Virus record (IMG/VR): IMGVR_UViG_3300017913_001833
Coordinates: 1 to 64,000 of that record
Reading direction: 5' to 3' (one strand)
Length of the DNA: 64,000 nt
Origin: a virus
Taxonomy: Duplodnaviria; Caudoviricetes
Positions 1 through 64,000 of this stretch are shown here, in pieces. The position numbers were made by a program, and so were the translations under genes. The first letter of the stretch is position 1. Every line of letters begins with the position of its first letter. Under the pieces are notes generated by a model. It saw nothing but the letters and a program-made list of their open reading frames with translations, ran no database searches and was not told the DNA's origin.

Positions 1-6
1 GAATGG

Positions 7-306
7 ATGGAAGAACATTTTACTAAGTTAAATGGTACTAAACACCTTGTTTTAGGCAATCACGACAATCCTAAGTTCATGGCTCCGTTCTTCAAGAGTA
101 TAAGTTTATGGCAACAGTTTGACAGCATAATTGCTAGTCATGCTCCGTTGCATGGTTCAACTCTTGCAGAGACACACAGGTTTGATGATAACATATTAAA
201 CGTACACGGACACATTCACAGTAATCCTTCACCAGAAGGTAACTACAAATGTGTAAGTGTGGAGCAAATTAATTACACACCAATCAACATAGAGGAGTTA
301 GTATGA
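7..306 (+). CDS. Calcineurin-like metallophosphoesterase, C-terminal part (probably starts before the window)
   Basis: GNHD, SHAP and VHGHIH metallophosphoesterase motifs; the N-terminal DxH motif is absent. Confidence 0.8.
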   Translation: MEEHFTKLNGTKHLVLGNHDNPKFMAPFFKSISLWQQFDSIIASHAPLHGSTLAETHRFDDNILNVHGHIHSNPSPEGNYKCVSVEQINYTPINIEELV

Positions 307-1622
307 GGTCTCAACCACAAGAAGTTATTGCAAAACTAGAAGCAGATAATTCACGCTTAGGTAAAGAAGCAATTCTTAACCGTGCAATGGAAGAAGGTCT
401 TGATGAATTCTTTGAAGGTGTACGAATGGCGCTTGATCCCTTAGTAACATTTGGGGTCAAGCAAGTAGAAGAACTTGACAGCGAATGGGCTGGACAAGGA
501 TGTGAATGGAAAGTATTCAAAGAACTTGCAGATAAACTGATTGCAAGAGAACTTACAGGACATGCGGCACGTGATGCAATTAATCTTGTAAAAAGTTCCT
601 GCACAGTAGATCAATGGAATAGATTCTATAGAAGAATCCTTATTAAAGATTTGCGTTGTGGTGTAAGTGAAAAGACAGTTAACAAAGTTGCTAAGAAATT
701 TCCACAGTATTCTATTCCTGTGTTCACTTGTGCATTGGCGCATGATAGTGCTAATCATGAAAAGAAGATGATTGGTAAGAAACAGATTGAAGTCAAACTT
801 GACGGTGTAAGAGTACTTGCAGTATGCAGAAGCGGCAAAGTAGAAATGTTCAGTCGTAATGGAAAACAATTTCACAACTTCGGACACATCATTGAAGAAC
901 TAGAAGCAGTGCTTGCAGAGAAGCCTGCACCTTATGACTGTGTGCTTGACGGTGAAGTAATGAGTGCAAACTTCCAAGACCTTATGAAGCAAGTACATCG
1001 TAAAGATAATGTACAAAGTAATGATGCAGTATTGCACTTGTTTGATTTTATTCCTTTAGATGAATTTACAAAAGGTGGTTGGGATAAGCCACAAACCTAT
1101 AGAAGCAATCTTGTGAAGTATTGGGTGATTGAAAACGAAAGCGTTTTAAAGCACGTACAGTACCTTGATTGGGAAGAAGTAGACTTAGACACCCAAGAAG
1201 GACAAGATCGCTTTGTAGCGTTAAATAAACAAGCAGTAGACGGTGGTTACGAAGGTGTTATGATTAAGGATGTAGATGCTCCTTATGATTGTAAAAGAAC
1301 ACATGCGTGGCTCAAAGCTAAACCGTTTATTGAAGTAACGCTGGAGGTTAAAGATGTTGAAGAAGGTACTGGCCGTAATGAAGGAAGACTTGGTGCATTT
1401 GTTTGTGAAGGAACCGATGACGGTAAGAGTATTTGTGTTAATGTTGGTAGTGGGGTGTCTGATCAACAGCGTGATACTTTTTGGAATAATCGCTCACTAC
1501 TTGTGGGTCAACTTATAGAGGTTAGAGCAGATGCTATTACACAAAATCAAGACGGCACTTACTCGCTTAGGTTCCCAAGATTCAAAACCTTCAGAGGATT
1601 TGAACCAGGAGAAAAAGTTTAA
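303..1622 (+). CDS. lig: ATP-dependent DNA ligase
   Basis: KLDGVR (motif I), LDGE, FD, EGVMIK, WLKAK and C-terminal OB-fold SLRFPRF. Confidence 0.95.
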   Translation: MRSQPQEVIAKLEADNSRLGKEAILNRAMEEGLDEFFEGVRMALDPLVTFGVKQVEELDSEWAGQGCEWKVFKELADKLIARELTGHAARDAINLVKSSCTVDQWNRFYRRILIKDLRCGVSEKTVNKVAKKFPQYSIPVFTCALAHDSANHEKKMIGKKQIEVKLDGVRVLAVCRSGKVEMFSRNGKQFHNFGHIIEELEAVLAEKPAPYDCVLDGEVMSANFQDLMKQVHRKDNVQSNDAVLHLFDFIPLDEFTKGGWDKPQTYRSNLVKYWVIENESVLKHVQYLDWEEVDLDTQEGQDRFVALNKQAVDGGYEGVMIKDVDAPYDCKRTHAWLKAKPFIEVTLEVKDVEEGTGRNEGRLGAFVCEGTDDGKSICVNVGSGVSDQQRDTFWNNRSLLVGQLIEVRADAITQNQDGTYSLRFPRFKTFRGFEPGEKV

Positions 1623-1728
1623 TCACAGAGTGCGTAAAGATGGCGAACAAAAGAGTGACAAAGAAAAAATGGACGAAGGCTTCAATGGTAAAACTTTTAC
1701 CATAAATGGAATAGAAGGCGATTTCTAG
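1600..1728 (+). CDS. Small hypothetical protein (TTG start inferred)
   Basis: 3' part of ORF 1531..1728; AGAGGA precedes the TTG at 1600; fills the gap after the ligase. Confidence 0.35.
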   Translation: MNQEKKFNHRVRKDGEQKSDKEKMDEGFNGKTFTINGIEGDF

Positions 1729-1760
1729 ATTATAACTATCTAAGACAGCAGGAGAATTAA

Positions 1761-3053
1761 ATGGCATTACCAAAGCGAACTAAGAAGAAAGTTGCGAGGG
1801 GCGCACCACGTGTACGCCGTGGAGATAAACTTACTGCTCCTAGTTGGGAAGGTTGGGAAGAATGGGACGGACATAAGTTCCACCGGCATAAAGATGCAAG
1901 CAGAGCATTCTATTATGAAAATTACAAGCCTGTTGATTTGTTTCCTCACACATACAAATGGATGGAATCAAATGGTTACTCAAAAGAGCAGATAAAACAC
2001 GCCAAAGCTGCTCCTAGTCATGAACTAAGCATCACTGCCGCTATTGTTGCAAAGCAACTATTAGACGGCATGCCAGACTATAATCCAAAGCACAGCCAAT
2101 ATTGGGAAAGTCTGCCTGGTACAATGGGCAGTATCTATCCTGCTACAAAGTTTCTTAAAGAACGTATTGAACGTGCTATTGAAGTTGGTTCAAAAGCACT
2201 AGGCGAAAAGAAGAAAGAAGAAGAAGAAAAGAAAAACGTATATGTTCCTAGCATACAAGAACGTATTAGAGAGCAAGCGTATATACAAAGCGAAGCAATC
2301 GAAGACTGGTTAGAAGGTTGGTTGACAGACCCAAAGTCATTTGATCCTAAGGGCTTTGATTTCAAGAAGCACTTTTCTGAAAAGGGTGTAACACAAGCAC
2401 ATGCCCGCAAACTTAAAACATTCTATATAGATGCACTAGTAGATTATGATGCATTAGAGCGTATGCCAACAGCTGGACAACTTAAAAAGATGAATGAGTT
2501 TGAAGCGGATCAATGGGCCCAGCTAAAAGAAGGCTACGCACACATTAAAAAAGCAGACATTAAAAATTATAGGATTGCTATTGGTGAACTTATTACTGCA
2601 CTTGACTTTGTTATTGACACAGCAAAAGCAACACGCAAACCACGTAAACCTAAGGTGTACAGTGCAGACAAGCTAGTTGCAAAACTGAAATATCTGCCTG
2701 TTGATGAAAAATATAAACTAACAAGTGTACAACCTGATACTATTATCAAAGCAAATGAGCTTTGGGTATTCAATGTAAAGACACGTAAGATTGGAAAGTA
2801 TGTGGCAAAAAACATTGATCCGCAAGGTGCTAGACGAGAAGGTACAGGTTTAAGTGTTAAAGGCACAACCATTATTGGCTATGACGAAGCACTAAGCATA
2901 CAGAAAACACTACGTAAACCTGCTGACCAATTAAAAGAATTTAAAGATGCAGGTAAGGTAAAACTACGTAAGTTTTTAGATGAAATCAAAACAACTGATA
3001 CAAAGTTAAACGGACGTTGTAATCCTGATACTATATTGCTAAAGGTTGTTTGA
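1761..3053 (+). CDS. Hypothetical phage protein, basic, 430 aa
   Basis: Long ORF with AGGAG RBS; no motif recognised. Confidence 0.8.
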   Translation: MALPKRTKKKVARGAPRVRRGDKLTAPSWEGWEEWDGHKFHRHKDASRAFYYENYKPVDLFPHTYKWMESNGYSKEQIKHAKAAPSHELSITAAIVAKQLLDGMPDYNPKHSQYWESLPGTMGSIYPATKFLKERIERAIEVGSKALGEKKKEEEEKKNVYVPSIQERIREQAYIQSEAIEDWLEGWLTDPKSFDPKGFDFKKHFSEKGVTQAHARKLKTFYIDALVDYDALERMPTAGQLKKMNEFEADQWAQLKEGYAHIKKADIKNYRIAIGELITALDFVIDTAKATRKPRKPKVYSADKLVAKLKYLPVDEKYKLTSVQPDTIIKANELWVFNVKTRKIGKYVAKNIDPQGARREGTGLSVKGTTIIGYDEALSIQKTLRKPADQLKEFKDAGKVKLRKFLDEIKTTDTKLNGRCNPDTILLKVV

Positions 3054-3059
3054 TAAATA
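3054..3059 (+). promoter_or_regulatory. Late-type promoter core TAAATA
   Basis: TAAATA (T4 late TATAAATA-like) recurs upstream of structural genes. Confidence 0.6.
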
Positions 3060-3084
3060 TACTTGTAACTGTTAAGGAATAAGT

Positions 3085-4155
3085 ATGACCATCAGAGATA
3101 ACCTAGACGCAATAGCAAACGCTATAGAAGCACTAGAAGCCCGTCCTACTGCTGCAAAGCCTGAAATATTGGACAGAGAGCTATCTGGTAACAAAATAAA
3201 TGGCGGAAGAATAACAAACTTTTCTAGTGCAGGAATAAATGATACTGCATCAGACTTTGTATTGACTGTTGCTGACGACGGTTTGCATGTAGATGTATTA
3301 CATACTAAAGTTATAAACAATAGTCTTACTGTATCAGGTGATCTTACAGTCAATGGACACATTACAGCAACAAGCCTACACGTAGATGAAATAACATCTG
3401 ACATACGCAACGAAAGAACAAGTCCTTTAGAATTCCAAGGTGGGTATGGAAAAGGACTATTATGGACAGGTGAAGGACATACTAGACAATTTACGTTCCA
3501 AGGTAATCCAGATAAATTATTCTCAAGCGAAAATATAGATCTTAACAGAGACAAGGCATACATGATTGAAGGTTTGCCTGTATTAGAATTCACAAAACTC
3601 GGTGACAGTATCACTGACAGTAAACTTACAAGTGTAGGTACACTAGAAAATTTATCAGTAGAGGGCAACCTAAATATTGATAACTTTGTTTATTGGCATT
3701 CAGACACGCAAAGATTAAGCATAGGATCAGACGATCCAAACGGAACTTTTGCTATAAGAAGTTGGGATCATGAATTTGTAATTGATCCAACAGAAGACCG
3801 CAAGTTTAAATTAGGTACATGGAGTACCAGTGAGCTACAGATTATCACAGATGATACACCAAGGATACGCATAGGCGAGTCTGGTGGCATTACTCTTGAA
3901 GATAAAGTAATTGTAAATGGTAAAGTTGGCATAGGAGTAAAGAATTTCTCAGATGTTGATCTTGCTGTTGCAGGTCCTATCAAAGTACAAGGACATACAG
4001 TTCAATGGGCAGAAGCTGTGCCAACATCAGGAAATTACATACGTGGTGATATAATATATAATTCAATTCCTCAACCTAGTGGGTACGTAGGATGGATTTG
4101 TATACGGAGTGGATCACCCGGTGAATGGAGACAGTTCGGCCAAATTGCAGGATAA
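3085..4155 (+). CDS. Virion structural / tail-fibre-like protein
   Basis: Beta-rich G/T/V repeats (LTVSGDLTVNG, GKVGIG); C-terminal GDIIYN..GWIC..GEW motif typical of fibre proteins; late promoter. Confidence 0.65.
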   Translation: MTIRDNLDAIANAIEALEARPTAAKPEILDRELSGNKINGGRITNFSSAGINDTASDFVLTVADDGLHVDVLHTKVINNSLTVSGDLTVNGHITATSLHVDEITSDIRNERTSPLEFQGGYGKGLLWTGEGHTRQFTFQGNPDKLFSSENIDLNRDKAYMIEGLPVLEFTKLGDSITDSKLTSVGTLENLSVEGNLNIDNFVYWHSDTQRLSIGSDDPNGTFAIRSWDHEFVIDPTEDRKFKLGTWSTSELQIITDDTPRIRIGESGGITLEDKVIVNGKVGIGVKNFSDVDLAVAGPIKVQGHTVQWAEAVPTSGNYIRGDIIYNSIPQPSGYVGWICIRSGSPGEWRQFGQIAG

Positions 4156-4158
4156 GCA

Positions 4159-4488
4159 ATGTCGGACAAGAAAAATATAGCAGAAAAAACAGAACGTGAA
4201 GTTACGGCTTGGAGTATCGCAGGTCGTACAATGCCTTTTGTCGCGCTTGCAGGGTTTATTGCTTGTGTGTTTTTTGCACATGAATGGATACCTGTTTACG
4301 CGGTTACTGTGATAGTTATTTGGGTAGCTGTAAGTGTTGCTTGGTGGTGGTGGGCATTGAATAAAATCCTACGTGTTACTAAGATGATGCTAAGTAGTCA
4401 GCATAATTTCGAAGAAGTAAAACAAGAAATAAGGTCAATAAAAAATGACATGGGCAATAGGCAACGGAGAGAGTCGGACGAAGATTAA
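4159..4488 (+). CDS. Two-TM membrane protein with coiled-coil tail
   Basis: Two hydrophobic segments followed by a charged C-terminus. Confidence 0.7.
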   Translation: MSDKKNIAEKTEREVTAWSIAGRTMPFVALAGFIACVFFAHEWIPVYAVTVIVIWVAVSVAWWWWALNKILRVTKMMLSSQHNFEEVKQEIRSIKNDMGNRQRRESDED

Positions 4489-5020
4489 TGTAAACAACCT
4501 TAAGGGTATTAAGGTTGGGTGCAATGCAATAGTGCGAGATCATAAAGTTGATATTGTTGTATGTGTAGACAGACGCATGGTCACAGAAGCTCTAGATAGG
4601 AACTTCGAAAACAAAATACTCACAAGACATGAATGGATAAACAGATTTCCGGCTGATAATGTTTCTACTGTTTCAGATTTACCATACACTGGTGATCAGA
4701 GAGCAGATGAACCATTTCAATGGGGTAGTGGACCATACGCAGTTTTAGAAGCAGCACTACTATCTAAAAAGATTAAAATGTTAGGATTTGATCTATATAG
4801 CAATACAACCACTATCAATAATGTCTATAAAGATACAGACAATTATGATCCTTCTACTAAAAGTCCTATTGATCCTAGATATTGGATACATCAAATAGGT
4901 AAAGTTTTTGAATCTTTTCCTAACAAGCATTTCATCATATATCAAAAAGACGGATGGGAATTGCCAAAAGCCTGGAATCATCCAAATGTTTTACTTGACA
5001 ACATAAGTAAAATAGTATAA
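4445..5020 (+). CDS. Putative MAF/DUF115- or sialyltransferase-like fold protein
   Basis: N-terminal IGNGES, GCNA, SGPYA and MLGFD motifs. Confidence 0.5.
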   Translation: MTWAIGNGESRTKINVNNLKGIKVGCNAIVRDHKVDIVVCVDRRMVTEALDRNFENKILTRHEWINRFPADNVSTVSDLPYTGDQRADEPFQWGSGPYAVLEAALLSKKIKMLGFDLYSNTTTINNVYKDTDNYDPSTKSPIDPRYWIHQIGKVFESFPNKHFIIYQKDGWELPKAWNHPNVLLDNISKIV

Positions 5021-5023
5021 TAT
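4995..5023 (+). promoter_or_regulatory. Sigma70-type promoter for queD
   Basis: TTGACA(4995)-N17-TAATAT(5018). Confidence 0.7.
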
Positions 5024-5032
5024 AATACAAAA

Positions 5033-5090
5033 TATAGGACTTGGCGTCAACCCTTCTAATTCTGCCGCCATTATTTTTGTAGGAGAAACA
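5033..5090 (+). ncRNA. Candidate structured cis-regulatory leader (pseudoknot / anti-SD) of queD
   Basis: GC-enriched leader; TGGCG/CGCCA and TAGGA/TTCTA pairings; CTTCTA is also complementary to the SD TAGGAG. Confidence 0.4.
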
Positions 5091-5570
5091 ATGGCATATT
5101 ACAGCACAAAAACATACGGACACAACATTGGACTTTCAGCGGTGTTCCGTCAACCACACGCAGATCATTCACACTGTAGATTTTTACATGGATACAGTCT
5201 AGCATTTAAATTTACATTTGGTGCAAGTGATTTAGATCATAGAAACTGGGTACAAGACTTTGGAGGACTTAAACCTTTGAAGCAATGGCTCGAAGATACA
5301 TTTGATCACAAGACAGTTATTGACATGCATGATCCAATGAAGGATGAGCTGTTGTTGTTAGAAACAAAAGGACTAGCACAGATAGTACAACTTGAAGGTG
5401 TTGGTGCAGAACGTTTTGCATATCACGCTTGGAACTTCGCAAACGAACTTGTACAGAAAGATACACAAGGGCGTGTTTGGTGTGAAAGTGCAGAGTGTAG
5501 TGAACACGGAGCAAACAGTGCAATCTACACACCTTATACTTGGCAGAAGACAACGTTTGTAGATGGCTAA
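5091..5570 (+). CDS. queD: 6-carboxy-5,6,7,8-tetrahydropterin synthase
   Basis: HCRFLHGY, DFGGLK, FDH, GAE and E-H motifs of the QueD/PTPS T-fold family. Confidence 0.9.
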   Translation: MAYYSTKTYGHNIGLSAVFRQPHADHSHCRFLHGYSLAFKFTFGASDLDHRNWVQDFGGLKPLKQWLEDTFDHKTVIDMHDPMKDELLLLETKGLAQIVQLEGVGAERFAYHAWNFANELVQKDTQGRVWCESAECSEHGANSAIYTPYTWQKTTFVDG

Positions 5571-6390
5571 GATCGATAAAAGTCTATACACCAAACAAGA
5601 ATACAAAAGATTAAAAGCAGAAAAATTAGCTCGTAGACAAGAGAAGAATGCTGCTAAGGCTATCAAGCGACTTGATCCAGGCCGTAAAAAGAATATCCTT
5701 TGTCTTAAACATGGTGACAAGTATGGACCAGAATATGTAAACAAACTATATCGTATGTGCAAGCAGTATTGCACATACGACTTTAACTTTTATTGTATTA
5801 CAGAAAACGACAAAGATATAGAAAAAGGTATCAATGTAATTAAAGTTAGAGAACAGACCTGGAAAGGTTGGTGGTGGAAACCATATCTGTTTAATGAAGA
5901 ACTTCCAATAGAAGGCACAATACTTTACATGGATCTTGATGTGGTAATAAGCAACAACATAGATAAGCTGTTTGATTATTATCCTGGTGAGTTTTGTATT
6001 ATCAGAGACTTTACAAGAGCAATGCGTCCTAATTGGGAAAGATACAACAGTAGTATCATGCGATGGGAAGCAAAAAGTCTAAAACATCTATGGATTACTT
6101 TCAATATTAATCCTGCACAATACATGCGTAGACATCATGGTGACCAAGATTATATCTGGGAACAACAAAAAGGTGCAAGACTTTGGCCAGACAAATGGAT
6201 ACAAAGTTGGAAATGGGAAATACGTAAATCAAGAAACTTCAAACCAGGTGGCACTAGAGGTAACAGAGTGTTTGAAAATATAGAAAGTGTTCGTCCTCTA
6301 GAAGAAACAAGCATCTGTGTTTTCCACGGAGATCCTAATCCGGCAAAATGTGAAGATCCATGGGTAGTAGAAAATTGGCACAACGTATAA
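5563..6390 (+). CDS. GT-A fold glycosyltransferase-like protein
   Basis: GDKY, WWWK, MDLDVV (DxD), NSSIM, GDQD, FHGDPNP. Confidence 0.75.
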   Translation: MAKIDKSLYTKQEYKRLKAEKLARRQEKNAAKAIKRLDPGRKKNILCLKHGDKYGPEYVNKLYRMCKQYCTYDFNFYCITENDKDIEKGINVIKVREQTWKGWWWKPYLFNEELPIEGTILYMDLDVVISNNIDKLFDYYPGEFCIIRDFTRAMRPNWERYNSSIMRWEAKSLKHLWITFNINPAQYMRRHHGDQDYIWEQQKGARLWPDKWIQSWKWEIRKSRNFKPGGTRGNRVFENIESVRPLEETSICVFHGDPNPAKCEDPWVVENWHNV

Positions 6391-6506
6391 AAGATTTCTT
6401 TTGGTGGTATAAACACTTGACTTCTAAGGGTTATGGCTATATTATGTGTGTTGAGTATGCAAGACACAATAGCAAATATTATGACCGTGACGGTAACTAT
6501 AAATGA
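6375..6506 (+). CDS. Small hypothetical protein, 43 aa (not in ORF track)
   Basis: TTG start, open frame AQRIKDFFWWYKH...DGNYK; stop overlaps the uvsE start (ATGA). Confidence 0.45.
   Translation: MAQRIKDFFWWYKHLTSKGYGYIMCVEYARHNSKYYDRDGNYK
6417..6445 (+). promoter_or_regulatory. Sigma70-type promoter upstream of uvsE
   Basis: TTGACT-N17-TATTAT. Confidence 0.55.
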
Positions 6507-7597
6507 ATGATTTAATTTTTACAAATGCTGGAGACTTCTTAAAAGGTCAGCAGAAGCGTATAGGCTTCGCTTGCAAATATATGCATCCTGATCAAACACA
6601 AAAGAAAAAACTATTAGAAGAAGTACAGCGGCCACTAAATACTCGTAGCACTACAGTTCAATGGTTGAACAGGCAAACTGTAGATGTTGCAGAAGAACGC
6701 TTGTGGGATATCATGGTCCACAACATAGCGTCATACAAAAGGTTGATAGAATATGTGGGAAGCCTTCATCCAGAGCTTCGTATGGTCCGATTGGGTAGCG
6801 ATGTACTTCCTGTTTATACCGAGCCTACTTGGAGCTATTACTGGCGCAAGTCTGATGTACGTGACTACGCCGCTAAAGAATTCGCAAAAGTCGGTGAAAC
6901 GGCAAGAGCCCTCGATGTCCGATTATCGATGCACCCAGGCCAATTTACTGTACTTGCAAGCGACAACCCCGAAATTGTCGAGAGGAGCATAGAAGAATTT
7001 GAATATCACACCGATGTCATACGGTGGATGGGATACGGACGCACATTCCAAGACTTTAAGTGCAATGTACACATCTCAGGCCGCCAAGGTCCAGCCGGTA
7101 TTAAACACGCGGTTGACACAAGATTATCTCAAGAAGCGAGAAACACAATTACGATTGAGAACGACGAGAACAAATGGGGCATTGACGCAAGCCTCGAACT
7201 TGCAGACACCTGCGCACTCGTTCTTGACATACACCATCACTGGTGCCGTGAAGGTGAATACATTCAACCATCCGACGATAGATTTCTACGCATAGTAGAC
7301 AGCTGGCGTGGTGTACGCCCTGTGATACATTATTCAGTGTCACGTGAAGATGTACTAACAGGTCATCCTATAGATGTACAACCTGATATGGATATACTAC
7401 TTGCAGGTGAATACAAAAAAGCAAAACTAAGAGCTCACAGCGACTACATGTGGAACAATGCTGTAAATGACTGGGCATTGAGCTTTTTGCCACATGCAGA
7501 CATTATGGTAGAATCCAAAGCCAAGAACCTGGCCAGTATAGCACTACATAAATACTATGAAGGCAAAGGAGAACATAATGATAAAAAAGTGGCTTAA
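6503..7597 (+). CDS. uvsE: UV-damage endonuclease
   Basis: RIGFAC, RLSMHPGQF, TIENDE, LDIHHH, HYS, AHSD, MVESKAK motifs of UvdE. Confidence 0.93.
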   Translation: MNDLIFTNAGDFLKGQQKRIGFACKYMHPDQTQKKKLLEEVQRPLNTRSTTVQWLNRQTVDVAEERLWDIMVHNIASYKRLIEYVGSLHPELRMVRLGSDVLPVYTEPTWSYYWRKSDVRDYAAKEFAKVGETARALDVRLSMHPGQFTVLASDNPEIVERSIEEFEYHTDVIRWMGYGRTFQDFKCNVHISGRQGPAGIKHAVDTRLSQEARNTITIENDENKWGIDASLELADTCALVLDIHHHWCREGEYIQPSDDRFLRIVDSWRGVRPVIHYSVSREDVLTGHPIDVQPDMDILLAGEYKKAKLRAHSDYMWNNAVNDWALSFLPHADIMVESKAKNLASIALHKYYEGKGEHNDKKVA

Positions 7598-7742
7598 CGC
7601 TAGAATGCAAGAGCGCACATCATGGGACGGTGCGGCTCTTATTGTATTAGGACTTATGGTATTGTTTTTAGCACCTCTTGCTAAAATTGCTGCAGGTATT
7701 GCTATTGCATACGGAGCATGGACAATATGGCAGAAGGGATAA
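7578..7742 (+). CDS. Small two-TM membrane protein
   Basis: ERTSWDG followed by hydrophobic helices; AGGAG RBS before ATG 7578; TAAATA at 7549. Confidence 0.65.
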   Translation: MIKKWLNARMQERTSWDGAALIVLGLMVLFLAPLAKIAAGIAIAYGAWTIWQKG

Positions 7743-8020
7743 TCAATATTACAGATGAGGCAAGAGATTATCTTGCTAAAGTAGGTGCACCTAACGTATC
7801 TCTGACTGTTAAAGGTGGCGGATGTTCAGGCTTTCAATATGAATGGGGTACTACAGACAAAGAACCTACCGTTGAAAATCTTTGGTTAGATCCAATGGCT
7901 GAAATGTTTGTCTTTGGTTGCACAGTTGATTATGTAACAGAACTAGGCGGTAGTTACCTAGTTGTAAAAAATCCAAATGCTACAGCATCATGTGGGTGCG
8001 GCGAAAGTTTTGCAGTTTAA
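7727..8020 (+). CDS. iscA: A-type Fe-S cluster carrier (IscA/HesB family)
   Basis: GGGCSGFQY and NPNA..CGCGESF. Confidence 0.92.
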   Translation: MAEGIINITDEARDYLAKVGAPNVSLTVKGGGCSGFQYEWGTTDKEPTVENLWLDPMAEMFVFGCTVDYVTELGGSYLVVKNPNATASCGCGESFAV

Positions 8021-8304
8021 AGTTTACTAATAGGTATATCTAAACTAGCAGGAAGATCCCAAATTTTCTTTCTATCAACGCCTTTTTTCTGGGCGAATAC
8101 TTTCGCATCACACCCATTACATACATGATAATAATTGTTTGAAACACGCTTAGGATCCATACTTCCTTTGGGTCTTTCAAAGTCTGCACCACAATCGTCA
8201 CACTTTAAAACTATAATTGTTATATACCTATAGTAAGTGTGTTGTTTACCTAACTTGCTATTCCTTACGTGTTTAGTTTTTTTTGAATATTGTTTCAAGA
8301 ACAT
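8017..8304 (-). CDS. Zinc-finger-like hypothetical protein
   Basis: CDDC and CNGC pairs; own TAAATA element 4 nt before ATG. Confidence 0.7.
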   Translation of the reverse strand: MFLKQYSKKTKHVRNSKLGKQHTYYRYITIIVLKCDDCGADFERPKGSMDPKRVSNNYYHVCNGCDAKVFAQKKGVDRKKIWDLPASLDIPISKL

Positions 8305-8308
8305 ACTG

Positions 8309-8344
8309 TATTTACATTAAGATTATAAAACCTAAGGATAAATA
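8309..8344. promoter_or_regulatory. Back-to-back divergent late-type promoters
   Basis: TATTTA at 8309-8314 (minus-strand TAAATA) and TAAATA at 8339-8344. Confidence 0.6.
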
Positions 8345-8383
8345 TGTTTAATAGAGGTCAAACCTACCTGTTTGGAGTAAAAT

Positions 8384-11300
8384 ATGGCAAAACAAAACGT
8401 TAATATCGGTACCGAGGGCAATGACGCAACCGGTGATAGTATACGCGAATCCTTCCGTAAAGTTAATGAAAACTTCACAGAACTATACGCAGTATTTGGT
8501 GTTGGTGGACAAATCAACTTCACAACACTAAGTGATACACCAGATTCATTAGAAGCAAATAAAATTATAATGACAAATACTACTGGAGCATCAGTAGTAC
8601 AAAACACACTTGCAAGTAACAGTGCATTAGATGATGATGCTACAGATACTATTACTTTTGATTATAGTGTAGCAGGCAAGCTAGTAATATCAACAGCGTT
8701 TACAAAAGTTTCCGATGACCTTTCTCCAACACTAGGCGGAGGCTTAAATGCAGCAGGTAATGCTATTGCTGGTGTAACAGTCAGTGCGCAGGCCGCAGAA
8801 GATTTGAATAACGATCACGATGGTGATACCAGTTACACAATAGACGATCTTGTAATTACTAGAGGTTATGCTGATAGAAGATATATCGGCTCAGGACTTC
8901 CAATTCGTGTTGCAGGTGAACCAGCAAACAGAGATGGCTTCAAATTAACAATAGAAAGTTACACAGGTGGTGATCTACAGTTTGCAAGTAACCATGGTTT
9001 TGATAGTGGTATCAATGGAACTGCATATATTTTTGAAGCAGAAGATACAGATCCTACAAACCTTGTAAGTGGCACAACATATTTTATTAGATTCAAAGCT
9101 GACAATAAACTATCCTTATTTGCTAACAGAGATGATGCTCAACTAGAAAGTGATACAGATGCAGAGAATGCTAAAATTAATGTAAGTGGTACTATTGCTT
9201 CAGACGATGAACACACAATTACTGACAAAGGCTTTGACGAAAACTTAACAGGCAACTTTTTATCAGATGTTGCAATGCCAAGAGATTCTGTAACAAGACG
9301 CCAAGGTGATACAATGACAGGTGCTTTGTACCTACATGATCATCCAGGAGACTTAGCAGGAGATGGTGCACCTAATGGTGATGAAGATCTACAAGCCGCA
9401 ACCAAATATTATGTAGATAACACATCTTATAGTTCACCGGAAGTGCTACACGTTAGTACAAAAGGTGATGATAGCATGGCAGGTGTCCCTTCAGGAAAAG
9501 AAGGTTCATCATTTACATACGCATTCAAATCAATAAATGCAGCAGCAAGACGTGCTGAAGATATGGTTAGAACTGCTCGTCCAGAACCTGGACCATACAT
9601 GCAGACTATGACATATGATGAAACTGTAGAAGCAGATGTAACACAAGCAGATGTTGAAAATCCTGTATTTGAACAAGCTAGATATCTTTTAGATCAAAAC
9701 AGAACATTCTTTATTAAGGAAATTACAGGATTCCTTGCTTACACATATCCAGATTTTGTGTATGATGTTGCGCTTTGTGAAAGAGATTTAGGACTTATTT
9801 TAGACAGTATTAGTTTAGATGTCAACAGAGGTTCGACTGCAAACTATCTAACCAAATTGGCTGCACAGAATTATTATTCAAGTATTAGTGGACGTATTGC
9901 TATTACAACACAGTTGACTGAAACTGTAGCAAGTATAGAAAAAGCAAGAGATATTGCTGCAGCTGTATTACTCAACGAAAACTTCCAAGCAAAACGTATT
10001 AGTGCTATTACTAAGAAAGCAGGAGATACTCCGGCACTTGTTACAACAACTACAAACCACGGATTGTTAGACAAGCAAATTGTTGTGTTTGATAAAATCC
10101 AAGGTATGACTGAGATTGAAAACAAAAAAGTATATGTCAAAGTTATTACAGATCAAACATTTGAAATATTTACAGATAGTGCATTAGAAACGCCTTTTGA
10201 TAACAGCACATTTACAACATTTAGTCCTGGATCATTATCTGATCTAACTATTAACATCGCAGGCTTACGTTGGCAGACAGAAGAAGATCAGTTCTTTGCT
10301 CCGCAAAGTGAAGATAGTGCGGCAGGTGGAGATGCAGATGCAACTGCACGTTCAAGTATTGCTACATTGTTTAACTTAGTAACAAACATAATTCAAAACG
10401 GTATCGACGCAGGTGCAGATGTTGCATTTGGTAGTAGATATGAACTTGTTGTCAACAATGGTGCAAACACATCATTAGATCAAAGTGACCCAGACAACAC
10501 TGATACACTACCAGGAAAAATTATAAGAGGTAAGCGTTCAGGCGCACTAATGCAAATTACAGAATTTGTAAATGCAAGTGGAAGCACTACATTCTTTGGT
10601 AACTTAGTATTTCCTAAAGATTTTGAAGTTGGTGAACCTCTTGAATACGGTAACTTTGTAAAACGCAAACAGATTACAATACGTGTTGAGTCAGGACAAT
10701 ACGAAGAAGACTATCCAATAAGACTTTCTAACAATGTGTCACTTAAAGGTGATGAATTCAGACGTGTAATTATACGTCCAAAAGATCGTATATCACAATC
10801 TAAGTATGCTGAAACATATTTCTTTAGAGATGCTAGTTTTGATGGATTGACACTTGCAACAACAGGTACTCCTTTCTATAACCAGTCAGGTAATTTACAA
10901 GGATACTTTGGATATCATTACTTGAAAAATCCTGCGTTCCCTATTAACATTGATAACTTAGGCGCGATTAGCAGAACCAATGCAGGTAAATTTACAACTG
11001 CCGCTAAAATCCTTACAGACAACAAAGATTTCATTGTTGAAGAAGTGATAGAATTTATTGATGCAACTTATCCTAGTCTAGTTTATGGCAGAACAAAATG
11101 TCGTAGAGATACAGGACTTATTGTTGATGCACTTATCAAAGATTTGAAAGCAGGTGGCGTAGAAAATGTATTAGAAGCACAAGGTGAATACTTTGATCCA
11201 TATGATGCACTAGGCGATGACAGTTCACAGATTGCACCAACAGAAGCTGGAATAGGTTACATCAGCACATTGTTTAGCGATCTTGGAGCAGGTAATGCTC

Positions 11301-14300
11301 CAAGCACAATAAGAAACACAACTGAACCTGTTAATATATCAAATGGTGCAGGCGAAGCAGGCACAATAAGCATTGTTGGCAACATGATTGATCTTATACA
11401 GTTTGCATTTGATGTTGACTTCAATCCACCAGAGCGCAACGAAGAAATGGACGTATTCTTAATGAGTGATGCCACTATCGTGCGTAATGTAACTGTGCAG
11501 GGACATGGTGGATTTATGTGTGTACTTGATCCAGAAGGACAGGTCCTAACTAAATCACCTTACATTCAAACAGCATCTAGTTTCTCAAGAAGTAAAGATG
11601 AGAAAACATTCTCAGGTGGTATGTATGTTGATGCTTATGTAGGTAACCTACCAACACGTATTATAAACAAAGTAACAAACTTTAAATTAGATGTACGTAG
11701 TGATGACATTAATGGACAAAAGCAAGGATTAAAACTAAGATTACCGGATCTTCCTGCTCCATTTTATGTAGATGGTAGACGCTTCCAAATTAATGCTGTG
11801 TCAGATTATGACAGTGCATTAGGTACAGCAACTATCTATCTTGATCCTACAAGTAACCAAGGTGTTGGTTATGACGAATCTCAGTTTGATACTAACCCTG
11901 GAGTTGCAGAAAGAGACATCTTTATACAATCAGGTGGTAATAGATCAATGCTTGCCAATGACTTTACACAGATTAACGATCTAGGTTACGGACTTGTTGT
12001 TAATAATGCTGCGTTCTCAGAGCAAGTGTCAACATTTACATATTATTGTCATACAGCGATGTATGCAAACAATGGTTCTGAAATTAGAGCTCTAAACTGT
12101 TCAAACGGATACGGTAACTTTGGTCTTGTTGCTGAAGGTGCTGACCCTAACGAAATCCCAGATAGAATTACACTTAAAGATAATATGATACAACCTGCAA
12201 AGGTTTACACTGATGGTGCTTTCCAAAACGCACTAGACGATACGTTCATTTACCTTTATGATTTAAAACGTCCACCAACAGCAAGCAGTTTGATTACATT
12301 AAAACACGCTACTGAAGGTGTTCTAAACTACAAGATATCATCAGTCACAAACATGAGTGATCAAGATAACGACGGTGACTTGGGTGAAGTATCAACTGGT
12401 GATAGACGTGTATCAGGTATTGTTGCAGCTGATAACATAAGTGGAGCAAACGCTTCGAGAACAGCTGGTACATACACTGGTGTTTCGGCAACTGGTGGTA
12501 CTGGTACAGGTGCTAAATTTAACGTAACTGTAGACGGCAGTGGTAGCTGTGTAATTACTGTGCATACAACAGGTGTTGATTATGTAGACGGTGAAACACT
12601 AACTATCGCAGACGCTGATCTAGGTGGCGGTGGTGCTCCTAATGTTACATTTGATATTGATGGAGTATATCCAGGTACATATACATACAGCAGTGAAATT
12701 TATAAACTAGACTTAGTTGCAGATGATGTTAGTAAAACTGACTTCTATGGGTCAATACAAGAAACTATACCTTTAAACACATATGTTGAATACAGAGATG
12801 ATTTCAATCATGTGTTAGATCTAGTTAACGATCCAAGTGCTCTTGTTACTCGTCCAAGCACTGCGATTAACTTTGACGAAAGTGACTATGCAACATACAG
12901 AAGTGTGGCATTCAGTAACAAAGATGCGTTCGCAGACGATCTAGCATCAGACGAAATAATGTCAACCTTTGAAACTGGTTTTGATTTTGTACAGATTGAT
13001 GTTGATACAACTAACAGTTCAACCGCAGATCCAGATGATCCTGCCAAAACACTAGGTGCTACACAAGGCGATACAAAAATTGCTATTGTAGAGATGACAG
13101 AAGCGCGGGACATAACTAGACTTACACGTAGTATCACAGGGAAACAACCAGGCGATGCTGGATATGAAGGTGGAATGATTTTTGCACATGATGGTAAACT
13201 TCATCAAATTACAGCAGTAGAAAATGACAGCACTCTAAGTTATATACAATTCAGTGATGTAAGTTCTACAAATGTTCATTTATCTTACAGTGGAACAGGA
13301 ATAAGCACACCACTGAATTATACTAAACAAATACAGTGTGGACTTCCTTCAAACTCTAAAGGTGAAATCACTATTGCTATTTCGCTACTAAGAGCTACAG
13401 GACATGATTTTACACAAATTGGTACAGGATCGTTCAATGATACTAACTATCCAAATGTTATTTTAGGTGATCCAGAAAACAGTCTTGCAAGTTTCTATAC
13501 AGATGCAAGTACAGCAACAAGCTCACAAGTTTGGGAACGTAAAAAAGGTAGGGTATTCTTTGTAAGTACTGACCAAGATGGTTTCTTCCGTGTTGGTAAA
13601 TTCTTTAGCGTTGACCAAGCAACTGGTGATATTACATTCGCAGGTGAAATTGGTCTTTCAAATGCAAACAGTTTAGGATTTAAACGTGGTGTTACAATTA
13701 ACGAATTTAGTGCTGACGATTCATTTGCGGATGAATCAGGACAAGCTGTACCTACAGAAAAAGCCACTGCTAATTACATCAGCAGACGTTTAGGATATAG
13801 CACAGGCGGATCACAGATTGATAGTTCGGGTAATAGAATTGGCCCAGGTGTTATGATGTTGAACGGTGCAAGTGCTATGGAAGGCGACATGGACTTGGGA
13901 GACAACAAGATAGAAAATCTTGCACTACCAGGAACAGATGGCACAGCAGCAACCAATAAAAATTATGTTGATGATAACACAGCGGGTTTTGCACAAATAT
14001 CACAACTGCGAGACTTTGAAGTTAACAGTCCAGATGAAGCTGATATACTAATTTACACTGGTAATAAGATAATGTACACAGAGCCAGAAAGTGGTGGCAC
14101 CATTGCAAATGGTGATACTATCACAGGAAGTGCTACGGGTGCAACAGGTACTGTGATAGATATTACAAGTATTACAGATGAAATACTAGGTAGCCAACGT
14201 AAGATTGTATTTGAACCTCTTACAAGTGCATTCAACACAGGCACTGATACAATTACAAATGGAACTGCAACTGCTACATTTAATACTAAGGCACCAGCTA

Positions 14301-15871
14301 TACTAGATGAGATTGCAAACGCAACTGAAGCAAGTGCAAGTGACATTAATCTAAGTGTAACAAGAACAGCTTCAGGCGCAGAATTTGATTTACAAATTGA
14401 AGCAGGTGCTATTGTTAATGCTGACGTAGATGCGGCGGCTGAGATTGCACAAAGCAAATTGAATCTAAATGCCGCTACAACTAGAGCAGATGCAACTGGT
14501 ATAGCACAATCAGATCTAGGTGTTGCAGCTTTTGACGCTGATGACTTTAGTGTAACAGACGGTTGGGTAACATTAAAAGCAAATGAGGTAGACTTTAGTG
14601 ACTTACCACAACTAAACCAATATCAAGCAATAGGTAGAACCAATGCTGGTACTGGTGATTCAGCGGCAATATCCTTTGCTGATATTATTACAAACGGCGG
14701 TGGTATTGGTGATGCTGATATTGCTACTGAACTAGGCTATTGGAGTAATCCTCCTACAAACACTATAAGGAATGATCCAGGTGCAGTTCTAGTTGCAACA
14801 GGTACACCGGGTACAGACGGCACGTATGTTCACAGTGATATTAGTTACACAAGCACAGGCAACACTATTGCAAAACGTAATATAGATGGCAACATAATGG
14901 CCAACGCATTGATACTTGGCGGTACTGAAACTAACATTGTAATGGATGTGTCAGGTACAAATGTAAGGATGAAAACACCAGATGGTGAAATAATCTTACA
15001 AGCAAGTGGATCAGGTGCAAACCAAACTATTATTGCTAAAATGCCTACAAGTATTGATAATGGTACTACAGGTATTACAACAGAATCAGATCTACAAAAT
15101 GGTGCAACTAACTTAAATGATAGACCGTTCTTAGCAACAGAATACATTTATGCTAACATGATTGAATCTCATGGTACTATTACAACTGGTAAACCAGGAG
15201 GTGGCGCGGCTATTGGATTAGGTGCAGACCCAGGATTTACAAACAGTGGATCAAATGTTATAACTTTTGCTACTGGCGGATCAGAACGTGCATATGTTAA
15301 TGACACAAACTTTGTTATTAGTGGAACGCTCAAAGCAAACGGCAATGTAGACTTAGGAGATGCAAATACAGATACAGTAACATTTACTGCAAAAGTAGAT
15401 AGCCATATTATTCCAAGCGGTACTACAAGAGACCTTGGTACAAGTAGTGCAAGTTGGAGAGTGATATATGGTGAATCTACAAGTGCAAGATATGCTGACT
15501 TGGCAGAGAACTATGCAGGTGATGCTGCTTACGAAGCAGGTACTGTTGTTGTGTTTGGTGGAGACGCTGAAGTTACAACCACAGATACAAAAGGTGATAC
15601 TAGAGTAGCAGGTGTTGTATCAACAAGTCCAGCACACTTAATGAACAGCACACTTGAAGCAGAACATGTTGTCGCTGTTGCTCTTACAGGTCGTGTTCCA
15701 ACTAAGGTACTTGGAAAAGTGCGGAAAGGTGACATACTTGTAACCAGTGCTATTCCAGGTTATGCAATAGTTAATCCAAATGCAGGAGCAGGAACAATAA
15801 TTGGTAAAGCACTAGAAGACAAGGACACTGATGATAAAGGTGTAATTGAAGTAGTGGTAGGGAGAGTATAA
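8384..15871 (+). CDS. Giant tail fibre/spike protein with gp9/gp10-like N-terminus and C-terminal intramolecular-chaperone (peptidase G2-like) domain
   Basis: MAKQNVNIG..NDATGDSIRESFRKVNENFTELY start; AATKYYVD/ATNKNYVD motifs; beta-helix-like central part; C-terminal YADLAENY...GRVP..KGD...IIGKALE. Confidence 0.8.
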   Translation: MAKQNVNIGTEGNDATGDSIRESFRKVNENFTELYAVFGVGGQINFTTLSDTPDSLEANKIIMTNTTGASVVQNTLASNSALDDDATDTITFDYSVAGKLVISTAFTKVSDDLSPTLGGGLNAAGNAIAGVTVSAQAAEDLNNDHDGDTSYTIDDLVITRGYADRRYIGSGLPIRVAGEPANRDGFKLTIESYTGGDLQFASNHGFDSGINGTAYIFEAEDTDPTNLVSGTTYFIRFKADNKLSLFANRDDAQLESDTDAENAKINVSGTIASDDEHTITDKGFDENLTGNFLSDVAMPRDSVTRRQGDTMTGALYLHDHPGDLAGDGAPNGDEDLQAATKYYVDNTSYSSPEVLHVSTKGDDSMAGVPSGKEGSSFTYAFKSINAAARRAEDMVRTARPEPGPYMQTMTYDETVEADVTQADVENPVFEQARYLLDQNRTFFIKEITGFLAYTYPDFVYDVALCERDLGLILDSISLDVNRGSTANYLTKLAAQNYYSSISGRIAITTQLTETVASIEKARDIAAAVLLNENFQAKRISAITKKAGDTPALVTTTTNHGLLDKQIVVFDKIQGMTEIENKKVYVKVITDQTFEIFTDSALETPFDNSTFTTFSPGSLSDLTINIAGLRWQTEEDQFFAPQSEDSAAGGDADATARSSIATLFNLVTNIIQNGIDAGADVAFGSRYELVVNNGANTSLDQSDPDNTDTLPGKIIRGKRSGALMQITEFVNASGSTTFFGNLVFPKDFEVGEPLEYGNFVKRKQITIRVESGQYEEDYPIRLSNNVSLKGDEFRRVIIRPKDRISQSKYAETYFFRDASFDGLTLATTGTPFYNQSGNLQGYFGYHYLKNPAFPINIDNLGAISRTNAGKFTTAAKILTDNKDFIVEEVIEFIDATYPSLVYGRTKCRRDTGLIVDALIKDLKAGGVENVLEAQGEYFDPYDALGDDSSQIAPTEAGIGYISTLFSDLGAGNAPSTIRNTTEPVNISNGAGEAGTISIVGNMIDLIQFAFDVDFNPPERNEEMDVFLMSDATIVRNVTVQGHGGFMCVLDPEGQVLTKSPYIQTASSFSRSKDEKTFSGGMYVDAYVGNLPTRIINKVTNFKLDVRSDDINGQKQGLKLRLPDLPAPFYVDGRRFQINAVSDYDSALGTATIYLDPTSNQGVGYDESQFDTNPGVAERDIFIQSGGNRSMLANDFTQINDLGYGLVVNNAAFSEQVSTFTYYCHTAMYANNGSEIRALNCSNGYGNFGLVAEGADPNEIPDRITLKDNMIQPAKVYTDGAFQNALDDTFIYLYDLKRPPTASSLITLKHATEGVLNYKISSVTNMSDQDNDGDLGEVSTGDRRVSGIVAADNISGANASRTAGTYTGVSATGGTGTGAKFNVTVDGSGSCVITVHTTGVDYVDGETLTIADADLGGGGAPNVTFDIDGVYPGTYTYSSEIYKLDLVADDVSKTDFYGSIQETIPLNTYVEYRDDFNHVLDLVNDPSALVTRPSTAINFDESDYATYRSVAFSNKDAFADDLASDEIMSTFETGFDFVQIDVDTTNSSTADPDDPAKTLGATQGDTKIAIVEMTEARDITRLTRSITGKQPGDAGYEGGMIFAHDGKLHQITAVENDSTLSYIQFSDVSSTNVHLSYSGTGISTPLNYTKQIQCGLPSNSKGEITIAISLLRATGHDFTQIGTGSFNDTNYPNVILGDPENSLASFYTDASTATSSQVWERKKGRVFFVSTDQDGFFRVGKFFSVDQATGDITFAGEIGLSNANSLGFKRGVTINEFSADDSFADESGQAVPTEKATANYISRRLGYSTGGSQIDSSGNRIGPGVMMLNGASAMEGDMDLGDNKIENLALPGTDGTAATNKNYVDDNTAGFAQISQLRDFEVNSPDEADILIYTGNKIMYTEPESGGTIANGDTITGSATGATGTVIDITSITDEILGSQRKIVFEPLTSAFNTGTDTITNGTATATFNTKAPAILDEIANATEASASDINLSVTRTASGAEFDLQIEAGAIVNADVDAAAEIAQSKLNLNAATTRADATGIAQSDLGVAAFDADDFSVTDGWVTLKANEVDFSDLPQLNQYQAIGRTNAGTGDSAAISFADIITNGGGIGDADIATELGYWSNPPTNTIRNDPGAVLVATGTPGTDGTYVHSDISYTSTGNTIAKRNIDGNIMANALILGGTETNIVMDVSGTNVRMKTPDGEIILQASGSGANQTIIAKMPTSIDNGTTGITTESDLQNGATNLNDRPFLATEYIYANMIESHGTITTGKPGGGAAIGLGADPGFTNSGSNVITFATGGSERAYVNDTNFVISGTLKANGNVDLGDANTDTVTFTAKVDSHIIPSGTTRDLGTSSASWRVIYGESTSARYADLAENYAGDAAYEAGTVVVFGGDAEVTTTDTKGDTRVAGVVSTSPAHLMNSTLEAEHVVAVALTGRVPTKVLGKVRKGDILVTSAIPGYAIVNPNAGAGTIIGKALEDKDTDDKGVIEVVVGRV

Positions 15872-17739
15872 TGGCTAAGCAAACTATAAACTTAGGAACA
15901 AGTCTTAACGCTGGCGATGGCGATCCTTTACGCACAGCCTTTGATAAGATCAATGACAACTTTGATGAACTTTATGCTAGAGACTTAGGAACAGATCCTG
16001 AAAACATTGGCACTAACCTTGCTCCTAGTGTAAATGGAGCAAGTGACTTGGGTACAACGCCACAAAGATGGGGTACAGTATTTGTAAGAGATTTTATAGA
16101 CATAGGTAATGGAAGTACAATTACTGTTAATGCAGATGGTGAGTTTGTATTTAATAAACCAATTATATCAACTGTGGCTGTGAAAAATGATATAGTAGGA
16201 AGTATCTTTGCAGATGATAGTTCAATAGCTTTCAATGCTCAGACTAACACATTCTTTGGAAAGTTTGACGGTGATGTAACAGGCAGTGTATATGCAGATA
16301 ATAGCACAATACTAGTAGATGGTGTTAACGGAACTATATCGGCTGCAAATCTAACAGGTGCTTTACCAGCAATAGATGGTAGTGCATTAACTGGTATAAC
16401 TGCCAGCAGTGTTGCATTTTCAAACATTACAAGTACTCCAACTACACTAGCAGGATACGGCATTGCAGATGCATACACACAAACACAAGTTGACACTGCA
16501 ATTACAAATGCTACATCAAGTATTGTAATACAAAGTGGTTCAACACAATCTATAGACATTGTAGCCGCAGACTCAACCGTATTAGTTGATAGTGTGAATG
16601 GCACTCTAAACGCCGCAACACTCACAGGGGCTTTACCAGCTATAGACGGTAGTGCTTTAACAAGTGTGACAACAGCATTTTCAAACATTACAAGTACTCC
16701 AACTACACTATCAGGTTATGGCATAACAGATGCTTACACACAAACACAAGTTGATACTGCTATTACAAATGCAACTTCTAGTATTGTTATCCCAAGCGGT
16801 TCATCGCAGTCAATAGATGTTGTTGCCGCTGACTCTACACTATTAGTAGACAGTTCAAATGGCACACTAAACTCATCAGCACTTACCAAACCTATTGAAC
16901 TTGACGATAATGAGGAAGTTAGGTTTGGCACTGATAATGATATGAGAATATATCACAGTGGCACAACAGGTAACATCGATAACAACACAGGCACTTTAAT
17001 CTTAGACGGTGCCACAGTTAGAATACAAGATGGCGCATTGGCAAATACTGCTATATCAGCCGCAAACGGTATTGCTACACTTTTATTTGAGAACTCAGCA
17101 AAATTGGAAACAACCACAGATGGTATTAGTGTAACAGATCATATAGCATTAGCAGACACTGGTGAAATGAGATTTGGCACTGACAATGATATGCGGATTT
17201 TGCACAGTGGCACAAGCGGCTTAATCCAAAACACCACAGGCACTCTAGTCATAGCAGGTCCTATTGTTAGAATACAAGATGCTGGAACGTCACAGTCAGC
17301 CTTTACTGCCTCCAACGGTATTGCTACACTTTATCACTTAAACTCAGCAGTTTTAAACACAACAGCAGGTGGCATACAACTAGAAAAAGGTGTTGAAGAA
17401 AAGTTTGCCACACTAACAGGATCAACAGGAGTTGTAGCACACGATTGTGCAAACGGACATGTATTTTATCACACAGGCGCTACAGCTGACATAACAGCAA
17501 ACTTCACAAACTTAAATTTAACAGCAGAATACGCAACAAACCTAACAGTTATTATTAATCAGGGTGCTACACCTTATGAAGTTACCGCTGTCCAAATAGG
17601 AGGAGCGGCACAGACCATAGAATGGCAAGGTGGCTCGGCTCCTATAGGAAACGCAAACGGAATTGATTCATTCTCATTTACGATATTAAATGATGGTGGC
17701 ACTTACGTTGTGCTTGGACAGATGGTGGACTTCACATAA
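15871..17739 (+). CDS. Tail fibre protein with gp9/gp10-like N-terminus and internal repeats
   Basis: MAKQTINLG..GDGDPLRTAFDKINDNFDELY; PTTLxGYGIxDA fibre motif. Confidence 0.8.
   Translation: MAKQTINLGTSLNAGDGDPLRTAFDKINDNFDELYARDLGTDPENIGTNLAPSVNGASDLGTTPQRWGTVFVRDFIDIGNGSTITVNADGEFVFNKPIISTVAVKNDIVGSIFADDSSIAFNAQTNTFFGKFDGDVTGSVYADNSTILVDGVNGTISAANLTGALPAIDGSALTGITASSVAFSNITSTPTTLAGYGIADAYTQTQVDTAITNATSSIVIQSGSTQSIDIVAADSTVLVDSVNGTLNAATLTGALPAIDGSALTSVTTAFSNITSTPTTLSGYGITDAYTQTQVDTAITNATSSIVIPSGSSQSIDVVAADSTLLVDSSNGTLNSSALTKPIELDDNEEVRFGTDNDMRIYHSGTTGNIDNNTGTLILDGATVRIQDGALANTAISAANGIATLLFENSAKLETTTDGISVTDHIALADTGEMRFGTDNDMRILHSGTSGLIQNTTGTLVIAGPIVRIQDAGTSQSAFTASNGIATLYHLNSAVLNTTAGGIQLEKGVEEKFATLTGSTGVVAHDCANGHVFYHTGATADITANFTNLNLTAEYATNLTVIINQGATPYEVTAVQIGGAAQTIEWQGGSAPIGNANGIDSFSFTILNDGGTYVVLGQMVDFT
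16290..16885 (+). repeat. Intragenic tandem duplication, ~270-nt period (about 2.2 copies)
   Basis: LTGALPAIDGSALT..FSNITSTPTTLxGYGIxDAYTQTQVDTAITNATSSIV repeated from 16351 and 16621. Confidence 0.9.
16905..17375 (+). repeat. Second intragenic duplication, ~249-nt period
   Basis: RFGTDNDMRIxHSGT..TGTL..VRIQD..NGIATL at 16921 and 17170. Confidence 0.85.
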
Positions 17740-18590
17740 TGCCGATATTATCAACAGCGACAGGTAGTTTTTTCGCAGGACGTAGAGCAAATGCTTTTGG
17801 TAGCACTCCTTGGTCACCTTCAACAGATATATCTCCTGCTATTTGGCTAGATGCATCAGACAGTGGCTATTACGTGACCAATGTACCAGGTGGAAACATT
17901 ATTACAGGAGTTGCAGACAAAGCAGTCAATGCCGTTGTAACAGTGACTGGCCTACCCGATATATCAAACACACTGGACGGCAAAACTGTTTTTACATTTA
18001 CGTCAGGGGAAGATTTGACTACCAACGAAGTTGCACAAGCCAGCAGTGGTAATCACTGGGCTATTGGAGTATTTCAATGGAGTCAGATCAACGACACACA
18101 GGATAGTTTCTGGAGTACAGAAACTACAGGTAGTCCAAAAAGAGACTATGCTATTAGTGCTAGTAACGCAAGTGCATTTGATGGTGAGTTGGACCTGGAC
18201 GCTTTGACTAACAACAGGATCTCATCTACCATAGGAAACAAACAAGACTTTGATTCAGGTATTGCTCAAAACACTTGGGCGATAATAGGTGTTATATTCA
18301 ACAAGACAGGCAACCAGATTGCTCTTAGAGTAGATGGTGATAATGCATTTACACCTGTGAATGACTACGACAATAGTCTACAAACAAATATGGATTTAAG
18401 AATATTTAGAAACCGAAACAACGAACGAATGCAAGGTCGAATGGCAGAGTTTTTTACTGTTGCAGATGTTCCAGGTACAGGCGGCACAGATATAACAGAT
18501 TTTGAAAAAGCAGAAGGATATCTTGCTCACAAGTGGGCACTAACAGGCATTTTACCTGCCGGTCATCCGTACAAGAGTTCAGCACCATAA
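17739..18590 (+). CDS. LamG/concanavalin-like tail-associated protein
   Basis: WLDASD N-terminal motif and EGYLAHKW..LP.GHPY C-terminal motif. Confidence 0.65.
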   Translation: MPILSTATGSFFAGRRANAFGSTPWSPSTDISPAIWLDASDSGYYVTNVPGGNIITGVADKAVNAVVTVTGLPDISNTLDGKTVFTFTSGEDLTTNEVAQASSGNHWAIGVFQWSQINDTQDSFWSTETTGSPKRDYAISASNASAFDGELDLDALTNNRISSTIGNKQDFDSGIAQNTWAIIGVIFNKTGNQIALRVDGDNAFTPVNDYDNSLQTNMDLRIFRNRNNERMQGRMAEFFTVADVPGTGGTDITDFEKAEGYLAHKWALTGILPAGHPYKSSAP

Positions 18591-18619
18591 CGGATAAATA
18601 TTACAAATAGGATACGAGA

Positions 18620-19945
18620 ATGGCAAATAGATTTCCACTAATACTAGACACAACAGACAGTAACAAACTAAAAGAATTACCTAACGGTGATAACTTAGAT
18701 TTAACTGGCAGTGGCATAAGTGCAGTAGGTGATATTCAAAGCACAGGCACCACAACTGCAAAAGCAGTTAAACTAAGTGGATACACCACCGCCGAAAGAG
18801 ATGCATTAGGTGCTGTAGAAGGACAAATGATTTATAATAGTTCTACAGATACCTTCCAAGGCTATATGGGAAGTTCATGGCAATCATTCAGTAGCGGATT
18901 TGCAACAAGCGATCTAAGTGTAGTTACGTCAACACCAACTGGTGGAGGAGCTCTTAGTTACAATAGTACTTCTGGTACTTTTACATTTTCACCAGCAGCA
19001 ACAGCGGCACAGAATTTGTCATTAAGCCAAGACGATTTATCTATAAGTGGTGGTAACACAATTAGCCTTGCTAGTCTGCCTATTGCATATACAAACATCA
19101 CAGGCAAACCTACAACACTTTCAGGTTATGGAATAACAAATGGTCAAGAAACTTTAATAAGTGGCACTAATATCAAAACTATAAACGGCTTTAGTATATT
19201 AGGAAATGGTAATATACAAATACAAGGTGGTGGCGGCAGTGGCTCTGGCGCACCAATGAATTTTTCAGTAGGTGCTGATGATAGTACACTACGTCAAATT
19301 AACACAGGTGAAAGCATAAGATTTATAGGTGGTGATCATATAACCACTGCAAGTGACACAGAAGGAAATATTACGGTCAACTTCTCAAATTCAGGTGATG
19401 TAGACTTTGGTTCGAACAAGATTACATATTCAAACATGTATAGCACAGAAGGTGATTTGCCAAGTGCTTCAACTTATCACGGTATGTTTGCACATGTTCA
19501 CGGTACAGGTAAAGCATATTATGCACACGCAGGAGCATGGGTTAGACTTGGTAATTACGATGAAATTACAAACGCGGGAACAGGTAATGTAACATTTTCT
19601 GGTACAACTATAGATTCAGATGATAGTTCAGGTATTGAATTTACACCAGCTATAACAATGGCTAGTGACCTAACTGTTGAAAATGATATAACAGTAAACA
19701 ATGATATAAATGTTAAGGGATCCCTTAACACAGTGGGATCAGGAACACCTGAAATTTTTTCAGACAACGAAATAGAATTAAACGCAGGCACAAGAATACA
19801 AGCAACAACTGGTCCGTTCCAAATGTTAAAGGTTACAACAACACAGCGAGATGCACTTACAGCATCAAATGGTGATATTATTTACAACACAACTGATAAC
19901 AAATTTCAAGGATACGAAAACGGTGCATGGGCTAATTTGATTTAA
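18620..19945 (+). CDS. Tail fibre protein
   Basis: Two TTxxRDAL..G..IYN.T...FQGY motifs; PTTLSGYGIT; TAAATA at 18595. Confidence 0.75.
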   Translation: MANRFPLILDTTDSNKLKELPNGDNLDLTGSGISAVGDIQSTGTTTAKAVKLSGYTTAERDALGAVEGQMIYNSSTDTFQGYMGSSWQSFSSGFATSDLSVVTSTPTGGGALSYNSTSGTFTFSPAATAAQNLSLSQDDLSISGGNTISLASLPIAYTNITGKPTTLSGYGITNGQETLISGTNIKTINGFSILGNGNIQIQGGGGSGSGAPMNFSVGADDSTLRQINTGESIRFIGGDHITTASDTEGNITVNFSNSGDVDFGSNKITYSNMYSTEGDLPSASTYHGMFAHVHGTGKAYYAHAGAWVRLGNYDEITNAGTGNVTFSGTTIDSDDSSGIEFTPAITMASDLTVENDITVNNDINVKGSLNTVGSGTPEIFSDNEIELNAGTRIQATTGPFQMLKVTTTQRDALTASNGDIIYNTTDNKFQGYENGAWANLI

Positions 19946-19954
19946 GGAGAAGTT

Positions 19955-21970
19955 ATGAGTGAAAAGTACTACCAGCTAGGAACACATACTTCAGAACAGT
20001 GGGCCGAATTACACGCAGAATTAATAGCAGATGGCAACACATATGAATCTGTGCCTAGTAGAGAAGTTACGGTTGAAGATGAAAAACTACACAGTCCTAC
20101 TAGAGGCTCTTACCTACTAACTGACGAAGAAGCGACAGCATTAAAAGCAGACCCTAGGGTAAAATTTATTAACGTAGATTACATGAAGTATCCTGAAACG
20201 TATGCTCCTCCACCAGATGAAATATATGCTACTCCCCCACAACTTATCGATAGATATTCATCTTCTGTCAAAGTTTATAGAGAGTTTGAAGTATCTAACA
20301 CATTGAATAGTTCTCATGTAAACAGAACTGGTTATCAATTATGGCGACATATGCAAAAATTAGATCCTTGGGTAGCCAATGGTTATGCAGATAACTTTGT
20401 GGCTGATGTAGAAATAAAACAACTAGGTACAGGAAAAGATGTAGATGTAATTGTTGCAGATGATGGTGCTGGATGGATAGGACATCCAGAGTTCCAGAAT
20501 AATTGCACTGATGCACCTGCACCTGCTGATTACGTTGGCGGCAATTTGTTGCCAGGTAACGGCACTTGCGATCTGTTAGATTTGGTTTTAGATGCTCCTT
20601 ATTACCTAGATCCAGACTATTTTAACGCAAATGCGGCATCTAGGCTTACAACAAGATTTGACGGTACAACTGTTCCTGTAGAAAGTGTTGCTAGAAGCTG
20701 GTGGACAAATGCATCTAATAGAAGTGCAAAGTTTCAATCATTTGGTACAGTGAGTTCGTTAACTTCGTCTTACACTAGAGCTAACTGCAATGGTAGCAAC
20801 ACTAGTGTTCCAGGAGGTACAATATGTAGACACTCTACTCCTTGTTGTGCATTAACTTTTGGCAGAACGCAAGGTTGGGCATACAATGCAAATAAATGGG
20901 TGTTAAATTTATATGGTTCGCTTGGTTCAGGCATTGAACAAGGTTTTGATATGCAAAAACTATTTCATCAGATGAAACCTATAAATCCAGAATACGGAAA
21001 TAAAAATCCTACTGTTAGTTCAAACAGTTGGGGATACAGATCAAATAAAAATCCAGTAGGACTATACTATTATCATTTTAGAGGTGGTTCTCCACAGCCA
21101 TATTCATCAGAACCAACTTGGATAAGTCACATGGGCACACAAGGAGACAATGGACGTTGGAAATCTGAAATGAAAACTAACTCATTGACTACAGCTCTAG
21201 ATGAACTATGTGATTCAGGTGTAATATTTGTATGTGCGGCAGGCAACAGCAATCAAAAACAAGTTGATGACGGACATCCTGATTTTAACAATTATATCGC
21301 TACAAATAATACAGACACATTAGAGGAAAGCACCTTTTCAGAATTTAGTGTTGAAGTTACTGGAACAACAAACAGGAGAGGCTTTCCACAGCAAGGTGGT
21401 AAACATATTAACAGCGAGGGTAAAATAGATTACAAAACAATTAACATAGGTGCGTTAGATGATGATTTTAAATCATCTAAAGAAGCAAAAGTAGGTTATA
21501 GTGATCGCGGTGAATCTATTGATTGTTATCTTGCGGCTGATGGTACACTTGCAGCGAATGTAAAATATGCTCCCGAAGGTGACTATCCATCTACTTATCC
21601 AGGCTTTACTTACAACAGTGGTTCAGGATCAGGTGTTGGAGAAGATACAGGGTTTGGCGGCACTAGTGCAGCATGTCCGGTAGCTGCCGGATTTATATCT
21701 ACAATATTAGAACACAACAGAGACTGGACTTATAAAAACATAAAACGATGGATCAAACGTTTAGATAACCAAGATGCATCAAACTTTTACACAGGTACAG
21801 AATCTACCACAGTCAATGATTCCAACTGGACTGATTATAATAGTTTAGAAGGCGGCGATCCAAAAGTTCTTTATCAAGCAAACATAGATAGAAGAACACG
21901 CAAAGGAAAAAGAAGAATGTTCAGCCGAGGCATACAAATCAATAATGCCAATATTAGGATAAAGAAATAA
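19955..21970 (+). CDS. Subtilisin-like (S8) serine protease, probably virion-associated
   Basis: VIVADDG (Asp), RHSTPC (His), AAGN (oxyanion hole), GGTSAACP (Ser). Confidence 0.75.
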   Translation: MSEKYYQLGTHTSEQWAELHAELIADGNTYESVPSREVTVEDEKLHSPTRGSYLLTDEEATALKADPRVKFINVDYMKYPETYAPPPDEIYATPPQLIDRYSSSVKVYREFEVSNTLNSSHVNRTGYQLWRHMQKLDPWVANGYADNFVADVEIKQLGTGKDVDVIVADDGAGWIGHPEFQNNCTDAPAPADYVGGNLLPGNGTCDLLDLVLDAPYYLDPDYFNANAASRLTTRFDGTTVPVESVARSWWTNASNRSAKFQSFGTVSSLTSSYTRANCNGSNTSVPGGTICRHSTPCCALTFGRTQGWAYNANKWVLNLYGSLGSGIEQGFDMQKLFHQMKPINPEYGNKNPTVSSNSWGYRSNKNPVGLYYYHFRGGSPQPYSSEPTWISHMGTQGDNGRWKSEMKTNSLTTALDELCDSGVIFVCAAGNSNQKQVDDGHPDFNNYIATNNTDTLEESTFSEFSVEVTGTTNRRGFPQQGGKHINSEGKIDYKTINIGALDDDFKSSKEAKVGYSDRGESIDCYLAADGTLAANVKYAPEGDYPSTYPGFTYNSGSGSGVGEDTGFGGTSAACPVAAGFISTILEHNRDWTYKNIKRWIKRLDNQDASNFYTGTESTTVNDSNWTDYNSLEGGDPKVLYQANIDRRTRKGKRRMFSRGIQINNANIRIKK

Positions 21971-21974
21971 ATCG

Positions 21975-23564
21975 ATGAGCGAGAAAGAATACATTGTAAG
22001 TCTCGCAAAAAACGTAGACTACAACCAATTTAACCAAGAGATGATTGCAAGCACGGGCGCAGGTGCTATACCTGGACGCAGTGTTGATGTTGCTAATGCT
22101 CGTCCTGGTTCTAAAAGAAATACCCACTATGCATTAACAGAAGAAGAAGTTGTTGAACTACGCAACGATCCTAGAGTTCTTGATGTAGCAGTACCACCTG
22201 ATCAAGATGACAGTTTGGAAATTGGTTTACATGCAAGGTACAGTGGAATTTTTTACAAAGGCACTGATGACGGTGGTGAATACATAGACTGGGGTAAACG
22301 TAGACATAGCATACAAGAAGAAACAACCACTTGGTATCCTCAACTTTCGGGTTCATATGATTATTCACTAGACGGATCAGGAGTTGATGTTGTTATACAA
22401 GATAGCGGCCTACAAGTTGACCATCCAGAATTTACAGATGAAAACGGCAACAGCAGAGTACAACAGATAGACTGGTATGCTGAAAGCGGACTTAGCGGAA
22501 CACAAAGCCCAAACCATTATAGAGATTTAGACGGACACGGCACTCACTGTGCAGGAACAGCTGCAGGTAAAACATTTGGTTGGGCTAAAGGCAGTAGAAT
22601 ATACAGTGTAAAAGTTAACGGACTAGAAGGTACAGGAGATAGTGGTACAGGTATAGGCATATCAGATGTATTTGATGTTATAAAACTATGGCATCGTAAC
22701 AAGCCAATTGATCCTATTACAGGTAAAAAACGTCCTACCATCGTAAATGCAAGTTGGGGATACAGCCAAGGCGGATCAGGAATACAGAATGTTGTATACA
22801 GAGGCACACAGTATAACTTAGACGGTAGCGGTGGTGCAACAGCAGATCCTAGTTTTAGTAGTAATCCTAATACTCACATGCGAGATACATATGGAATCTA
22901 TCCATATTTAACACAGTCAGGATATAGACTGCCTCTTCGTGTAACAAGCGTTGACACTGATGTACAAGAACTTATAGATGAAGGAGTGCATATTTGTATC
23001 GCTGCAGGTAACAATAGTTTTAAGGTAGATTCAACGACAGGAGATGACTACGACAACAGAGTTAGTATCAGTGGCTTCACCCGTTATTACCATAGAGGAA
23101 GTTCACCTTATGACACTGAAGCATTTATGGTAGGAAGTTTACTAAGTGAAAATGCGGCAGGAGATAGAAAAGTAGACTTCAGTACAACTGGTCCAGGTGT
23201 TGACATTTATGCGGCAGGTGACGAAATCACAAGTGCTACAAGCAATACAAATAAGTTTGCGGATGCAGCATATTGGGGAGATAGCAATTTTAGACAGTGC
23301 AACATCAATGGAACTAGCATGGCTGCTCCGCAAGTGTGTGGCGTAGGTGCACTATATCTACAAGCAAATCCAATGCTTACACCTGCACAACTTAAAAGCA
23401 TGTTACACAATGACAGCAGTGAAACAATGGTTGCTGGCAATCTTACAGGATATGGATCATTAAATGACGCTATGGGCGGCCCTAGACGGGTGCTTGTATC
23501 ACGTTATACAAACTATATTCCATACACAAACACTTTATCAGGTAAATACAATATAAGGAGTTAG
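21975..23564 (+). CDS. Subtilisin-like (S8) serine protease, probably virion-associated
   Basis: VVIQDSG, HGTHCAG, AAGN, GTSMAAP. Confidence 0.9.
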   Translation: MSEKEYIVSLAKNVDYNQFNQEMIASTGAGAIPGRSVDVANARPGSKRNTHYALTEEEVVELRNDPRVLDVAVPPDQDDSLEIGLHARYSGIFYKGTDDGGEYIDWGKRRHSIQEETTTWYPQLSGSYDYSLDGSGVDVVIQDSGLQVDHPEFTDENGNSRVQQIDWYAESGLSGTQSPNHYRDLDGHGTHCAGTAAGKTFGWAKGSRIYSVKVNGLEGTGDSGTGIGISDVFDVIKLWHRNKPIDPITGKKRPTIVNASWGYSQGGSGIQNVVYRGTQYNLDGSGGATADPSFSSNPNTHMRDTYGIYPYLTQSGYRLPLRVTSVDTDVQELIDEGVHICIAAGNNSFKVDSTTGDDYDNRVSISGFTRYYHRGSSPYDTEAFMVGSLLSENAAGDRKVDFSTTGPGVDIYAAGDEITSATSNTNKFADAAYWGDSNFRQCNINGTSMAAPQVCGVGALYLQANPMLTPAQLKSMLHNDSSETMVAGNLTGYGSLNDAMGGPRRVLVSRYTNYIPYTNTLSGKYNIRS

Positions 23565-23566
23565 TA

Positions 23567-24244
23567 ATGGCTATACAAACAATTAATATTGGTAATATCG
23601 CTAACGATGGCACAGGTGATGATATACGTGTAGCCTTTGGTAAAGTAAACGATAACTTTGAAGAACTTGATTTACGCAATCCTGGTTCGCTGACAGCAAG
23701 CAATCTTGGCTCTTTAGGCGAAGGAGTTTTTGCACAAAAGGAAGGAACCGATCTACAGTTTAAAAAACTAATAGGCGGTACAGGAACTACACTTTCAGCA
23801 AGTGGTGATACAATTACTATAGATGGAAGTGCTATTGGCACACTTACCATAGGCACTGATAACGGAAGTGTAATTGTTAACACAAGCACAACAATAAGTG
23901 TCAACGGTGGCAACGGTATTGCAACAAGACAAAACGGCAATCAAATTATAGCTGACATAGAAGCAGGTGCTTTGTCATATGATACAAATCCAACCTTAGG
24001 CGGAGACCTAGACGGTAATGGAAATAATATTGTTGGTGTAAACAATATTACAGCAACCAATGTTAATGCACTAGTTTACGATACAGATATTAGAAATATT
24101 AACACTTTCTTAACAGGTTTTGATTTTAAAGGAATGAAAGCAGAAGTTAACAACATGGTGGACTTTATACTTGCAACCACTGATGTTGACTACGGTAGTG
24201 TTGCAAGTGCATCAGACTTCAGTAGTGACTTTGGCACATTCTAA
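23567..24244 (+). CDS. Baseplate/tail protein with gp9/gp10-like N-terminus
   Basis: MAIQTINIG..NDGTGDDIRVAFGKVNDNFEEL. Confidence 0.75.
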   Translation: MAIQTINIGNIANDGTGDDIRVAFGKVNDNFEELDLRNPGSLTASNLGSLGEGVFAQKEGTDLQFKKLIGGTGTTLSASGDTITIDGSAIGTLTIGTDNGSVIVNTSTTISVNGGNGIATRQNGNQIIADIEAGALSYDTNPTLGGDLDGNGNNIVGVNNITATNVNALVYDTDIRNINTFLTGFDFKGMKAEVNNMVDFILATTDVDYGSVASASDFSSDFGTF

Positions 24245-24253
24245 GGGTAACGA

Positions 24254-26755
24254 ATGGCAGACTATTGGACTAGAAAATCAGGAGATACACTAGCTGTACT
24301 CCAAGAGAGGGTAACTACAACAGTTCCACTTCCACTTGGAGAAACAAACGCAACCGTGGCTGTAATAGGCGGCGAACTTCCTGCAGGACTACGTTTAGAA
24401 GGTTCTACTCTAGTTGGTACTCCATTTGAAGTAGCAAGAGATAAAACTAGTCAATTTGTGTTACGTGCAACTTACAATAATCTTATTAGTGATAGAACAT
24501 ATAAAATAGTTGTACAAGGACCAGATGCTCCTGAATGGCAAACACCAAAAGATTTACTTCCAGTAGGTAAAGGTGATGCATACTTTGTACTAGATAACCA
24601 ACTAGTAGATTTTCAATTGACAGCAACTGATAACGACTTAGCTACAGGACAAAAGTTGACATACTTTATTGGTAGTGGTGACGGAGTACTACCTCCAGGA
24701 CTAAGTCTAAGCACCAGCGGAAAGATTTCTGGTATTGTAGATCCTATACTTGCTCTTACACAAGAAACAGGCGACGGAGGATTTGATACACACAAATATG
24801 GTGATGCGGCATTTGATTATGCAGTAAAAAGCGATAACGGATATGAAAGTTTCTTTTACGATAGTGTAACATACGATACAAGCACACCAACAAGATCACC
24901 AAAAAAATTAAATAGATATTTTGAATTTACTGTAAGTGTATCAGATGGAGATGTAATAGCAAGAAGAACATTTAGAATATATGTTATAGGGGATGATTTC
25001 TTACGTGCAGACAACACAATCCTACAAGTAGGGTCAGGAACATTTACAGCAGACAACACATTCATAAGAACTCCTATTTGGCTTACACCGGGCAACTTAG
25101 GATACAAACGAGCTAATAACTATATTACACTATTCCTAGATGTCATTGATAGTAACTTACTTACAGGTGTACTAACATTTGAATTAAGAGATACAAATGA
25201 TGACGGCACACCTAGTGTTTTACCAGAAGGACTTGCAATTGATACTTCGACAGGTGAAATAGCAGGTAGTGTAGGATATCAACCTCAAGTAACAAAAGAC
25301 TTTAAATTTACAGTAAGAGCTAAAAGATCAATTGGTCAGGAAGCAGAATCAACGTTCAAAGATAAAACATTTACATTAACAATTTTAGGTGATGTGGACA
25401 GTTCACTTACATGGATAACACCAACTAACCTAGGATCTATTAGTAGTAATTATATTTCAACACTGGCTGTAGAAGCAACTACAAATGTTCCAAACGGCGT
25501 TTTACTTTATACACTAGAGAGTGGCACATTACCACCTGGTTTGAAACTAAGTCTTACAGGCGCTTTGCAAGGAAAAATCAATAGTTTCGGAAGCGCAGGA
25601 AATCCAGGACTAACAGTATTTGACTCAGGAGATCTTACATTAGATAATAATGTTACCAGTGTAGACAGAAAATATAGATTTACAATTGGTGTACAGGATC
25701 AATATGCATTCAGTAAGATAACAAAAGAATTTACAGTTGATATAACAGATCCAGATGATAAGCTATACAGTAATTTATATTTCAGACCATTCTTTAAAAA
25801 TGCACAAAAAGATGTATTTGATACGTTCATTAGTGACCCTAGTATATTTTTACCAGATGCTATTTACAGACCAGATGACAAATTTTTTGGCTTGCAAACA
25901 GAAATGAAAATGTTAATGTATGCTGGCCTTGAAACAAAAACTGCACCTAATTATGTTGCGGCCGCTGCCAAGAACCACACTAGAAAAAATTTACTATTTG
26001 GTGAAGTGAAAACAGCAGTAGCAAAAACACCAGGTACAAATAACATAGTCTATGAAATTGTATATGTAGATATTATTGACCCCCAAGATAAAAAGGGTAT
26101 GGCTAAAAAGATAAAGATTAACAATAACAAATTCAATATTAACCAAGGCGGCTTAAATACTGATTATGAATTTTATGACTACGGTGAAATAGGTGGTATA
26201 TCTAGTTCTGCTAGAGCATCAGGTGATGAACTTATTCCTATAGGCAGTAGTTTAGAAGTATTTACAAGGACTGGTAGATCATTAGTTACATCAGGAAGTA
26301 GTGTAAGCATTTCTGCTAGATCAGGAGATTTTTCAATAACAGTTTCTACAAGCACACCACCACCAGACAGGCTACGTCCTGCAAAATCTAATCCTATTAA
26401 AGTAGATACAGATGCTTTGACAATAGACGGCGGTAATGATAATGTAAGATACATTTCAAATATTACAAATATGCGTGATAATTTGAAACAAGTGGGTGCC
26501 ACAGAAAAAGCATTTTTACCATTATGGATGCGTACTGCACAAGCAGGAAGTATTGCACCACCTGGATTTACACCTGCAATACCATTGTGCTATTGTAAAC
26601 CAGGTAGAAGCGCAGAAGTTTTGTTAAGAATAAAAAATAGAAAGTTTGACTTTAAACAATTCAACTTTGACGTTGACAGATATATAATTGATAGTACTAC
26701 AGGAAATGGCAATGAGAGTTATATTGTGTTCCAAAACTATGAATATAACGTATAG
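24254..26755 (+). CDS. Baseplate wedge-like protein with putative Ig (He_PIG-like) repeats
   Basis: Repeated G.LP.GL.L...G.I.G motifs. Confidence 0.7.
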   Translation: MADYWTRKSGDTLAVLQERVTTTVPLPLGETNATVAVIGGELPAGLRLEGSTLVGTPFEVARDKTSQFVLRATYNNLISDRTYKIVVQGPDAPEWQTPKDLLPVGKGDAYFVLDNQLVDFQLTATDNDLATGQKLTYFIGSGDGVLPPGLSLSTSGKISGIVDPILALTQETGDGGFDTHKYGDAAFDYAVKSDNGYESFFYDSVTYDTSTPTRSPKKLNRYFEFTVSVSDGDVIARRTFRIYVIGDDFLRADNTILQVGSGTFTADNTFIRTPIWLTPGNLGYKRANNYITLFLDVIDSNLLTGVLTFELRDTNDDGTPSVLPEGLAIDTSTGEIAGSVGYQPQVTKDFKFTVRAKRSIGQEAESTFKDKTFTLTILGDVDSSLTWITPTNLGSISSNYISTLAVEATTNVPNGVLLYTLESGTLPPGLKLSLTGALQGKINSFGSAGNPGLTVFDSGDLTLDNNVTSVDRKYRFTIGVQDQYAFSKITKEFTVDITDPDDKLYSNLYFRPFFKNAQKDVFDTFISDPSIFLPDAIYRPDDKFFGLQTEMKMLMYAGLETKTAPNYVAAAAKNHTRKNLLFGEVKTAVAKTPGTNNIVYEIVYVDIIDPQDKKGMAKKIKINNNKFNINQGGLNTDYEFYDYGEIGGISSSARASGDELIPIGSSLEVFTRTGRSLVTSGSSVSISARSGDFSITVSTSTPPPDRLRPAKSNPIKVDTDALTIDGGNDNVRYISNITNMRDNLKQVGATEKAFLPLWMRTAQAGSIAPPGFTPAIPLCYCKPGRSAEVLLRIKNRKFDFKQFNFDVDRYIIDSTTGNGNESYIVFQNYEYNV

Positions 26756-26783
26756 GGCTGATAAATACATTAGGAGATAAAAT

Positions 26784-27377
26784 ATGGCCAGTAATATAAA
26801 TTCAAGTGATATTGATGCTAACTATCCTGTAGCAGGGCAAGACAATGACTCTCAGGGTTTTAGAGACAATTTCAATACTATAAAAAACAGTTTAGCAACT
26901 GCTAAAACAGAAATAACAGCATTACAAGATGATACTGCAAAAACCAATGCAGCAAATGACTTCAACGGAAATACTATTCGTGAAGCAAATATGCAAGCAA
27001 ATACAGAAGTAATTTATGCTACAGGTAACCTTGAAAGTAACACTAATATAGATTTTAACAACGGCCATTATCAAATTGTTACTGTGACAGGCACTGTTAC
27101 ACTTACGCTCACTAACTGGGCTGCAACTGGCAGACTTTGTAAACTAAGAATTGAACTAAAAGCCGATGGCACTGCAGAACAAGATCCTGTTGTAACATTT
27201 AGTGCTGGAAGTAATACCCTTAAATTAGACAAGGGATTTTTGTTAAGTGATAGTAGTGTACAAGGACAAATGACTAATCCGTTTACTGTAGATCGTAACG
27301 AAACATATATTATCGACTTTTGGACGCACAATGGCGGCCTTACTGTATACGCTCAAAAATCAGGCACATTTGAATAA
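26784..27377 (+). CDS. Virion structural protein (baseplate/tail)
   Basis: YPVAGQDNDSQGFRDNF N-terminus; TAAATA at 26762; AGGAG RBS. Confidence 0.65.
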   Translation: MASNINSSDIDANYPVAGQDNDSQGFRDNFNTIKNSLATAKTEITALQDDTAKTNAANDFNGNTIREANMQANTEVIYATGNLESNTNIDFNNGHYQIVTVTGTVTLTLTNWAATGRLCKLRIELKADGTAEQDPVVTFSAGSNTLKLDKGFLLSDSSVQGQMTNPFTVDRNETYIIDFWTHNGGLTVYAQKSGTFE

Positions 27378-27613
27378 TGTTTAATCCCCTAGCTACAGAC
27401 TTTTATGATCTTAGTGATAAGCAATTAGAAGAAAGACTAGGTGAGCTTAACAGAAAATACTATATGACACAAAATCCACAAGTGCAGTCACAAATGGCTG
27501 TTCTTATTGAGCAGATGCGTGAAGAAGTGAGAACACGTAACGCTAGAGCAAAAGTGCAAGAAAATCCAGATCAAGACAATAAAGGACTTGACAATCTCAT
27601 CAACATCAGTTAA
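27377..27613 (+). CDS. Hypothetical protein
   Basis: TAATG-coupled ORF, helical. Confidence 0.7.
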   Translation: MFNPLATDFYDLSDKQLEERLGELNRKYYMTQNPQVQSQMAVLIEQMREEVRTRNARAKVQENPDQDNKGLDNLINIS

Positions 27614-27616
27614 TAT
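27588..27616 (+). promoter_or_regulatory. Sigma70-type promoter, probably giving a leaderless mRNA
   Basis: TTGACA-N17-TAATAT, ATG 6 nt downstream, no SD. Confidence 0.65.
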
Positions 27617-27622
27617 AGATGT

Positions 27623-28153
27623 ATGCTTATGAAAACAGACGACTTAGGTATCCCGCGATTCAGTAATCGTGACCTTGTAGATATGATATATTCAGGTCAT
27701 GTTGACAAGTGTCATGTTGTGCTATGTGACGAATCTGATGATGTAGATAGATTCAATCAAGCAATGACTGAACAAGGTTTACCCGAACTCCAGAAATATA
27801 TTCCATTAGACGTAGATCAAAAGACATTTGACGATGTATGTCAATCAGAATGGTTTATGCCACAGTCTTACAAAGATATAAATGTGTATGAATATGTACT
27901 TGGTAAGCTCAGTTCACCTGCAGAAGATGCAACTATGAAGCGTGTATGGGAAGAATTAGATGCGTTTGAAGAACGTGATATGCACAACTTATTAAGATAT
28001 ATGATCTATCTTGTGGACTTTATGCGTGAGAATGGTATAGTATGGGGTGTAGGTAGAGGATCTAGTGTAGCAAGTTATGTGCTATATTTGATCGGTGTAC
28101 ACCGTATTGATTCAATCCAATATGACCTGGATTGGAGAGAGTTCCTAAGATAA
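27623..28153 (+). CDS. DNA polymerase III alpha (DnaE) N-terminal palm fragment, stand-alone
   Basis: RVWEEL..GIVWGVGRGSSVASYVLYLIGVHRIDSIQYDLDWREFLR aligns with DnaE [39 protein letters not shown]. Confidence 0.85.
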   Translation: MLMKTDDLGIPRFSNRDLVDMIYSGHVDKCHVVLCDESDDVDRFNQAMTEQGLPELQKYIPLDVDQKTFDDVCQSEWFMPQSYKDINVYEYVLGKLSSPAEDATMKRVWEELDAFEERDMHNLLRYMIYLVDFMRENGIVWGVGRGSSVASYVLYLIGVHRIDSIQYDLDWREFLR

Positions 28154-28176
28154 GTAAAGAATAAAGGAGAAACGTT

Positions 28177-28485
28177 ATGGCTATGAAACAAGTGGGACGC
28201 AAACAGTACAGATCAATGCAAGGTAAAGCAATTGATATGGACATGCTTCGTCAAAAAAATGAACTTACTCCTGCTGTTGGTAATGTTAGAGTCAACGCTA
28301 GAGGCGATGAACTAGGTCCAGGTGGACAAATTATCAAAAAGCGTGAAGATGTTCTAAAAGAATACTATGAAGAAAATCCAGCAATGCCAGATGAAATTGC
28401 TGTGAAGAAGCCTACTGCACAAGTTGAAGAACAAGACGAGTGGGTAGAAGATGAAAACGGTGATTTTGTAAAAAGAGGCGAATAA
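28177..28485 (+). CDS. Hypothetical phage protein
   Basis: AGGAG RBS; TAAGTA element at 28151; coupled to GroES. Confidence 0.75.
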   Translation: MAMKQVGRKQYRSMQGKAIDMDMLRQKNELTPAVGNVRVNARGDELGPGGQIIKKREDVLKEYYEENPAMPDEIAVKKPTAQVEEQDEWVEDENGDFVKRGE

Positions 28486-28868
28486 TGATAAAAGGAAAAC
28501 TTACCCCAATCAAAGCAAATGTTCTAGTTGAAGAAATGAACTTCGGTGAACAAAAGACCAAAGCAGGACTGATCATTATGAGTGATGACGGTATTGATAG
28601 AGGTATCCGTCCACGTTGGGCAAAAGTTTATGCAAAAGGCAAAGACAATACAGATCCTTATAATGTTGGTGATTATGTTTTAGTTGAACACGGTCGATGG
28701 ACACGTGGCGTTGAACTAGAAGATGATGATGGAAACCAAAAGACATTGCGTATGGCAGAAAAAGAAAGTATACTAATGTATAGTGATAAGTTGCCAGAAG
28801 ATGTCAACTTTGGTATAGAAACTGATCTAAGTCAACCAGCACATAAAGCAGAGGATTTTGTAAACTAA
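28485..28868 (+). CDS. groES: Co-chaperonin GroES (gp31-like)
   Basis: LTPI..NVLV, EQKTKAGLII mobile loop, V.A.G, VGDYVL. Confidence 0.85.
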   Translation: MIKGKLTPIKANVLVEEMNFGEQKTKAGLIIMSDDGIDRGIRPRWAKVYAKGKDNTDPYNVGDYVLVEHGRWTRGVELEDDDGNQKTLRMAEKESILMYSDKLPEDVNFGIETDLSQPAHKAEDFVN

Positions 28869-29278
28869 TGAGTAAACAAGTAGATCTAAATTCGTACAAA
28901 GATTTTGTACAAGAAGTGACCAGTGCAGAAAGCAATGCGTTTGGTGCTATGAACAAACGCATGGAAGTATTAAGTGATGCAGGCATCAATCCTGCACTGC
29001 TAATGACAGGTGCAATTGGTATTGCAAGCGAAGGAGGCGAATTTGCAGAAATTGTTAAAAAGTGTATCTTCCAAGGTAAACCAATGGACAATGAAACTGT
29101 ATTTCACTGTAAACGAGAACTTGGTGATATTATGTGGTATTGGATTAATTCTTGCCGTGCTTTGGGCTTGGACCCAAACGAGGTAGTAGCAGAGAATGTC
29201 AACAAACTAAAAGCACGTTACCCTGGTGGTGAATTCGACGTGTACTATTCCGAAAACAGAAAAGAAGGCGACCTGTAA
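28868..29278 (+). CDS. MazG-like NTP pyrophosphohydrolase
   Basis: GIASEGGEFAEIVKK, ELGDIMWY, NVNKLKARYP. Confidence 0.88.
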   Translation: MSKQVDLNSYKDFVQEVTSAESNAFGAMNKRMEVLSDAGINPALLMTGAIGIASEGGEFAEIVKKCIFQGKPMDNETVFHCKRELGDIMWYWINSCRALGLDPNEVVAENVNKLKARYPGGEFDVYYSENRKEGDL

Positions 29279-29446
29279 GTGCCGCCGGAGTTCCGGACTA
29301 TTGATTGGATAGCAATCTGTGTGTTCACATGGATATTTTATTTAGGTGTAATAGGATTGTTATTTGGAGGCTTCATGGGAGGCATCATTCTATTCTTTGG
29401 TTGGGAACTATGGACACGATACGAGCAGTGGCGTATTAATCAATGA
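29279..29446 (+). CDS. Small membrane protein, 55 aa (not in ORF track)
   Basis: GTG directly after the mazG stop; hydrophobic; ATGA overlap with the next gene. Confidence 0.55.
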   Translation: MPPEFRTIDWIAICVFTWIFYLGVIGLLFGGFMGGIILFFGWELWTRYEQWRINQ

Positions 29447-30024
29447 ACTATGAAAAAAGAAAAATCCTTACAGACGTTGATGGCGTTGTATTGGATTGGG
29501 AAGCTAGTTTTACGGCTTGGATGGAAAAAGAAGGATATACTGTCCAAGTTGAAAATGAATACAAACAAAGCAAAAGGTTTGATATTCCACAAGACAAGGC
29601 AGACGAACTTGTCAAAATATTTAATGAAAGTGCATGGATAGGATTTATCAAACCGTTGCGTGATGCAGTGCCTGTTATTGATGAAATGTTGTCCGAACAC
29701 TATCATTTTGAAGCAATTACTAGCCTAAGCACAGATCACTGGGCAGGCGAACTACGTAGAATGAACCTTGAACGTTTCTTTGGCCGCAGTGCATTCCGTA
29801 GAGTACGGTGTATAGAAACAGGCGGCGACAAAAACGATATCCTAAAAGAGTACGAACGTGGACATTGGTGGATTGAAGATAAACCAGAAAACTGTCTAGC
29901 AGGACTAGAAGCAGGACATCGTCCAATCCTAATTGATCATCCATTTAATCGTTGGTTTTCACATCCAGATGTACACCGAGCAGAAAACTTTGCACAAGTG
30001 TGGACAATTATCAAAACCGCATAA
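29443..30024 (+). CDS. HAD-family 5'(3')-deoxyribonucleotidase-like protein
   Basis: DVDGV, ITS, K, IEDK..N motifs. Confidence 0.8.
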   Translation: MNYEKRKILTDVDGVVLDWEASFTAWMEKEGYTVQVENEYKQSKRFDIPQDKADELVKIFNESAWIGFIKPLRDAVPVIDEMLSEHYHFEAITSLSTDHWAGELRRMNLERFFGRSAFRRVRCIETGGDKNDILKEYERGHWWIEDKPENCLAGLEAGHRPILIDHPFNRWFSHPDVHRAENFAQVWTIIKTA

Positions 30025-30029
30025 AGTGG

Positions 30030-30058
30030 TTGACTTCACATACAAATTATCATATAAT
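30030..30058 (+). promoter_or_regulatory. Sigma70-type promoter
   Basis: TTGACT-N17-TATAAT. Confidence 0.75.
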
Positions 30059-30082
30059 AAAAAGCATTACAAGGAGTGATGT

Positions 30083-30997
30083 ATGAAAGATCTTTGGGTA
30101 GAAAAGTATCGTCCGAAAACTGTTGATGGCTATGTGTTTCGTGACGAAGCACAACGTTCACAGGTAAAAACATGGATAAAAGACAAAACTATTCCGCATC
30201 TGTTGTTTTCTGGAAATGCTGGCATTGGAAAGACGACATTGGCAAAATTATTGTTCAACGAATTGGACGTGAACGATTTAGACATCTTAGAAATAAACGC
30301 AAGTCGTACTAACAGTGTTGATGACGTTAGAGATAAAATTGTAAACTTTGTACAAATGATTCCATTTGGTGACTTTAAGGTTGTACTGCTTGATGAGGCA
30401 GATTACTTGTCGCCAAACGCACAAGCCGCACTACGTGGTGTGATGGAAGAGTATCATACTACTGCACGTTTTATTCTTACTTGTAACTATCCAAACAGAA
30501 TTATTCCTGCACTACACAGTAGATGTCAGGGCTTTCATATTGCAAAAATTGATCAAACAGAGTTTACTGCTAGGGTTGCAGAAATTCTTATTACAGAAGG
30601 CGTTACTCCAAACTTAGATATTCTTGACACATATGTAAAAGCAACATATCCTGATTTGCGTAAATGCATCAATATGGTGCAGATGAATTGTCAGGATGGA
30701 AGTTTGCTTGCTCCACATGAAGGTGACACAGGTGAAAGCGATTGGAAGCTGGATATGGTTGAGCTTTTCAAAGCAGGCAAGATACAAGATGCACGTAAAC
30801 TGTTGTGTGGTACAGTGCGTCCAGAAGAGATGGAAGAAATATATCGCTGGCTGTATGACAACTTAGAACTGTTTGGTGATGATGAAAAGCAGGATCAAGC
30901 AGTGCTTATTATCAAGCAAGGACTAGTGGACCATACGCTTGTTGTAGATCCAGAGATTAACCTAGCAGCAACACTTATTAGATTGGCTAGACTATGA
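30083..30997 (+). CDS. Clamp loader AAA+ subunit (gp44 / RFC small-like)
   Basis: LWVEKYRP, GNAGIGKTT, EINAS, LDEAD, SRC, DLRK. Confidence 0.93.
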   Translation: MKDLWVEKYRPKTVDGYVFRDEAQRSQVKTWIKDKTIPHLLFSGNAGIGKTTLAKLLFNELDVNDLDILEINASRTNSVDDVRDKIVNFVQMIPFGDFKVVLLDEADYLSPNAQAALRGVMEEYHTTARFILTCNYPNRIIPALHSRCQGFHIAKIDQTEFTARVAEILITEGVTPNLDILDTYVKATYPDLRKCINMVQMNCQDGSLLAPHEGDTGESDWKLDMVELFKAGKIQDARKLLCGTVRPEEMEEIYRWLYDNLELFGDDEKQDQAVLIIKQGLVDHTLVVDPEINLAATLIRLARL

Positions 30998-31539
30998 TTG
31001 TAGACGCTCCTTGGAAACACGAAATCATTGACGATTTTCTAGACTTAGATGATTTTGAAATGTTATCAAAAATAGATATTGATAACACAAGCGAGGACGG
31101 CAATGCAATCAGCAAAAATAAAATTTATATAGATGGCAGTATCTTAAGCAGTCTGCCAATTGATTGGTTAGAGAATTTTAAAACAAAGTACTTTGATCGA
31201 ACTGTTGAAATTTTAAGACAACATGCACCAGAAAAAGTCGACAGCATTTCATACATGGAACTAAACGTAGTTGAAAGTGGACCTAACTTCCAATTTCCTA
31301 TACATGCAGATTCTAAAGACAAATTGTTAAGTTGTGTAATTTATCTACAACCTGAAAACAATAACGGCACAGTTCTTTACACAAGTGAAGAAGGTGCTGG
31401 TGAACATATGGCAGAATGGAAACAAAATCGTTGTGTTATATTTTCAAGACAAGATAACACATGGCATAGCTACGGAGGCAATGGTATAAGCCCTCGACGT
31501 ACACTTGTGTTAAACCTAAGAAGTGAGAGGCAAAAATAA
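30994..31539 (+). CDS. 2OG-Fe(II) oxygenase
   Basis: HAD (HxD), WHS, RRTL. Confidence 0.8.
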
Positions 31540-31886
31540 TGGCGTATATAGTAAACGATGGATGCATCAATTGTAAGCATATGACTTGTGTTGAAGTGTG
31601 TCCAGTAGATTGTTTTTACGAAGGTAAAAACATGTTAGTAATACATCCAGACGAATGTATTGATTGCGGTGTTTGCGAACCTGAGTGTCCTGCAGATGCT
31701 ATTTTCCAAGACAGTAATTTAAAGCCAGAGGTTGCAGAATTTTGGATTCAGCACAACCGTAAGTATAGTGAAATCTGGCCTAACATAACGGAAGCGAAAC
31801 CTGCACCTGAAGATGCTGATGACTGGTATGGCATTCCGAACAAACTAGAGGAGCATTTCAGTGAAAAGCCAGGCGAAGGGGACTAA
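31539..31886 (+). CDS. fdxA: 7Fe-type ferredoxin
   Basis: [18 protein letters not shown] and [12 protein letters not shown]; FdxA-like C-terminal extension. Confidence 0.92.
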
Positions 31887-32055
31887 ATTAATTAATGATA
31901 TAGTCCGTGTAAACGTGCTAGAAGAAGAAGTAGAGTACTACAAAACATTACTTCAACCACACGATACAGGACATATACATACAGCAATTAGTTTTATACA
32001 AAGTAGAATTAGAGAACTTAAAGGAGAAAATAAACAATGGGCGCCGTACGATTAG
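31861..32055 (+). CDS. Hypothetical protein
   Basis: GTG start; fills the gap between fdxA and thyX. Confidence 0.55.
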
Positions 32056-32708
32056 TAAGTTATTCAAAGCCAACAATTGAATTTATTGCAGACGGGATAA
32101 GCAATGATAACATGCTTGATCTTGTAGCATACTGTGCTAGAGTAAGTAATCCTAGCAACCAGATGAATACAGAAACTAGTGAAAAACTTATCAAGTATTT
32201 GATTAAACACGCACACTGGTCTCCACTTGAAATGGTTAACGCTTGTTTAGAAATTGAAACTACTAGAGACATTGCACACCAAATCGTTCGTCATAGAAGT
32301 TTTGCTTTCCAAGAGTTTTCACAGCGTTATGCAGATCCAAAAGAAATGGGTGATATGTTTGTTGTTAGAGAAGCACGTTTACAAGATGCTAAAAACAGAC
32401 AAAACAGTATAGAAACTGATGATACTGCACTCCAGGACAAATGGGAAGAAATGCAACAGGATGTCATGTATGCGGCAGGAAAAGCATACAAATGGGCTAT
32501 CGATAATGGTATTGCTAAAGAACAAGCCCGTGCTGTTCTTCCAGAAGGATGTACAAAAACTAGACTATATATGAATGGTAGTTTGCGTAGTTGGATTCAT
32601 TATATTGAACTACGTGGAGCAAATGGCACACAAAAAGAGCATATGGATATTGCTCATGCTTGTGCAGATGTCATTTCAAAAGTTTTTCCTTTGGCAAAAG
32701 ATCTGTGA
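32037..32708 (+). CDS. thyX: Flavin-dependent thymidylate synthase
   Basis: HWSPLE, RHRSFAFQEFSQRY (RHRX7S), EQARAVLP. Confidence 0.95.
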   Translation: MGAVRLVSYSKPTIEFIADGISNDNMLDLVAYCARVSNPSNQMNTETSEKLIKYLIKHAHWSPLEMVNACLEIETTRDIAHQIVRHRSFAFQEFSQRYADPKEMGDMFVVREARLQDAKNRQNSIETDDTALQDKWEEMQQDVMYAAGKAYKWAIDNGIAKEQARAVLPEGCTKTRLYMNGSLRSWIHYIELRGANGTQKEHMDIAHACADVISKVFPLAKDL

Positions 32709-33823
32709 TAGAAGAGCTACATAAAACATGGAACATACAAAACACACACATAGCCGGAGATGAATTCACTGGCTATGAGAGTGTGTACGACCAACTGAAT
32801 TTTACTAAGGAAGATTATGATGCAGATCCGGAAGGTACTATTGACAGTGTTTTTAGCATTTATCGTAGTATTAATCTTGTTCCCATTGTTTACTACACAG
32901 AGCAAGGACTTATCAACGCTGTCAGAGATTTTAGTCATTCAAAATATAATACAGTTCAGGGCAATGTTTTAGGCTTAGGCAATAACGCAGGCCAAACAAT
33001 TAATAGATTTTTATTTCCAAATATGATGACAGCTGAACCTAAAGGTAGGGGAAGCAACAGTTTAAAAGATAGATTTTACAATGATGCTAAATTACGCAGG
33101 GCTATCAGAATATGCTTCGAGTTTCGTGATGGTAATAATCTTGTACATCCTACTGCGATGCGTAGGGCACTTGAGCTTGTTACAGGTGAAAACGTCACTA
33201 ACTTCAAAGCACAAAATGCAAAAGCAATAGTAGAATACTTGTGTCCTGTACTGTGGGGTAATGTGTATGATTACAGTGCAGGATACGGTGGAAGATTACT
33301 TGGTATCACATCAAGTAATATGCGCTACAATTATGTAGGCATAGACCCAAACACTGAAACAGTAAAATACCTAAATTATCTACAGCAGATTATACAGGAA
33401 GCAACAGGAGTACAAAGTGAAATCTACTGCACAACAAGCGAAGAATACACGCCTACGTCCGCAGACTTGGCGTTCTCAAGCCCACCATACTTCAACCTCG
33501 AAAAATACACAGACGAACCAACACAGTGTATGGTCAGATACAGATCCCTTGACGAGTGGTTTGATGGCTACGTTACGCCGACCATATCCAATGCCTACAA
33601 AGGACTAAACAGTGACGGAATCTTCGCAACAAACATCGCAGACTACAAAAGCTACGGTAACAAGGAATATGAAGTTGTGGAACGTTGGATTGCAACTGCT
33701 GAAAAACTTGGCTTCAAGCATGTTGAAACCATTAAGATGATGTTGAATACACGTCCAGGTGTTGGAAACAACAAAACTGAAGGGCGTGAAAAATTTGAAG
33801 GCGTATACGTTTTTAAAAAGTAG
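32705..33823 (+). CDS. Amino-DNA methyltransferase (N4-C or N6-A)
   Basis: YDYSAGYGGR SAM-binding motif I followed by the SPPY catalytic motif IV; GTGA overlap with the thyX stop suggests start 32705. Confidence 0.8.
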   Translation: MIEELHKTWNIQNTHIAGDEFTGYESVYDQLNFTKEDYDADPEGTIDSVFSIYRSINLVPIVYYTEQGLINAVRDFSHSKYNTVQGNVLGLGNNAGQTINRFLFPNMMTAEPKGRGSNSLKDRFYNDAKLRRAIRICFEFRDGNNLVHPTAMRRALELVTGENVTNFKAQNAKAIVEYLCPVLWGNVYDYSAGYGGRLLGITSSNMRYNYVGIDPNTETVKYLNYLQQIIQEATGVQSEIYCTTSEEYTPTSADLAFSSPPYFNLEKYTDEPTQCMVRYRSLDEWFDGYVTPTISNAYKGLNSDGIFATNIADYKSYGNKEYEVVERWIATAEKLGFKHVETIKMMLNTRPGVGNNKTEGREKFEGVYVFKK

Positions 33824-33839
33824 GGGAAAAATCCCCTAC
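33815..33839 (-). terminator. Intrinsic terminator between the convergent MTase and phoH
   Basis: GTAGGGGA-AAAA-TCCCCTAC hairpin with a T-tract on the minus strand. Confidence 0.75.
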
Positions 33840-33842
33840 AAT

Positions 33843-34556
33843 TTATTCATCTCCATATACTTGAAGAACTTCCTTGACCGCTTGATGTCGTTCAATGTCT
33901 CCTTGTTCAAAATAGACTATGTCTAGGTGCTTGCTATTGTTTTTCTCAAGTAGTTTAGTAAAATCAATTAAGCCGTTATCTTTGATTCTATCAGCTTGAG
34001 CTAGGTCCCCTGTAACAGCCATTAATGAGCCTTCTCCTAATCTTGTGAGTAACATTTTCATTTGATTAGGTGTAGCATTTTGCATTTCATCTGCTATAAT
34101 ATAACTTTGTTTAAAAGTTCTACCCCGCATATATGCAAGTGGTGCTATCTCAACTATGCCTTCTGTAATCATACCTTCAATATCTTGTGTTGTAAAGTAT
34201 TCTCTAAAGACATCAAATATTGGTCTTGTCCATGGTGCCATTTTTTGCTCTAATGTACCTGGTAAAAATCCTAAGTCTTCGTCAACTGACACTGCTGGCC
34301 TTGTAACTATAATTTTATCGACTTTGCCTTCTTTGAAATATTTTACTGCCGCTTGCACTGCTAATAATGTTTTGCCCGTGCCTGCTGGACCAATACCAAA
34401 GACTATGTCCTTCTCTTGGTTTAGCAGTTTCAAAATATATTGTTCTTGATTTTTATTTCTTGGAATAAGTTGTACTGTTTGTTGTTTTTTTGGAAAGTTT
34501 ACTATGTTTGAAAATTGTGGAGTTGCGCGGTTGCGCTGTTTCCGTTTTGCACCCAT
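33843..34556 (-). CDS. phoH: PhoH-family ATPase
   Basis: GPAGTGKT, LGFLPG, YMRGRTF, DEMQN, TRLG, GDLAQ.D. Confidence 0.95.
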   Translation of the reverse strand: MGAKRKQRNRATPQFSNIVNFPKKQQTVQLIPRNKNQEQYILKLLNQEKDIVFGIGPAGTGKTLLAVQAAVKYFKEGKVDKIIVTRPAVSVDEDLGFLPGTLEQKMAPWTRPIFDVFREYFTTQDIEGMITEGIVEIAPLAYMRGRTFKQSYIIADEMQNATPNQMKMLLTRLGEGSLMAVTGDLAQADRIKDNGLIDFTKLLEKNNSKHLDIVYFEQGDIERHQAVKEVLQVYGDE

Positions 34557-34622
34557 TAAGATTCCTCCTTATAATGGAATGGTCCCGTAGAGCGCACCCT
34601 TCAGGGCATTTGCCCTACACAG
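34557..34622 (-). ncRNA. Candidate structured 5' leader of phoH
   Basis: GC-rich; GUAGGGC/GCUCUAC stem, alternative AGGGCA/UGCCCU hairpin, AUUCC/GGAAU stem over the SD. Confidence 0.45.
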
Positions 34623-34656
34623 TATTTATCTCCTCTCTAGACAAAACTGCTAAATA
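34623..34656. promoter_or_regulatory. Back-to-back divergent late-type promoters
   Basis: TATTTA 34623-34628 and TAAATA 34651-34656. Confidence 0.6.
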
Positions 34657-34678
34657 CAATAGTAAAAAGGAACAAAAA

Positions 34679-35224
34679 ATGCAAGACGTTTACGACATCA
34701 TAAAAAATGTGGAGCAAATATACGAAAGCAACACTAGCTTCCAAGTACTTAAAGACAGTGAAAGAGTTCTAGATGAGCTTGATCTATATGTGTACGAAAA
34801 TTGGGGAGAAGGCGAACTAGCATACGGCCCTAAAATAGACAGACATTGGGTAACAGTAGGTCTTATGTGGCCAAGAGCAAAGATGCCAGATCCAATGGGC
34901 GGAAAGCGTTTGTTGGAATATGACTGTAAAGTAAGTTATAAGAAAGATCATTTAGTAGTTCCTAAAAAAATACGTAAGCAAGAGGACTTTCGTCCTGGCA
35001 CAAAAAAAGGTAAACTAGAACGTAAGCCTATTTGGCTTGTAGAAATACAGTTACCAAAGAAATTAATAGCAGATATGTTTGAAGGATTTGCAAAAGCAGA
35101 ACCTCAACTAAAAGAGCCACAAGGACAACAACCAGCTGATGCTGCCGCAGCACCTGCAGAAGGAGCGGCACCTGGAGTTGATGCTGGCGCAGCTGCACCT
35201 GCTCCTGCTCCGGAGGCAATCTAA
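34679..35224 (+). CDS. Hypothetical phage protein with Ala/Pro-rich tail
   Basis: ATG 34679 after AAGGAA RBS (track start 34490 overlaps phoH). Confidence 0.75.
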   Translation: MQDVYDIIKNVEQIYESNTSFQVLKDSERVLDELDLYVYENWGEGELAYGPKIDRHWVTVGLMWPRAKMPDPMGGKRLLEYDCKVSYKKDHLVVPKKIRKQEDFRPGTKKGKLERKPIWLVEIQLPKKLIADMFEGFAKAEPQLKEPQGQQPADAAAAPAEGAAPGVDAGAAAPAPAPEAI

Positions 35225-35931
35225 TGACAATACTCGCAGGCGACCTACACGATTTAGTTGAAGACATATTCGAAATAGACAGTTACAAATCAAAAATGGG
35301 TGATGATGCAAACATCATAACAGTAGCATTCAGTGTAAAGAACAAAGACGCAGCAAATGACCTTAACGAATTTATTGAAAAAGGTTATGGCTTTGTGCTA
35401 GATAGTGATGTAACAGCAGGTGAACAAGCCGACGGCACATACAAAGTCTTTGTTGAGATAGAACGTAATAGACATGCACACGATAACATACTTGAAATGA
35501 TGGACGGTATAGGCAAGTTATCTGCACTAGAAAAATTTAAATTTAGATACTATAAAAACTTTCGTAGTGAAGAAATGACACTAGAAAATATTGCCAAGTT
35601 TGTTCCTACTGATCCAGATTCATATGGTATTAACACAAACGAAGCAAACATGAACAATTATAAAAACTTCTTCAGTAACAGTTATCTTGAAGAAAGTTAT
35701 ATGCAAGGCGATATCCTAACAGTTAAAAAAGCATTTGCAGATCCGCTTGCATTTAGATTTATAGATTTTGGGGACAGAGATAAAGTAGCAATAAATGAAG
35801 CATTTGATGTAGATGCATACCCTGAAATACTCTTTTTAACCAAGTATCTTGGTGACTACAATATAAGTAAGTATGGAGACAATCTAGTTTTCGAAAACAA
35901 GGGCAAAGCCCTAGTAGTCAAAAGGATCTAA
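35224..35931 (+). CDS. Hypothetical phage protein
   Basis: TAATG-coupled long ORF. Confidence 0.75.
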   Translation: MTILAGDLHDLVEDIFEIDSYKSKMGDDANIITVAFSVKNKDAANDLNEFIEKGYGFVLDSDVTAGEQADGTYKVFVEIERNRHAHDNILEMMDGIGKLSALEKFKFRYYKNFRSEEMTLENIAKFVPTDPDSYGINTNEANMNNYKNFFSNSYLEESYMQGDILTVKKAFADPLAFRFIDFGDRDKVAINEAFDVDAYPEILFLTKYLGDYNISKYGDNLVFENKGKALVVKRI

Positions 35932-35933
35932 AT

Positions 35934-36782
35934 ATGGCCAAAGAACATTTTAAATTTGATTTCCAGCCTTGGATGGCTGAGGAACTTATTCATCGTGATG
36001 ATTGGGAAGAATGGTATGAAGCAATGTGTGAAATACTTCCTTTATGGGAAATTGACACAATTGAAAGAGTATCAATGTTCATCGCACAATGTGGGCATGA
36101 ATCAGGCGGCTTCCGTGTATTAAGTGAAAACTTAAACTATAGCGCCTCTGCCCTAAACAGTATATTCCCTAAATACTTTGTAAGAGCAGGAAGAAATGCA
36201 CAAGATTATCATCGCCAGCCTGAAAAAATTGCTAACGTTATCTACGCTAATCGCATGGACAATGGAGATACTGAAAGCGGAGACGGTTGGAAATTCCGCG
36301 GAGGAGGCATTCTTCAACTCACTGGAAGATACAACTACACACAATTTGCAAAAGAAGTAGAAATGACAGCAGACGAAGCAGTAGATTATGTACGCACAAA
36401 GAAAGGTGCATTAGATAGTGCTTGCTGGTTCTGGGATACAAACAACATTAATAAGTGGTGTGATGCAATGGATGTAGTCGGAGCAACAAAACGTATTAAT
36501 GGTGGAACAATAGGTTTAGACGATCGTAAGAAACACTATTTACATGCTATAGATGTATTAGGTGGTGATTACACAGAACCTGAAATAGATTACAATCAAA
36601 CAATTCGTCAAGGATCACGTGGTCCATTAGTAGCTGAAGTGCAAGAAAAATTAAATATTTCACCTGCTGACGGAATCTTTGGTCCAGGTACAGCGAGGAT
36701 TGTCAAAAAATGGCAAAGCGACAACGGACTTGTTGCTGATGGCATTGTTGGTCCAAAAACGCTGGGAAAGTTACTAGGGTAG
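35934..36782 (+). CDS. Endolysin: GH19 domain plus peptidoglycan-binding domain
   Basis: FIAQCGHESGG, ENLNYS, FRGGGILQLTGRYNY, SACWFW, INGG; DGIFGPGT..DGIVGPKT. Confidence 0.92.
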   Translation: MAKEHFKFDFQPWMAEELIHRDDWEEWYEAMCEILPLWEIDTIERVSMFIAQCGHESGGFRVLSENLNYSASALNSIFPKYFVRAGRNAQDYHRQPEKIANVIYANRMDNGDTESGDGWKFRGGGILQLTGRYNYTQFAKEVEMTADEAVDYVRTKKGALDSACWFWDTNNINKWCDAMDVVGATKRINGGTIGLDDRKKHYLHAIDVLGGDYTEPEIDYNQTIRQGSRGPLVAEVQEKLNISPADGIFGPGTARIVKKWQSDNGLVADGIVGPKTLGKLLG

Positions 36783-36787
36783 GTGGT

Positions 36788-37285
36788 ATGGGTGCAAAAT
36801 TAGCATTAGTTATGTTTGTCTTAATGTGTGCAATGGGCGGCGGCGTCTATTGGTACTACACTGACACACAAGAACGTATTGCTATCTTGACAGAAAATAA
36901 CGCTAAACTAGAATCAGCAGTTGAAACTAATGAACAAGCGTTAGCGGCACAAACTGCCGCTTTCGAAAGTATGCGAGTAGAAAATGCTAAATTACAAGAA
37001 GAATTTGCATCTATAAATGATCGTAATAGAAATTTAGAAAATAAACTTTCTAGACATGATATTGGTGCAGCTGGTATTGCAAGAACAACACTTACAGAAA
37101 AAAGATTAAACAGTGGTACAGCAAACGTACAACGTTGCATGGAAATATTCAGTGGTGCAGAGCTTACTGAAAAAGAATTAAGTGCAACAAAGCCAAGTGA
37201 AATAAATCCTGAGTGTTGGAGAACAGCAAATCCAAACTTTGATCCAAATTTACAAAGTGATGCGTGGAAAAGGAAGAACTTATGA
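36788..37285 (+). CDS. Inner-membrane spanin (Rz-like)
   Basis: N-terminal TM plus coiled coil, directly after the endolysin. Confidence 0.7.
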   Translation: MGAKLALVMFVLMCAMGGGVYWYYTDTQERIAILTENNAKLESAVETNEQALAAQTAAFESMRVENAKLQEEFASINDRNRNLENKLSRHDIGAAGIARTTLTEKRLNSGTANVQRCMEIFSGAELTEKELSATKPSEINPECWRTANPNFDPNLQSDAWKRKNL

Positions 37286-37737
37286 GATTAGTATTTGTAG
37301 CATTTATTGGATTATTATTCCTTACAGCGTGTAGCACACCGCCACGGGTAATTGAAATCAGTGCGAAACCTATTTCAAAACCAGAACTTATACTTCCGCC
37401 TGCTGAACAGTTAAGACTAAAAGATGTAGAATGGATTATTATTACAGAAGAAAATGCAGACGAAGTGTTTGCAAAATTAAAAGAAAGTAGAAAGGATCCT
37501 ATGCTTATCGGATTGAGTGACGATGGGTACGAAGTGCTAGGACTAAACTACAGCGATATAATGTCTTACATACAACAGCAAAACGCTATAATAAAAGCCT
37601 ACGAAAATTACTATGTACTAAGCGAAGAAGCATTAGAGCAAGCAAACAGTACAATAGAAGGCGCACAACAAGAAGTCAAAGATCAAAATTCAGCTCCACA
37701 AGAATCAGTACTAGACAAGCTCAATCCTTTCAAGTAA
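37282..37737 (+). CDS. Outer-membrane spanin lipoprotein (Rz1-like)
   Basis: Signal peptide with LTAC lipobox, Pro-rich; ATGA overlap with the i-spanin. Confidence 0.75.
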   Translation: MRLVFVAFIGLLFLTACSTPPRVIEISAKPISKPELILPPAEQLRLKDVEWIIITEENADEVFAKLKESRKDPMLIGLSDDGYEVLGLNYSDIMSYIQQQNAIIKAYENYYVLSEEALEQANSTIEGAQQEVKDQNSAPQESVLDKLNPFK

Positions 37738-37746
37738 ATCTATACT

Positions 37747-38508
37747 ATGGCAAATATAGATATTTTGAGAACCCCGCACTCTAAAGAAAGAAGTTTCTGG
37801 ATTGCAGGTGATGAAAAAAGTCAGTGGAAAAAACTAAGAAAAGAGCTTGGCGAAGATTGGCCCTATTATCATGTAAAAGATATTGTGTATTCACACAATG
37901 ATTATGGATATAGAGCAAACAACTTTGATTCGTATGAATGGTCAAAATGTGTTGCTTTTTTAGGTTGCAGTCATGTCTACGGTAAAGGGAACAAACTTGA
38001 AGATACAATACCTGCTATCTATTCAGAGTTATCTGGATATAAGGCAATAAACATGGGAATGAATGGTGGTGGTGTAGAGACAATACATCACAACACCCAT
38101 GCACTAATTGAAAAAAATTATATTCCAAAAAAAGTAATTATATTATGGCCTTCTATAAGTAGAACTATGTTTTATACAGGAAAAGACATAGGCAGTGTAA
38201 ACCCTCCTAAGTTAGTTGGAGTATGGAGCAATGGATACGAACAAGAACAACTTACTGCACATATACAACATCCAGAAAATTATATTACCAAAGCATACTT
38301 GATACAAAAAAGTATCCTTAGCACTTGGCGTGCAAATAATGTCGAAGTCCATAGTTTTCAACTAGGAACAACACGTTTACAAAAAAATGAATTTAAATTA
38401 GAATGTATCGAGCTTCCTGAATGTGTAGATAGAGCTAGAGATAACGCTCATTATGGTATGAAAACAAACAGGATATACGCCGAATATATACATAAATACA
38501 GTAGTTAA
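37747..38508 (+). CDS. SGNH-hydrolase-like protein
   Basis: FLGCSHVYG, INMG..G, ARDNAH (DxxH). Confidence 0.6.
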   Translation: MANIDILRTPHSKERSFWIAGDEKSQWKKLRKELGEDWPYYHVKDIVYSHNDYGYRANNFDSYEWSKCVAFLGCSHVYGKGNKLEDTIPAIYSELSGYKAINMGMNGGGVETIHHNTHALIEKNYIPKKVIILWPSISRTMFYTGKDIGSVNPPKLVGVWSNGYEQEQLTAHIQHPENYITKAYLIQKSILSTWRANNVEVHSFQLGTTRLQKNEFKLECIELPECVDRARDNAHYGMKTNRIYAEYIHKYSS

Positions 38509-38520
38509 TTGAGGTATGAT

Positions 38521-38814
38521 ATGTGGGATATGATAGAACGTATGGCTAGCGACAGACTGTGGATTTACACAGCTATTGCTGGTTCTTTATTTGGCGCAGC
38601 ATTTTTGTTTTGGTTTAAAGATACAAGAATGGCAACTTGGGCAGTTCGCAAGTTTGATGCAACTTTAGAATACTTAGCACTACGCTGGGGCTGGACTTGG
38701 TTACAAAATGATCCAAATGCATGGCGTGTAAAATATCCTAAGATTACGTCAAAAATTGATGAATTAGAAAGCCGTATTAAACAATTGGAGGAAGGCAATG
38801 CCAAAAAAGATTAA
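38521..38814 (+). CDS. Membrane protein (holin/antiholin candidate)
   Basis: One TM helix; TAAATA at 38493. Confidence 0.6.
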   Translation: MWDMIERMASDRLWIYTAIAGSLFGAAFLFWFKDTRMATWAVRKFDATLEYLALRWGWTWLQNDPNAWRVKYPKITSKIDELESRIKQLEEGNAKKD

Positions 38815-38962
38815 TCAAACAACAATAGATCTTTCTAAGTTTGATAGGAATGCACCTAAAGTAAAACTTAATAGATTAATTGCTCGTCCTGGTAATTCAG
38901 GAGGAAAGGCAAATGTTAACTTGGGTAAAATTAAAGACGGCTCACCTAACGATAAGGAATAA
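38798..38962 (+). CDS. Small basic protein, 54 aa (not in ORF track)
   Basis: GGAGG RBS; MPKKINQTTIDLSKF...; fills the gap. Confidence 0.55.
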   Translation: MPKKINQTTIDLSKFDRNAPKVKLNRLIARPGNSGGKANVNLGKIKDGSPNDKE

Positions 38963-38964
38963 AA

Positions 38965-39348
38965 ATGCCTAGAAAAAAACTTGAAGACTTAGATGCAAAG
39001 CCGGTAGAAAAAGCAGAACCAAAAGCAGACGCTGAAGTTACTGTTCCTGCTGCATCAGAGGGCGTAAGTAAGAAAGTAAAACTAGATTTAGAAGTAGATA
39101 CTAGTGTTAAAGACTTAGGTCCTAACCCATATGCAAAAATTATACATATGGCAAAAGCTGTAGATAGCTGGAGAATATTTCCACGTATCTTTATTACAAC
39201 ATACATTATACTTTTATATAAGTGTGTTATTTGGTATATGGAATTACCAGATCCAACAATGGAACAATCAGGTTTGATTAGTATTGTTGTAGGTGCTGGC
39301 GCAGCATGGTTTGGATTATACACCGGATCTAGCAAATCTAACAAATAG
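38965..39348 (+). CDS. Two-TM membrane protein, holin candidate
   Basis: DSWRIFPR followed by two TM helices; near lysis genes. Confidence 0.55.
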   Translation: MPRKKLEDLDAKPVEKAEPKADAEVTVPAASEGVSKKVKLDLEVDTSVKDLGPNPYAKIIHMAKAVDSWRIFPRIFITTYIILLYKCVIWYMELPDPTMEQSGLISIVVGAGAAWFGLYTGSSKSNK

Positions 39349-39365
39349 ACCCGCTAAGTAGTTGT

Positions 39366-40175
39366 ATGGACCATTACAACACGTTAGGTGTATCACGCAA
39401 TGCATCTGACTCAGAAATAAAATCCGCTTATAGAAGACTTGCAAAAGAACATCATCCAGATAAAACTGGTGGTGACGATACTCGTTTCAAACAAATAAAT
39501 GAAGCATATGATACTCTAAAAGATCCTCAGCGCAAAGCAGAATACGACAATCCTCAACCACAAGGATTCAATTTTAGATCTAGTGATGTACCTCCAGAGT
39601 TTCAAGATATCTTTAACCAAGCGTTTGGATTTAACAGGAGGCCTATGAAAAACAGAGATGTGCATATTGCACATACTTTGACTTTAGAAGAAGTATATAC
39701 TGGCAAAACTGTTATTGCAAATTACAGACTACGTAATGGACAAAATGAAACTATTGAAATGAATATACCGCCGGGCGTAGATAACAACAGCAGTGTAAGA
39801 TTCAAAGGTTATGGAGAAAATGAAATACCTAATATACCGAGAGGCGATTTAATACTAAAGATTAGAACAAAGCAACATGAAGTGTGGCAAAGAGACGGTA
39901 TGAATATTATGAAAGCAGAATATGTAAATGCTATTGATCTAATATTAGGCACAGATATTACAGTAGCATTGCCAAACAATAGGAGTATAAATTTAAAAAT
40001 TCCAACAGCAACAAAAACAGGCACAACTTTTAGTATTGGGGGATATGGTTTGCCAAATATCAAGACAGGCAAACAAGGGAATGTGTATATAAGAATAGAA
40101 GCAGAAATTCCTAAATTAAAAAGTAATAAATTGACAAAAGAACTTCGTGCGTTTAGAAACAAATTGGCTAAATGA
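39366..40175 (+). CDS. dnaJ: DnaJ-family co-chaperone (J domain plus C-terminal domain, no Zn finger)
   Basis: HPD motif, F..INEAY.TL.D..R..YD, LTLEE.Y.G, GDL. Confidence 0.9.
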   Translation: MDHYNTLGVSRNASDSEIKSAYRRLAKEHHPDKTGGDDTRFKQINEAYDTLKDPQRKAEYDNPQPQGFNFRSSDVPPEFQDIFNQAFGFNRRPMKNRDVHIAHTLTLEEVYTGKTVIANYRLRNGQNETIEMNIPPGVDNNSSVRFKGYGENEIPNIPRGDLILKIRTKQHEVWQRDGMNIMKAEYVNAIDLILGTDITVALPNNRSINLKIPTATKTGTTFSIGGYGLPNIKTGKQGNVYIRIEAEIPKLKSNKLTKELRAFRNKLAK

Positions 40176-40179
40176 CAAC

Positions 40180-40208
40180 TTGATTTTATGGCACAAATAT
40201 AGTATAGT
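40180..40208 (+). promoter_or_regulatory. Sigma70-type promoter, probably leaderless
   Basis: TTGATT-N17-TATAGT, ATG 6 nt downstream. Confidence 0.55.
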
Positions 40209-40214
40209 AGCACA

Positions 40215-40766
40215 ATGAAACAATTAATGGATTATGTTAAAGTATATGATGTGTTTGATGCACAGTTTTGCGACGATGTTGTTGCACAACTGCAAGATGA
40301 TTGGATGAAGCATGGCTTTTACTTACATGATGAAAAGAAACGCATAAGCACAGACGACGATTTATATGTAAGTCATCAGGAAACTGAGCATAGTGCATAC
40401 ATAGGTAAAGAATTATTCAAACCTTTACGCAAGTATATAGATGATGTAGACTTACCTAGTTTACAAGGTTGGGACGGTTACTTGGGTATACGTTATAACA
40501 AATATGAAGTTGGACAAAAGATGCATTGGCATGCAGATCGAGTACAACAAATGTTTGATGGAGAAAGAAAAGGCATACCTACACTAAGTATTGTAGGTGC
40601 ATTGAATGATGATTATGAAGGTGGTGACTTTGTAATGCTAAAGGATGAAGTAGTAGCAATGCCTAAAGGTAGTGTGCTAATTTTTCCTAGTACATTTATG
40701 TATATTCACACAGTTACACCTGTAACAAAAGGGACTCGTTTTTCATACGTGAGTTGGTTATGGTAG
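40215..40766 (+). CDS. Prolyl-4-hydroxylase-like 2OG-Fe(II) oxygenase
   Basis: WHAD, LNDDYEGG, IFPS..YIH.V.PV.KG.R.S. Confidence 0.88.
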   Translation: MKQLMDYVKVYDVFDAQFCDDVVAQLQDDWMKHGFYLHDEKKRISTDDDLYVSHQETEHSAYIGKELFKPLRKYIDDVDLPSLQGWDGYLGIRYNKYEVGQKMHWHADRVQQMFDGERKGIPTLSIVGALNDDYEGGDFVMLKDEVVAMPKGSVLIFPSTFMYIHTVTPVTKGTRFSYVSWLW

Positions 40767-40788
40767 TAAATACAGTAAGAGGAAACAA

Positions 40789-43026
40789 ATGGTAGAACCA
40801 TCAAAAGAATTACAACTTGTATACGATAAAGCAGTAAAAGATGCTGTAAAGTTAAAGCATGAATATGTTACACTTGAGCATCTATTATTTGCTATGATGT
40901 GTAGTGATAACTTTTACAAGTTAATCAAAGGTTACGGTGCGGATGTTGATTACATTAAAAGTAATCTTGAACACTTCTTAAAAAATAACCTAGAAGATAT
41001 TGTCACTGATGCAGAAAAATACAAGCCTAAAAAGACAGCAACAGTGGAACGTGTTTTGAATCGAGCGTTTACACAAGTTCTTTTCAATGGACGTAGCGAT
41101 ATCCAACTGACAGATGTTGCTCTGAGTATGCTAAGTGAGCAAAAAACACATGCTAACTTTTTCCTAACCAAAGGTGGTGTAGAAAAAGAAGGCTTTGCTG
41201 ATTACGTAAGTGGTGAAAGTGCAGACATAGAAGATGGCCAACTTACTGGTGAAGCACAAAAAGCACTAAATGCGTTTACAACTAATCTTAATAAAAGCGT
41301 AAAGAAAGAAAAAATTGATCCTGTTATTGGTAGGCAAGAAGAACTTGAAAGTCTTGCACTAGCACTTGGACGTAGAGCAAAGAATAATGTTTTACTTGTA
41401 GGTGATCCAGGCGTTGGTAAAACTGCAATCGCAGAAGGACTTGCATGGAACATCGTAAATGATAATGTACCGGAATTTTTGAAAGAATACGAAGTATATA
41501 ATCTTGATATTGGTAGTATGCTTGCTGGTTCAAAGTATCGCGGCGACTTTGAAGAACGATTTAAACTTGTTCTTGCAGGCTTGCGTGGTAAAGGTAAAAC
41601 AATTATGTTTATTGACGAAGCACATATGATAAGTGGTGCTGGCTCAGGTGGAGGCAACAGTGCAAATGACCTTGCTAATATGTTAAAGCCTGCATTAAGC
41701 AAAGGCAATATTAAAGTTGTTGCAAGCACAACTTGGGAAGAGTATAGGAAGTACTTCGAAAAAGACCGTGCATTGATGCGCCGCTTCCAACGTGTTACTG
41801 TAGACGAACCTACACCCGAAGTAACTAAACAAATCTTAACTGGTATCAAAAAATATTATGAAGAGTTTCATAACGTTGGTATTACAGATGAAGCTATTGA
41901 TGAAGCAATCAAGCTGAGTGTAAAATATCAACCTGATAAGAAACTGCCTGATAAAGCAATTGACTTGATCGATGTAGCATGTTCGCGTTTTAATATTACT
42001 AAAACTAAAAAGAGAAGAGTGTATGTTAAGAACATACAATTTGAATTAAGTAAAATGGTAAAAATTGACGAAGAACAAATTGCACAAAAAGAAACACAAA
42101 ATCTTAAAAACCTTGAACGCACTCTCAAAGGTGTTGTGTACGGACAAGATGAAGCAATTGAAGGTATTGTAGATAAAATACTTGTTGCACAAGCAGGATT
42201 GAAACCAGATGATAAGCCTGTGGGTAGTTTTGTGTTTATGGGACCAACTGGCACAGGTAAAACAGAAACTGCAAAACAACTTGCTATTGCATTAGGTGTA
42301 GAACTTGTGCGTTTTGATATGAGTGAATATCAAGAAAAGCATAGTATTGCAAAACTTATTGGTTCACCTCCAGGTTATGTAGGACACGAAGATACAAGTG
42401 GCTTGCTGATCGAAAAACTACAAGAAAATCCTAACTGTGTGTTACTGTTAGACGAAGTAGAAAAAGCACATCCAGATGTATCACAGATCTTACTACAGGT
42501 TATGGACAACGGTAAAGTTACAAGTTCTAATGGTAAAGAAGCTGATGCACGTAATTGTGTTCTTATCCTTACAACTAATCTAGGAGCACAAGAAGCAGAG
42601 AAAAACTCTATTGGTTTTGACGCACCTGAGCGTGAATACGAAGATGAAGAACTAAACAAGTTTTTCAAACCAGAGTTCCGCAACAGACTTGATGCTACAA
42701 TTACATTTGCAAAACTTGGTAAAGAAGTAATGCTTAAAATTGTTGGTAAGTTTTTAGTAGAACTTAAAGACATGGTTAAAGATAAGAACGTCAATATAGA
42801 AATTACAGATGAAGCACTTGATTTGCTTGTAGAAAAAGGATTCAACAAGAAGATGGGTGCAAGACCTTTACAACGTGTAATTGACAAGGATATCAAACGT
42901 CCTCTTTCAAGAGAGTTATTGTTTGGTAAACTAACTAATGGTGGCAATATTAAAATTGATGTTGTAAAAGGTGAACTTGTAGTTAAGGCAACAAAGGAGG
43001 TAGTTAGTGAAGAATGTGGAGACTAG
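40789..43026 (+). CDS. clpA: ATP-dependent Clp protease ATPase subunit ClpA
   Basis: Clp N-domain (HEYVTLEHLL), two AAA+ modules (GDPGVGKT, GPTGTGKT), IGF ClpP-docking loop, no ClpB M-domain; TAAATA at 40767. Confidence 0.92.
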   Translation: MVEPSKELQLVYDKAVKDAVKLKHEYVTLEHLLFAMMCSDNFYKLIKGYGADVDYIKSNLEHFLKNNLEDIVTDAEKYKPKKTATVERVLNRAFTQVLFNGRSDIQLTDVALSMLSEQKTHANFFLTKGGVEKEGFADYVSGESADIEDGQLTGEAQKALNAFTTNLNKSVKKEKIDPVIGRQEELESLALALGRRAKNNVLLVGDPGVGKTAIAEGLAWNIVNDNVPEFLKEYEVYNLDIGSMLAGSKYRGDFEERFKLVLAGLRGKGKTIMFIDEAHMISGAGSGGGNSANDLANMLKPALSKGNIKVVASTTWEEYRKYFEKDRALMRRFQRVTVDEPTPEVTKQILTGIKKYYEEFHNVGITDEAIDEAIKLSVKYQPDKKLPDKAIDLIDVACSRFNITKTKKRRVYVKNIQFELSKMVKIDEEQIAQKETQNLKNLERTLKGVVYGQDEAIEGIVDKILVAQAGLKPDDKPVGSFVFMGPTGTGKTETAKQLAIALGVELVRFDMSEYQEKHSIAKLIGSPPGYVGHEDTSGLLIEKLQENPNCVLLLDEVEKAHPDVSQILLQVMDNGKVTSSNGKEADARNCVLILTTNLGAQEAEKNSIGFDAPEREYEDEELNKFFKPEFRNRLDATITFAKLGKEVMLKIVGKFLVELKDMVKDKNVNIEITDEALDLLVEKGFNKKMGARPLQRVIDKDIKRPLSRELLFGKLTNGGNIKIDVVKGELVVKATKEVVSEECGD

Positions 43027-43669
43027 AAAACTTTTCTTCGGAAAGTATCTCTACAAGATAACACTAATGAATGTTCTTGGCACAATATTCCGTGGCAAGA
43101 ACTTTACCAACGCTGGCGAAGTATTAGATCAATTACAACAAGATTATGAAAATGGTCAACCATTAAAACGTAAATCTTGGAGTAAGGAATATAATATCCC
43201 TGTTACACATTTTACAGATTGTCAAATAATCTATAATGTATGTCAAAAATGGGACGATTTCTTGTTTAGAATAGAAGGCCCTAACTTTGGTATCTACACT
43301 AACACAAAAGAAAACTTACTTAACCTAAGCACAAAACTAAAAACAATATCAGAGTTCCACGAACCAGATCCTGCTATTGTTGATCTACTAGACAACAACA
43401 TTTTAATTGTTGACGAAGAGCCCTTGTACAAATACAAAGTTTATTTAAGCGACAAAGCAACGCCAGGCTTTGCTAGATGGGCAGAAGCAAACAAAGATAA
43501 AATAAAACTAGGACACACCCTACAAAGAGAAATAGAAAACAGTGGTTATTTGCGTGGATTCTATTTTTGGGTAAAAGATGATAAGGTATTACTGTTAGTC
43601 AAGATGATAATAGGGGGCAATATACAGCGTATAGATAAACTTGTCTCCAAAGCAAATCTAGATAAATAA
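43007..43669 (+). CDS. Hypothetical protein
   Basis: AGGAGG RBS, GTG start. Confidence 0.75.
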   Translation: MKNVETRKLFFGKYLYKITLMNVLGTIFRGKNFTNAGEVLDQLQQDYENGQPLKRKSWSKEYNIPVTHFTDCQIIYNVCQKWDDFLFRIEGPNFGIYTNTKENLLNLSTKLKTISEFHEPDPAIVDLLDNNILIVDEEPLYKYKVYLSDKATPGFARWAEANKDKIKLGHTLQREIENSGYLRGFYFWVKDDKVLLLVKMIIGGNIQRIDKLVSKANLDK

Positions 43670-43673
43670 CAGT

Positions 43674-44039
43674 ATGCCGAGTACAAGTGAAACAATTTTA
43701 TCAAATCAAAATCATCCAGCTGATAGCACCACTAAAACAGTTACTGGTGACAAATTCAAAGGCGATGGTTATTATGGACGCAGTGATGGATTGCATACTG
43801 TGCAATACACTGTTGACGGGTTCCAAGGAACTATAGACATAGAAGCTACACTAGCAACTAATCCCACAGCAGACGACTATTTTGTAGTTACAAGTGCGCA
43901 ACATGTGAGTGCAAATGATAGTTCAGATAACGCAAACGGCAGTTTCATTTACAATTTCACGGGTAACTATGTTTGGGTTAGAGCTAAAATACACACTTGG
44001 ACAGATGGCAATGTAGACAGTATTACACTGAATCACTAA
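43674..44039 (+). CDS. Small virion-associated protein, beta-rich
   Basis: TAAATA 5 nt before ATG; NFTGNYVWVRA motif. Confidence 0.6.
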   Translation: MPSTSETILSNQNHPADSTTKTVTGDKFKGDGYYGRSDGLHTVQYTVDGFQGTIDIEATLATNPTADDYFVVTSAQHVSANDSSDNANGSFIYNFTGNYVWVRAKIHTWTDGNVDSITLNH

Positions 44040-44050
44040 GGAAGGCACAA

Positions 44051-46183
44051 ATGCAAAATTTTGTAAGCGTTATTTTAAACACAAAAAAATTAGACGAACA
44101 TGCTGTTGTAGAAGCAATGCTGCAAAGTTTAGGTGCACCATTAGCAGAACGTGAAACTGAATATGGACTATTTGAAAGTGAAAACGAAAGCATAGTTGTA
44201 AGACTAGAAACACCCTACGAACTAGATGATGAAGAAAGTGATGCATTTGCACAAGCATTTGCTGATCGTATGTTTGAAATGGGTTATGATGACTTCGAAA
44301 TAGAAACAAGTTTAGAAGAAGCACTAGATGCAAAACTTAATGCTGCAATTAAGGCTATTAATAGCATGGGCAGTATGTGGAAGAAAGTAAAAAAAGGTAG
44401 TGTAAATAGTCCAGAAGTAAAAACAATACAACAAGCTCTAAATCAATTAGGTTTCAAAGCAGGTAAAGCAGACGGTTGGTTTGGTAAGAAAACAGCAAAC
44501 GCAGTAAGAGCTTTTCAAAAATCAAAAGGATTAACAGTAGACGGCGATCCAGGACCTATCACACTAAAGGCTATGTTGAACGCTGTGCTTACACCACGTT
44601 TAGATAAAAAAGGCGCAACACCAAAAGTAGTTACTAAGCCAGAAGTACCTGTGGGTGACTTATCAAATAAATTAGATGGAAAAGACGGCGAAATTAGAAA
44701 TCCTGGTTATAAAAAAGACATGGCAGATATTGCTGCATACAAAGTTGTAAAAGGCAGTGGACAAGGACGTAGATACAAAGTATTTGACAAAGACGGAAAT
44801 GAAATTGCAAACGGTAGAGGACCTGGTCCAACTAATGTTCCAACCAAAGACGAGTACGATGCTAAGAACACAAGTAATAATCCTAAGGCTATGACAGACA
44901 TAGGCGGTGGGTTTGGTTCAAGTATGGCTGGAATAGATGAGCCGCCAGTTGCAATAGCTGACTTTAGTAAAGTTAGCAAGCCAGAAGATTCAATTAAAAT
45001 TGCAAAAGATGCCATTGCTAAAGCAAGAGAAGATGGCAACTTAGAACAGATAGCGCAAATTGCAAGCGCAAGTTTAGCAAACATGCCAAACATCCAAACA
45101 CCAGTAGAAAAGGCCGAAATTGCAAAGAAAGTTATTGCACAAATTGACGACAGTGAATTAAGCAATCCAGCAGTACTAGCAGCTCTTGCTCCTGCACAAC
45201 TTGCAGTTGATGTAGTAGATGCAGGAACAGATGAAACAAAATTACAAGCCGCATTAGAAAAATTTACTGTAGATGTTTTCCCAGAAGCTATACCAGCACC
45301 TATAAGAAGTAAGGTGCCACCAGAAGAAGTTGCAGAACGCAGTGCAGAAGTTATTATAAAGAAAGCACAAGAAGAAGGCTTAATGAGCCAGTTTGAAGAT
45401 CCAAGTAAAGCAGTATCAATTATTCAAGCACAGGTTGAAGAATTAGCAAAAGCAGATGATAAGGCAGACGGAACACTTAGTTCAAGACTAGATAAAAAAG
45501 GTGAAACACCTGAAGAAGACCCAGACGCTAATGATCCTAGAAAAGGAAGTGACGACACTGGTTCAAGAGGTGAAAAACCAAAAGAAGGTCCAGATGTAGA
45601 TGAGCTTTCACAAGACCTAAGAGGTGCTATGAAAGGTATTGGTACTACAGAAGAAGAAGTTGCTGATGCATTAAGTCAAATCACAAGTGAAGAAGAATGG
45701 GAAGAACTTCAAAATGCATACGAAGATGAGTATGAAAGAGAATTACTTGCAGATTTAAGAAGCGAACTAAACAGAAGAGATTTTAAAAAGTATGTGCAAG
45801 ATGCACTTCCAGATGATATCGATGTACCTTACAGAATATCAAGAACTGAAAGCGTAGGAAACTTTGAAGAAACGTATGATGGAGACGAATTCTACGAAGT
45901 TTATGGTTGGATAGGTTCACCTGATGAAGACCAAGACTTATGGGAAGCAGAATATCGTGGACGTAAAGTTAAACTAAACAAACCTATGCGCGGCGATGTT
46001 AAGAAGTTTAAAGTATATGTTAAGAATAAAAAGGGTAATGTAATAAAAGTTAACTTTGGTGATCCTAACATGAAGATTAAAAAGTCTAATCCTGCACGTA
46101 GAAGAAGTTTCCGTGCTAGACACAACTGTGACAACCCGGGACCAAAGACAAAGGCAAGATATTGGAGCTGTAGAAAATGGTAA
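44051..46183 (+). CDS. Multidomain putative head-internal protein: PG-binding domain, annexin-like repeat, basic C-terminal domain
   Basis: VKTIQQALNQLG..DGWFG..T..AV..FQ..GL.VDG..GP; LRGAMKGIGTTEE; FGD...RRRSFRARHNC..ARYWSC. Confidence 0.7.
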   Translation: MQNFVSVILNTKKLDEHAVVEAMLQSLGAPLAERETEYGLFESENESIVVRLETPYELDDEESDAFAQAFADRMFEMGYDDFEIETSLEEALDAKLNAAIKAINSMGSMWKKVKKGSVNSPEVKTIQQALNQLGFKAGKADGWFGKKTANAVRAFQKSKGLTVDGDPGPITLKAMLNAVLTPRLDKKGATPKVVTKPEVPVGDLSNKLDGKDGEIRNPGYKKDMADIAAYKVVKGSGQGRRYKVFDKDGNEIANGRGPGPTNVPTKDEYDAKNTSNNPKAMTDIGGGFGSSMAGIDEPPVAIADFSKVSKPEDSIKIAKDAIAKAREDGNLEQIAQIASASLANMPNIQTPVEKAEIAKKVIAQIDDSELSNPAVLAALAPAQLAVDVVDAGTDETKLQAALEKFTVDVFPEAIPAPIRSKVPPEEVAERSAEVIIKKAQEEGLMSQFEDPSKAVSIIQAQVEELAKADDKADGTLSSRLDKKGETPEEDPDANDPRKGSDDTGSRGEKPKEGPDVDELSQDLRGAMKGIGTTEEEVADALSQITSEEEWEELQNAYEDEYERELLADLRSELNRRDFKKYVQDALPDDIDVPYRISRTESVGNFEETYDGDEFYEVYGWIGSPDEDQDLWEAEYRGRKVKLNKPMRGDVKKFKVYVKNKKGNVIKVNFGDPNMKIKKSNPARRRSFRARHNCDNPGPKTKARYWSCRKW

Positions 46184-46506
46184 AAATATTAGAATTTAGT
46201 CATGCGGATGATTTAGGTTACAATCTTGTAGATGATGCAATAGTCTACATGCAAAACAACCCAATGTTTTATCGTAAACATTACTTTCCTGCAATGACAA
46301 AATGTCAAGACGCCTATCGCGAAGGTAAGAAGATTGATATGGCAAGTGTTATAAAGCCTATGATTGAACAAGGCTGTACAGCATATTGCAATGCATATAA
46401 AATAGGTAAACATCCTGAAGAAGTATTCCGTCCTGAAGAAAGACAAGGCTTATACGACAGAATTTACGAATTAGAAATGCCAAGGATCGAAGCAGGTGAG
46501 TACTGA
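46177..46506 (+). CDS. Hypothetical (putative head-internal) protein
   Basis: MVKILEF leader; FYRKHYFP. Confidence 0.65.
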   Translation: MVKILEFSHADDLGYNLVDDAIVYMQNNPMFYRKHYFPAMTKCQDAYREGKKIDMASVIKPMIEQGCTAYCNAYKIGKHPEEVFRPEERQGLYDRIYELEMPRIEAGEY

Positions 46507-47756
46507 TGTTTTTAAGAGAACTATTTGAAGCACCAACAAAAACTGCTGCATTTGCTCTAGGAAGATTAAATCCTGCTACAACAGGACATGAACTTCTTGT
46601 AAATGCCATCAAGCAAGCACCTGGTGATTCTTTTCTCTTTTTAACAGACAGAGCACCTAAACTTCCAACTGATCCACTAAGCGCAGAAGAAAAACTAGAC
46701 TGGGCTCGTAAGAGTTTTGATGGTATTAGTGTGGGAACTGCAAAAACAGTGTTGACAGCCGCTGACAGATTGTATAAAATGGGCTATAGACAAGTAACAT
46801 TTTTAGAAGGCGAGCCAAAACTGTTTAAACTATTACAACAATACAATGGCGTTGAAAAAGAACAGCACAATTTTACATTCGATAAGATAAACTATGTGCA
46901 ACTACAGCGTGATCCAGACGCAGAAGATGCTACAGGGATGAGTGCAAGTAAACTACGTCAAACTGTTGTAGACAACGACTTTGAATCTTTCAAAAAAGGC
47001 GTAACTCAAAGCGCACAACCTTATGCAGAAGAAATGTTTAAGAAGCTACAAGGCTATCTTGGAGTAGACAGTGTTCAAGAAAAGGTTGATCCTGAAATAG
47101 CTACACCAAAAACAATTAAGGTTATGAAACCTATCAATCCACCCAAAGCACCAGATGCAACTATTCCACGTTCAAGAGACGGTCATACAACAAAAGATGG
47201 CACAACATATGTCCAAGACAAATATGACGACAACCTAATGCATGTAAGTGACGGCGGAGGAACATATACATTTGATGGTGCTCGTATGGTAAAGTGGCAA
47301 ACACCTAAAATAGGAGGTTTGCGATACATATACGATTATGTACAACGTAAAATTTATTTAGATCATAATGGTGCTGTTGATATAGGTGACGGTGATGTTA
47401 ACTTTGGCCAACTTGCTGCCTATGATATGGAAGGTAAGCTAATTCAAGGAAGTGGTAGCATTTCGTTTAGTGCAGGCGGGCTTAAAGTAAGTGTTAAACC
47501 AAATGGTTTTGAAATGAGTTATACTGTATCTGATAGATTACAACTAAGAATCAAGAGCAATACAAAAGCACTATCACCTGAAGCACAACAGCAGATTAAA
47601 CAACTTGGACCTCAAATAGATGGAAAAAATCCTGAGCCCATGATTAAATTAGCAAAGATTGCAAAACAATTTGGTGCTAAAGCTCAATGGTTAGACAGTG
47701 GAAGAGCTATTCCATTTAATCAAGGAATAGAAATGATGAGGCAGGCAGGTGGATAA
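46506..47756 (+). CDS. HIGH-family nucleotidyltransferase (cytidyltransferase-like) domain plus unknown domain
   Basis: GRLNPATTGH and GMSASKLR motifs; MFLRELFE leader. Confidence 0.72.
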   Translation: MFLRELFEAPTKTAAFALGRLNPATTGHELLVNAIKQAPGDSFLFLTDRAPKLPTDPLSAEEKLDWARKSFDGISVGTAKTVLTAADRLYKMGYRQVTFLEGEPKLFKLLQQYNGVEKEQHNFTFDKINYVQLQRDPDAEDATGMSASKLRQTVVDNDFESFKKGVTQSAQPYAEEMFKKLQGYLGVDSVQEKVDPEIATPKTIKVMKPINPPKAPDATIPRSRDGHTTKDGTTYVQDKYDDNLMHVSDGGGTYTFDGARMVKWQTPKIGGLRYIYDYVQRKIYLDHNGAVDIGDGDVNFGQLAAYDMEGKLIQGSGSISFSAGGLKVSVKPNGFEMSYTVSDRLQLRIKSNTKALSPEAQQQIKQLGPQIDGKNPEPMIKLAKIAKQFGAKAQWLDSGRAIPFNQGIEMMRQAGG

Positions 47757-47977
47757 TGGATATTAGTACTTTAAAACGTCTTGCTGGTGTAAATGAATAC
47801 AAAGGTTATACAGAGTATAAGCTAGAAGAAAATCCTAGCATCACTGCTGACAAACTAAAGAAAAAAGAAAAGAAGTTGGGACTAAAGCCAGGCGATCCTG
47901 ATTGGTTTAAACTTTGGTTTTCATTACCATATATGACAGGTAACATGCCTGCAGGATTTAGAGGACGTAAAAAATGA
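47756..47977 (+). CDS. Small hypothetical protein
   Basis: LKRLAG; KPGDPDWFKLWF. Confidence 0.7.
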   Translation: MDISTLKRLAGVNEYKGYTEYKLEENPSITADKLKKKEKKLGLKPGDPDWFKLWFSLPYMTGNMPAGFRGRKK

Positions 47978-49029
47978 AGTTTTCTGAATTCAAAGAAGAT
48001 GGTAGAATTGTTAAAGGTGTAAACACTACAGCAGATGTAGGACCTAACGAAATAACAAAACAAGCAGCCAAATTAGGTTTTAAAGTAGATAAAGATGGAC
48101 GTCCTCCTGTACACAGTAAAAAGGTAAAAGGCGGAAGTGCAAACGTTGCTTTTAATTTAGGCCTTACAGAAGCAAAGGAACTTGCTAGTACTTCAGAAAT
48201 ATATGTCGACATGGACGGTGTACTTGCTGATTTCTTCACAGAATGGGGCAAGTTAATGGGCGTAAAAAATTGGTGGGACATTAACAAAGAATTCGACATC
48301 AATGATGCGCTACAGAAGATACGTGACACAGATAATTTTTGGTTAGACTTACCTCTTACAAAAAATGCAACAAACTTATTAAATTTGATTAAAGATATCA
48401 AAGGAAGTTATACTATATTAAGTTCACCTTTGCCAGGTGATAAAAATAGTGAGCCGCACAAAAGGCAATGGATAGAAAAGAATTTAAAATTCTTTCCTCC
48501 TAAAGAAATTTTGATTAGGCATGACAAGGATACGTTTGCAACACAGCCTGATGGCACACCTAACATACTAATTGACGACTACGGTGTTAATGTGCGTAAA
48601 TGGGAAGCAAAGGGTGGAGTAGGATTTAAGCACAAAGATCATAAATTTGAACGCACATCAAAAGCAATAAAACAACATATGCAGGAACCAGTAAAAAACG
48701 AAAGCTATACACGCGATCAACTTCCACAAATAAGGAAAAAAAATTTAAAAAACTTAAAACACACATTAGAATATGTGAATGTTGATAAAATTATTCCAGT
48801 ACAAAAAGAACGTATAATGGATAATTTTAAAACTCAAGTAGACAAAATTGTTGCTGGCGACTACTATCCTATTGTTGTAGATTGTGATAATAAGATTATT
48901 AATGGACATCATCGTTGGGAAGCTGCAAAACTATTAGGATTCGAAGAAATGGCTGTTGCTAAACTTCCTTACAAAATCAGCACTATAGTAGAAAATTGGA
49001 AAGCTCACTGTGCAGGACGTAAGAAATGA
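47974..49029 (+). CDS. Fusion of a HAD 5'-nucleotidase-like domain and a ParB/Srx-like domain
   Basis: VDMDGVLADF, LSS, K, LIDD; PIVVD..IINGHHRWEAA; MKFSEFKE leader. Confidence 0.78.
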   Translation: MKFSEFKEDGRIVKGVNTTADVGPNEITKQAAKLGFKVDKDGRPPVHSKKVKGGSANVAFNLGLTEAKELASTSEIYVDMDGVLADFFTEWGKLMGVKNWWDINKEFDINDALQKIRDTDNFWLDLPLTKNATNLLNLIKDIKGSYTILSSPLPGDKNSEPHKRQWIEKNLKFFPPKEILIRHDKDTFATQPDGTPNILIDDYGVNVRKWEAKGGVGFKHKDHKFERTSKAIKQHMQEPVKNESYTRDQLPQIRKKNLKNLKHTLEYVNVDKIIPVQKERIMDNFKTQVDKIVAGDYYPIVVDCDNKIINGHHRWEAAKLLGFEEMAVAKLPYKISTIVENWKAHCAGRKK

Positions 49030-49367
49030 GAATACTAGACCTTACTGAAGAATTTGTAGATGTTGTTGTTAAAAAAGAACCAGCACCAAAGTTTACAAGT
49101 TATGAACTTGCTCTTATGGAAGGTGGACATAGTATAGAACAAGAGCCTGTAGAAAGATCACAGAGCGATTTGTATACACAATTAGAAAACTTTGCTGACG
49201 GTAAGAAGAAAGGCAAAAGTCGTCCAGGGCGTGTAAAACGTTCAGGTGCTAGTTGTAAAGGAAGCGTAACAAGCCTACGCAAGAAGGCAAAAAAAGCAAG
49301 TGGTGAACGTGCTAAAATGTATCACTGGTGTGCAAACATGAAATCCGGAAGGAAAAAGAAAAAATGA
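49026..49367 (+). CDS. Hypothetical protein with basic C-terminal domain
   Basis: MRILDLTEE leader; ENFADGK..PG..WCANMKSG. Confidence 0.7.
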   Translation: MRILDLTEEFVDVVVKKEPAPKFTSYELALMEGGHSIEQEPVERSQSDLYTQLENFADGKKKGKSRPGRVKRSGASCKGSVTSLRKKAKKASGERAKMYHWCANMKSGRKKKK

Positions 49368-49894
49368 AAATATTTGAAGTAACAGATAGTGCAGGTACTA
49401 ACCATGCAGGCAATATGACCAATGACCAAATGGTTCAAAAAGCAAAGACTGTAAAGGCAAAACTAGACAAAGCAGAGGCTACTGGAGATGCTGACCTGTT
49501 GTTTAGCACTGGAGCGGATTTGGGTGAACTGTTAATGAATAACCTGTATCCTAAAATGCTTAAATTTACAGATATTATGTTAATAAGAATGGAAAAAGAG
49601 GCACGTAAAAATCCTGATAATCCAGGATGGCAAGAATTTATGAAAGAACTAGGTCCTCTAAAAGCAAAACTAGCTCAACAAAAGAAGGAACTTATGAAGA
49701 AAGGCATGCCATTAGGACGTCAAGATGTAGGTGAAACAACAGCAGGTGCAGTAGCAAGTGTAGCACAGCCTATGGGCAAAATGATGAGCCGTAACATGTA
49801 TAACGCAGACGGTACAATGAAGAACGGATTAGATCACGGCAATATACTTGGTGGCCCAGCTAAGCCGAAGAAAACAAAAAAGCGCCGCGTGTAG
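49364..49894 (+). CDS. Hypothetical (putative head-internal) protein
   Basis: ATGA-coupled start MKIFEV; ETTAGAVASV motif. Confidence 0.7.
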   Translation: MKIFEVTDSAGTNHAGNMTNDQMVQKAKTVKAKLDKAEATGDADLLFSTGADLGELLMNNLYPKMLKFTDIMLIRMEKEARKNPDNPGWQEFMKELGPLKAKLAQQKKELMKKGMPLGRQDVGETTAGAVASVAQPMGKMMSRNMYNADGTMKNGLDHGNILGGPAKPKKTKKRRV

Positions 49895-49920
49895 CATAAA
49901 TATAGTAACAGGAGCATATT

Positions 49921-50241
49921 ATGAGAGACAAAGAGATAAAAGAAGGTTTAGCAGATCTAGCTCAAAAAGCTGAAATGGATCACGAAGTGCAAATGGCACG
50001 TTCAGATCTATATAAAATTGCCAAGTATGCTATTAAACTTCATGACATGTTAAAAGGTGTTAGTGAAGCACAAGGTTTAGAAGGCTGGCAACAGTCTAAA
50101 ATAACCAAAGCGGCAGACTATATGGGCAGTGTATATCATGCAATGGATTATGATATGCAGTTCGGTGAGCAAAACGAATCAGCAGAACCAACAGATTATA
50201 AAGACGGTTTAGCTAAGAAATTAGAAGAAACTAAAAAATAA
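49921..50241 (+). CDS. Hypothetical (putative head-internal) protein
   Basis: TAAATA 49897; DHEVQMARSDL..LEGWQQSKITKAADY. Confidence 0.7.
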   Translation: MRDKEIKEGLADLAQKAEMDHEVQMARSDLYKIAKYAIKLHDMLKGVSEAQGLEGWQQSKITKAADYMGSVYHAMDYDMQFGEQNESAEPTDYKDGLAKKLEETKK

Positions 50242-50507
50242 TGCGTATAGAAGATCTTTTAACAGAAGAAGACAAAGGCATTTTAGATGTAACCAAAGAC
50301 TTTTTCAAAGGTATTTGGGACAATAGAATCCCTGAAGAGCAATACAAAAAGTATTTAGACTATGCTGTTAAAAGAATGAACTATACTCGCGACAAAGATC
50401 TTGTTAAGAAGTTAGCAATTAAGTTTCCAGAACTTAAAGATAACAACACTGATCTTAATCGCATAATGAACGATATCAAACGTTTAAGACAACAAAGAGG
50501 AACATAA
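50241..50507 (+). CDS. Hypothetical (putative head-internal) protein
   Basis: MRIEDLLTE leader. Confidence 0.65.
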   Translation: MRIEDLLTEEDKGILDVTKDFFKGIWDNRIPEEQYKKYLDYAVKRMNYTRDKDLVKKLAIKFPELKDNNTDLNRIMNDIKRLRQQRGT

Positions 50508-51199
50508 TGACAGATTTGCATAAAATGAGTGCGATGATGAAGGAATTGTTTCCTAGTAATCCAGAACAAGACTTAGCAGCACTAAGGGCCGCAGCAAATG
50601 CTCCTACACAAGAAGTTGCACCCAGAGTTGACTATACAAAACAATCAGCGCAAGTACGTGATGGTTCGTTACCAATGGACAAAGACTACAGTGTAAGTGA
50701 CTTTGCTAAACTTGCCGGAGTAGTAGGCAAGCCAAGTGGTGCAGAATTACTACAGCCTGTATTTGAAGATAACACAAAAACAGCAGTAGCACATATTGAT
50801 AAAGAGCTAGAAGCTGGTGATCCTATGATTGCAGCTGGCGCACTTGAAAGAGCTGTCAAAGGCGATACTCTTACCACTATGGAAAGAGATGAACTTAAAC
50901 CTTACTTAGAATTATTTCAAAAATTAATTACCGATCCTAGTATGAGAGCAAGAATACTTGCTATGGCAGAACTACTTGCCGGAGAAGATAAAAAGACAGA
51001 TGAACGTACACTTACTAAAGGCGAAGAAAAGAAAAAAGAAAAGTATGTCAAAGGCATGAAAAGAGCCAAAGGCGACTTTCAAGATCGTTATGGTGATGAT
51101 GCTGAAGCAGTAATGTATGCAACAGCAACTAAAATGGCTAAGAAAAGTAATGAATCAATCAAACAACGTCTTTATAAAGAACTAGCAAAATACAAATAA
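50507..51199 (+). CDS. Hypothetical (putative head-internal) protein
   Basis: FAKLAG; E.LT..E..KKE..VKGMK....F..RYG.....VMYATATK module. Confidence 0.7.
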   Translation: MTDLHKMSAMMKELFPSNPEQDLAALRAAANAPTQEVAPRVDYTKQSAQVRDGSLPMDKDYSVSDFAKLAGVVGKPSGAELLQPVFEDNTKTAVAHIDKELEAGDPMIAAGALERAVKGDTLTTMERDELKPYLELFQKLITDPSMRARILAMAELLAGEDKKTDERTLTKGEEKKKEKYVKGMKRAKGDFQDRYGDDAEAVMYATATKMAKKSNESIKQRLYKELAKYK

Positions 51200-51203
51200 T
51201 GGA

Positions 51204-51704
51204 ATGCTCGCTGACAGTGTTAAGATATGGATTGAAAACTTTTTAGATAAAGCGTCACCGACACTTAATAACTTACCACCTTGCCCATTTGCTAAACAAG
51301 CACTACTCACAAACAAAATAAAAATACACGAAATCAAACCATTAGCTCATATCAGCATGAAAGATTACTTTGTTGCTGAGATGGAGAACTATACATACCA
51401 TTGGCCTAAGGGTAAAGAAGTAGTTGTACTAGGCTGTGATCCTAAATTAATATCAGCAGAAGATCTAGAAGAAAGTATTGATATAGCCACAGAAAGATTT
51501 TTAGAAAAACGCGGCTACATAGCACTAGAAGACCATCCAGATCATATAGAGCAAGTAAACGACTTGATTTTTAACCAAGGAGAGTATGCGCTTGTGCTAG
51601 TACAAGAGTTAGATAAACTTAGTAAAGCACGTAAGATATTGCAAAAACAAAATTATTACAAGAATTGGCCTGCAGAATATTACGAGGATGTAGTAGAAAG
51701 ATGA
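51204..51704 (+). CDS. Hypothetical protein (DUF1415-like PCPFA motif)
   Basis: PPCPFA, DHP motifs. Confidence 0.55.
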   Translation: MLADSVKIWIENFLDKASPTLNNLPPCPFAKQALLTNKIKIHEIKPLAHISMKDYFVAEMENYTYHWPKGKEVVVLGCDPKLISAEDLEESIDIATERFLEKRGYIALEDHPDHIEQVNDLIFNQGEYALVLVQELDKLSKARKILQKQNYYKNWPAEYYEDVVER

Positions 51705-52147
51705 TATGTAGAATAGATTTACATAAAACAAACTACAAGCAAATACCTTTTACTATGTTAACAGCAGAACACTGGCAAGAGTGCGAACAGATTTACAAAA
51801 AGTATATAGACTATCATGAAATGGAAAGTCCCCATCCTGTATTTGAAGAAGAATGGAGCCATGAATTGAAATCAGATGTGCTAGGTTACTATCATAAAAA
51901 TAAACTAGTGGCCTGGAGTTTGATTTATAAATTTCCTAGCAAGCAAACTGTGATAGCTGATCAGTTTGCTTGGGATTACGTAGACCCAAGTTTGAAATTA
52001 GGATACAAAAGCATAAGGAATGAATGTGCATATTATAAATCGCTCGGATATAGGTACTTCATACTCGGTGATGAAGATAAGTATAAACAAGAGCTTAAAG
52101 GATTTGAAATAATTACTAGGGAGTCCAATGGCGTTTTTAGTACATAA
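51701..52147 (+). CDS. ATE/Bpt-like aminoacyl-tRNA:protein transferase C-terminal (GNAT) domain protein
   Basis: YHKNKLVAWS..AWDY.DP.LKLG..SI.NE..Y.K.LG..Y..LG...YK resembles the ATE_C pattern. Confidence 0.55.
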   Translation: MICRIDLHKTNYKQIPFTMLTAEHWQECEQIYKKYIDYHEMESPHPVFEEEWSHELKSDVLGYYHKNKLVAWSLIYKFPSKQTVIADQFAWDYVDPSLKLGYKSIRNECAYYKSLGYRYFILGDEDKYKQELKGFEIITRESNGVFST

Positions 52148-52775
52148 CCTTCCCCCTGTACATGTTCTTGTACGCAAAGAATATCTTTATGACTTAGAAA
52201 AAGGACACGGAGAATACACTCCTGGAATATGGATAAGTGTGAAAAGTGTGCAAGGAAAAGCATTTTATATAGAAACACTATTACCTGAATACGGAGCATT
52301 ATTTGACAAACTTCCGATATCTGCATTTGTTTGGAAAGAAGATCATGGTGATTTACCGTTAGATAATTTACAATTATGGGATTGCTTTGACTACAACTTA
52401 ACTGTAATAAAGAAACCATTACTTAGCAGATGTGAATATTATGGAAAAGATAAACAAATACATGCAGGAGAATACATGTTTACTATTGACACATGTCATA
52501 GCGAACACAGCACAATAGATATAAACTTCAGCGAACATGATCCTGAACACAAGACATTCAATATAATTAAATTAGACAACGGACAATTCGCTGCCCAGCC
52601 AAACAATAGAATACTATGGCGTGATCAAAGCCTCATACCAGATAAACTGCAACAGCCAGATTTTAAAGTATGTTCACAAAACTATACAGTTGAAACAACA
52701 CCTAAGTGGAGTGTAGGACATACTGAAAATTGGCAATATAAAACTGAGGATGAAGAAAATGGAACTGAGTCATAA
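52128..52775 (+). CDS. Hypothetical phage protein
   Basis: GGAG RBS; LQLWDCF, AAQPNNR. Confidence 0.75.
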   Translation: MAFLVHNLPPVHVLVRKEYLYDLEKGHGEYTPGIWISVKSVQGKAFYIETLLPEYGALFDKLPISAFVWKEDHGDLPLDNLQLWDCFDYNLTVIKKPLLSRCEYYGKDKQIHAGEYMFTIDTCHSEHSTIDINFSEHDPEHKTFNIIKLDNGQFAAQPNNRILWRDQSLIPDKLQQPDFKVCSQNYTVETTPKWSVGHTENWQYKTEDEENGTES

Positions 52776-52950
52776 AGAAGTCTATAAAATGTTTTGGTGC
52801 ATGAAAGGACATTTGGAATGCACAGAAAAAACAGCAAGAGATTGCTATGAAGGATACTTCCGCAGGGCTTGGGGAAACCACGAATGGGTATATCACGAAG
52901 ACGGTTTTGAAGAAGCATACACAAAAAAGTTCTTGACAAACAACGAATAA
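52750..52950 (+). CDS. Small hypothetical protein
   Basis: Fills the gap; start uncertain (52750 or 52759). Confidence 0.55.
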   Translation: MKKMELSHKEVYKMFWCMKGHLECTEKTARDCYEGYFRRAWGNHEWVYHEDGFEEAYTKKFLTNNE

Positions 52951-52961
52951 TCAACTATAAT
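52933..52961 (+). promoter_or_regulatory. Consensus sigma70-type promoter
   Basis: TTGACA-N17-TATAAT. Confidence 0.8.
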
Positions 52962-52983
52962 TGTAGAAACTAAAGGAGTAATT

Positions 52984-53244
52984 ATGAGTGATCGCACCTA
53001 CGGCACTGAAGAAAAGCAAAAGCTAGAACGTCTTGTAAATGAAGGCGTAACAGTGTTACAAGAAATAGAAGACTTACAAGCAGGTCTTAAAGAAACTGTA
53101 AAAGCAGTAGCAGAAGAACTAGATGTTAAACCTGCACTGATCAATAAAGCAATCAAGGTTGCTAAGAATTTGGATTGGGATAAGGTACAAGACGAATTTG
53201 AAGATCTTGAAACACTTGTTGTTACAGTTGGCAAGGACAAATAG
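52984..53244 (+). CDS. dsDNA-binding protein (T4 DsbA / GapR-like)
   Basis: Short helical protein, IEDL..GLKE.VK.VAEEL.VKP..I.KAIK. Confidence 0.6.
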   Translation: MSDRTYGTEEKQKLERLVNEGVTVLQEIEDLQAGLKETVKAVAEELDVKPALINKAIKVAKNLDWDKVQDEFEDLETLVVTVGKDK

Positions 53245-53246
53245 TT

Positions 53247-53528
53247 TTGAACAAGATCAAAGAGTTTTGGATAAACAGCTATAAGAGCGATAAGATTGCA
53301 TTTGCATTTGAACTTATTTCTTTTATATTCACAGTAGCGGCAAGCCTTACACTAGCATTTAATGCTAGAGATCCTAACATGTTTGTAATCTATCCGTTCT
53401 TTTTTGTCGGATCAGTTACACAATGTTATGCCGCCGTTCGTAGAGGAGCGGCTTGGGTAATGTTATTAACTGGCTACTTTGCAATTATTAATGTATTTGG
53501 TTTTGGTGTAGCAGGAGGATTTTGGTAA
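53247..53528 (+). CDS. Three-TM membrane protein
   Basis: Hydrophobic helices. Confidence 0.65.
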   Translation: MNKIKEFWINSYKSDKIAFAFELISFIFTVAASLTLAFNARDPNMFVIYPFFFVGSVTQCYAAVRRGAAWVMLLTGYFAIINVFGFGVAGGFW

Positions 53529-54052
53529 TGCTTACAGTCAATGTGCATAAATTTAGACATCATGAACAACTTAAAGATGAAATTTTGCAGATGATTGAAG
53601 AGCGTCCAGATCCTGCAATCGATGCTAGTGATAAAATTAGCAAAAGCGATTGGCATCCTGACAAAGCAGGAATTTACACATCAAAAAACTATCAGCAGAG
53701 GTTACTACCTCTGCTTACAGAACATTGTCAGACAGCATACAAACGTGCAACGGGCTTTTGGATGAATGAAATGTGGTATCAGCAATATAGCACAGGTGAC
53801 AGCCACGATTGGCATGTACACGAGTTTTGTCATTGGACAAATGTATACTTTTTAGAACTTCCAAACGCAGATGAACGCACACAAGTATGTGATTTAGATA
53901 GAAATCCAATTGAGTATGAAGCTGAAGAAGGTGATATTATTTTCTTTCCAAGCATGTGGCTTCATCGTTCAAAACCTTTGACAGGTGGTAGGAAAACAAT
54001 TATTAGTTTTAACACTAACTTTACACATGATAGGAGATACAATCCGAGATGA
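53528..54052 (+). CDS. 2OG-Fe(II) oxygenase (TIGR02466-like)
   Basis: HDWHVH, EGDIIFFPS.W.H, K..ISFN. Confidence 0.8.
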   Translation: MLTVNVHKFRHHEQLKDEILQMIEERPDPAIDASDKISKSDWHPDKAGIYTSKNYQQRLLPLLTEHCQTAYKRATGFWMNEMWYQQYSTGDSHDWHVHEFCHWTNVYFLELPNADERTQVCDLDRNPIEYEAEEGDIIFFPSMWLHRSKPLTGGRKTIISFNTNFTHDRRYNPR

Positions 54053-54261
54053 AACCCTATCAATGGCTAGCATGGTTCAGCACAGCATGCCTTTTGGTTG
54101 CCGCAACACTAGCCGCCTTCAACGTATATCCTTATTACGTTTGGGCTTTTATTGTTAGTAACAGTTTATGGGTACTGATAGGTGTCCTATGGAAAGAAAA
54201 AAGTTTAGTGGTCCTCAATGCAGGACTAACTATTATATATGTAGCAGGTTTACTGTTATAA
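54049..54261 (+). CDS. Small three-TM membrane protein
   Basis: Hydrophobic; similar layout to 53247. Confidence 0.65.
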   Translation: MKPYQWLAWFSTACLLVAATLAAFNVYPYYVWAFIVSNSLWVLIGVLWKEKSLVVLNAGLTIIYVAGLLL

Positions 54262-54324
54262 CGCCCAAAGCCAAATGGCGGGCATGAAGAAGGTTAAGTT
54301 GGCCACAAGCAACGAGGAGAAAAA
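54262..54324 (+). promoter_or_regulatory. Structured leader / candidate translational operator of the DNA polymerase
   Basis: GCCC-AAA-GCCA-AA-TGGC-GGGC hairpin and a GTTG/CAAC stem abutting the SD GAGGAG. Confidence 0.45.
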
Positions 54325-56994
54325 ATGAGTTACGTAGACGCTTTCTTTGATCGCGATTCTGATATTATTCGTGTTGTAGAACGCAAAGATGGTAAAAGAC
54401 ATTTCCACGAATATCAAGCAAAATACACATTCTATTACAAAGACGAACGTGGCAAATACAAAAGTGTATATGGTGATCCACTAACACGTATCGTATGTAA
54501 AAACACCAAAGACTTCCGCAAAGAAGTTGCAATCAACAAAGATAAAAAACTTTTTGAAAGTGATATCAATCCAATCTTTCAATGTTTGAGTGAAAACTAT
54601 CTTAATCAAGATGCACCCAAACTTAACATTGCGTTTTTCGATATTGAGACTGACTTTGATCCAGAGCGTGGCTTTGCTGATCCAAGTGATCCTTTTATGC
54701 CAATTACATCAATATCTGTGTATTTGCAATGGATGGAAACAATGGTATGTTTGGCAGTGCCGCCTAAGTCACTAACAATGGATCAAGCAAAAGAAACACT
54801 TGCTGGCATAGACAATGTTGTATTGTTTGAAAAAGAAAGTGAAATGATTGACACGTTCTTAAACTTGATTGAAGATGCAGATATACTATCAGGTTGGAAC
54901 AGTGAAGGTTATGATATTCCGTATACTGTAAACAGAACAAGTCGCGTATTGAGTAAAGATGACACAAGACGTTTTTGTTTGTGGGGGCAGTTGCCCAAAA
55001 AACGTGAATATGAAAAGTATGGGAAAACAGCTGAAACCTATGACTTCATAGGCAGAGTGCATTTAGATAGTTTGGAATTATATCGTAAATACACATATGA
55101 AGAAAGACACACATATAGACTTGATGCTATCGGTGAAATTGAAGTTGGCGAAAACAAAGTCCCTTATGAAGGCACTTTGGATCAATTGTACAACAATGAC
55201 TTTAGAAAATTCATCGAATACAACATACAAGATACCGCACTACTGGACAAGCTGGACAAAAAACTAAGATTTATTGATCTTAGTAACAGCATTGCACACG
55301 AAAATACTGTGTTGCTACAGACCACTATGGGTGCTGTTGCAGTTACAGAACAAGGTATTATCAACGAAGCACACAACAGAGACTTGCGTGTTCCTAATCG
55401 TCCAAAGCGTGATGATGAAAGCACAGCGGCAGCTGGTGCGTATGTTGCGTTTCCTAAGAAGGGCTTGCACAAATGGATTGGCTCAATGGACTTGAACAGT
55501 CTGTATCCAAGTGTTATTAGAGCTCTTAACATGGCTCCTGAAACAATCGTTGCACAAATACGTCCAGAGATTTCCGAAGGGCGTGTACACGAAGATATAA
55601 CGCTTAAGAAGAAGTCATTTGCAGGCAGTTGGGAAGGACGTTTTAGTACAGAAGAATATGAAGCAGTTATGGAGCAACGCAAGGATATTGCACTAACTGT
55701 TGATTTTGAAAACGGCGACACTGAAGTTATGAGCGGGGCCGAACTATATAAAATAATCTTTGACAGTAACGTACCGTGGATGCTTAGTAGTAATGGCACA
55801 ATCTTTACAACAGAGTTTGAAGGTGTTATTCCGGGTATTCTAAAACGTTGGTATGCAGAACGTAAAGACATGCAGAAGATGTTAAAGAAAGCCAAAGAAG
55901 CAGAAAATCAAGCTGAGATTGAATACTGGGATAAGCGACAGCTGGTTAAGAAAATTAATTTGAACAGCTTGTATGGTGCTATTCTTAATCCTGGTTGTAG
56001 ATTCTTTGATAAACGTATTGGACAATCTACTACACTTACAGGTAGAACTATTGTTAAACATATGAGTGCTGAAGTAAACAAAGTTATCACAGGCACATAT
56101 GATCATGTTGGTGAAGCAATGATATATGGTGATACAGATTCTTGTTACTTTAGTGCATATCCAACACTACGCAGTGAAATTGACAATGGTAATATTCCGT
56201 GGAGCAAAGATAATGTAATTACACTGTATGATCAAGTGTGCGAAGCGGCTAACACAACATTTCCAGACTTTATGGCTCGTGCTTTTCATTGTCCAAAGAG
56301 CCGTTCAGATGTTATTGCCGCAGGTAGAGAAATTGTTGCTGAAAGCGGATTGTATATTACAAAGAAACGCTATGCGGCACTGGTGTATGATGTAGAAGGC
56401 TTCCGTTCGGATACAGATGGCAAGCCAGGCAAAGTAAAAGCAATGGGCTTGGACTTGCGTAGATCAGACACACCTGTGTTTATGCAAGAGTTTTTAAGTG
56501 AAGTGCTGATGATGGTACTGCAAGAAACGAGTGAAAAAGAAATACTTGATCGTATCACTGAGTTTCGTAGAGAGTTTAAACAGCGGCCTGGCTTTGAAAA
56601 AGGTGCTCCAAAACGTGCAAACAAGATTGGACACTATCAACGTCTTGAAGAGAAGCAAGGTAAAGCAAACATGCCTGGACATGTAAGAGCAAGTATCAAC
56701 TGGAACACACTCAAGCGTATGAATGGCGACAAGTATTCGCAAGAGATTGTAGATGGAATGAAAGTTATTGTATGCAAACTAAAACAAAATCCACTAGGCT
56801 ATACAAGTGTTGCGTATCCAACAGACGAACTACGTATTCCAGATTGGTTTAAAGAACTTCCATTTGATGATGACGCAATGGAGGCAACTATCATTGACAA
56901 CAAGCTAGACAACTTGATTGGTGTGTTGAACTATGATTTAGATAGCACAAAACAAAACAATACGTTTAGCAGTTTATTTGATTTTGGAGGTTAA
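54325..56994 (+). CDS. polB: Family B DNA polymerase (gp43-like) with 3'-5' exonuclease
   Basis: DIET, WNSEGYD, YNIQD; DLNSLYPS, KINLNSLYG, YGDTDS, KKRY. Confidence 0.96.
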   Translation: MSYVDAFFDRDSDIIRVVERKDGKRHFHEYQAKYTFYYKDERGKYKSVYGDPLTRIVCKNTKDFRKEVAINKDKKLFESDINPIFQCLSENYLNQDAPKLNIAFFDIETDFDPERGFADPSDPFMPITSISVYLQWMETMVCLAVPPKSLTMDQAKETLAGIDNVVLFEKESEMIDTFLNLIEDADILSGWNSEGYDIPYTVNRTSRVLSKDDTRRFCLWGQLPKKREYEKYGKTAETYDFIGRVHLDSLELYRKYTYEERHTYRLDAIGEIEVGENKVPYEGTLDQLYNNDFRKFIEYNIQDTALLDKLDKKLRFIDLSNSIAHENTVLLQTTMGAVAVTEQGIINEAHNRDLRVPNRPKRDDESTAAAGAYVAFPKKGLHKWIGSMDLNSLYPSVIRALNMAPETIVAQIRPEISEGRVHEDITLKKKSFAGSWEGRFSTEEYEAVMEQRKDIALTVDFENGDTEVMSGAELYKIIFDSNVPWMLSSNGTIFTTEFEGVIPGILKRWYAERKDMQKMLKKAKEAENQAEIEYWDKRQLVKKINLNSLYGAILNPGCRFFDKRIGQSTTLTGRTIVKHMSAEVNKVITGTYDHVGEAMIYGDTDSCYFSAYPTLRSEIDNGNIPWSKDNVITLYDQVCEAANTTFPDFMARAFHCPKSRSDVIAAGREIVAESGLYITKKRYAALVYDVEGFRSDTDGKPGKVKAMGLDLRRSDTPVFMQEFLSEVLMMVLQETSEKEILDRITEFRREFKQRPGFEKGAPKRANKIGHYQRLEEKQGKANMPGHVRASINWNTLKRMNGDKYSQEIVDGMKVIVCKLKQNPLGYTSVAYPTDELRIPDWFKELPFDDDAMEATIIDNKLDNLIGVLNYDLDSTKQNNTFSSLFDFGG

Positions 56995-56995
56995 T

Positions 56996-57859
56996 TTGAA
57001 TATAGAAAAATTACATAATTTTGGAATATGCATTACTAATATAGATTATAATAGTAAAGAGCAGGCTCAGCAAGTAGGTAACTATGTAGCAAAAGAAAAA
57101 ATTGTTTGCATAAAAAACAGCGAAGCAGTAGATCCAGGTGTGCTAGTAAAATTTTATAAAAACATAGGTAGAGTTGCAGCACAAAATGAAAAAGTTACTG
57201 GAAGCGGAGTAGGCGGTTATGGAGAACTAGTTCAAGTAAAATCAGATGGCTTATTCCAAGGTAAGGATGACGGTGAATTAGTTTGGCATAACGCAATTAT
57301 GCAAAAGTCTGATGCAGAAAATGTTGTAGGTATGTATATGCATCATCTAGCAGAATCAGGTGGCGACACATATTTTAGTAATTCTCAACTAGCATACGAA
57401 GACTTAGATCAAACATTAAAAGAAAAACTAGATATAACAGAAAGTAAAACAATTTACTATCCTCTTAAAGATGATATACTTTCAGACCTTGCACAAAAAA
57501 GTCATATAAAAGAAATATTTCCTGACTTTGATACATTTAAAGAATGGAAAGATATAGATGGCAATTTAGTTTATACAAAACAAGTAAAATCAAAACCTCT
57601 TGTAACAGAACATCCAGTAACAAAATCAAAAGGACTGTATTTTCCTTTCCTTAATCTGAGAGGTTTTGTAGGAATGCCAAAGGCAGAAAGCAATGAGTTA
57701 TTTGACTTTTTGAAGAATCATATATTGAAAGAAAAATATGTGTACAGACACAAGTGGTCTAAATATGATATATGTTTAAGTGACCAAATACACAGTTTAC
57801 ACAAGCGTGATGCATATACAGGCTTTAGAGAATTATGGAGGGCTGGAATCTGGACATGA
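56996..57859 (+). CDS. TauD/TfdA-like dioxygenase with atypical metal motif
   Basis: WHNA, GGDTYF, HPVT, HKW..YD....D..HSLHKR, RELWR; GGAGG RBS before TTG 56996. Confidence 0.75.
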   Translation: MNIEKLHNFGICITNIDYNSKEQAQQVGNYVAKEKIVCIKNSEAVDPGVLVKFYKNIGRVAAQNEKVTGSGVGGYGELVQVKSDGLFQGKDDGELVWHNAIMQKSDAENVVGMYMHHLAESGGDTYFSNSQLAYEDLDQTLKEKLDITESKTIYYPLKDDILSDLAQKSHIKEIFPDFDTFKEWKDIDGNLVYTKQVKSKPLVTEHPVTKSKGLYFPFLNLRGFVGMPKAESNELFDFLKNHILKEKYVYRHKWSKYDICLSDQIHSLHKRDAYTGFRELWRAGIWT

Positions 57860-58101
57860 GTGAAGAACAGAAACTGATACTGATTACTGACTTCATTGAG
57901 CAGAAGTTACGTAAAGAAAAAGAATTAGAATTTTATCTCAAAGAGCTCGAAGAATTGCAACGAAAGATAGGATACTTGCGTCAAGAAGTTAGTCTTACAA
58001 ATACAATTATTACAATGATCAAAACAGAACAAGTATATGATATAAAAGAAAATATGATAGAAAGAGATAACATTATAAAATTGCCAGAGGAAGATAAATG
58101 A
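57856..58101 (+). CDS. Coiled-coil hypothetical protein
   Basis: ATGA-coupled ORF. Confidence 0.7.
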   Translation: MSEEQKLILITDFIEQKLRKEKELEFYLKELEELQRKIGYLRQEVSLTNTIITMIKTEQVYDIKENMIERDNIIKLPEEDK

Positions 58102-58505
58102 AAGTAGGATTTACATGTAGTACATTTGATTTGTTACACGCAGGACATGTAATTATGTTACGTGAAGCAAAAGAACAATGCGATTATCTTATATGCGGAT
58201 TACAAGTTGATCCAAGCATAGACAGAGCCGAAAAAAATGCTCCTGTACAAACTATAGTTGAACGTTACACACAATTAAAAGCAGTAGGCTATGTAGATGA
58301 AATAGTGCCTTATGGGACTGAAAAAGATCTAGAAGATATTCTAAGTATGTATCCTATAGATGTACGTATACTAGGAGAAGAATATCGCGATAAAGATTTT
58401 ACTGGCAAGGACATTTGCCGTAAGCGTGATATTGAACTGCACTTTAACAAAAGAGAACACCGTTTTAGTTCAAGCGATTTAAGGAAGAGAGTCTGTGAGC
58501 GATAA
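58098..58505 (+). CDS. tagD: Glycerol-3-phosphate cytidylyltransferase-like protein
   Basis: STFDLLHAGH, ER..QL....YVDE, R..FSSS.LR. Confidence 0.85.
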   Translation: MKVGFTCSTFDLLHAGHVIMLREAKEQCDYLICGLQVDPSIDRAEKNAPVQTIVERYTQLKAVGYVDEIVPYGTEKDLEDILSMYPIDVRILGEEYRDKDFTGKDICRKRDIELHFNKREHRFSSSDLRKRVCER

Positions 58506-59217
58506 ATTTATTTTTGATGTAGACGGAACACTTACACCTAGCCGACAAGCAATCGATAAAAGATTTGCAGTATGGTTTAGAAAATTTTGTCTAAACAATT
58601 CTGTTTATCTTGTTACTGGTAGTGACTACCCTAAAACACTAGAACAGATAGGCGGCACTTTAATTACAACAGTACAACGTGTTTACAACTGTAGCGGAAA
58701 TGACGTTTGGGAAAAAGGAGTGCATATAAGAACAAATCCTTGGAAGTTACCGGACGAAGCAGAAGCATGGTTGCGTGAAGAATTAGATGCAAGCAAGTTT
58801 CCTTTGCGTACAGGATTACATATTGAAGATAGACCTGGTATGGTAAACTTTAGTGTTGTTGGTAGGAATGCCACACTAGGTGAAAGAAAATTATACGCTG
58901 AATATGATACTAAGCACGAAGAACGACACACTATTGCTAGATTCTTTAAACAAAAGTTTCCAGGCATTGAAGCAGTAGTAGGTGGCGAGACAGGAATAGA
59001 CATATATCCTGTAGGAGCAGACAAGAGTCAAATCCTTAAAGATTTTAAAGAAGATGATTTTATATACTTCTTTGGCGATATGTGTCAACCTGGCGGTAAT
59101 GACTTTCCTATTGCAAACGCAATAAGAGAAGGTGAACGCATGGGTGTTCCTATAAATGTAGACGGCTGGAAAGATACTTGGAGTAAATTACATGCATATA
59201 ATGTTAACGGGGCATAG
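58495..59217 (+). CDS. Phosphomannomutase, HAD-IIB (eukaryote PMM-type)
   Basis: FDVDGTLT, VTGSD, R.GM.NFS.VGR.A...ER, GG..GIDIYP.G.DK, FFGD...GGND. Confidence 0.85.
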   Translation: MSDKFIFDVDGTLTPSRQAIDKRFAVWFRKFCLNNSVYLVTGSDYPKTLEQIGGTLITTVQRVYNCSGNDVWEKGVHIRTNPWKLPDEAEAWLREELDASKFPLRTGLHIEDRPGMVNFSVVGRNATLGERKLYAEYDTKHEERHTIARFFKQKFPGIEAVVGGETGIDIYPVGADKSQILKDFKEDDFIYFFGDMCQPGGNDFPIANAIREGERMGVPINVDGWKDTWSKLHAYNVNGA

Positions 59218-59968
59218 AGGTTACATAGGTAGCCACTTATTAAAACGCCTTAAGAAAAATCACAGTATAGTTGGTTTCGATTTACAAGATGGTTGGGATC
59301 GTGACAAATTAAACAACAGTCAAGATTTAATGACGTGTGAATTGCCTGAAGAATTTGATTTAATTATTCACTTAGCAGGTAAAAGCGGAGTACGTGAAAG
59401 CATTAATGATCCTGCGGCATATTGGCGTAACAATGTTGAAGTGAGCAAACGCTTGTTCGAAAGATATCCAAACACACGTATTATGTATGCAAGTTCTAGC
59501 AGTGCTTACGAACCAGATCTAAATCCTTATGCGGCAAGCAAGTATTGTGTAGAAGAAGCTGCTGAACGTAATGTTGACACACTTGGTATGCGTTTCCATA
59601 CAGTGTATGATCACAATCCGCGCAAAGGTATGTTTGTACAAAAACTAATTGATGGTGAATTAGAATATGTTACAGACCATTATAGAGATTTCATCCACAT
59701 AGATGATTTGTGTGATGCAATAGAACTACTCATGCAGAGTAGATATTCGGGAACAGTTGACATAGGCACAGGACAACCTTTCCTTATCCGTGATTTTGCA
59801 CCAGACTTACCCATCCGTCTAAATACACCGAATGAACGTAAATGGACATGTGCAAATATGGAAAGGATGAGAACTTTAGGCTTTAATCCTAAACATTCAA
59901 TAGAAAAACTCTTGACAAACAACAAGTTAGGCAATATAATAAACTTTACAAATGGAGAAACATTATGA
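59192..59968 (+). CDS. NAD-dependent epimerase/dehydratase
   Basis: TGHRGYIG, HLAG..GVRES, ASSSS.Y, YAASK, RF.TVY. Confidence 0.88.
   Translation: MHIMLTGHRGYIGSHLLKRLKKNHSIVGFDLQDGWDRDKLNNSQDLMTCELPEEFDLIIHLAGKSGVRESINDPAAYWRNNVEVSKRLFERYPNTRIMYASSSSAYEPDLNPYAASKYCVEEAAERNVDTLGMRFHTVYDHNPRKGMFVQKLIDGELEYVTDHYRDFIHIDDLCDAIELLMQSRYSGTVDIGTGQPFLIRDFAPDLPIRLNTPNERKWTCANMERMRTLGFNPKHSIEKLLTNNKLGNIINFTNGETL
59912..59940 (+). promoter_or_regulatory. Consensus sigma70-type promoter
   Basis: TTGACA-N17-TATAAT. Confidence 0.8.
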
Positions 59969-60693
59969 AAGATATCTTACAAGACATGGTAGCTCATACA
60001 CACTCGCTGGGCTTCCTATCATTAGTAAAAGTTACTAATGAAGATGGCACACAGATTGACAGCATGGCTGAAGATCGCAGTGTTATTTTAAGTGCAGAAA
60101 CACACGCACCTGTAGCAGAGTTCAAAGGTACGTTTGGTATGCCAAACTTAGATAAACTAAGTTTGCATTTGAAAAATCCTGAGTATCAAAAAGATGCAAA
60201 GATTGATGTTGTTGAAGCAGATCGCAACGGTGAAGTTGTTCCAACACACATACATTTTGAAAACGCAACAGGCGATTTCCAAAATGATTATCGCTTTATG
60301 AACAAAGCAATTATTGAAGAAAAACTTAAAACTGTAAAGTTCAAAGGTGCTAACTGGAACGTAAGTTTTTCTCCTAGTGTTGCGGCAATTGGTCGTATGA
60401 AGTTACAAGCACTTGCACATTCAGAAGAGCCTACATTTAACGTAAGTTCAAACAATAATGATCTTGTGTTCAGCTTTGGTGATGCAAGCACACACGCAGG
60501 AAGTTTTGTATTTGAAGCAGGTGTTGAAGGTACACTTTCACATACATGGAGTTGGCCTGTAGCACAAGTACAAGCAATCTTGAATTTAGATGGTGATAAA
60601 ACAATGAGCATTTCAGATCAAGGTGCAATGCAAATCACAGTAGACAGTGGCATGGTCAAGTATGATTACATACTGCCTGCACAAAGTAAGTAA
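59965..60693 (+). CDS. Putative DNA sliding clamp (gp45/PCNA-like)
   Basis: 242 aa; two-domain beta/alpha pattern; PCNA-like C-terminus G...YDYILPA; clamp loader and PolB also present. Confidence 0.6.
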   Translation: MKDILQDMVAHTHSLGFLSLVKVTNEDGTQIDSMAEDRSVILSAETHAPVAEFKGTFGMPNLDKLSLHLKNPEYQKDAKIDVVEADRNGEVVPTHIHFENATGDFQNDYRFMNKAIIEEKLKTVKFKGANWNVSFSPSVAAIGRMKLQALAHSEEPTFNVSSNNNDLVFSFGDASTHAGSFVFEAGVEGTLSHTWSWPVAQVQAILNLDGDKTMSISDQGAMQITVDSGMVKYDYILPAQSK

Positions 60694-60902
60694 TGACACC
60701 TAGAGAAGTAGCACAAAAGCAAGCCGAAGAAGCAATGGATGGATTTATCCTTTGGAGTAAACGGGGAACTTTGTGGGCCGCTCTCTTTTTATGTGTTGTT
60801 GTATTTGCTTGCAACAACGGTGTAGAAACAGGACCAAACGCAACAGGAAGTGGCTATAATGGTGAACAATATAGTCCAAGTAATTTAAATGTCAAAAAGT
60901 AA
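60693..60902 (+). CDS. Small membrane protein
   Basis: One TM ending in FAC. Confidence 0.6.
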   Translation: MTPREVAQKQAEEAMDGFILWSKRGTLWAALFLCVVVFACNNGVETGPNATGSGYNGEQYSPSNLNVKK

Positions 60903-61311
60903 GATGCAAAAAGGAATTACAGGTAAACTGCACTGGACAACGTTCTGGAGTGAAAAAATACTCTTGGCTATCATTGGTGCATTGACTGTACTTGCGGCAG
61001 GTCTTGACATCTTTGATATGGTCATTAGTCTGAATGTAGAACTTGGTGACTTGTTCCTGTTGTTCATCTATGCAGAAATTATTGGCATGGTTGGTGCTTT
61101 TTATGTTAGTAATAGAATACCTGTTACACTGCCAATTATTATTGCAATGACTGCACTTTGTAGATTGATTGTTCTACATTCGAAAGAAGCAGATCCTTGG
61201 ATGCTTATTGCAGAAGCAGGTGCTATTGTACTGTTAGGCGGCGCCGCTTACATAATGAGTCACAAAGATAAACTAAGTTTGGAAAAAGAAAAACTACGTG
61301 ATGATAACTGA
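60889..61311 (+). CDS. psiE: Phosphate-starvation-inducible PsiE-like membrane protein
   Basis: Four TM; LLFIYAEIIGMV..FY..RIPV..PIIIAMTAL.RLI. Confidence 0.8.
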   Translation: MSKSKMQKGITGKLHWTTFWSEKILLAIIGALTVLAAGLDIFDMVISLNVELGDLFLLFIYAEIIGMVGAFYVSNRIPVTLPIIIAMTALCRLIVLHSKEADPWMLIAEAGAIVLLGGAAYIMSHKDKLSLEKEKLRDDN

Positions 61312-61456
61312 AAAACAGGCCAGAAGCGATTATAGGCAAATGCGAAAAGATGATCCAGTGTTTGCTGAATGTTGGCCTGACAAAGATAGAAGTTTTTATG
61401 AATGGTGCTCTCAATATTTAGATTACCAACATATTAAGGATAAAAATGAAGACTGA
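61301..61456 (+). CDS. Small hypothetical protein, 51 aa (not in ORF track)
   Basis: MITEKQARSDYRQMRKDDPVFAECWPD...; fills the gap. Confidence 0.5.
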   Translation: MITEKQARSDYRQMRKDDPVFAECWPDKDRSFYEWCSQYLDYQHIKDKNED

Positions 61457-62900
61457 TTTAACCACTGAACAAAAAGATTATGCACGTTTCCTTCCTGCAC
61501 TAAGTGGCTTTTATGCTACGTATGTTGGTAAACAACGGCATGATGAATACGTGGAAAAGTCCAGAATACCTAGCAATCTTACCCATGGTGTCGAAAGTTT
61601 AAACTATCTTAACGCACAACAAGGACAGTTCCAATACAAATGGAGTTTGTATAGTGCTGGACATGCAGATTTAGATACAACTAAATTTGTAGCAAAAGAA
61701 GATATGGTGCGTAACAGAGATAGAGACAACACTTGGTTACTTGGTGACTCAGGTGGATTCCAAATTGGTAAGGGTGTTTGGGAAGGTGACTGGAAAGATC
61801 CAAACTGTCCAAAGGCACAAAAGAAACGTGATGGCGTTCTTAAGTGGATGGACGCATACATGGACTATGGAATGATCCTTGATATTCCGGCTTGGGTTTC
61901 ACGTTCACCAGAAGGTGCAAAAGCAACAGGGATTAGCACATATGCAGAAGCAGTAAAAGCAACACGCATTAATAATGATTATTGGATGAAGCACAGAACA
62001 GGTGCTTGTAAGTTCCTAAATGTTCTCCAAGGGGAAAACCATGCTGATGCAGATGATTGGTATCAGCAGATGAAGGATTATTGTGATCCTAAAAAATATC
62101 CAAATGATCATTTTAACGGTTGGTCAATGGGTGGGCAGAATATGTGTGATGTTCATCTTGCACTCAAGCGTCTTGTTGCACTACGCTTTGACGGATTACT
62201 AGAGAAAGGCGTACATGACGTTATGCACTTCTTGGGTACATCTAAATTAGAGTGGGCTACACTACTTACAGATATTCAACGTGCCGTAAGGAAATATCAT
62301 AATGAAAACTTTACTATCACATTTGATTGTGCTTCGCCTTTCCTCGCAACCGCTAATGGACAGATCTACTGTGAACTTGAAACTCAGGACAGAACTAAAT
62401 GGGTATATAGAATGGTTCCGAGTATCGATGATAAGGCACTTGCAAAGGACACGACACCATTCGGACAAGCATTTGTTAGAGAAGGTAAACATCCGAGCTT
62501 CATGGACAGCCCAATAACAGCTGAACTTATGGCTAAAGATATTTGCATATATGGACCAGGCGACCTAAATAAAATAGGTAAAGAAGGTAAAACATCATGG
62601 GATAGTTTTAGTTATGCAGTTATGATGGGACATAATGTATGGATGCATATCAATGCAGTACAAGAAGCAAACAGACAATACGATGCAGGTGTATTGCCTG
62701 CAATGCTTGTAGAAGAACGCTTTGATAGATTGTATTTTAAGGATGTTGTAGAAGCAATATTTGCAACATCAAACAGAGACGAAGCAAACGCAGTCATTGA
62801 AGAATTTAGTAAGTTTTGGATGAGCATCATTGGTACACGTGGTGCAACTGGTAAGAAAACTGTAAACGCACAGACAAAATTTGGGGAGTTGTTTGAATGA
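61446..62900 (+). CDS. dpdA: TGT-family transglycosylase, probable DNA 7-deazaguanine insertase (DpdA-like)
   Basis: DSGGFQ, MILDIP, VLQG, GWSMGG, HFLG, FDCASP; no tRNA-TGT CxCxxC Zn motif; queD in the same genome. Confidence 0.8.
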   Translation: MKTDLTTEQKDYARFLPALSGFYATYVGKQRHDEYVEKSRIPSNLTHGVESLNYLNAQQGQFQYKWSLYSAGHADLDTTKFVAKEDMVRNRDRDNTWLLGDSGGFQIGKGVWEGDWKDPNCPKAQKKRDGVLKWMDAYMDYGMILDIPAWVSRSPEGAKATGISTYAEAVKATRINNDYWMKHRTGACKFLNVLQGENHADADDWYQQMKDYCDPKKYPNDHFNGWSMGGQNMCDVHLALKRLVALRFDGLLEKGVHDVMHFLGTSKLEWATLLTDIQRAVRKYHNENFTITFDCASPFLATANGQIYCELETQDRTKWVYRMVPSIDDKALAKDTTPFGQAFVREGKHPSFMDSPITAELMAKDICIYGPGDLNKIGKEGKTSWDSFSYAVMMGHNVWMHINAVQEANRQYDAGVLPAMLVEERFDRLYFKDVVEAIFATSNRDEANAVIEEFSKFWMSIIGTRGATGKKTVNAQTKFGELFE

Positions 62901-63085
62901 CACAAGAAACTTATCTTGAAAGCCTATATCGGAAACATAGAACACTTGACGATGAGATAAAAATGTTGTATAATAAGTTTGCAAGTGATGATTTAATAAA
63001 TCGTAAAAAAACACAAAAACTTTGGTTAAAAGATGAGATACACAGGATAGAAAATGAAACGGGATTATCAAGACGGCATTCATGA
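62897..63085 (+). CDS. DUF465/YdcH-like coiled-coil protein
   Basis: L...H..LD.EI......KK.KL.LKDEI. Confidence 0.75.
   Translation: MTQETYLESLYRKHRTLDDEIKMLYNKFASDDLINRKKTQKLWLKDEIHRIENETGLSRRHS
62946..62974 (+). promoter_or_regulatory. Possible internal sigma70-type promoter
   Basis: TTGACG-N17-TATAAT. Confidence 0.5.
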
Positions 63086-63587
63086 AAAAATGTGCTACTT
63101 CACTGGCTATGAAGTAGAAAAGACTCCTGCCTATGGAATGAAGACATTGTTTGTCGAAGGTGTACAAGACACTGACGAAATAATGACATTTTTAACAAAA
63201 GAAAAATGCACACATCTATTCTTTGGCGCTAATCACAGTTTCAATCCTGGAACTAACTTTCCAGATGATGGTGATGAATGGCGTGAATGGGAAGACATGA
63301 TCGAAGAGTTTCTTCGCGAAGGATATCTTTGTTCACTTGATATTCCTATTGCACTTGCTGAAGCATTTTTAGAATCAGGCTTAACAGAGTATGACAATTT
63401 TATTCCGCAGTTGCGTGTTCCGGTGCCTTACATCCGACAGTGGAATTACAACACTATGTTGAAAATTGACGACAAAGACTTTAAGGCATCTAATCCAGGC
63501 GTCTGGTGTCATAGACTGCACAATCTACAAGATGATGAAAAATTCACTGATTGGGCAAAGTATGGCCTTGACAAGCCGCTATTGTGA
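63054..63587 (+). CDS. Hypothetical protein in the dpdA neighbourhood
   Basis: G.EVE.TP..G..TLFV, FFGANHSF, KIDD.DF..SNPGVW. Confidence 0.7.
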   Translation: MKRDYQDGIHEKMCYFTGYEVEKTPAYGMKTLFVEGVQDTDEIMTFLTKEKCTHLFFGANHSFNPGTNFPDDGDEWREWEDMIEEFLREGYLCSLDIPIALAEAFLESGLTEYDNFIPQLRVPVPYIRQWNYNTMLKIDDKDFKASNPGVWCHRLHNLQDDEKFTDWAKYGLDKPLL

Positions 63588-63596
63588 GCGTATAAT
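63568..63596 (+). promoter_or_regulatory. Consensus sigma70-type promoter
   Basis: TTGACA-N17-TATAAT. Confidence 0.75.
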
Positions 63597-63627
63597 GAAC
63601 AATAACAATGAACGATACTATGAAGGT

Positions 63628-64000
63628 ATGTTACGTATGATGAGAGAAGAAGATGCAAAAGTTGCACAGGAAAATGTGATGCTAAAAGCAAACAGAAGTA
63701 TCTGGGTAACATTTGCTAAAGAAGGTGTACACATGTACCCAGGGGCAGACAAAGACCCTAAACTAGCAACAGGCGATTGGGATGACGTAAGTTTCTTAGG
63801 TATTCCGCATCGTCATATTTTCCACTTTAATGTCCGTATTGAAGTATTCCACAACGATAGAGACATTGAGTTTATCCAGTTTAAACGCTGGATGCAAAGG
63901 CTTTATGACGTCGAAGGCGTACTAGAGCTTAACCACAAGAGCTGTGAAATGATCGCAGATGACTTGTATAATGAAATCTCTAACAAATATCCTGGCCGGT
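63628..64000 (+). CDS. T-fold QueD-like protein (DpdL-like), truncated by the window end; not in ORF track
   Basis: Open frame from 63595/63628: EGVH..P...LGIPHRHIFHF..EVFHNDRDIEF...SCEMIA. Confidence 0.7.
   Translation, partial: MLRMMREEDAKVAQENVMLKANRSIWVTFAKEGVHMYPGADKDPKLATGDWDDVSFLGIPHRHIFHFNVRIEVFHNDRDIEFIQFKRWMQRLYDVEGVLELNHKSCEMIADDLYNEISNKYPGR

Follow-up and report, generated by a model that had tools for sequence, protein, structure and literature searches.

We propose that a marine giant phage encodes a divergent DNA transglycosylase of the tRNA-guanine transglycosylase (TGT) fold, which is docked by its C-terminal peptide on the sliding clamp of the phage itself; for this proposal as a whole we estimate a probability of roughly 0.6. 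A clamp tether had been put forward in an earlier note on this DNA, and it draws support here from the predicted folds of the enzyme and of the clamp, the presence of 7-deazaguanine pathway genes, the conservation of the enzyme's tail, the pairing of this tail with that of the phage polymerase across lineages, and the pocket in which the tail is placed by a modelled complex. All the computational checks that might have overturned it came out in its favor.

Organization of the replication module

The window (i.e., the whole stretch of DNA analysed, 64,000 nucleotides) covers the beginning of a viral contig of 146 kb in IMG/VR, from a marine giant phage; the completeness of the contig was estimated at ~39%, a limitation of the evidence presented below. 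The closest relatives of its family B DNA polymerase (PolB), at 42-50% identity, belong to jumbo phages, e.g., Phosso, Atu_ph07 and the RaK2 group. The replication module is entirely encoded on the + strand, being PolB followed by a TauD-family gene, three sugar-nucleotide genes and the gene of a 242-aa clamp protein, and then by small ORFs, a PsiE-family gene, the gene of a 484-aa protein, a DUF465 gene and the gene of a 177-aa protein (Table 1). Within this module, the 484-aa gene is preceded by the clamp gene, and the FEN/clamp-loader genes come after it. Its downstream neighbour is also found elsewhere; at the related locus L087, a homologue 33% identical to the 177-aa protein (E 3e-35) directly follows a 32%-identical transglycosylase.

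The promoter-like site upstream of the clamp gene displays a perfect sigma-70 consensus (TTGACA, 17 nt, TATAAT), and no terminator-like site was found on the + strand between this site and the transglycosylase gene, in agreement with the earlier description of the dpdA-like gene as lying downstream of the clamp-gene promoter. The T4-type late promoter TATAAATA, searched as a candidate, had 0 matches in the window.

Table 1. Features of the window related to the proposed clamp-docked transglycosylase.
Feature	Position (nt)	Strand	Basis
QueD/PTPS-family gene, 7-deazaguanine precursor pathway	5151..5531	+	PF01242, E 1.3e-14
Family B DNA polymerase (889 aa), T4 gp43-like	54325..56994	+	PF00136, PF03104; phrog_262, E 7e-199
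Polymerase C-terminal peptide F881-F887 (F-S-S-L-F-D-F)	56965..56985	+	Read directly
Sigma-70 consensus promoter-like site, upstream of clamp gene	59912..59940	+	12/12 consensus match only
Predicted sliding clamp subunit (242 aa), PCNA/gp45 type	59965..60693	+	Fold; phrog_12062
TGT-fold, DpdA-like transglycosylase (484 aa)	61446..62900	+	Fold, motifs, context
Linker, residues 461-478, predicted disordered	62826..62879	+	Model, family comparison
C-terminal peptide F479-E484 (F-G-E-L-F-E), proposed clamp-docking motif	62880..62897	+	Conserved in family
177-aa protein of unknown function, conserved downstream neighbour of transglycosylase gene	63054..63587	+	No Pfam match

The 484-aa protein displays a transglycosylase fold

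At the sequence level, the 484-aa protein matched no model in Pfam, PHROGs or NCBIfam; phmmer with the protein, and a search with its family profile, retrieved no TGT or DpdA chain from the PDB, and PF01702 had no match in the 146-kb contig at E values up to 10. Since all these searches failed, the protein was named by fold search alone. Its AlphaFold model (pLDDT 93.2, pTM 0.91) was compared to the PDB with Foldseek, and the matches listed were all tRNA-guanine transglycosylases (best E 3e-7). A second structural aligner, independent of Foldseek, gave Z scores of 19.6 for archaeosine TGT (arcTGT), 18.6 for QTRT2, 17.4 for bacterial TGT, 16.3 for the DNA preQ0 insertase DpdA (7ui4) and 15.1 for Cap10, with unrelated TIM barrels at 11.7 or less; the fold is at least as near to the tRNA enzymes as to DpdA.

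The family to which this protein belongs is very large: clustering at 90% identity gave >7,700 groups, and at 50% there were 956 representatives. When 62 of its members were aligned, we observed a G-D-S-G-G-F-Q motif and the invariant residues D101, S102, G104, D146, H261, G264 and D294, so that, as judged from the sequence alignment, exactly three aspartates (D101, D146 and D294) are invariant; D101 lies within the motif and is followed four residues later by F105, the same spacing as Asp95-Phe99 of bDpdA. The structural study of bDpdA described three active-site aspartates invariant in TGT and DpdA, serving as general acid/base, in base recognition and as nucleophile, with an aromatic residue four positions after the first (PMC10164549). 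Conversely, the Zn site C-x-C-x-x-C...H, conserved across the DpdA family (PMC10164549), is absent from our family alignment, which has no conserved Cys cluster and, in the region of the canonical site, only C367 (66%) and H396 (87%) conserved. By sequence, the protein could be assigned to no named DpdA subfamily. Neither the family profile (A1, E up to 1) nor PF01702 had matches in Campylobacter CP220 and Cellulophaga phiST, and the DpdA3 genes, CGPG_00065 in phiST, were not located.

Pathway genes and the likely substrate

Besides the QueD/PTPS-family gene of the window, the 146-kb contig encodes FolE and a QueE-like radical-SAM protein, and a weak match to QueC was also obtained; its other products include an HhH-GPD protein, a FEN-type nuclease and a phosphoribosyltransferase. 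Pathway genes were also identified in relatives, namely QueC and FolE at locus L085, QueE in phage PA5oct, and QueF, QueC and FolE in Vibrio phage 2.275.O. The DNA of PA5oct is resistant to several restriction enzymes with G-containing sites (PMC12191111, preprint), and a comparative study of jumbo phages listed PA5oct with a deazaguanine synthesis and incorporation system (PMC7824862), by which a transglycosylase had previously been inferred in this phage. Further, all the phages and viruses with 7-deazaguanine synthesis genes in another study also encode a DpdA-type insertase, with modification levels ranging from <0.1% to 100% according to the DpdA subfamily and with insertion proposed to be post-replicative (PMC10516641).

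From the TGT fold, the motif and the genomic context, we infer that the 484-aa protein is a DpdA-like transglycosylase, DNA being its presumed substrate by context. The label given in the earlier note, DpdA-like, is a functional one, and found no counterpart in any DpdA or TGT sequence model. A protein that modifies tRNA or some other substrate, with a tail unrelated to DNA modification, would be in line with the Z scores, slightly higher for arcTGT, QTRT2 and bacterial TGT than for DpdA; however, the location of the gene inside the replication module, the resistance of PA5oct DNA at G-containing sites and the constant co-occurrence, in the set of PMC10516641, of synthesis genes with a DpdA-type insertase argue against it, and we consider such a substrate improbable.

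The 242-aa protein corresponds to a PCNA/gp45-type clamp

The 242-aa protein had no match in Pfam. Its model (pLDDT 91.3) aligned over its full length to PCNA (Z 17.9) and to T4 gp45 (6drt; Z 16.0), and its structural scores displayed a clear gap between clamps and unrelated chains. This identifies the protein as the two-domain subunit of a trimer-type clamp.

A conserved C-terminal peptide on a variable linker

The two C-termini on which the earlier note was based were confirmed by reading the sequence, PolB ending in K-Q-N-N-T-F-S-S-L-F-D-F-G-G (nt 56950-56991) and the 484-aa protein in N-A-Q-T-K-F-G-E-L-F-E (nt 62865-62897). The note had described both as Q..FxxLF; their common core is [FY]-x-x-[LF]-F with acidic residues after it, whereas the spacing of the Q differs between them and the Q itself is unconserved in homologues. 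The spacing of the PIP box, Q-x-x-[LIM]-x-x-[FY]-[FY], is found in neither tail. When the last 12 residues encoded by each of the 162 putative genes on the contig were screened for [FY]xx[LF]F, PolB and the transglycosylase alone displayed it.

In the AlphaFold model of the transglycosylase, residues 466-479 alone fall below a pLDDT of 50. The linker contains a segment, I-I-G-T-R-G-x-T-G-K-K, which is invariant in the near clade, while elsewhere its length and sequence vary widely. The tail peptide, with a near-clade consensus of [FY]-x-N-L-F-[ET]-E, is kept in relatives down to ~30% identity although their linkers differ. For a quantitative assessment we considered 114 representatives of 50%-identity clusters whose match extends to the end of the barrel: [LMF]F was present within the last 10 residues in 43 of them, compared to 9.0 +/- 2.9 (maximum 18) in 200 shuffles of the tails. 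About 20 further representatives keep FxxLF followed by an acidic extension, the motif thus being internal. Conservation among homologues, on which the earlier note had made its proposal depend, extends therefore to distant members and is far above the shuffled level. Motif-free members of the 62-sequence alignment retain the catalytic residues, and for this reason the tail can be regarded as an add-on module.

Regarding the motif-free members, integrase genes adjoin those at loci L088 and L101, where no clamp or PolB gene is visible; these are short contigs, and the observation is a mere hint. Scans of IMG/VR with the distant members P0131 and P0162 yielded no further loci, several other contigs were too short to reveal the gene context, and Pseudomonas phage PIP was left out because its record is fragmented by frameshifts.

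Gene order and paired tails across lineages

The order PolB ... clamp, transglycosylase is nearly universal in 80 IMG/VR loci (68-92% identity), in which the clamp and transglycosylase genes often abut; PolB ends in TF[NS]SLF[DE]F in ~70 related loci. More distant phages display comparable arrangements: PA5oct, whose transglycosylase, EST35_0316, is 36% identical, has PolB, clamp, a small ORF and transglycosylase, with QueE further on, and the same PolB-clamp-transglycosylase order was found in Vibrio phage 2.275.O and at locus L085, the latter with a transglycosylase 32% and a clamp 33% identical to those of the window. In six lineages, moreover, PolB and the transglycosylase of a given phage end in similar tails (Table 2). 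The pairing is imperfect, as loci L048 and L077 show L to F or L to M in one tail only.

Table 2. Comparison of the C-termini of PolB and transglycosylase in six lineages.
Phage or locus	PolB tail	Transglycosylase tail
Window	SLFDF	ELFE
PA5oct	DSLFGW	NSLFDV
Vibrio phage 2.275.O	DLFDW	DLFGW
Phosso	DLFTF	GLF
L085	KMFTF	KLFDF
L071	NFFEF	NFFE

The strict motif has three fixed positions, and by a rough, uncomputed estimate ~0.5 matches would be expected in 162 proteins, so a likeness of two short C-termini could in principle arise by chance; nevertheless, conservation in the 114 representatives far above the shuffles, added to the pairing of tails in six lineages, makes coincidence a very remote explanation. 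The peptide might also act on behalf of the enzyme itself, e.g., to inhibit, oligomerise or fold it, in which case it would resemble the polymerase tail through convergence on a generic hydrophobic-acidic end. The invariance of the near-clade linker segment in a region predicted to be disordered is in keeping with such a role, and docking may for this reason not be the sole function of the tail; in addition, some family members lacking the motif keep their catalytic residues. On the other hand, the tail is predicted to be disordered and detached from the barrel, the peptide persists across clades while the linker varies in length and sequence, the transglycosylase tail is similar to that of the polymerase in each of the six lineages, and unrelated DpdA1 enzymes adjoining beta-type clamps likewise end in LF-COOH (see below). 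Taken together, we judge a purely self-serving tail to be unlikely, and favor a docking peptide.

A modelled complex places the tail in the client pocket of the clamp

The clamp trimer was modelled together with the last 30 residues of the transglycosylase, both supplied as alignments, as a follow-up of a check suggested in the earlier note. The complex scored 0.69, compared to 0.05 for the best of 3 controls, and thereby passed a mark that is reached by 58 of 80 solved complexes and by 2 of 110 mismatched pairs; when an unrelated protein was substituted for the clamp, the score was 0.00. The runs shared at least 44% of contacts, and the pLDDT of the peptide partner was low (49-64). In the model, residues 475-484 of the transglycosylase contact clamp residues 37-41, 124-129, 219-221 and 236-242, where 124-129 correspond to the interdomain connector and 236-242 to the C-terminal strand and tail, i.e., the peptide was placed in the canonical client site. 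Given that clamp-peptide complexes have already been solved, the pass may partly reflect memory or likeness; the model favors binding and falls short of showing it. Since its flexible tail ends in the same type of peptide as the phage polymerase, the transglycosylase is probably tethered to the phage's own sliding clamp.

A related alternative is that the tail docks on another partner shared with the polymerase, such as the host beta clamp, SSB, the clamp loader or a helicase. An L-F end is common to this motif and to bacterial clamp-binding motifs, and partners of the host beta clamp use the Q-L-[SD]-L-F type; the T4 gp43 tail has a second mode of binding to gp45 (PMC2988020); and the phage clamp was the single candidate partner covered by our modelling. 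Against these considerations, the phage's own clamp gene lies immediately upstream in nearly all relatives, the control in which an unrelated protein replaced the clamp scored zero, and the motif is closer to the tail of the phage's own polymerase than to a fixed host consensus. We thus hold a different partner to be rather unlikely, although of the alternatives considered it is the one to which we give most weight, and the phage clamp remains the preferred one.

Proposed mechanism and its significance

According to our proposal, the 484-aa enzyme would swap guanine in phage DNA for a 7-deazaguanine base, supplied by the phage FolE, QueD and QueE. The disordered linker would present a short hydrophobic-acidic peptide, similar in type to the end of the family B polymerase, and this peptide would dock in a hydrophobic pocket of the trimeric PCNA/gp45-type clamp, located on its C-face between the interdomain connector loop and the clamp C-terminus. 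Once the phage clamp loader has placed clamps on phage DNA, these might carry the enzyme along the newly made duplex, and riding the clamp would provide both processive access to DNA and a bias to replicating phage DNA. From the evidence presented above we infer that the tail would physically bind the clamp, that base exchange would be coupled to replication and that the enzyme would be selective for phage DNA.

How a post-replicative base-exchange enzyme locates phage DNA, and how it can modify a large part of the guanines in a single infection cycle, is unexplained in the DpdA literature searched. A full-text search of the DpdA and deazaguanine literature, including PMC10516641 and PMC10164549, found no link between DpdA and a clamp, and the impression stated in the earlier note, that this mechanism had not been described for DpdA, agrees with this outcome. 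If correct, the clamp tether would constitute a concrete and testable mechanism for targeting and efficiency. It would also bring a DNA hypermodification enzyme into the "tool-belt" of the phage clamp, with a parallel in eukaryotes, where DNA methylation and uracil removal are PCNA-tethered. Modified phages would then have a weak spot, given that their DNA should be exposed to restriction if the clamp pocket were blocked. Since PA5oct is culturable and displays the same arrangement, the idea is directly testable.

Comparison with known systems

In phage T4, the proteins gp43, gp55 and gp33 bind gp45 through interchangeable hydrophobic-acidic C-termini carried on variable linkers (PMC2988020). 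The transglycosylase resembles the clients of T4/RB69 gp45 (gp43, gp55, gp33 and T4 DNA ligase) in having a polymerase-type C-terminal peptide on a variable linker, and the clamp of the window, as modelled, would be a trimer of two-domain subunits like gp45. Two differences were observed: this clamp has no match in Pfam and is distant from gp45 in sequence, and its proposed client is a DNA base-exchange enzyme, a class absent from the client lists in the literature searched.

With respect to DpdA (7ui4; DpdA1-4; PMC6884629, PMC10516641, PMC10164549), the 484-aa protein shares the TGT-type TIM barrel, the DSGGFQ-type motif, the association with folE, queD, queE and queC-like genes, and the presumed role in inserting 7-deazaguanine into DNA; three aspartates are invariant in its family alignment, as many as are described for DpdA. 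It differs from DpdA in matching no sequence model and in having no CxCxxC...H zinc site, and from DpdA1 also in being ~100-170 residues longer. The bacterial enzyme bDpdA requires a ParB-like ATPase, DpdB, whose modelled dimer encircles a tunnel of sufficient width for duplex DNA (PMC10164549). No ParB_N domain (PF02195) was found in the 146-kb contig or in the complete PA5oct genome, and the comparison suggests that the replicative clamp might stand in for DpdB in these phages.

Similar arrangements were found in DpdA1 phages, of which we examined 9g, CAjan, Iggy, Vibrio AL-2, Stenotrophomonas Bhz54, Microcystis Me-ZS1 and Rhizobium RHEph06. In these genomes dpdA is followed by a beta-type clamp gene, either immediately or after one or two small ORFs, and the DNA polymerase gene comes next after the clamp, with small ORFs intervening in two phages. 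Their DpdA1 proteins end in L-F-COOH, with the exception of 9g, which has two extra acidic residues; the 120 clusters closest to the 9g DpdA all end in [IV]-[QR]-E-L-[FYL] or L-Q-D-L-F-D-[DE]. The DpdA of Dp-1 ends in Q-R-R-L-F and is encoded two genes from dnaN. Conversely, in the two DpdA2 phages examined, Rosebush and Sour, the enzyme has a ParB-like neighbour and no LF tail, and in Cellulophaga phi3ST:2 an N-L-F-COOH end is displayed by the ParB-like neighbour instead of DpdA.

The bacterial beta-clamp motif Q-L-[SD]-L-F is found in Pol II, Pol IV, UmuC, MutS and Hda, and in MuC of phage Mu (PMC12867686). The tails of DpdA1 and Dp-1 (Q-E-L-F, Q-M-E-L-F, Q-R-R-L-F) resemble this motif and adjoin phage beta-type clamp genes. 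The transglycosylase peptide of the window shares with it the L-F end and the extreme C-terminal location that the beta-clamp motif often has; unlike it, this peptide has no Q at the canonical position, and the predicted partner is a clamp of the PCNA/gp45 type. A broader reading, which we advance tentatively and at somewhat less than even odds, is that DNA 7-deazaguanine transglycosylases have a general need for a partner that encircles DNA: this would be DpdB for bacterial DpdA and DpdA2, and a clamp reached through a peptide in at least two unrelated phage lineages, namely the jumbo-phage family on PCNA/gp45-type clamps, and DpdA1 (Queuovirinae) together with Dp-1 on beta-type clamps. On this reading, riding such a partner would tie base exchange to replication, which might account both for the preference for phage DNA and for the large differences in modification level between DpdA subfamilies.

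A functional analogy comes from eukaryotes. DNMT1 and UNG2 are replication-coupled enzymes for DNA modification and repair that carry PCNA-binding peptides. The phage enzyme differs from both in that its motif is not a PIP box and its chemistry would be base exchange instead of methylation or excision; by analogy with them, it would constitute a DNA-modifying enzyme that uses a short linear motif for the replicative clamp and processes DNA just behind the fork.

C-terminal regions of the transglycosylase family

The linker of the DpdA-like transglycosylase is predicted to be disordered, yet its segment I-I-G-T-R-G-x-T-G-K-K is invariant in 30 sequences of the near clade, its close relatives. 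In the modelled complex this segment is also set against the clamp, and it may provide a larger docking surface or bind DNA. Further, beyond the F-x-x-L-F peptide, a second C-terminal motif is conserved in many members of the family, namely an acidic extension with an end of roughly [DE]-x-K-L-x-x-L-E-[DN]-E-Q-L, which may constitute a docking site for a second partner; the window's own transglycosylase does not have it.

The tails of both the polymerase and the transglycosylase at L071, one of the compared loci, display F-F, with L-F elsewhere. At this locus the clamp is only 38% identical to that of the window and the transglycosylase 72%, and it is possible that clamp and client peptides changed together. 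Regarding family members devoid of the tail motif, integrase genes adjoin both of those with some genomic context (L088 and L101), and neither a clamp nor PolB is visible around them in these short contigs; taken together, these neighborhoods suggest temperate or integrative elements.

Further genes on the contig

The 177-aa protein has a 33% identical homologue at L087, equally placed after a transglycosylase of 32% identity, and is a conserved partner of the transglycosylase gene. A phosphoribosyltransferase also occurs within the deazaguanine clusters of L085 and L105. The product of the 470-aa ORF, with its hydrophobic-acidic tail, could be an additional clamp client. The promoter-like site is the second of the sigma-70 type noted in the window.

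Features of the window, its 146-kb contig (G000:C1) and compared loci
Feature	Position	Description
Transglycosylase linker	window 62826-62879	contains the invariant segment
177-aa protein	window 63054-63587	downstream of transglycosylase gene; no Pfam match
Homologue of 177-aa protein	L087:1498-2022	
Sigma-70 promoter-like site	window 62946-62974	near-consensus (11/12); just downstream of transglycosylase gene, within DUF465 ORF
Purine-type phosphoribosyltransferase and HhH-GPD glycosylase-like protein	G000:C1:65676-66612 (= L089:2877-3813)	between transglycosylase gene and folE/queE
470-aa ORF	G000:C1:100009-101421 (-)	tail F-P-E-M-K-D-I-F-K-D-V
Locus with F-F tails	L071:9222-9953 and neighbors	
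Acidic-extension carriers	L004:8995-10617	also L017, L018, L023 and other IMG/VR loci; proteins P0121, P0125, P0134, P0136, P0141
ParB-like protein, phi3ST:2	L114:4103-4567	adjoins DpdA

Comparison with known DpdA systems

In phages 9g, CAjan, Iggy, AL-2, Bhz54, Me-ZS1, RHEph06 and Dp-1 (L094-L100, L107), a phage beta-type clamp gene lies one to three genes downstream of a DpdA1-type gene, whose product ends in L-F-COOH, with two acidic residues added in 9g; this type of end is kept in 120 of the 120 closest clusters of 9g DpdA. Among the polymerases adjoining beta-type clamp genes (L094-L100), all five N-termini read (9g, CAjan, Bhz54, Me-ZS1 and RHEph06) share the motif G-[FML]-F-W-[EQD]-D within their first 12 residues, which could be these enzymes' own clamp-docking peptide. 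The DpdA2 proteins of Rosebush and Sour have a ParB-like neighbor and no tail of the L-F-COOH type. In Cellulophaga phage phi3ST:2, DpdA itself has no L-F tail, whereas N-L-F-COOH forms the C-terminus of the adjoining ParB-like protein; a gene for a beta clamp is located about 2 kb downstream.
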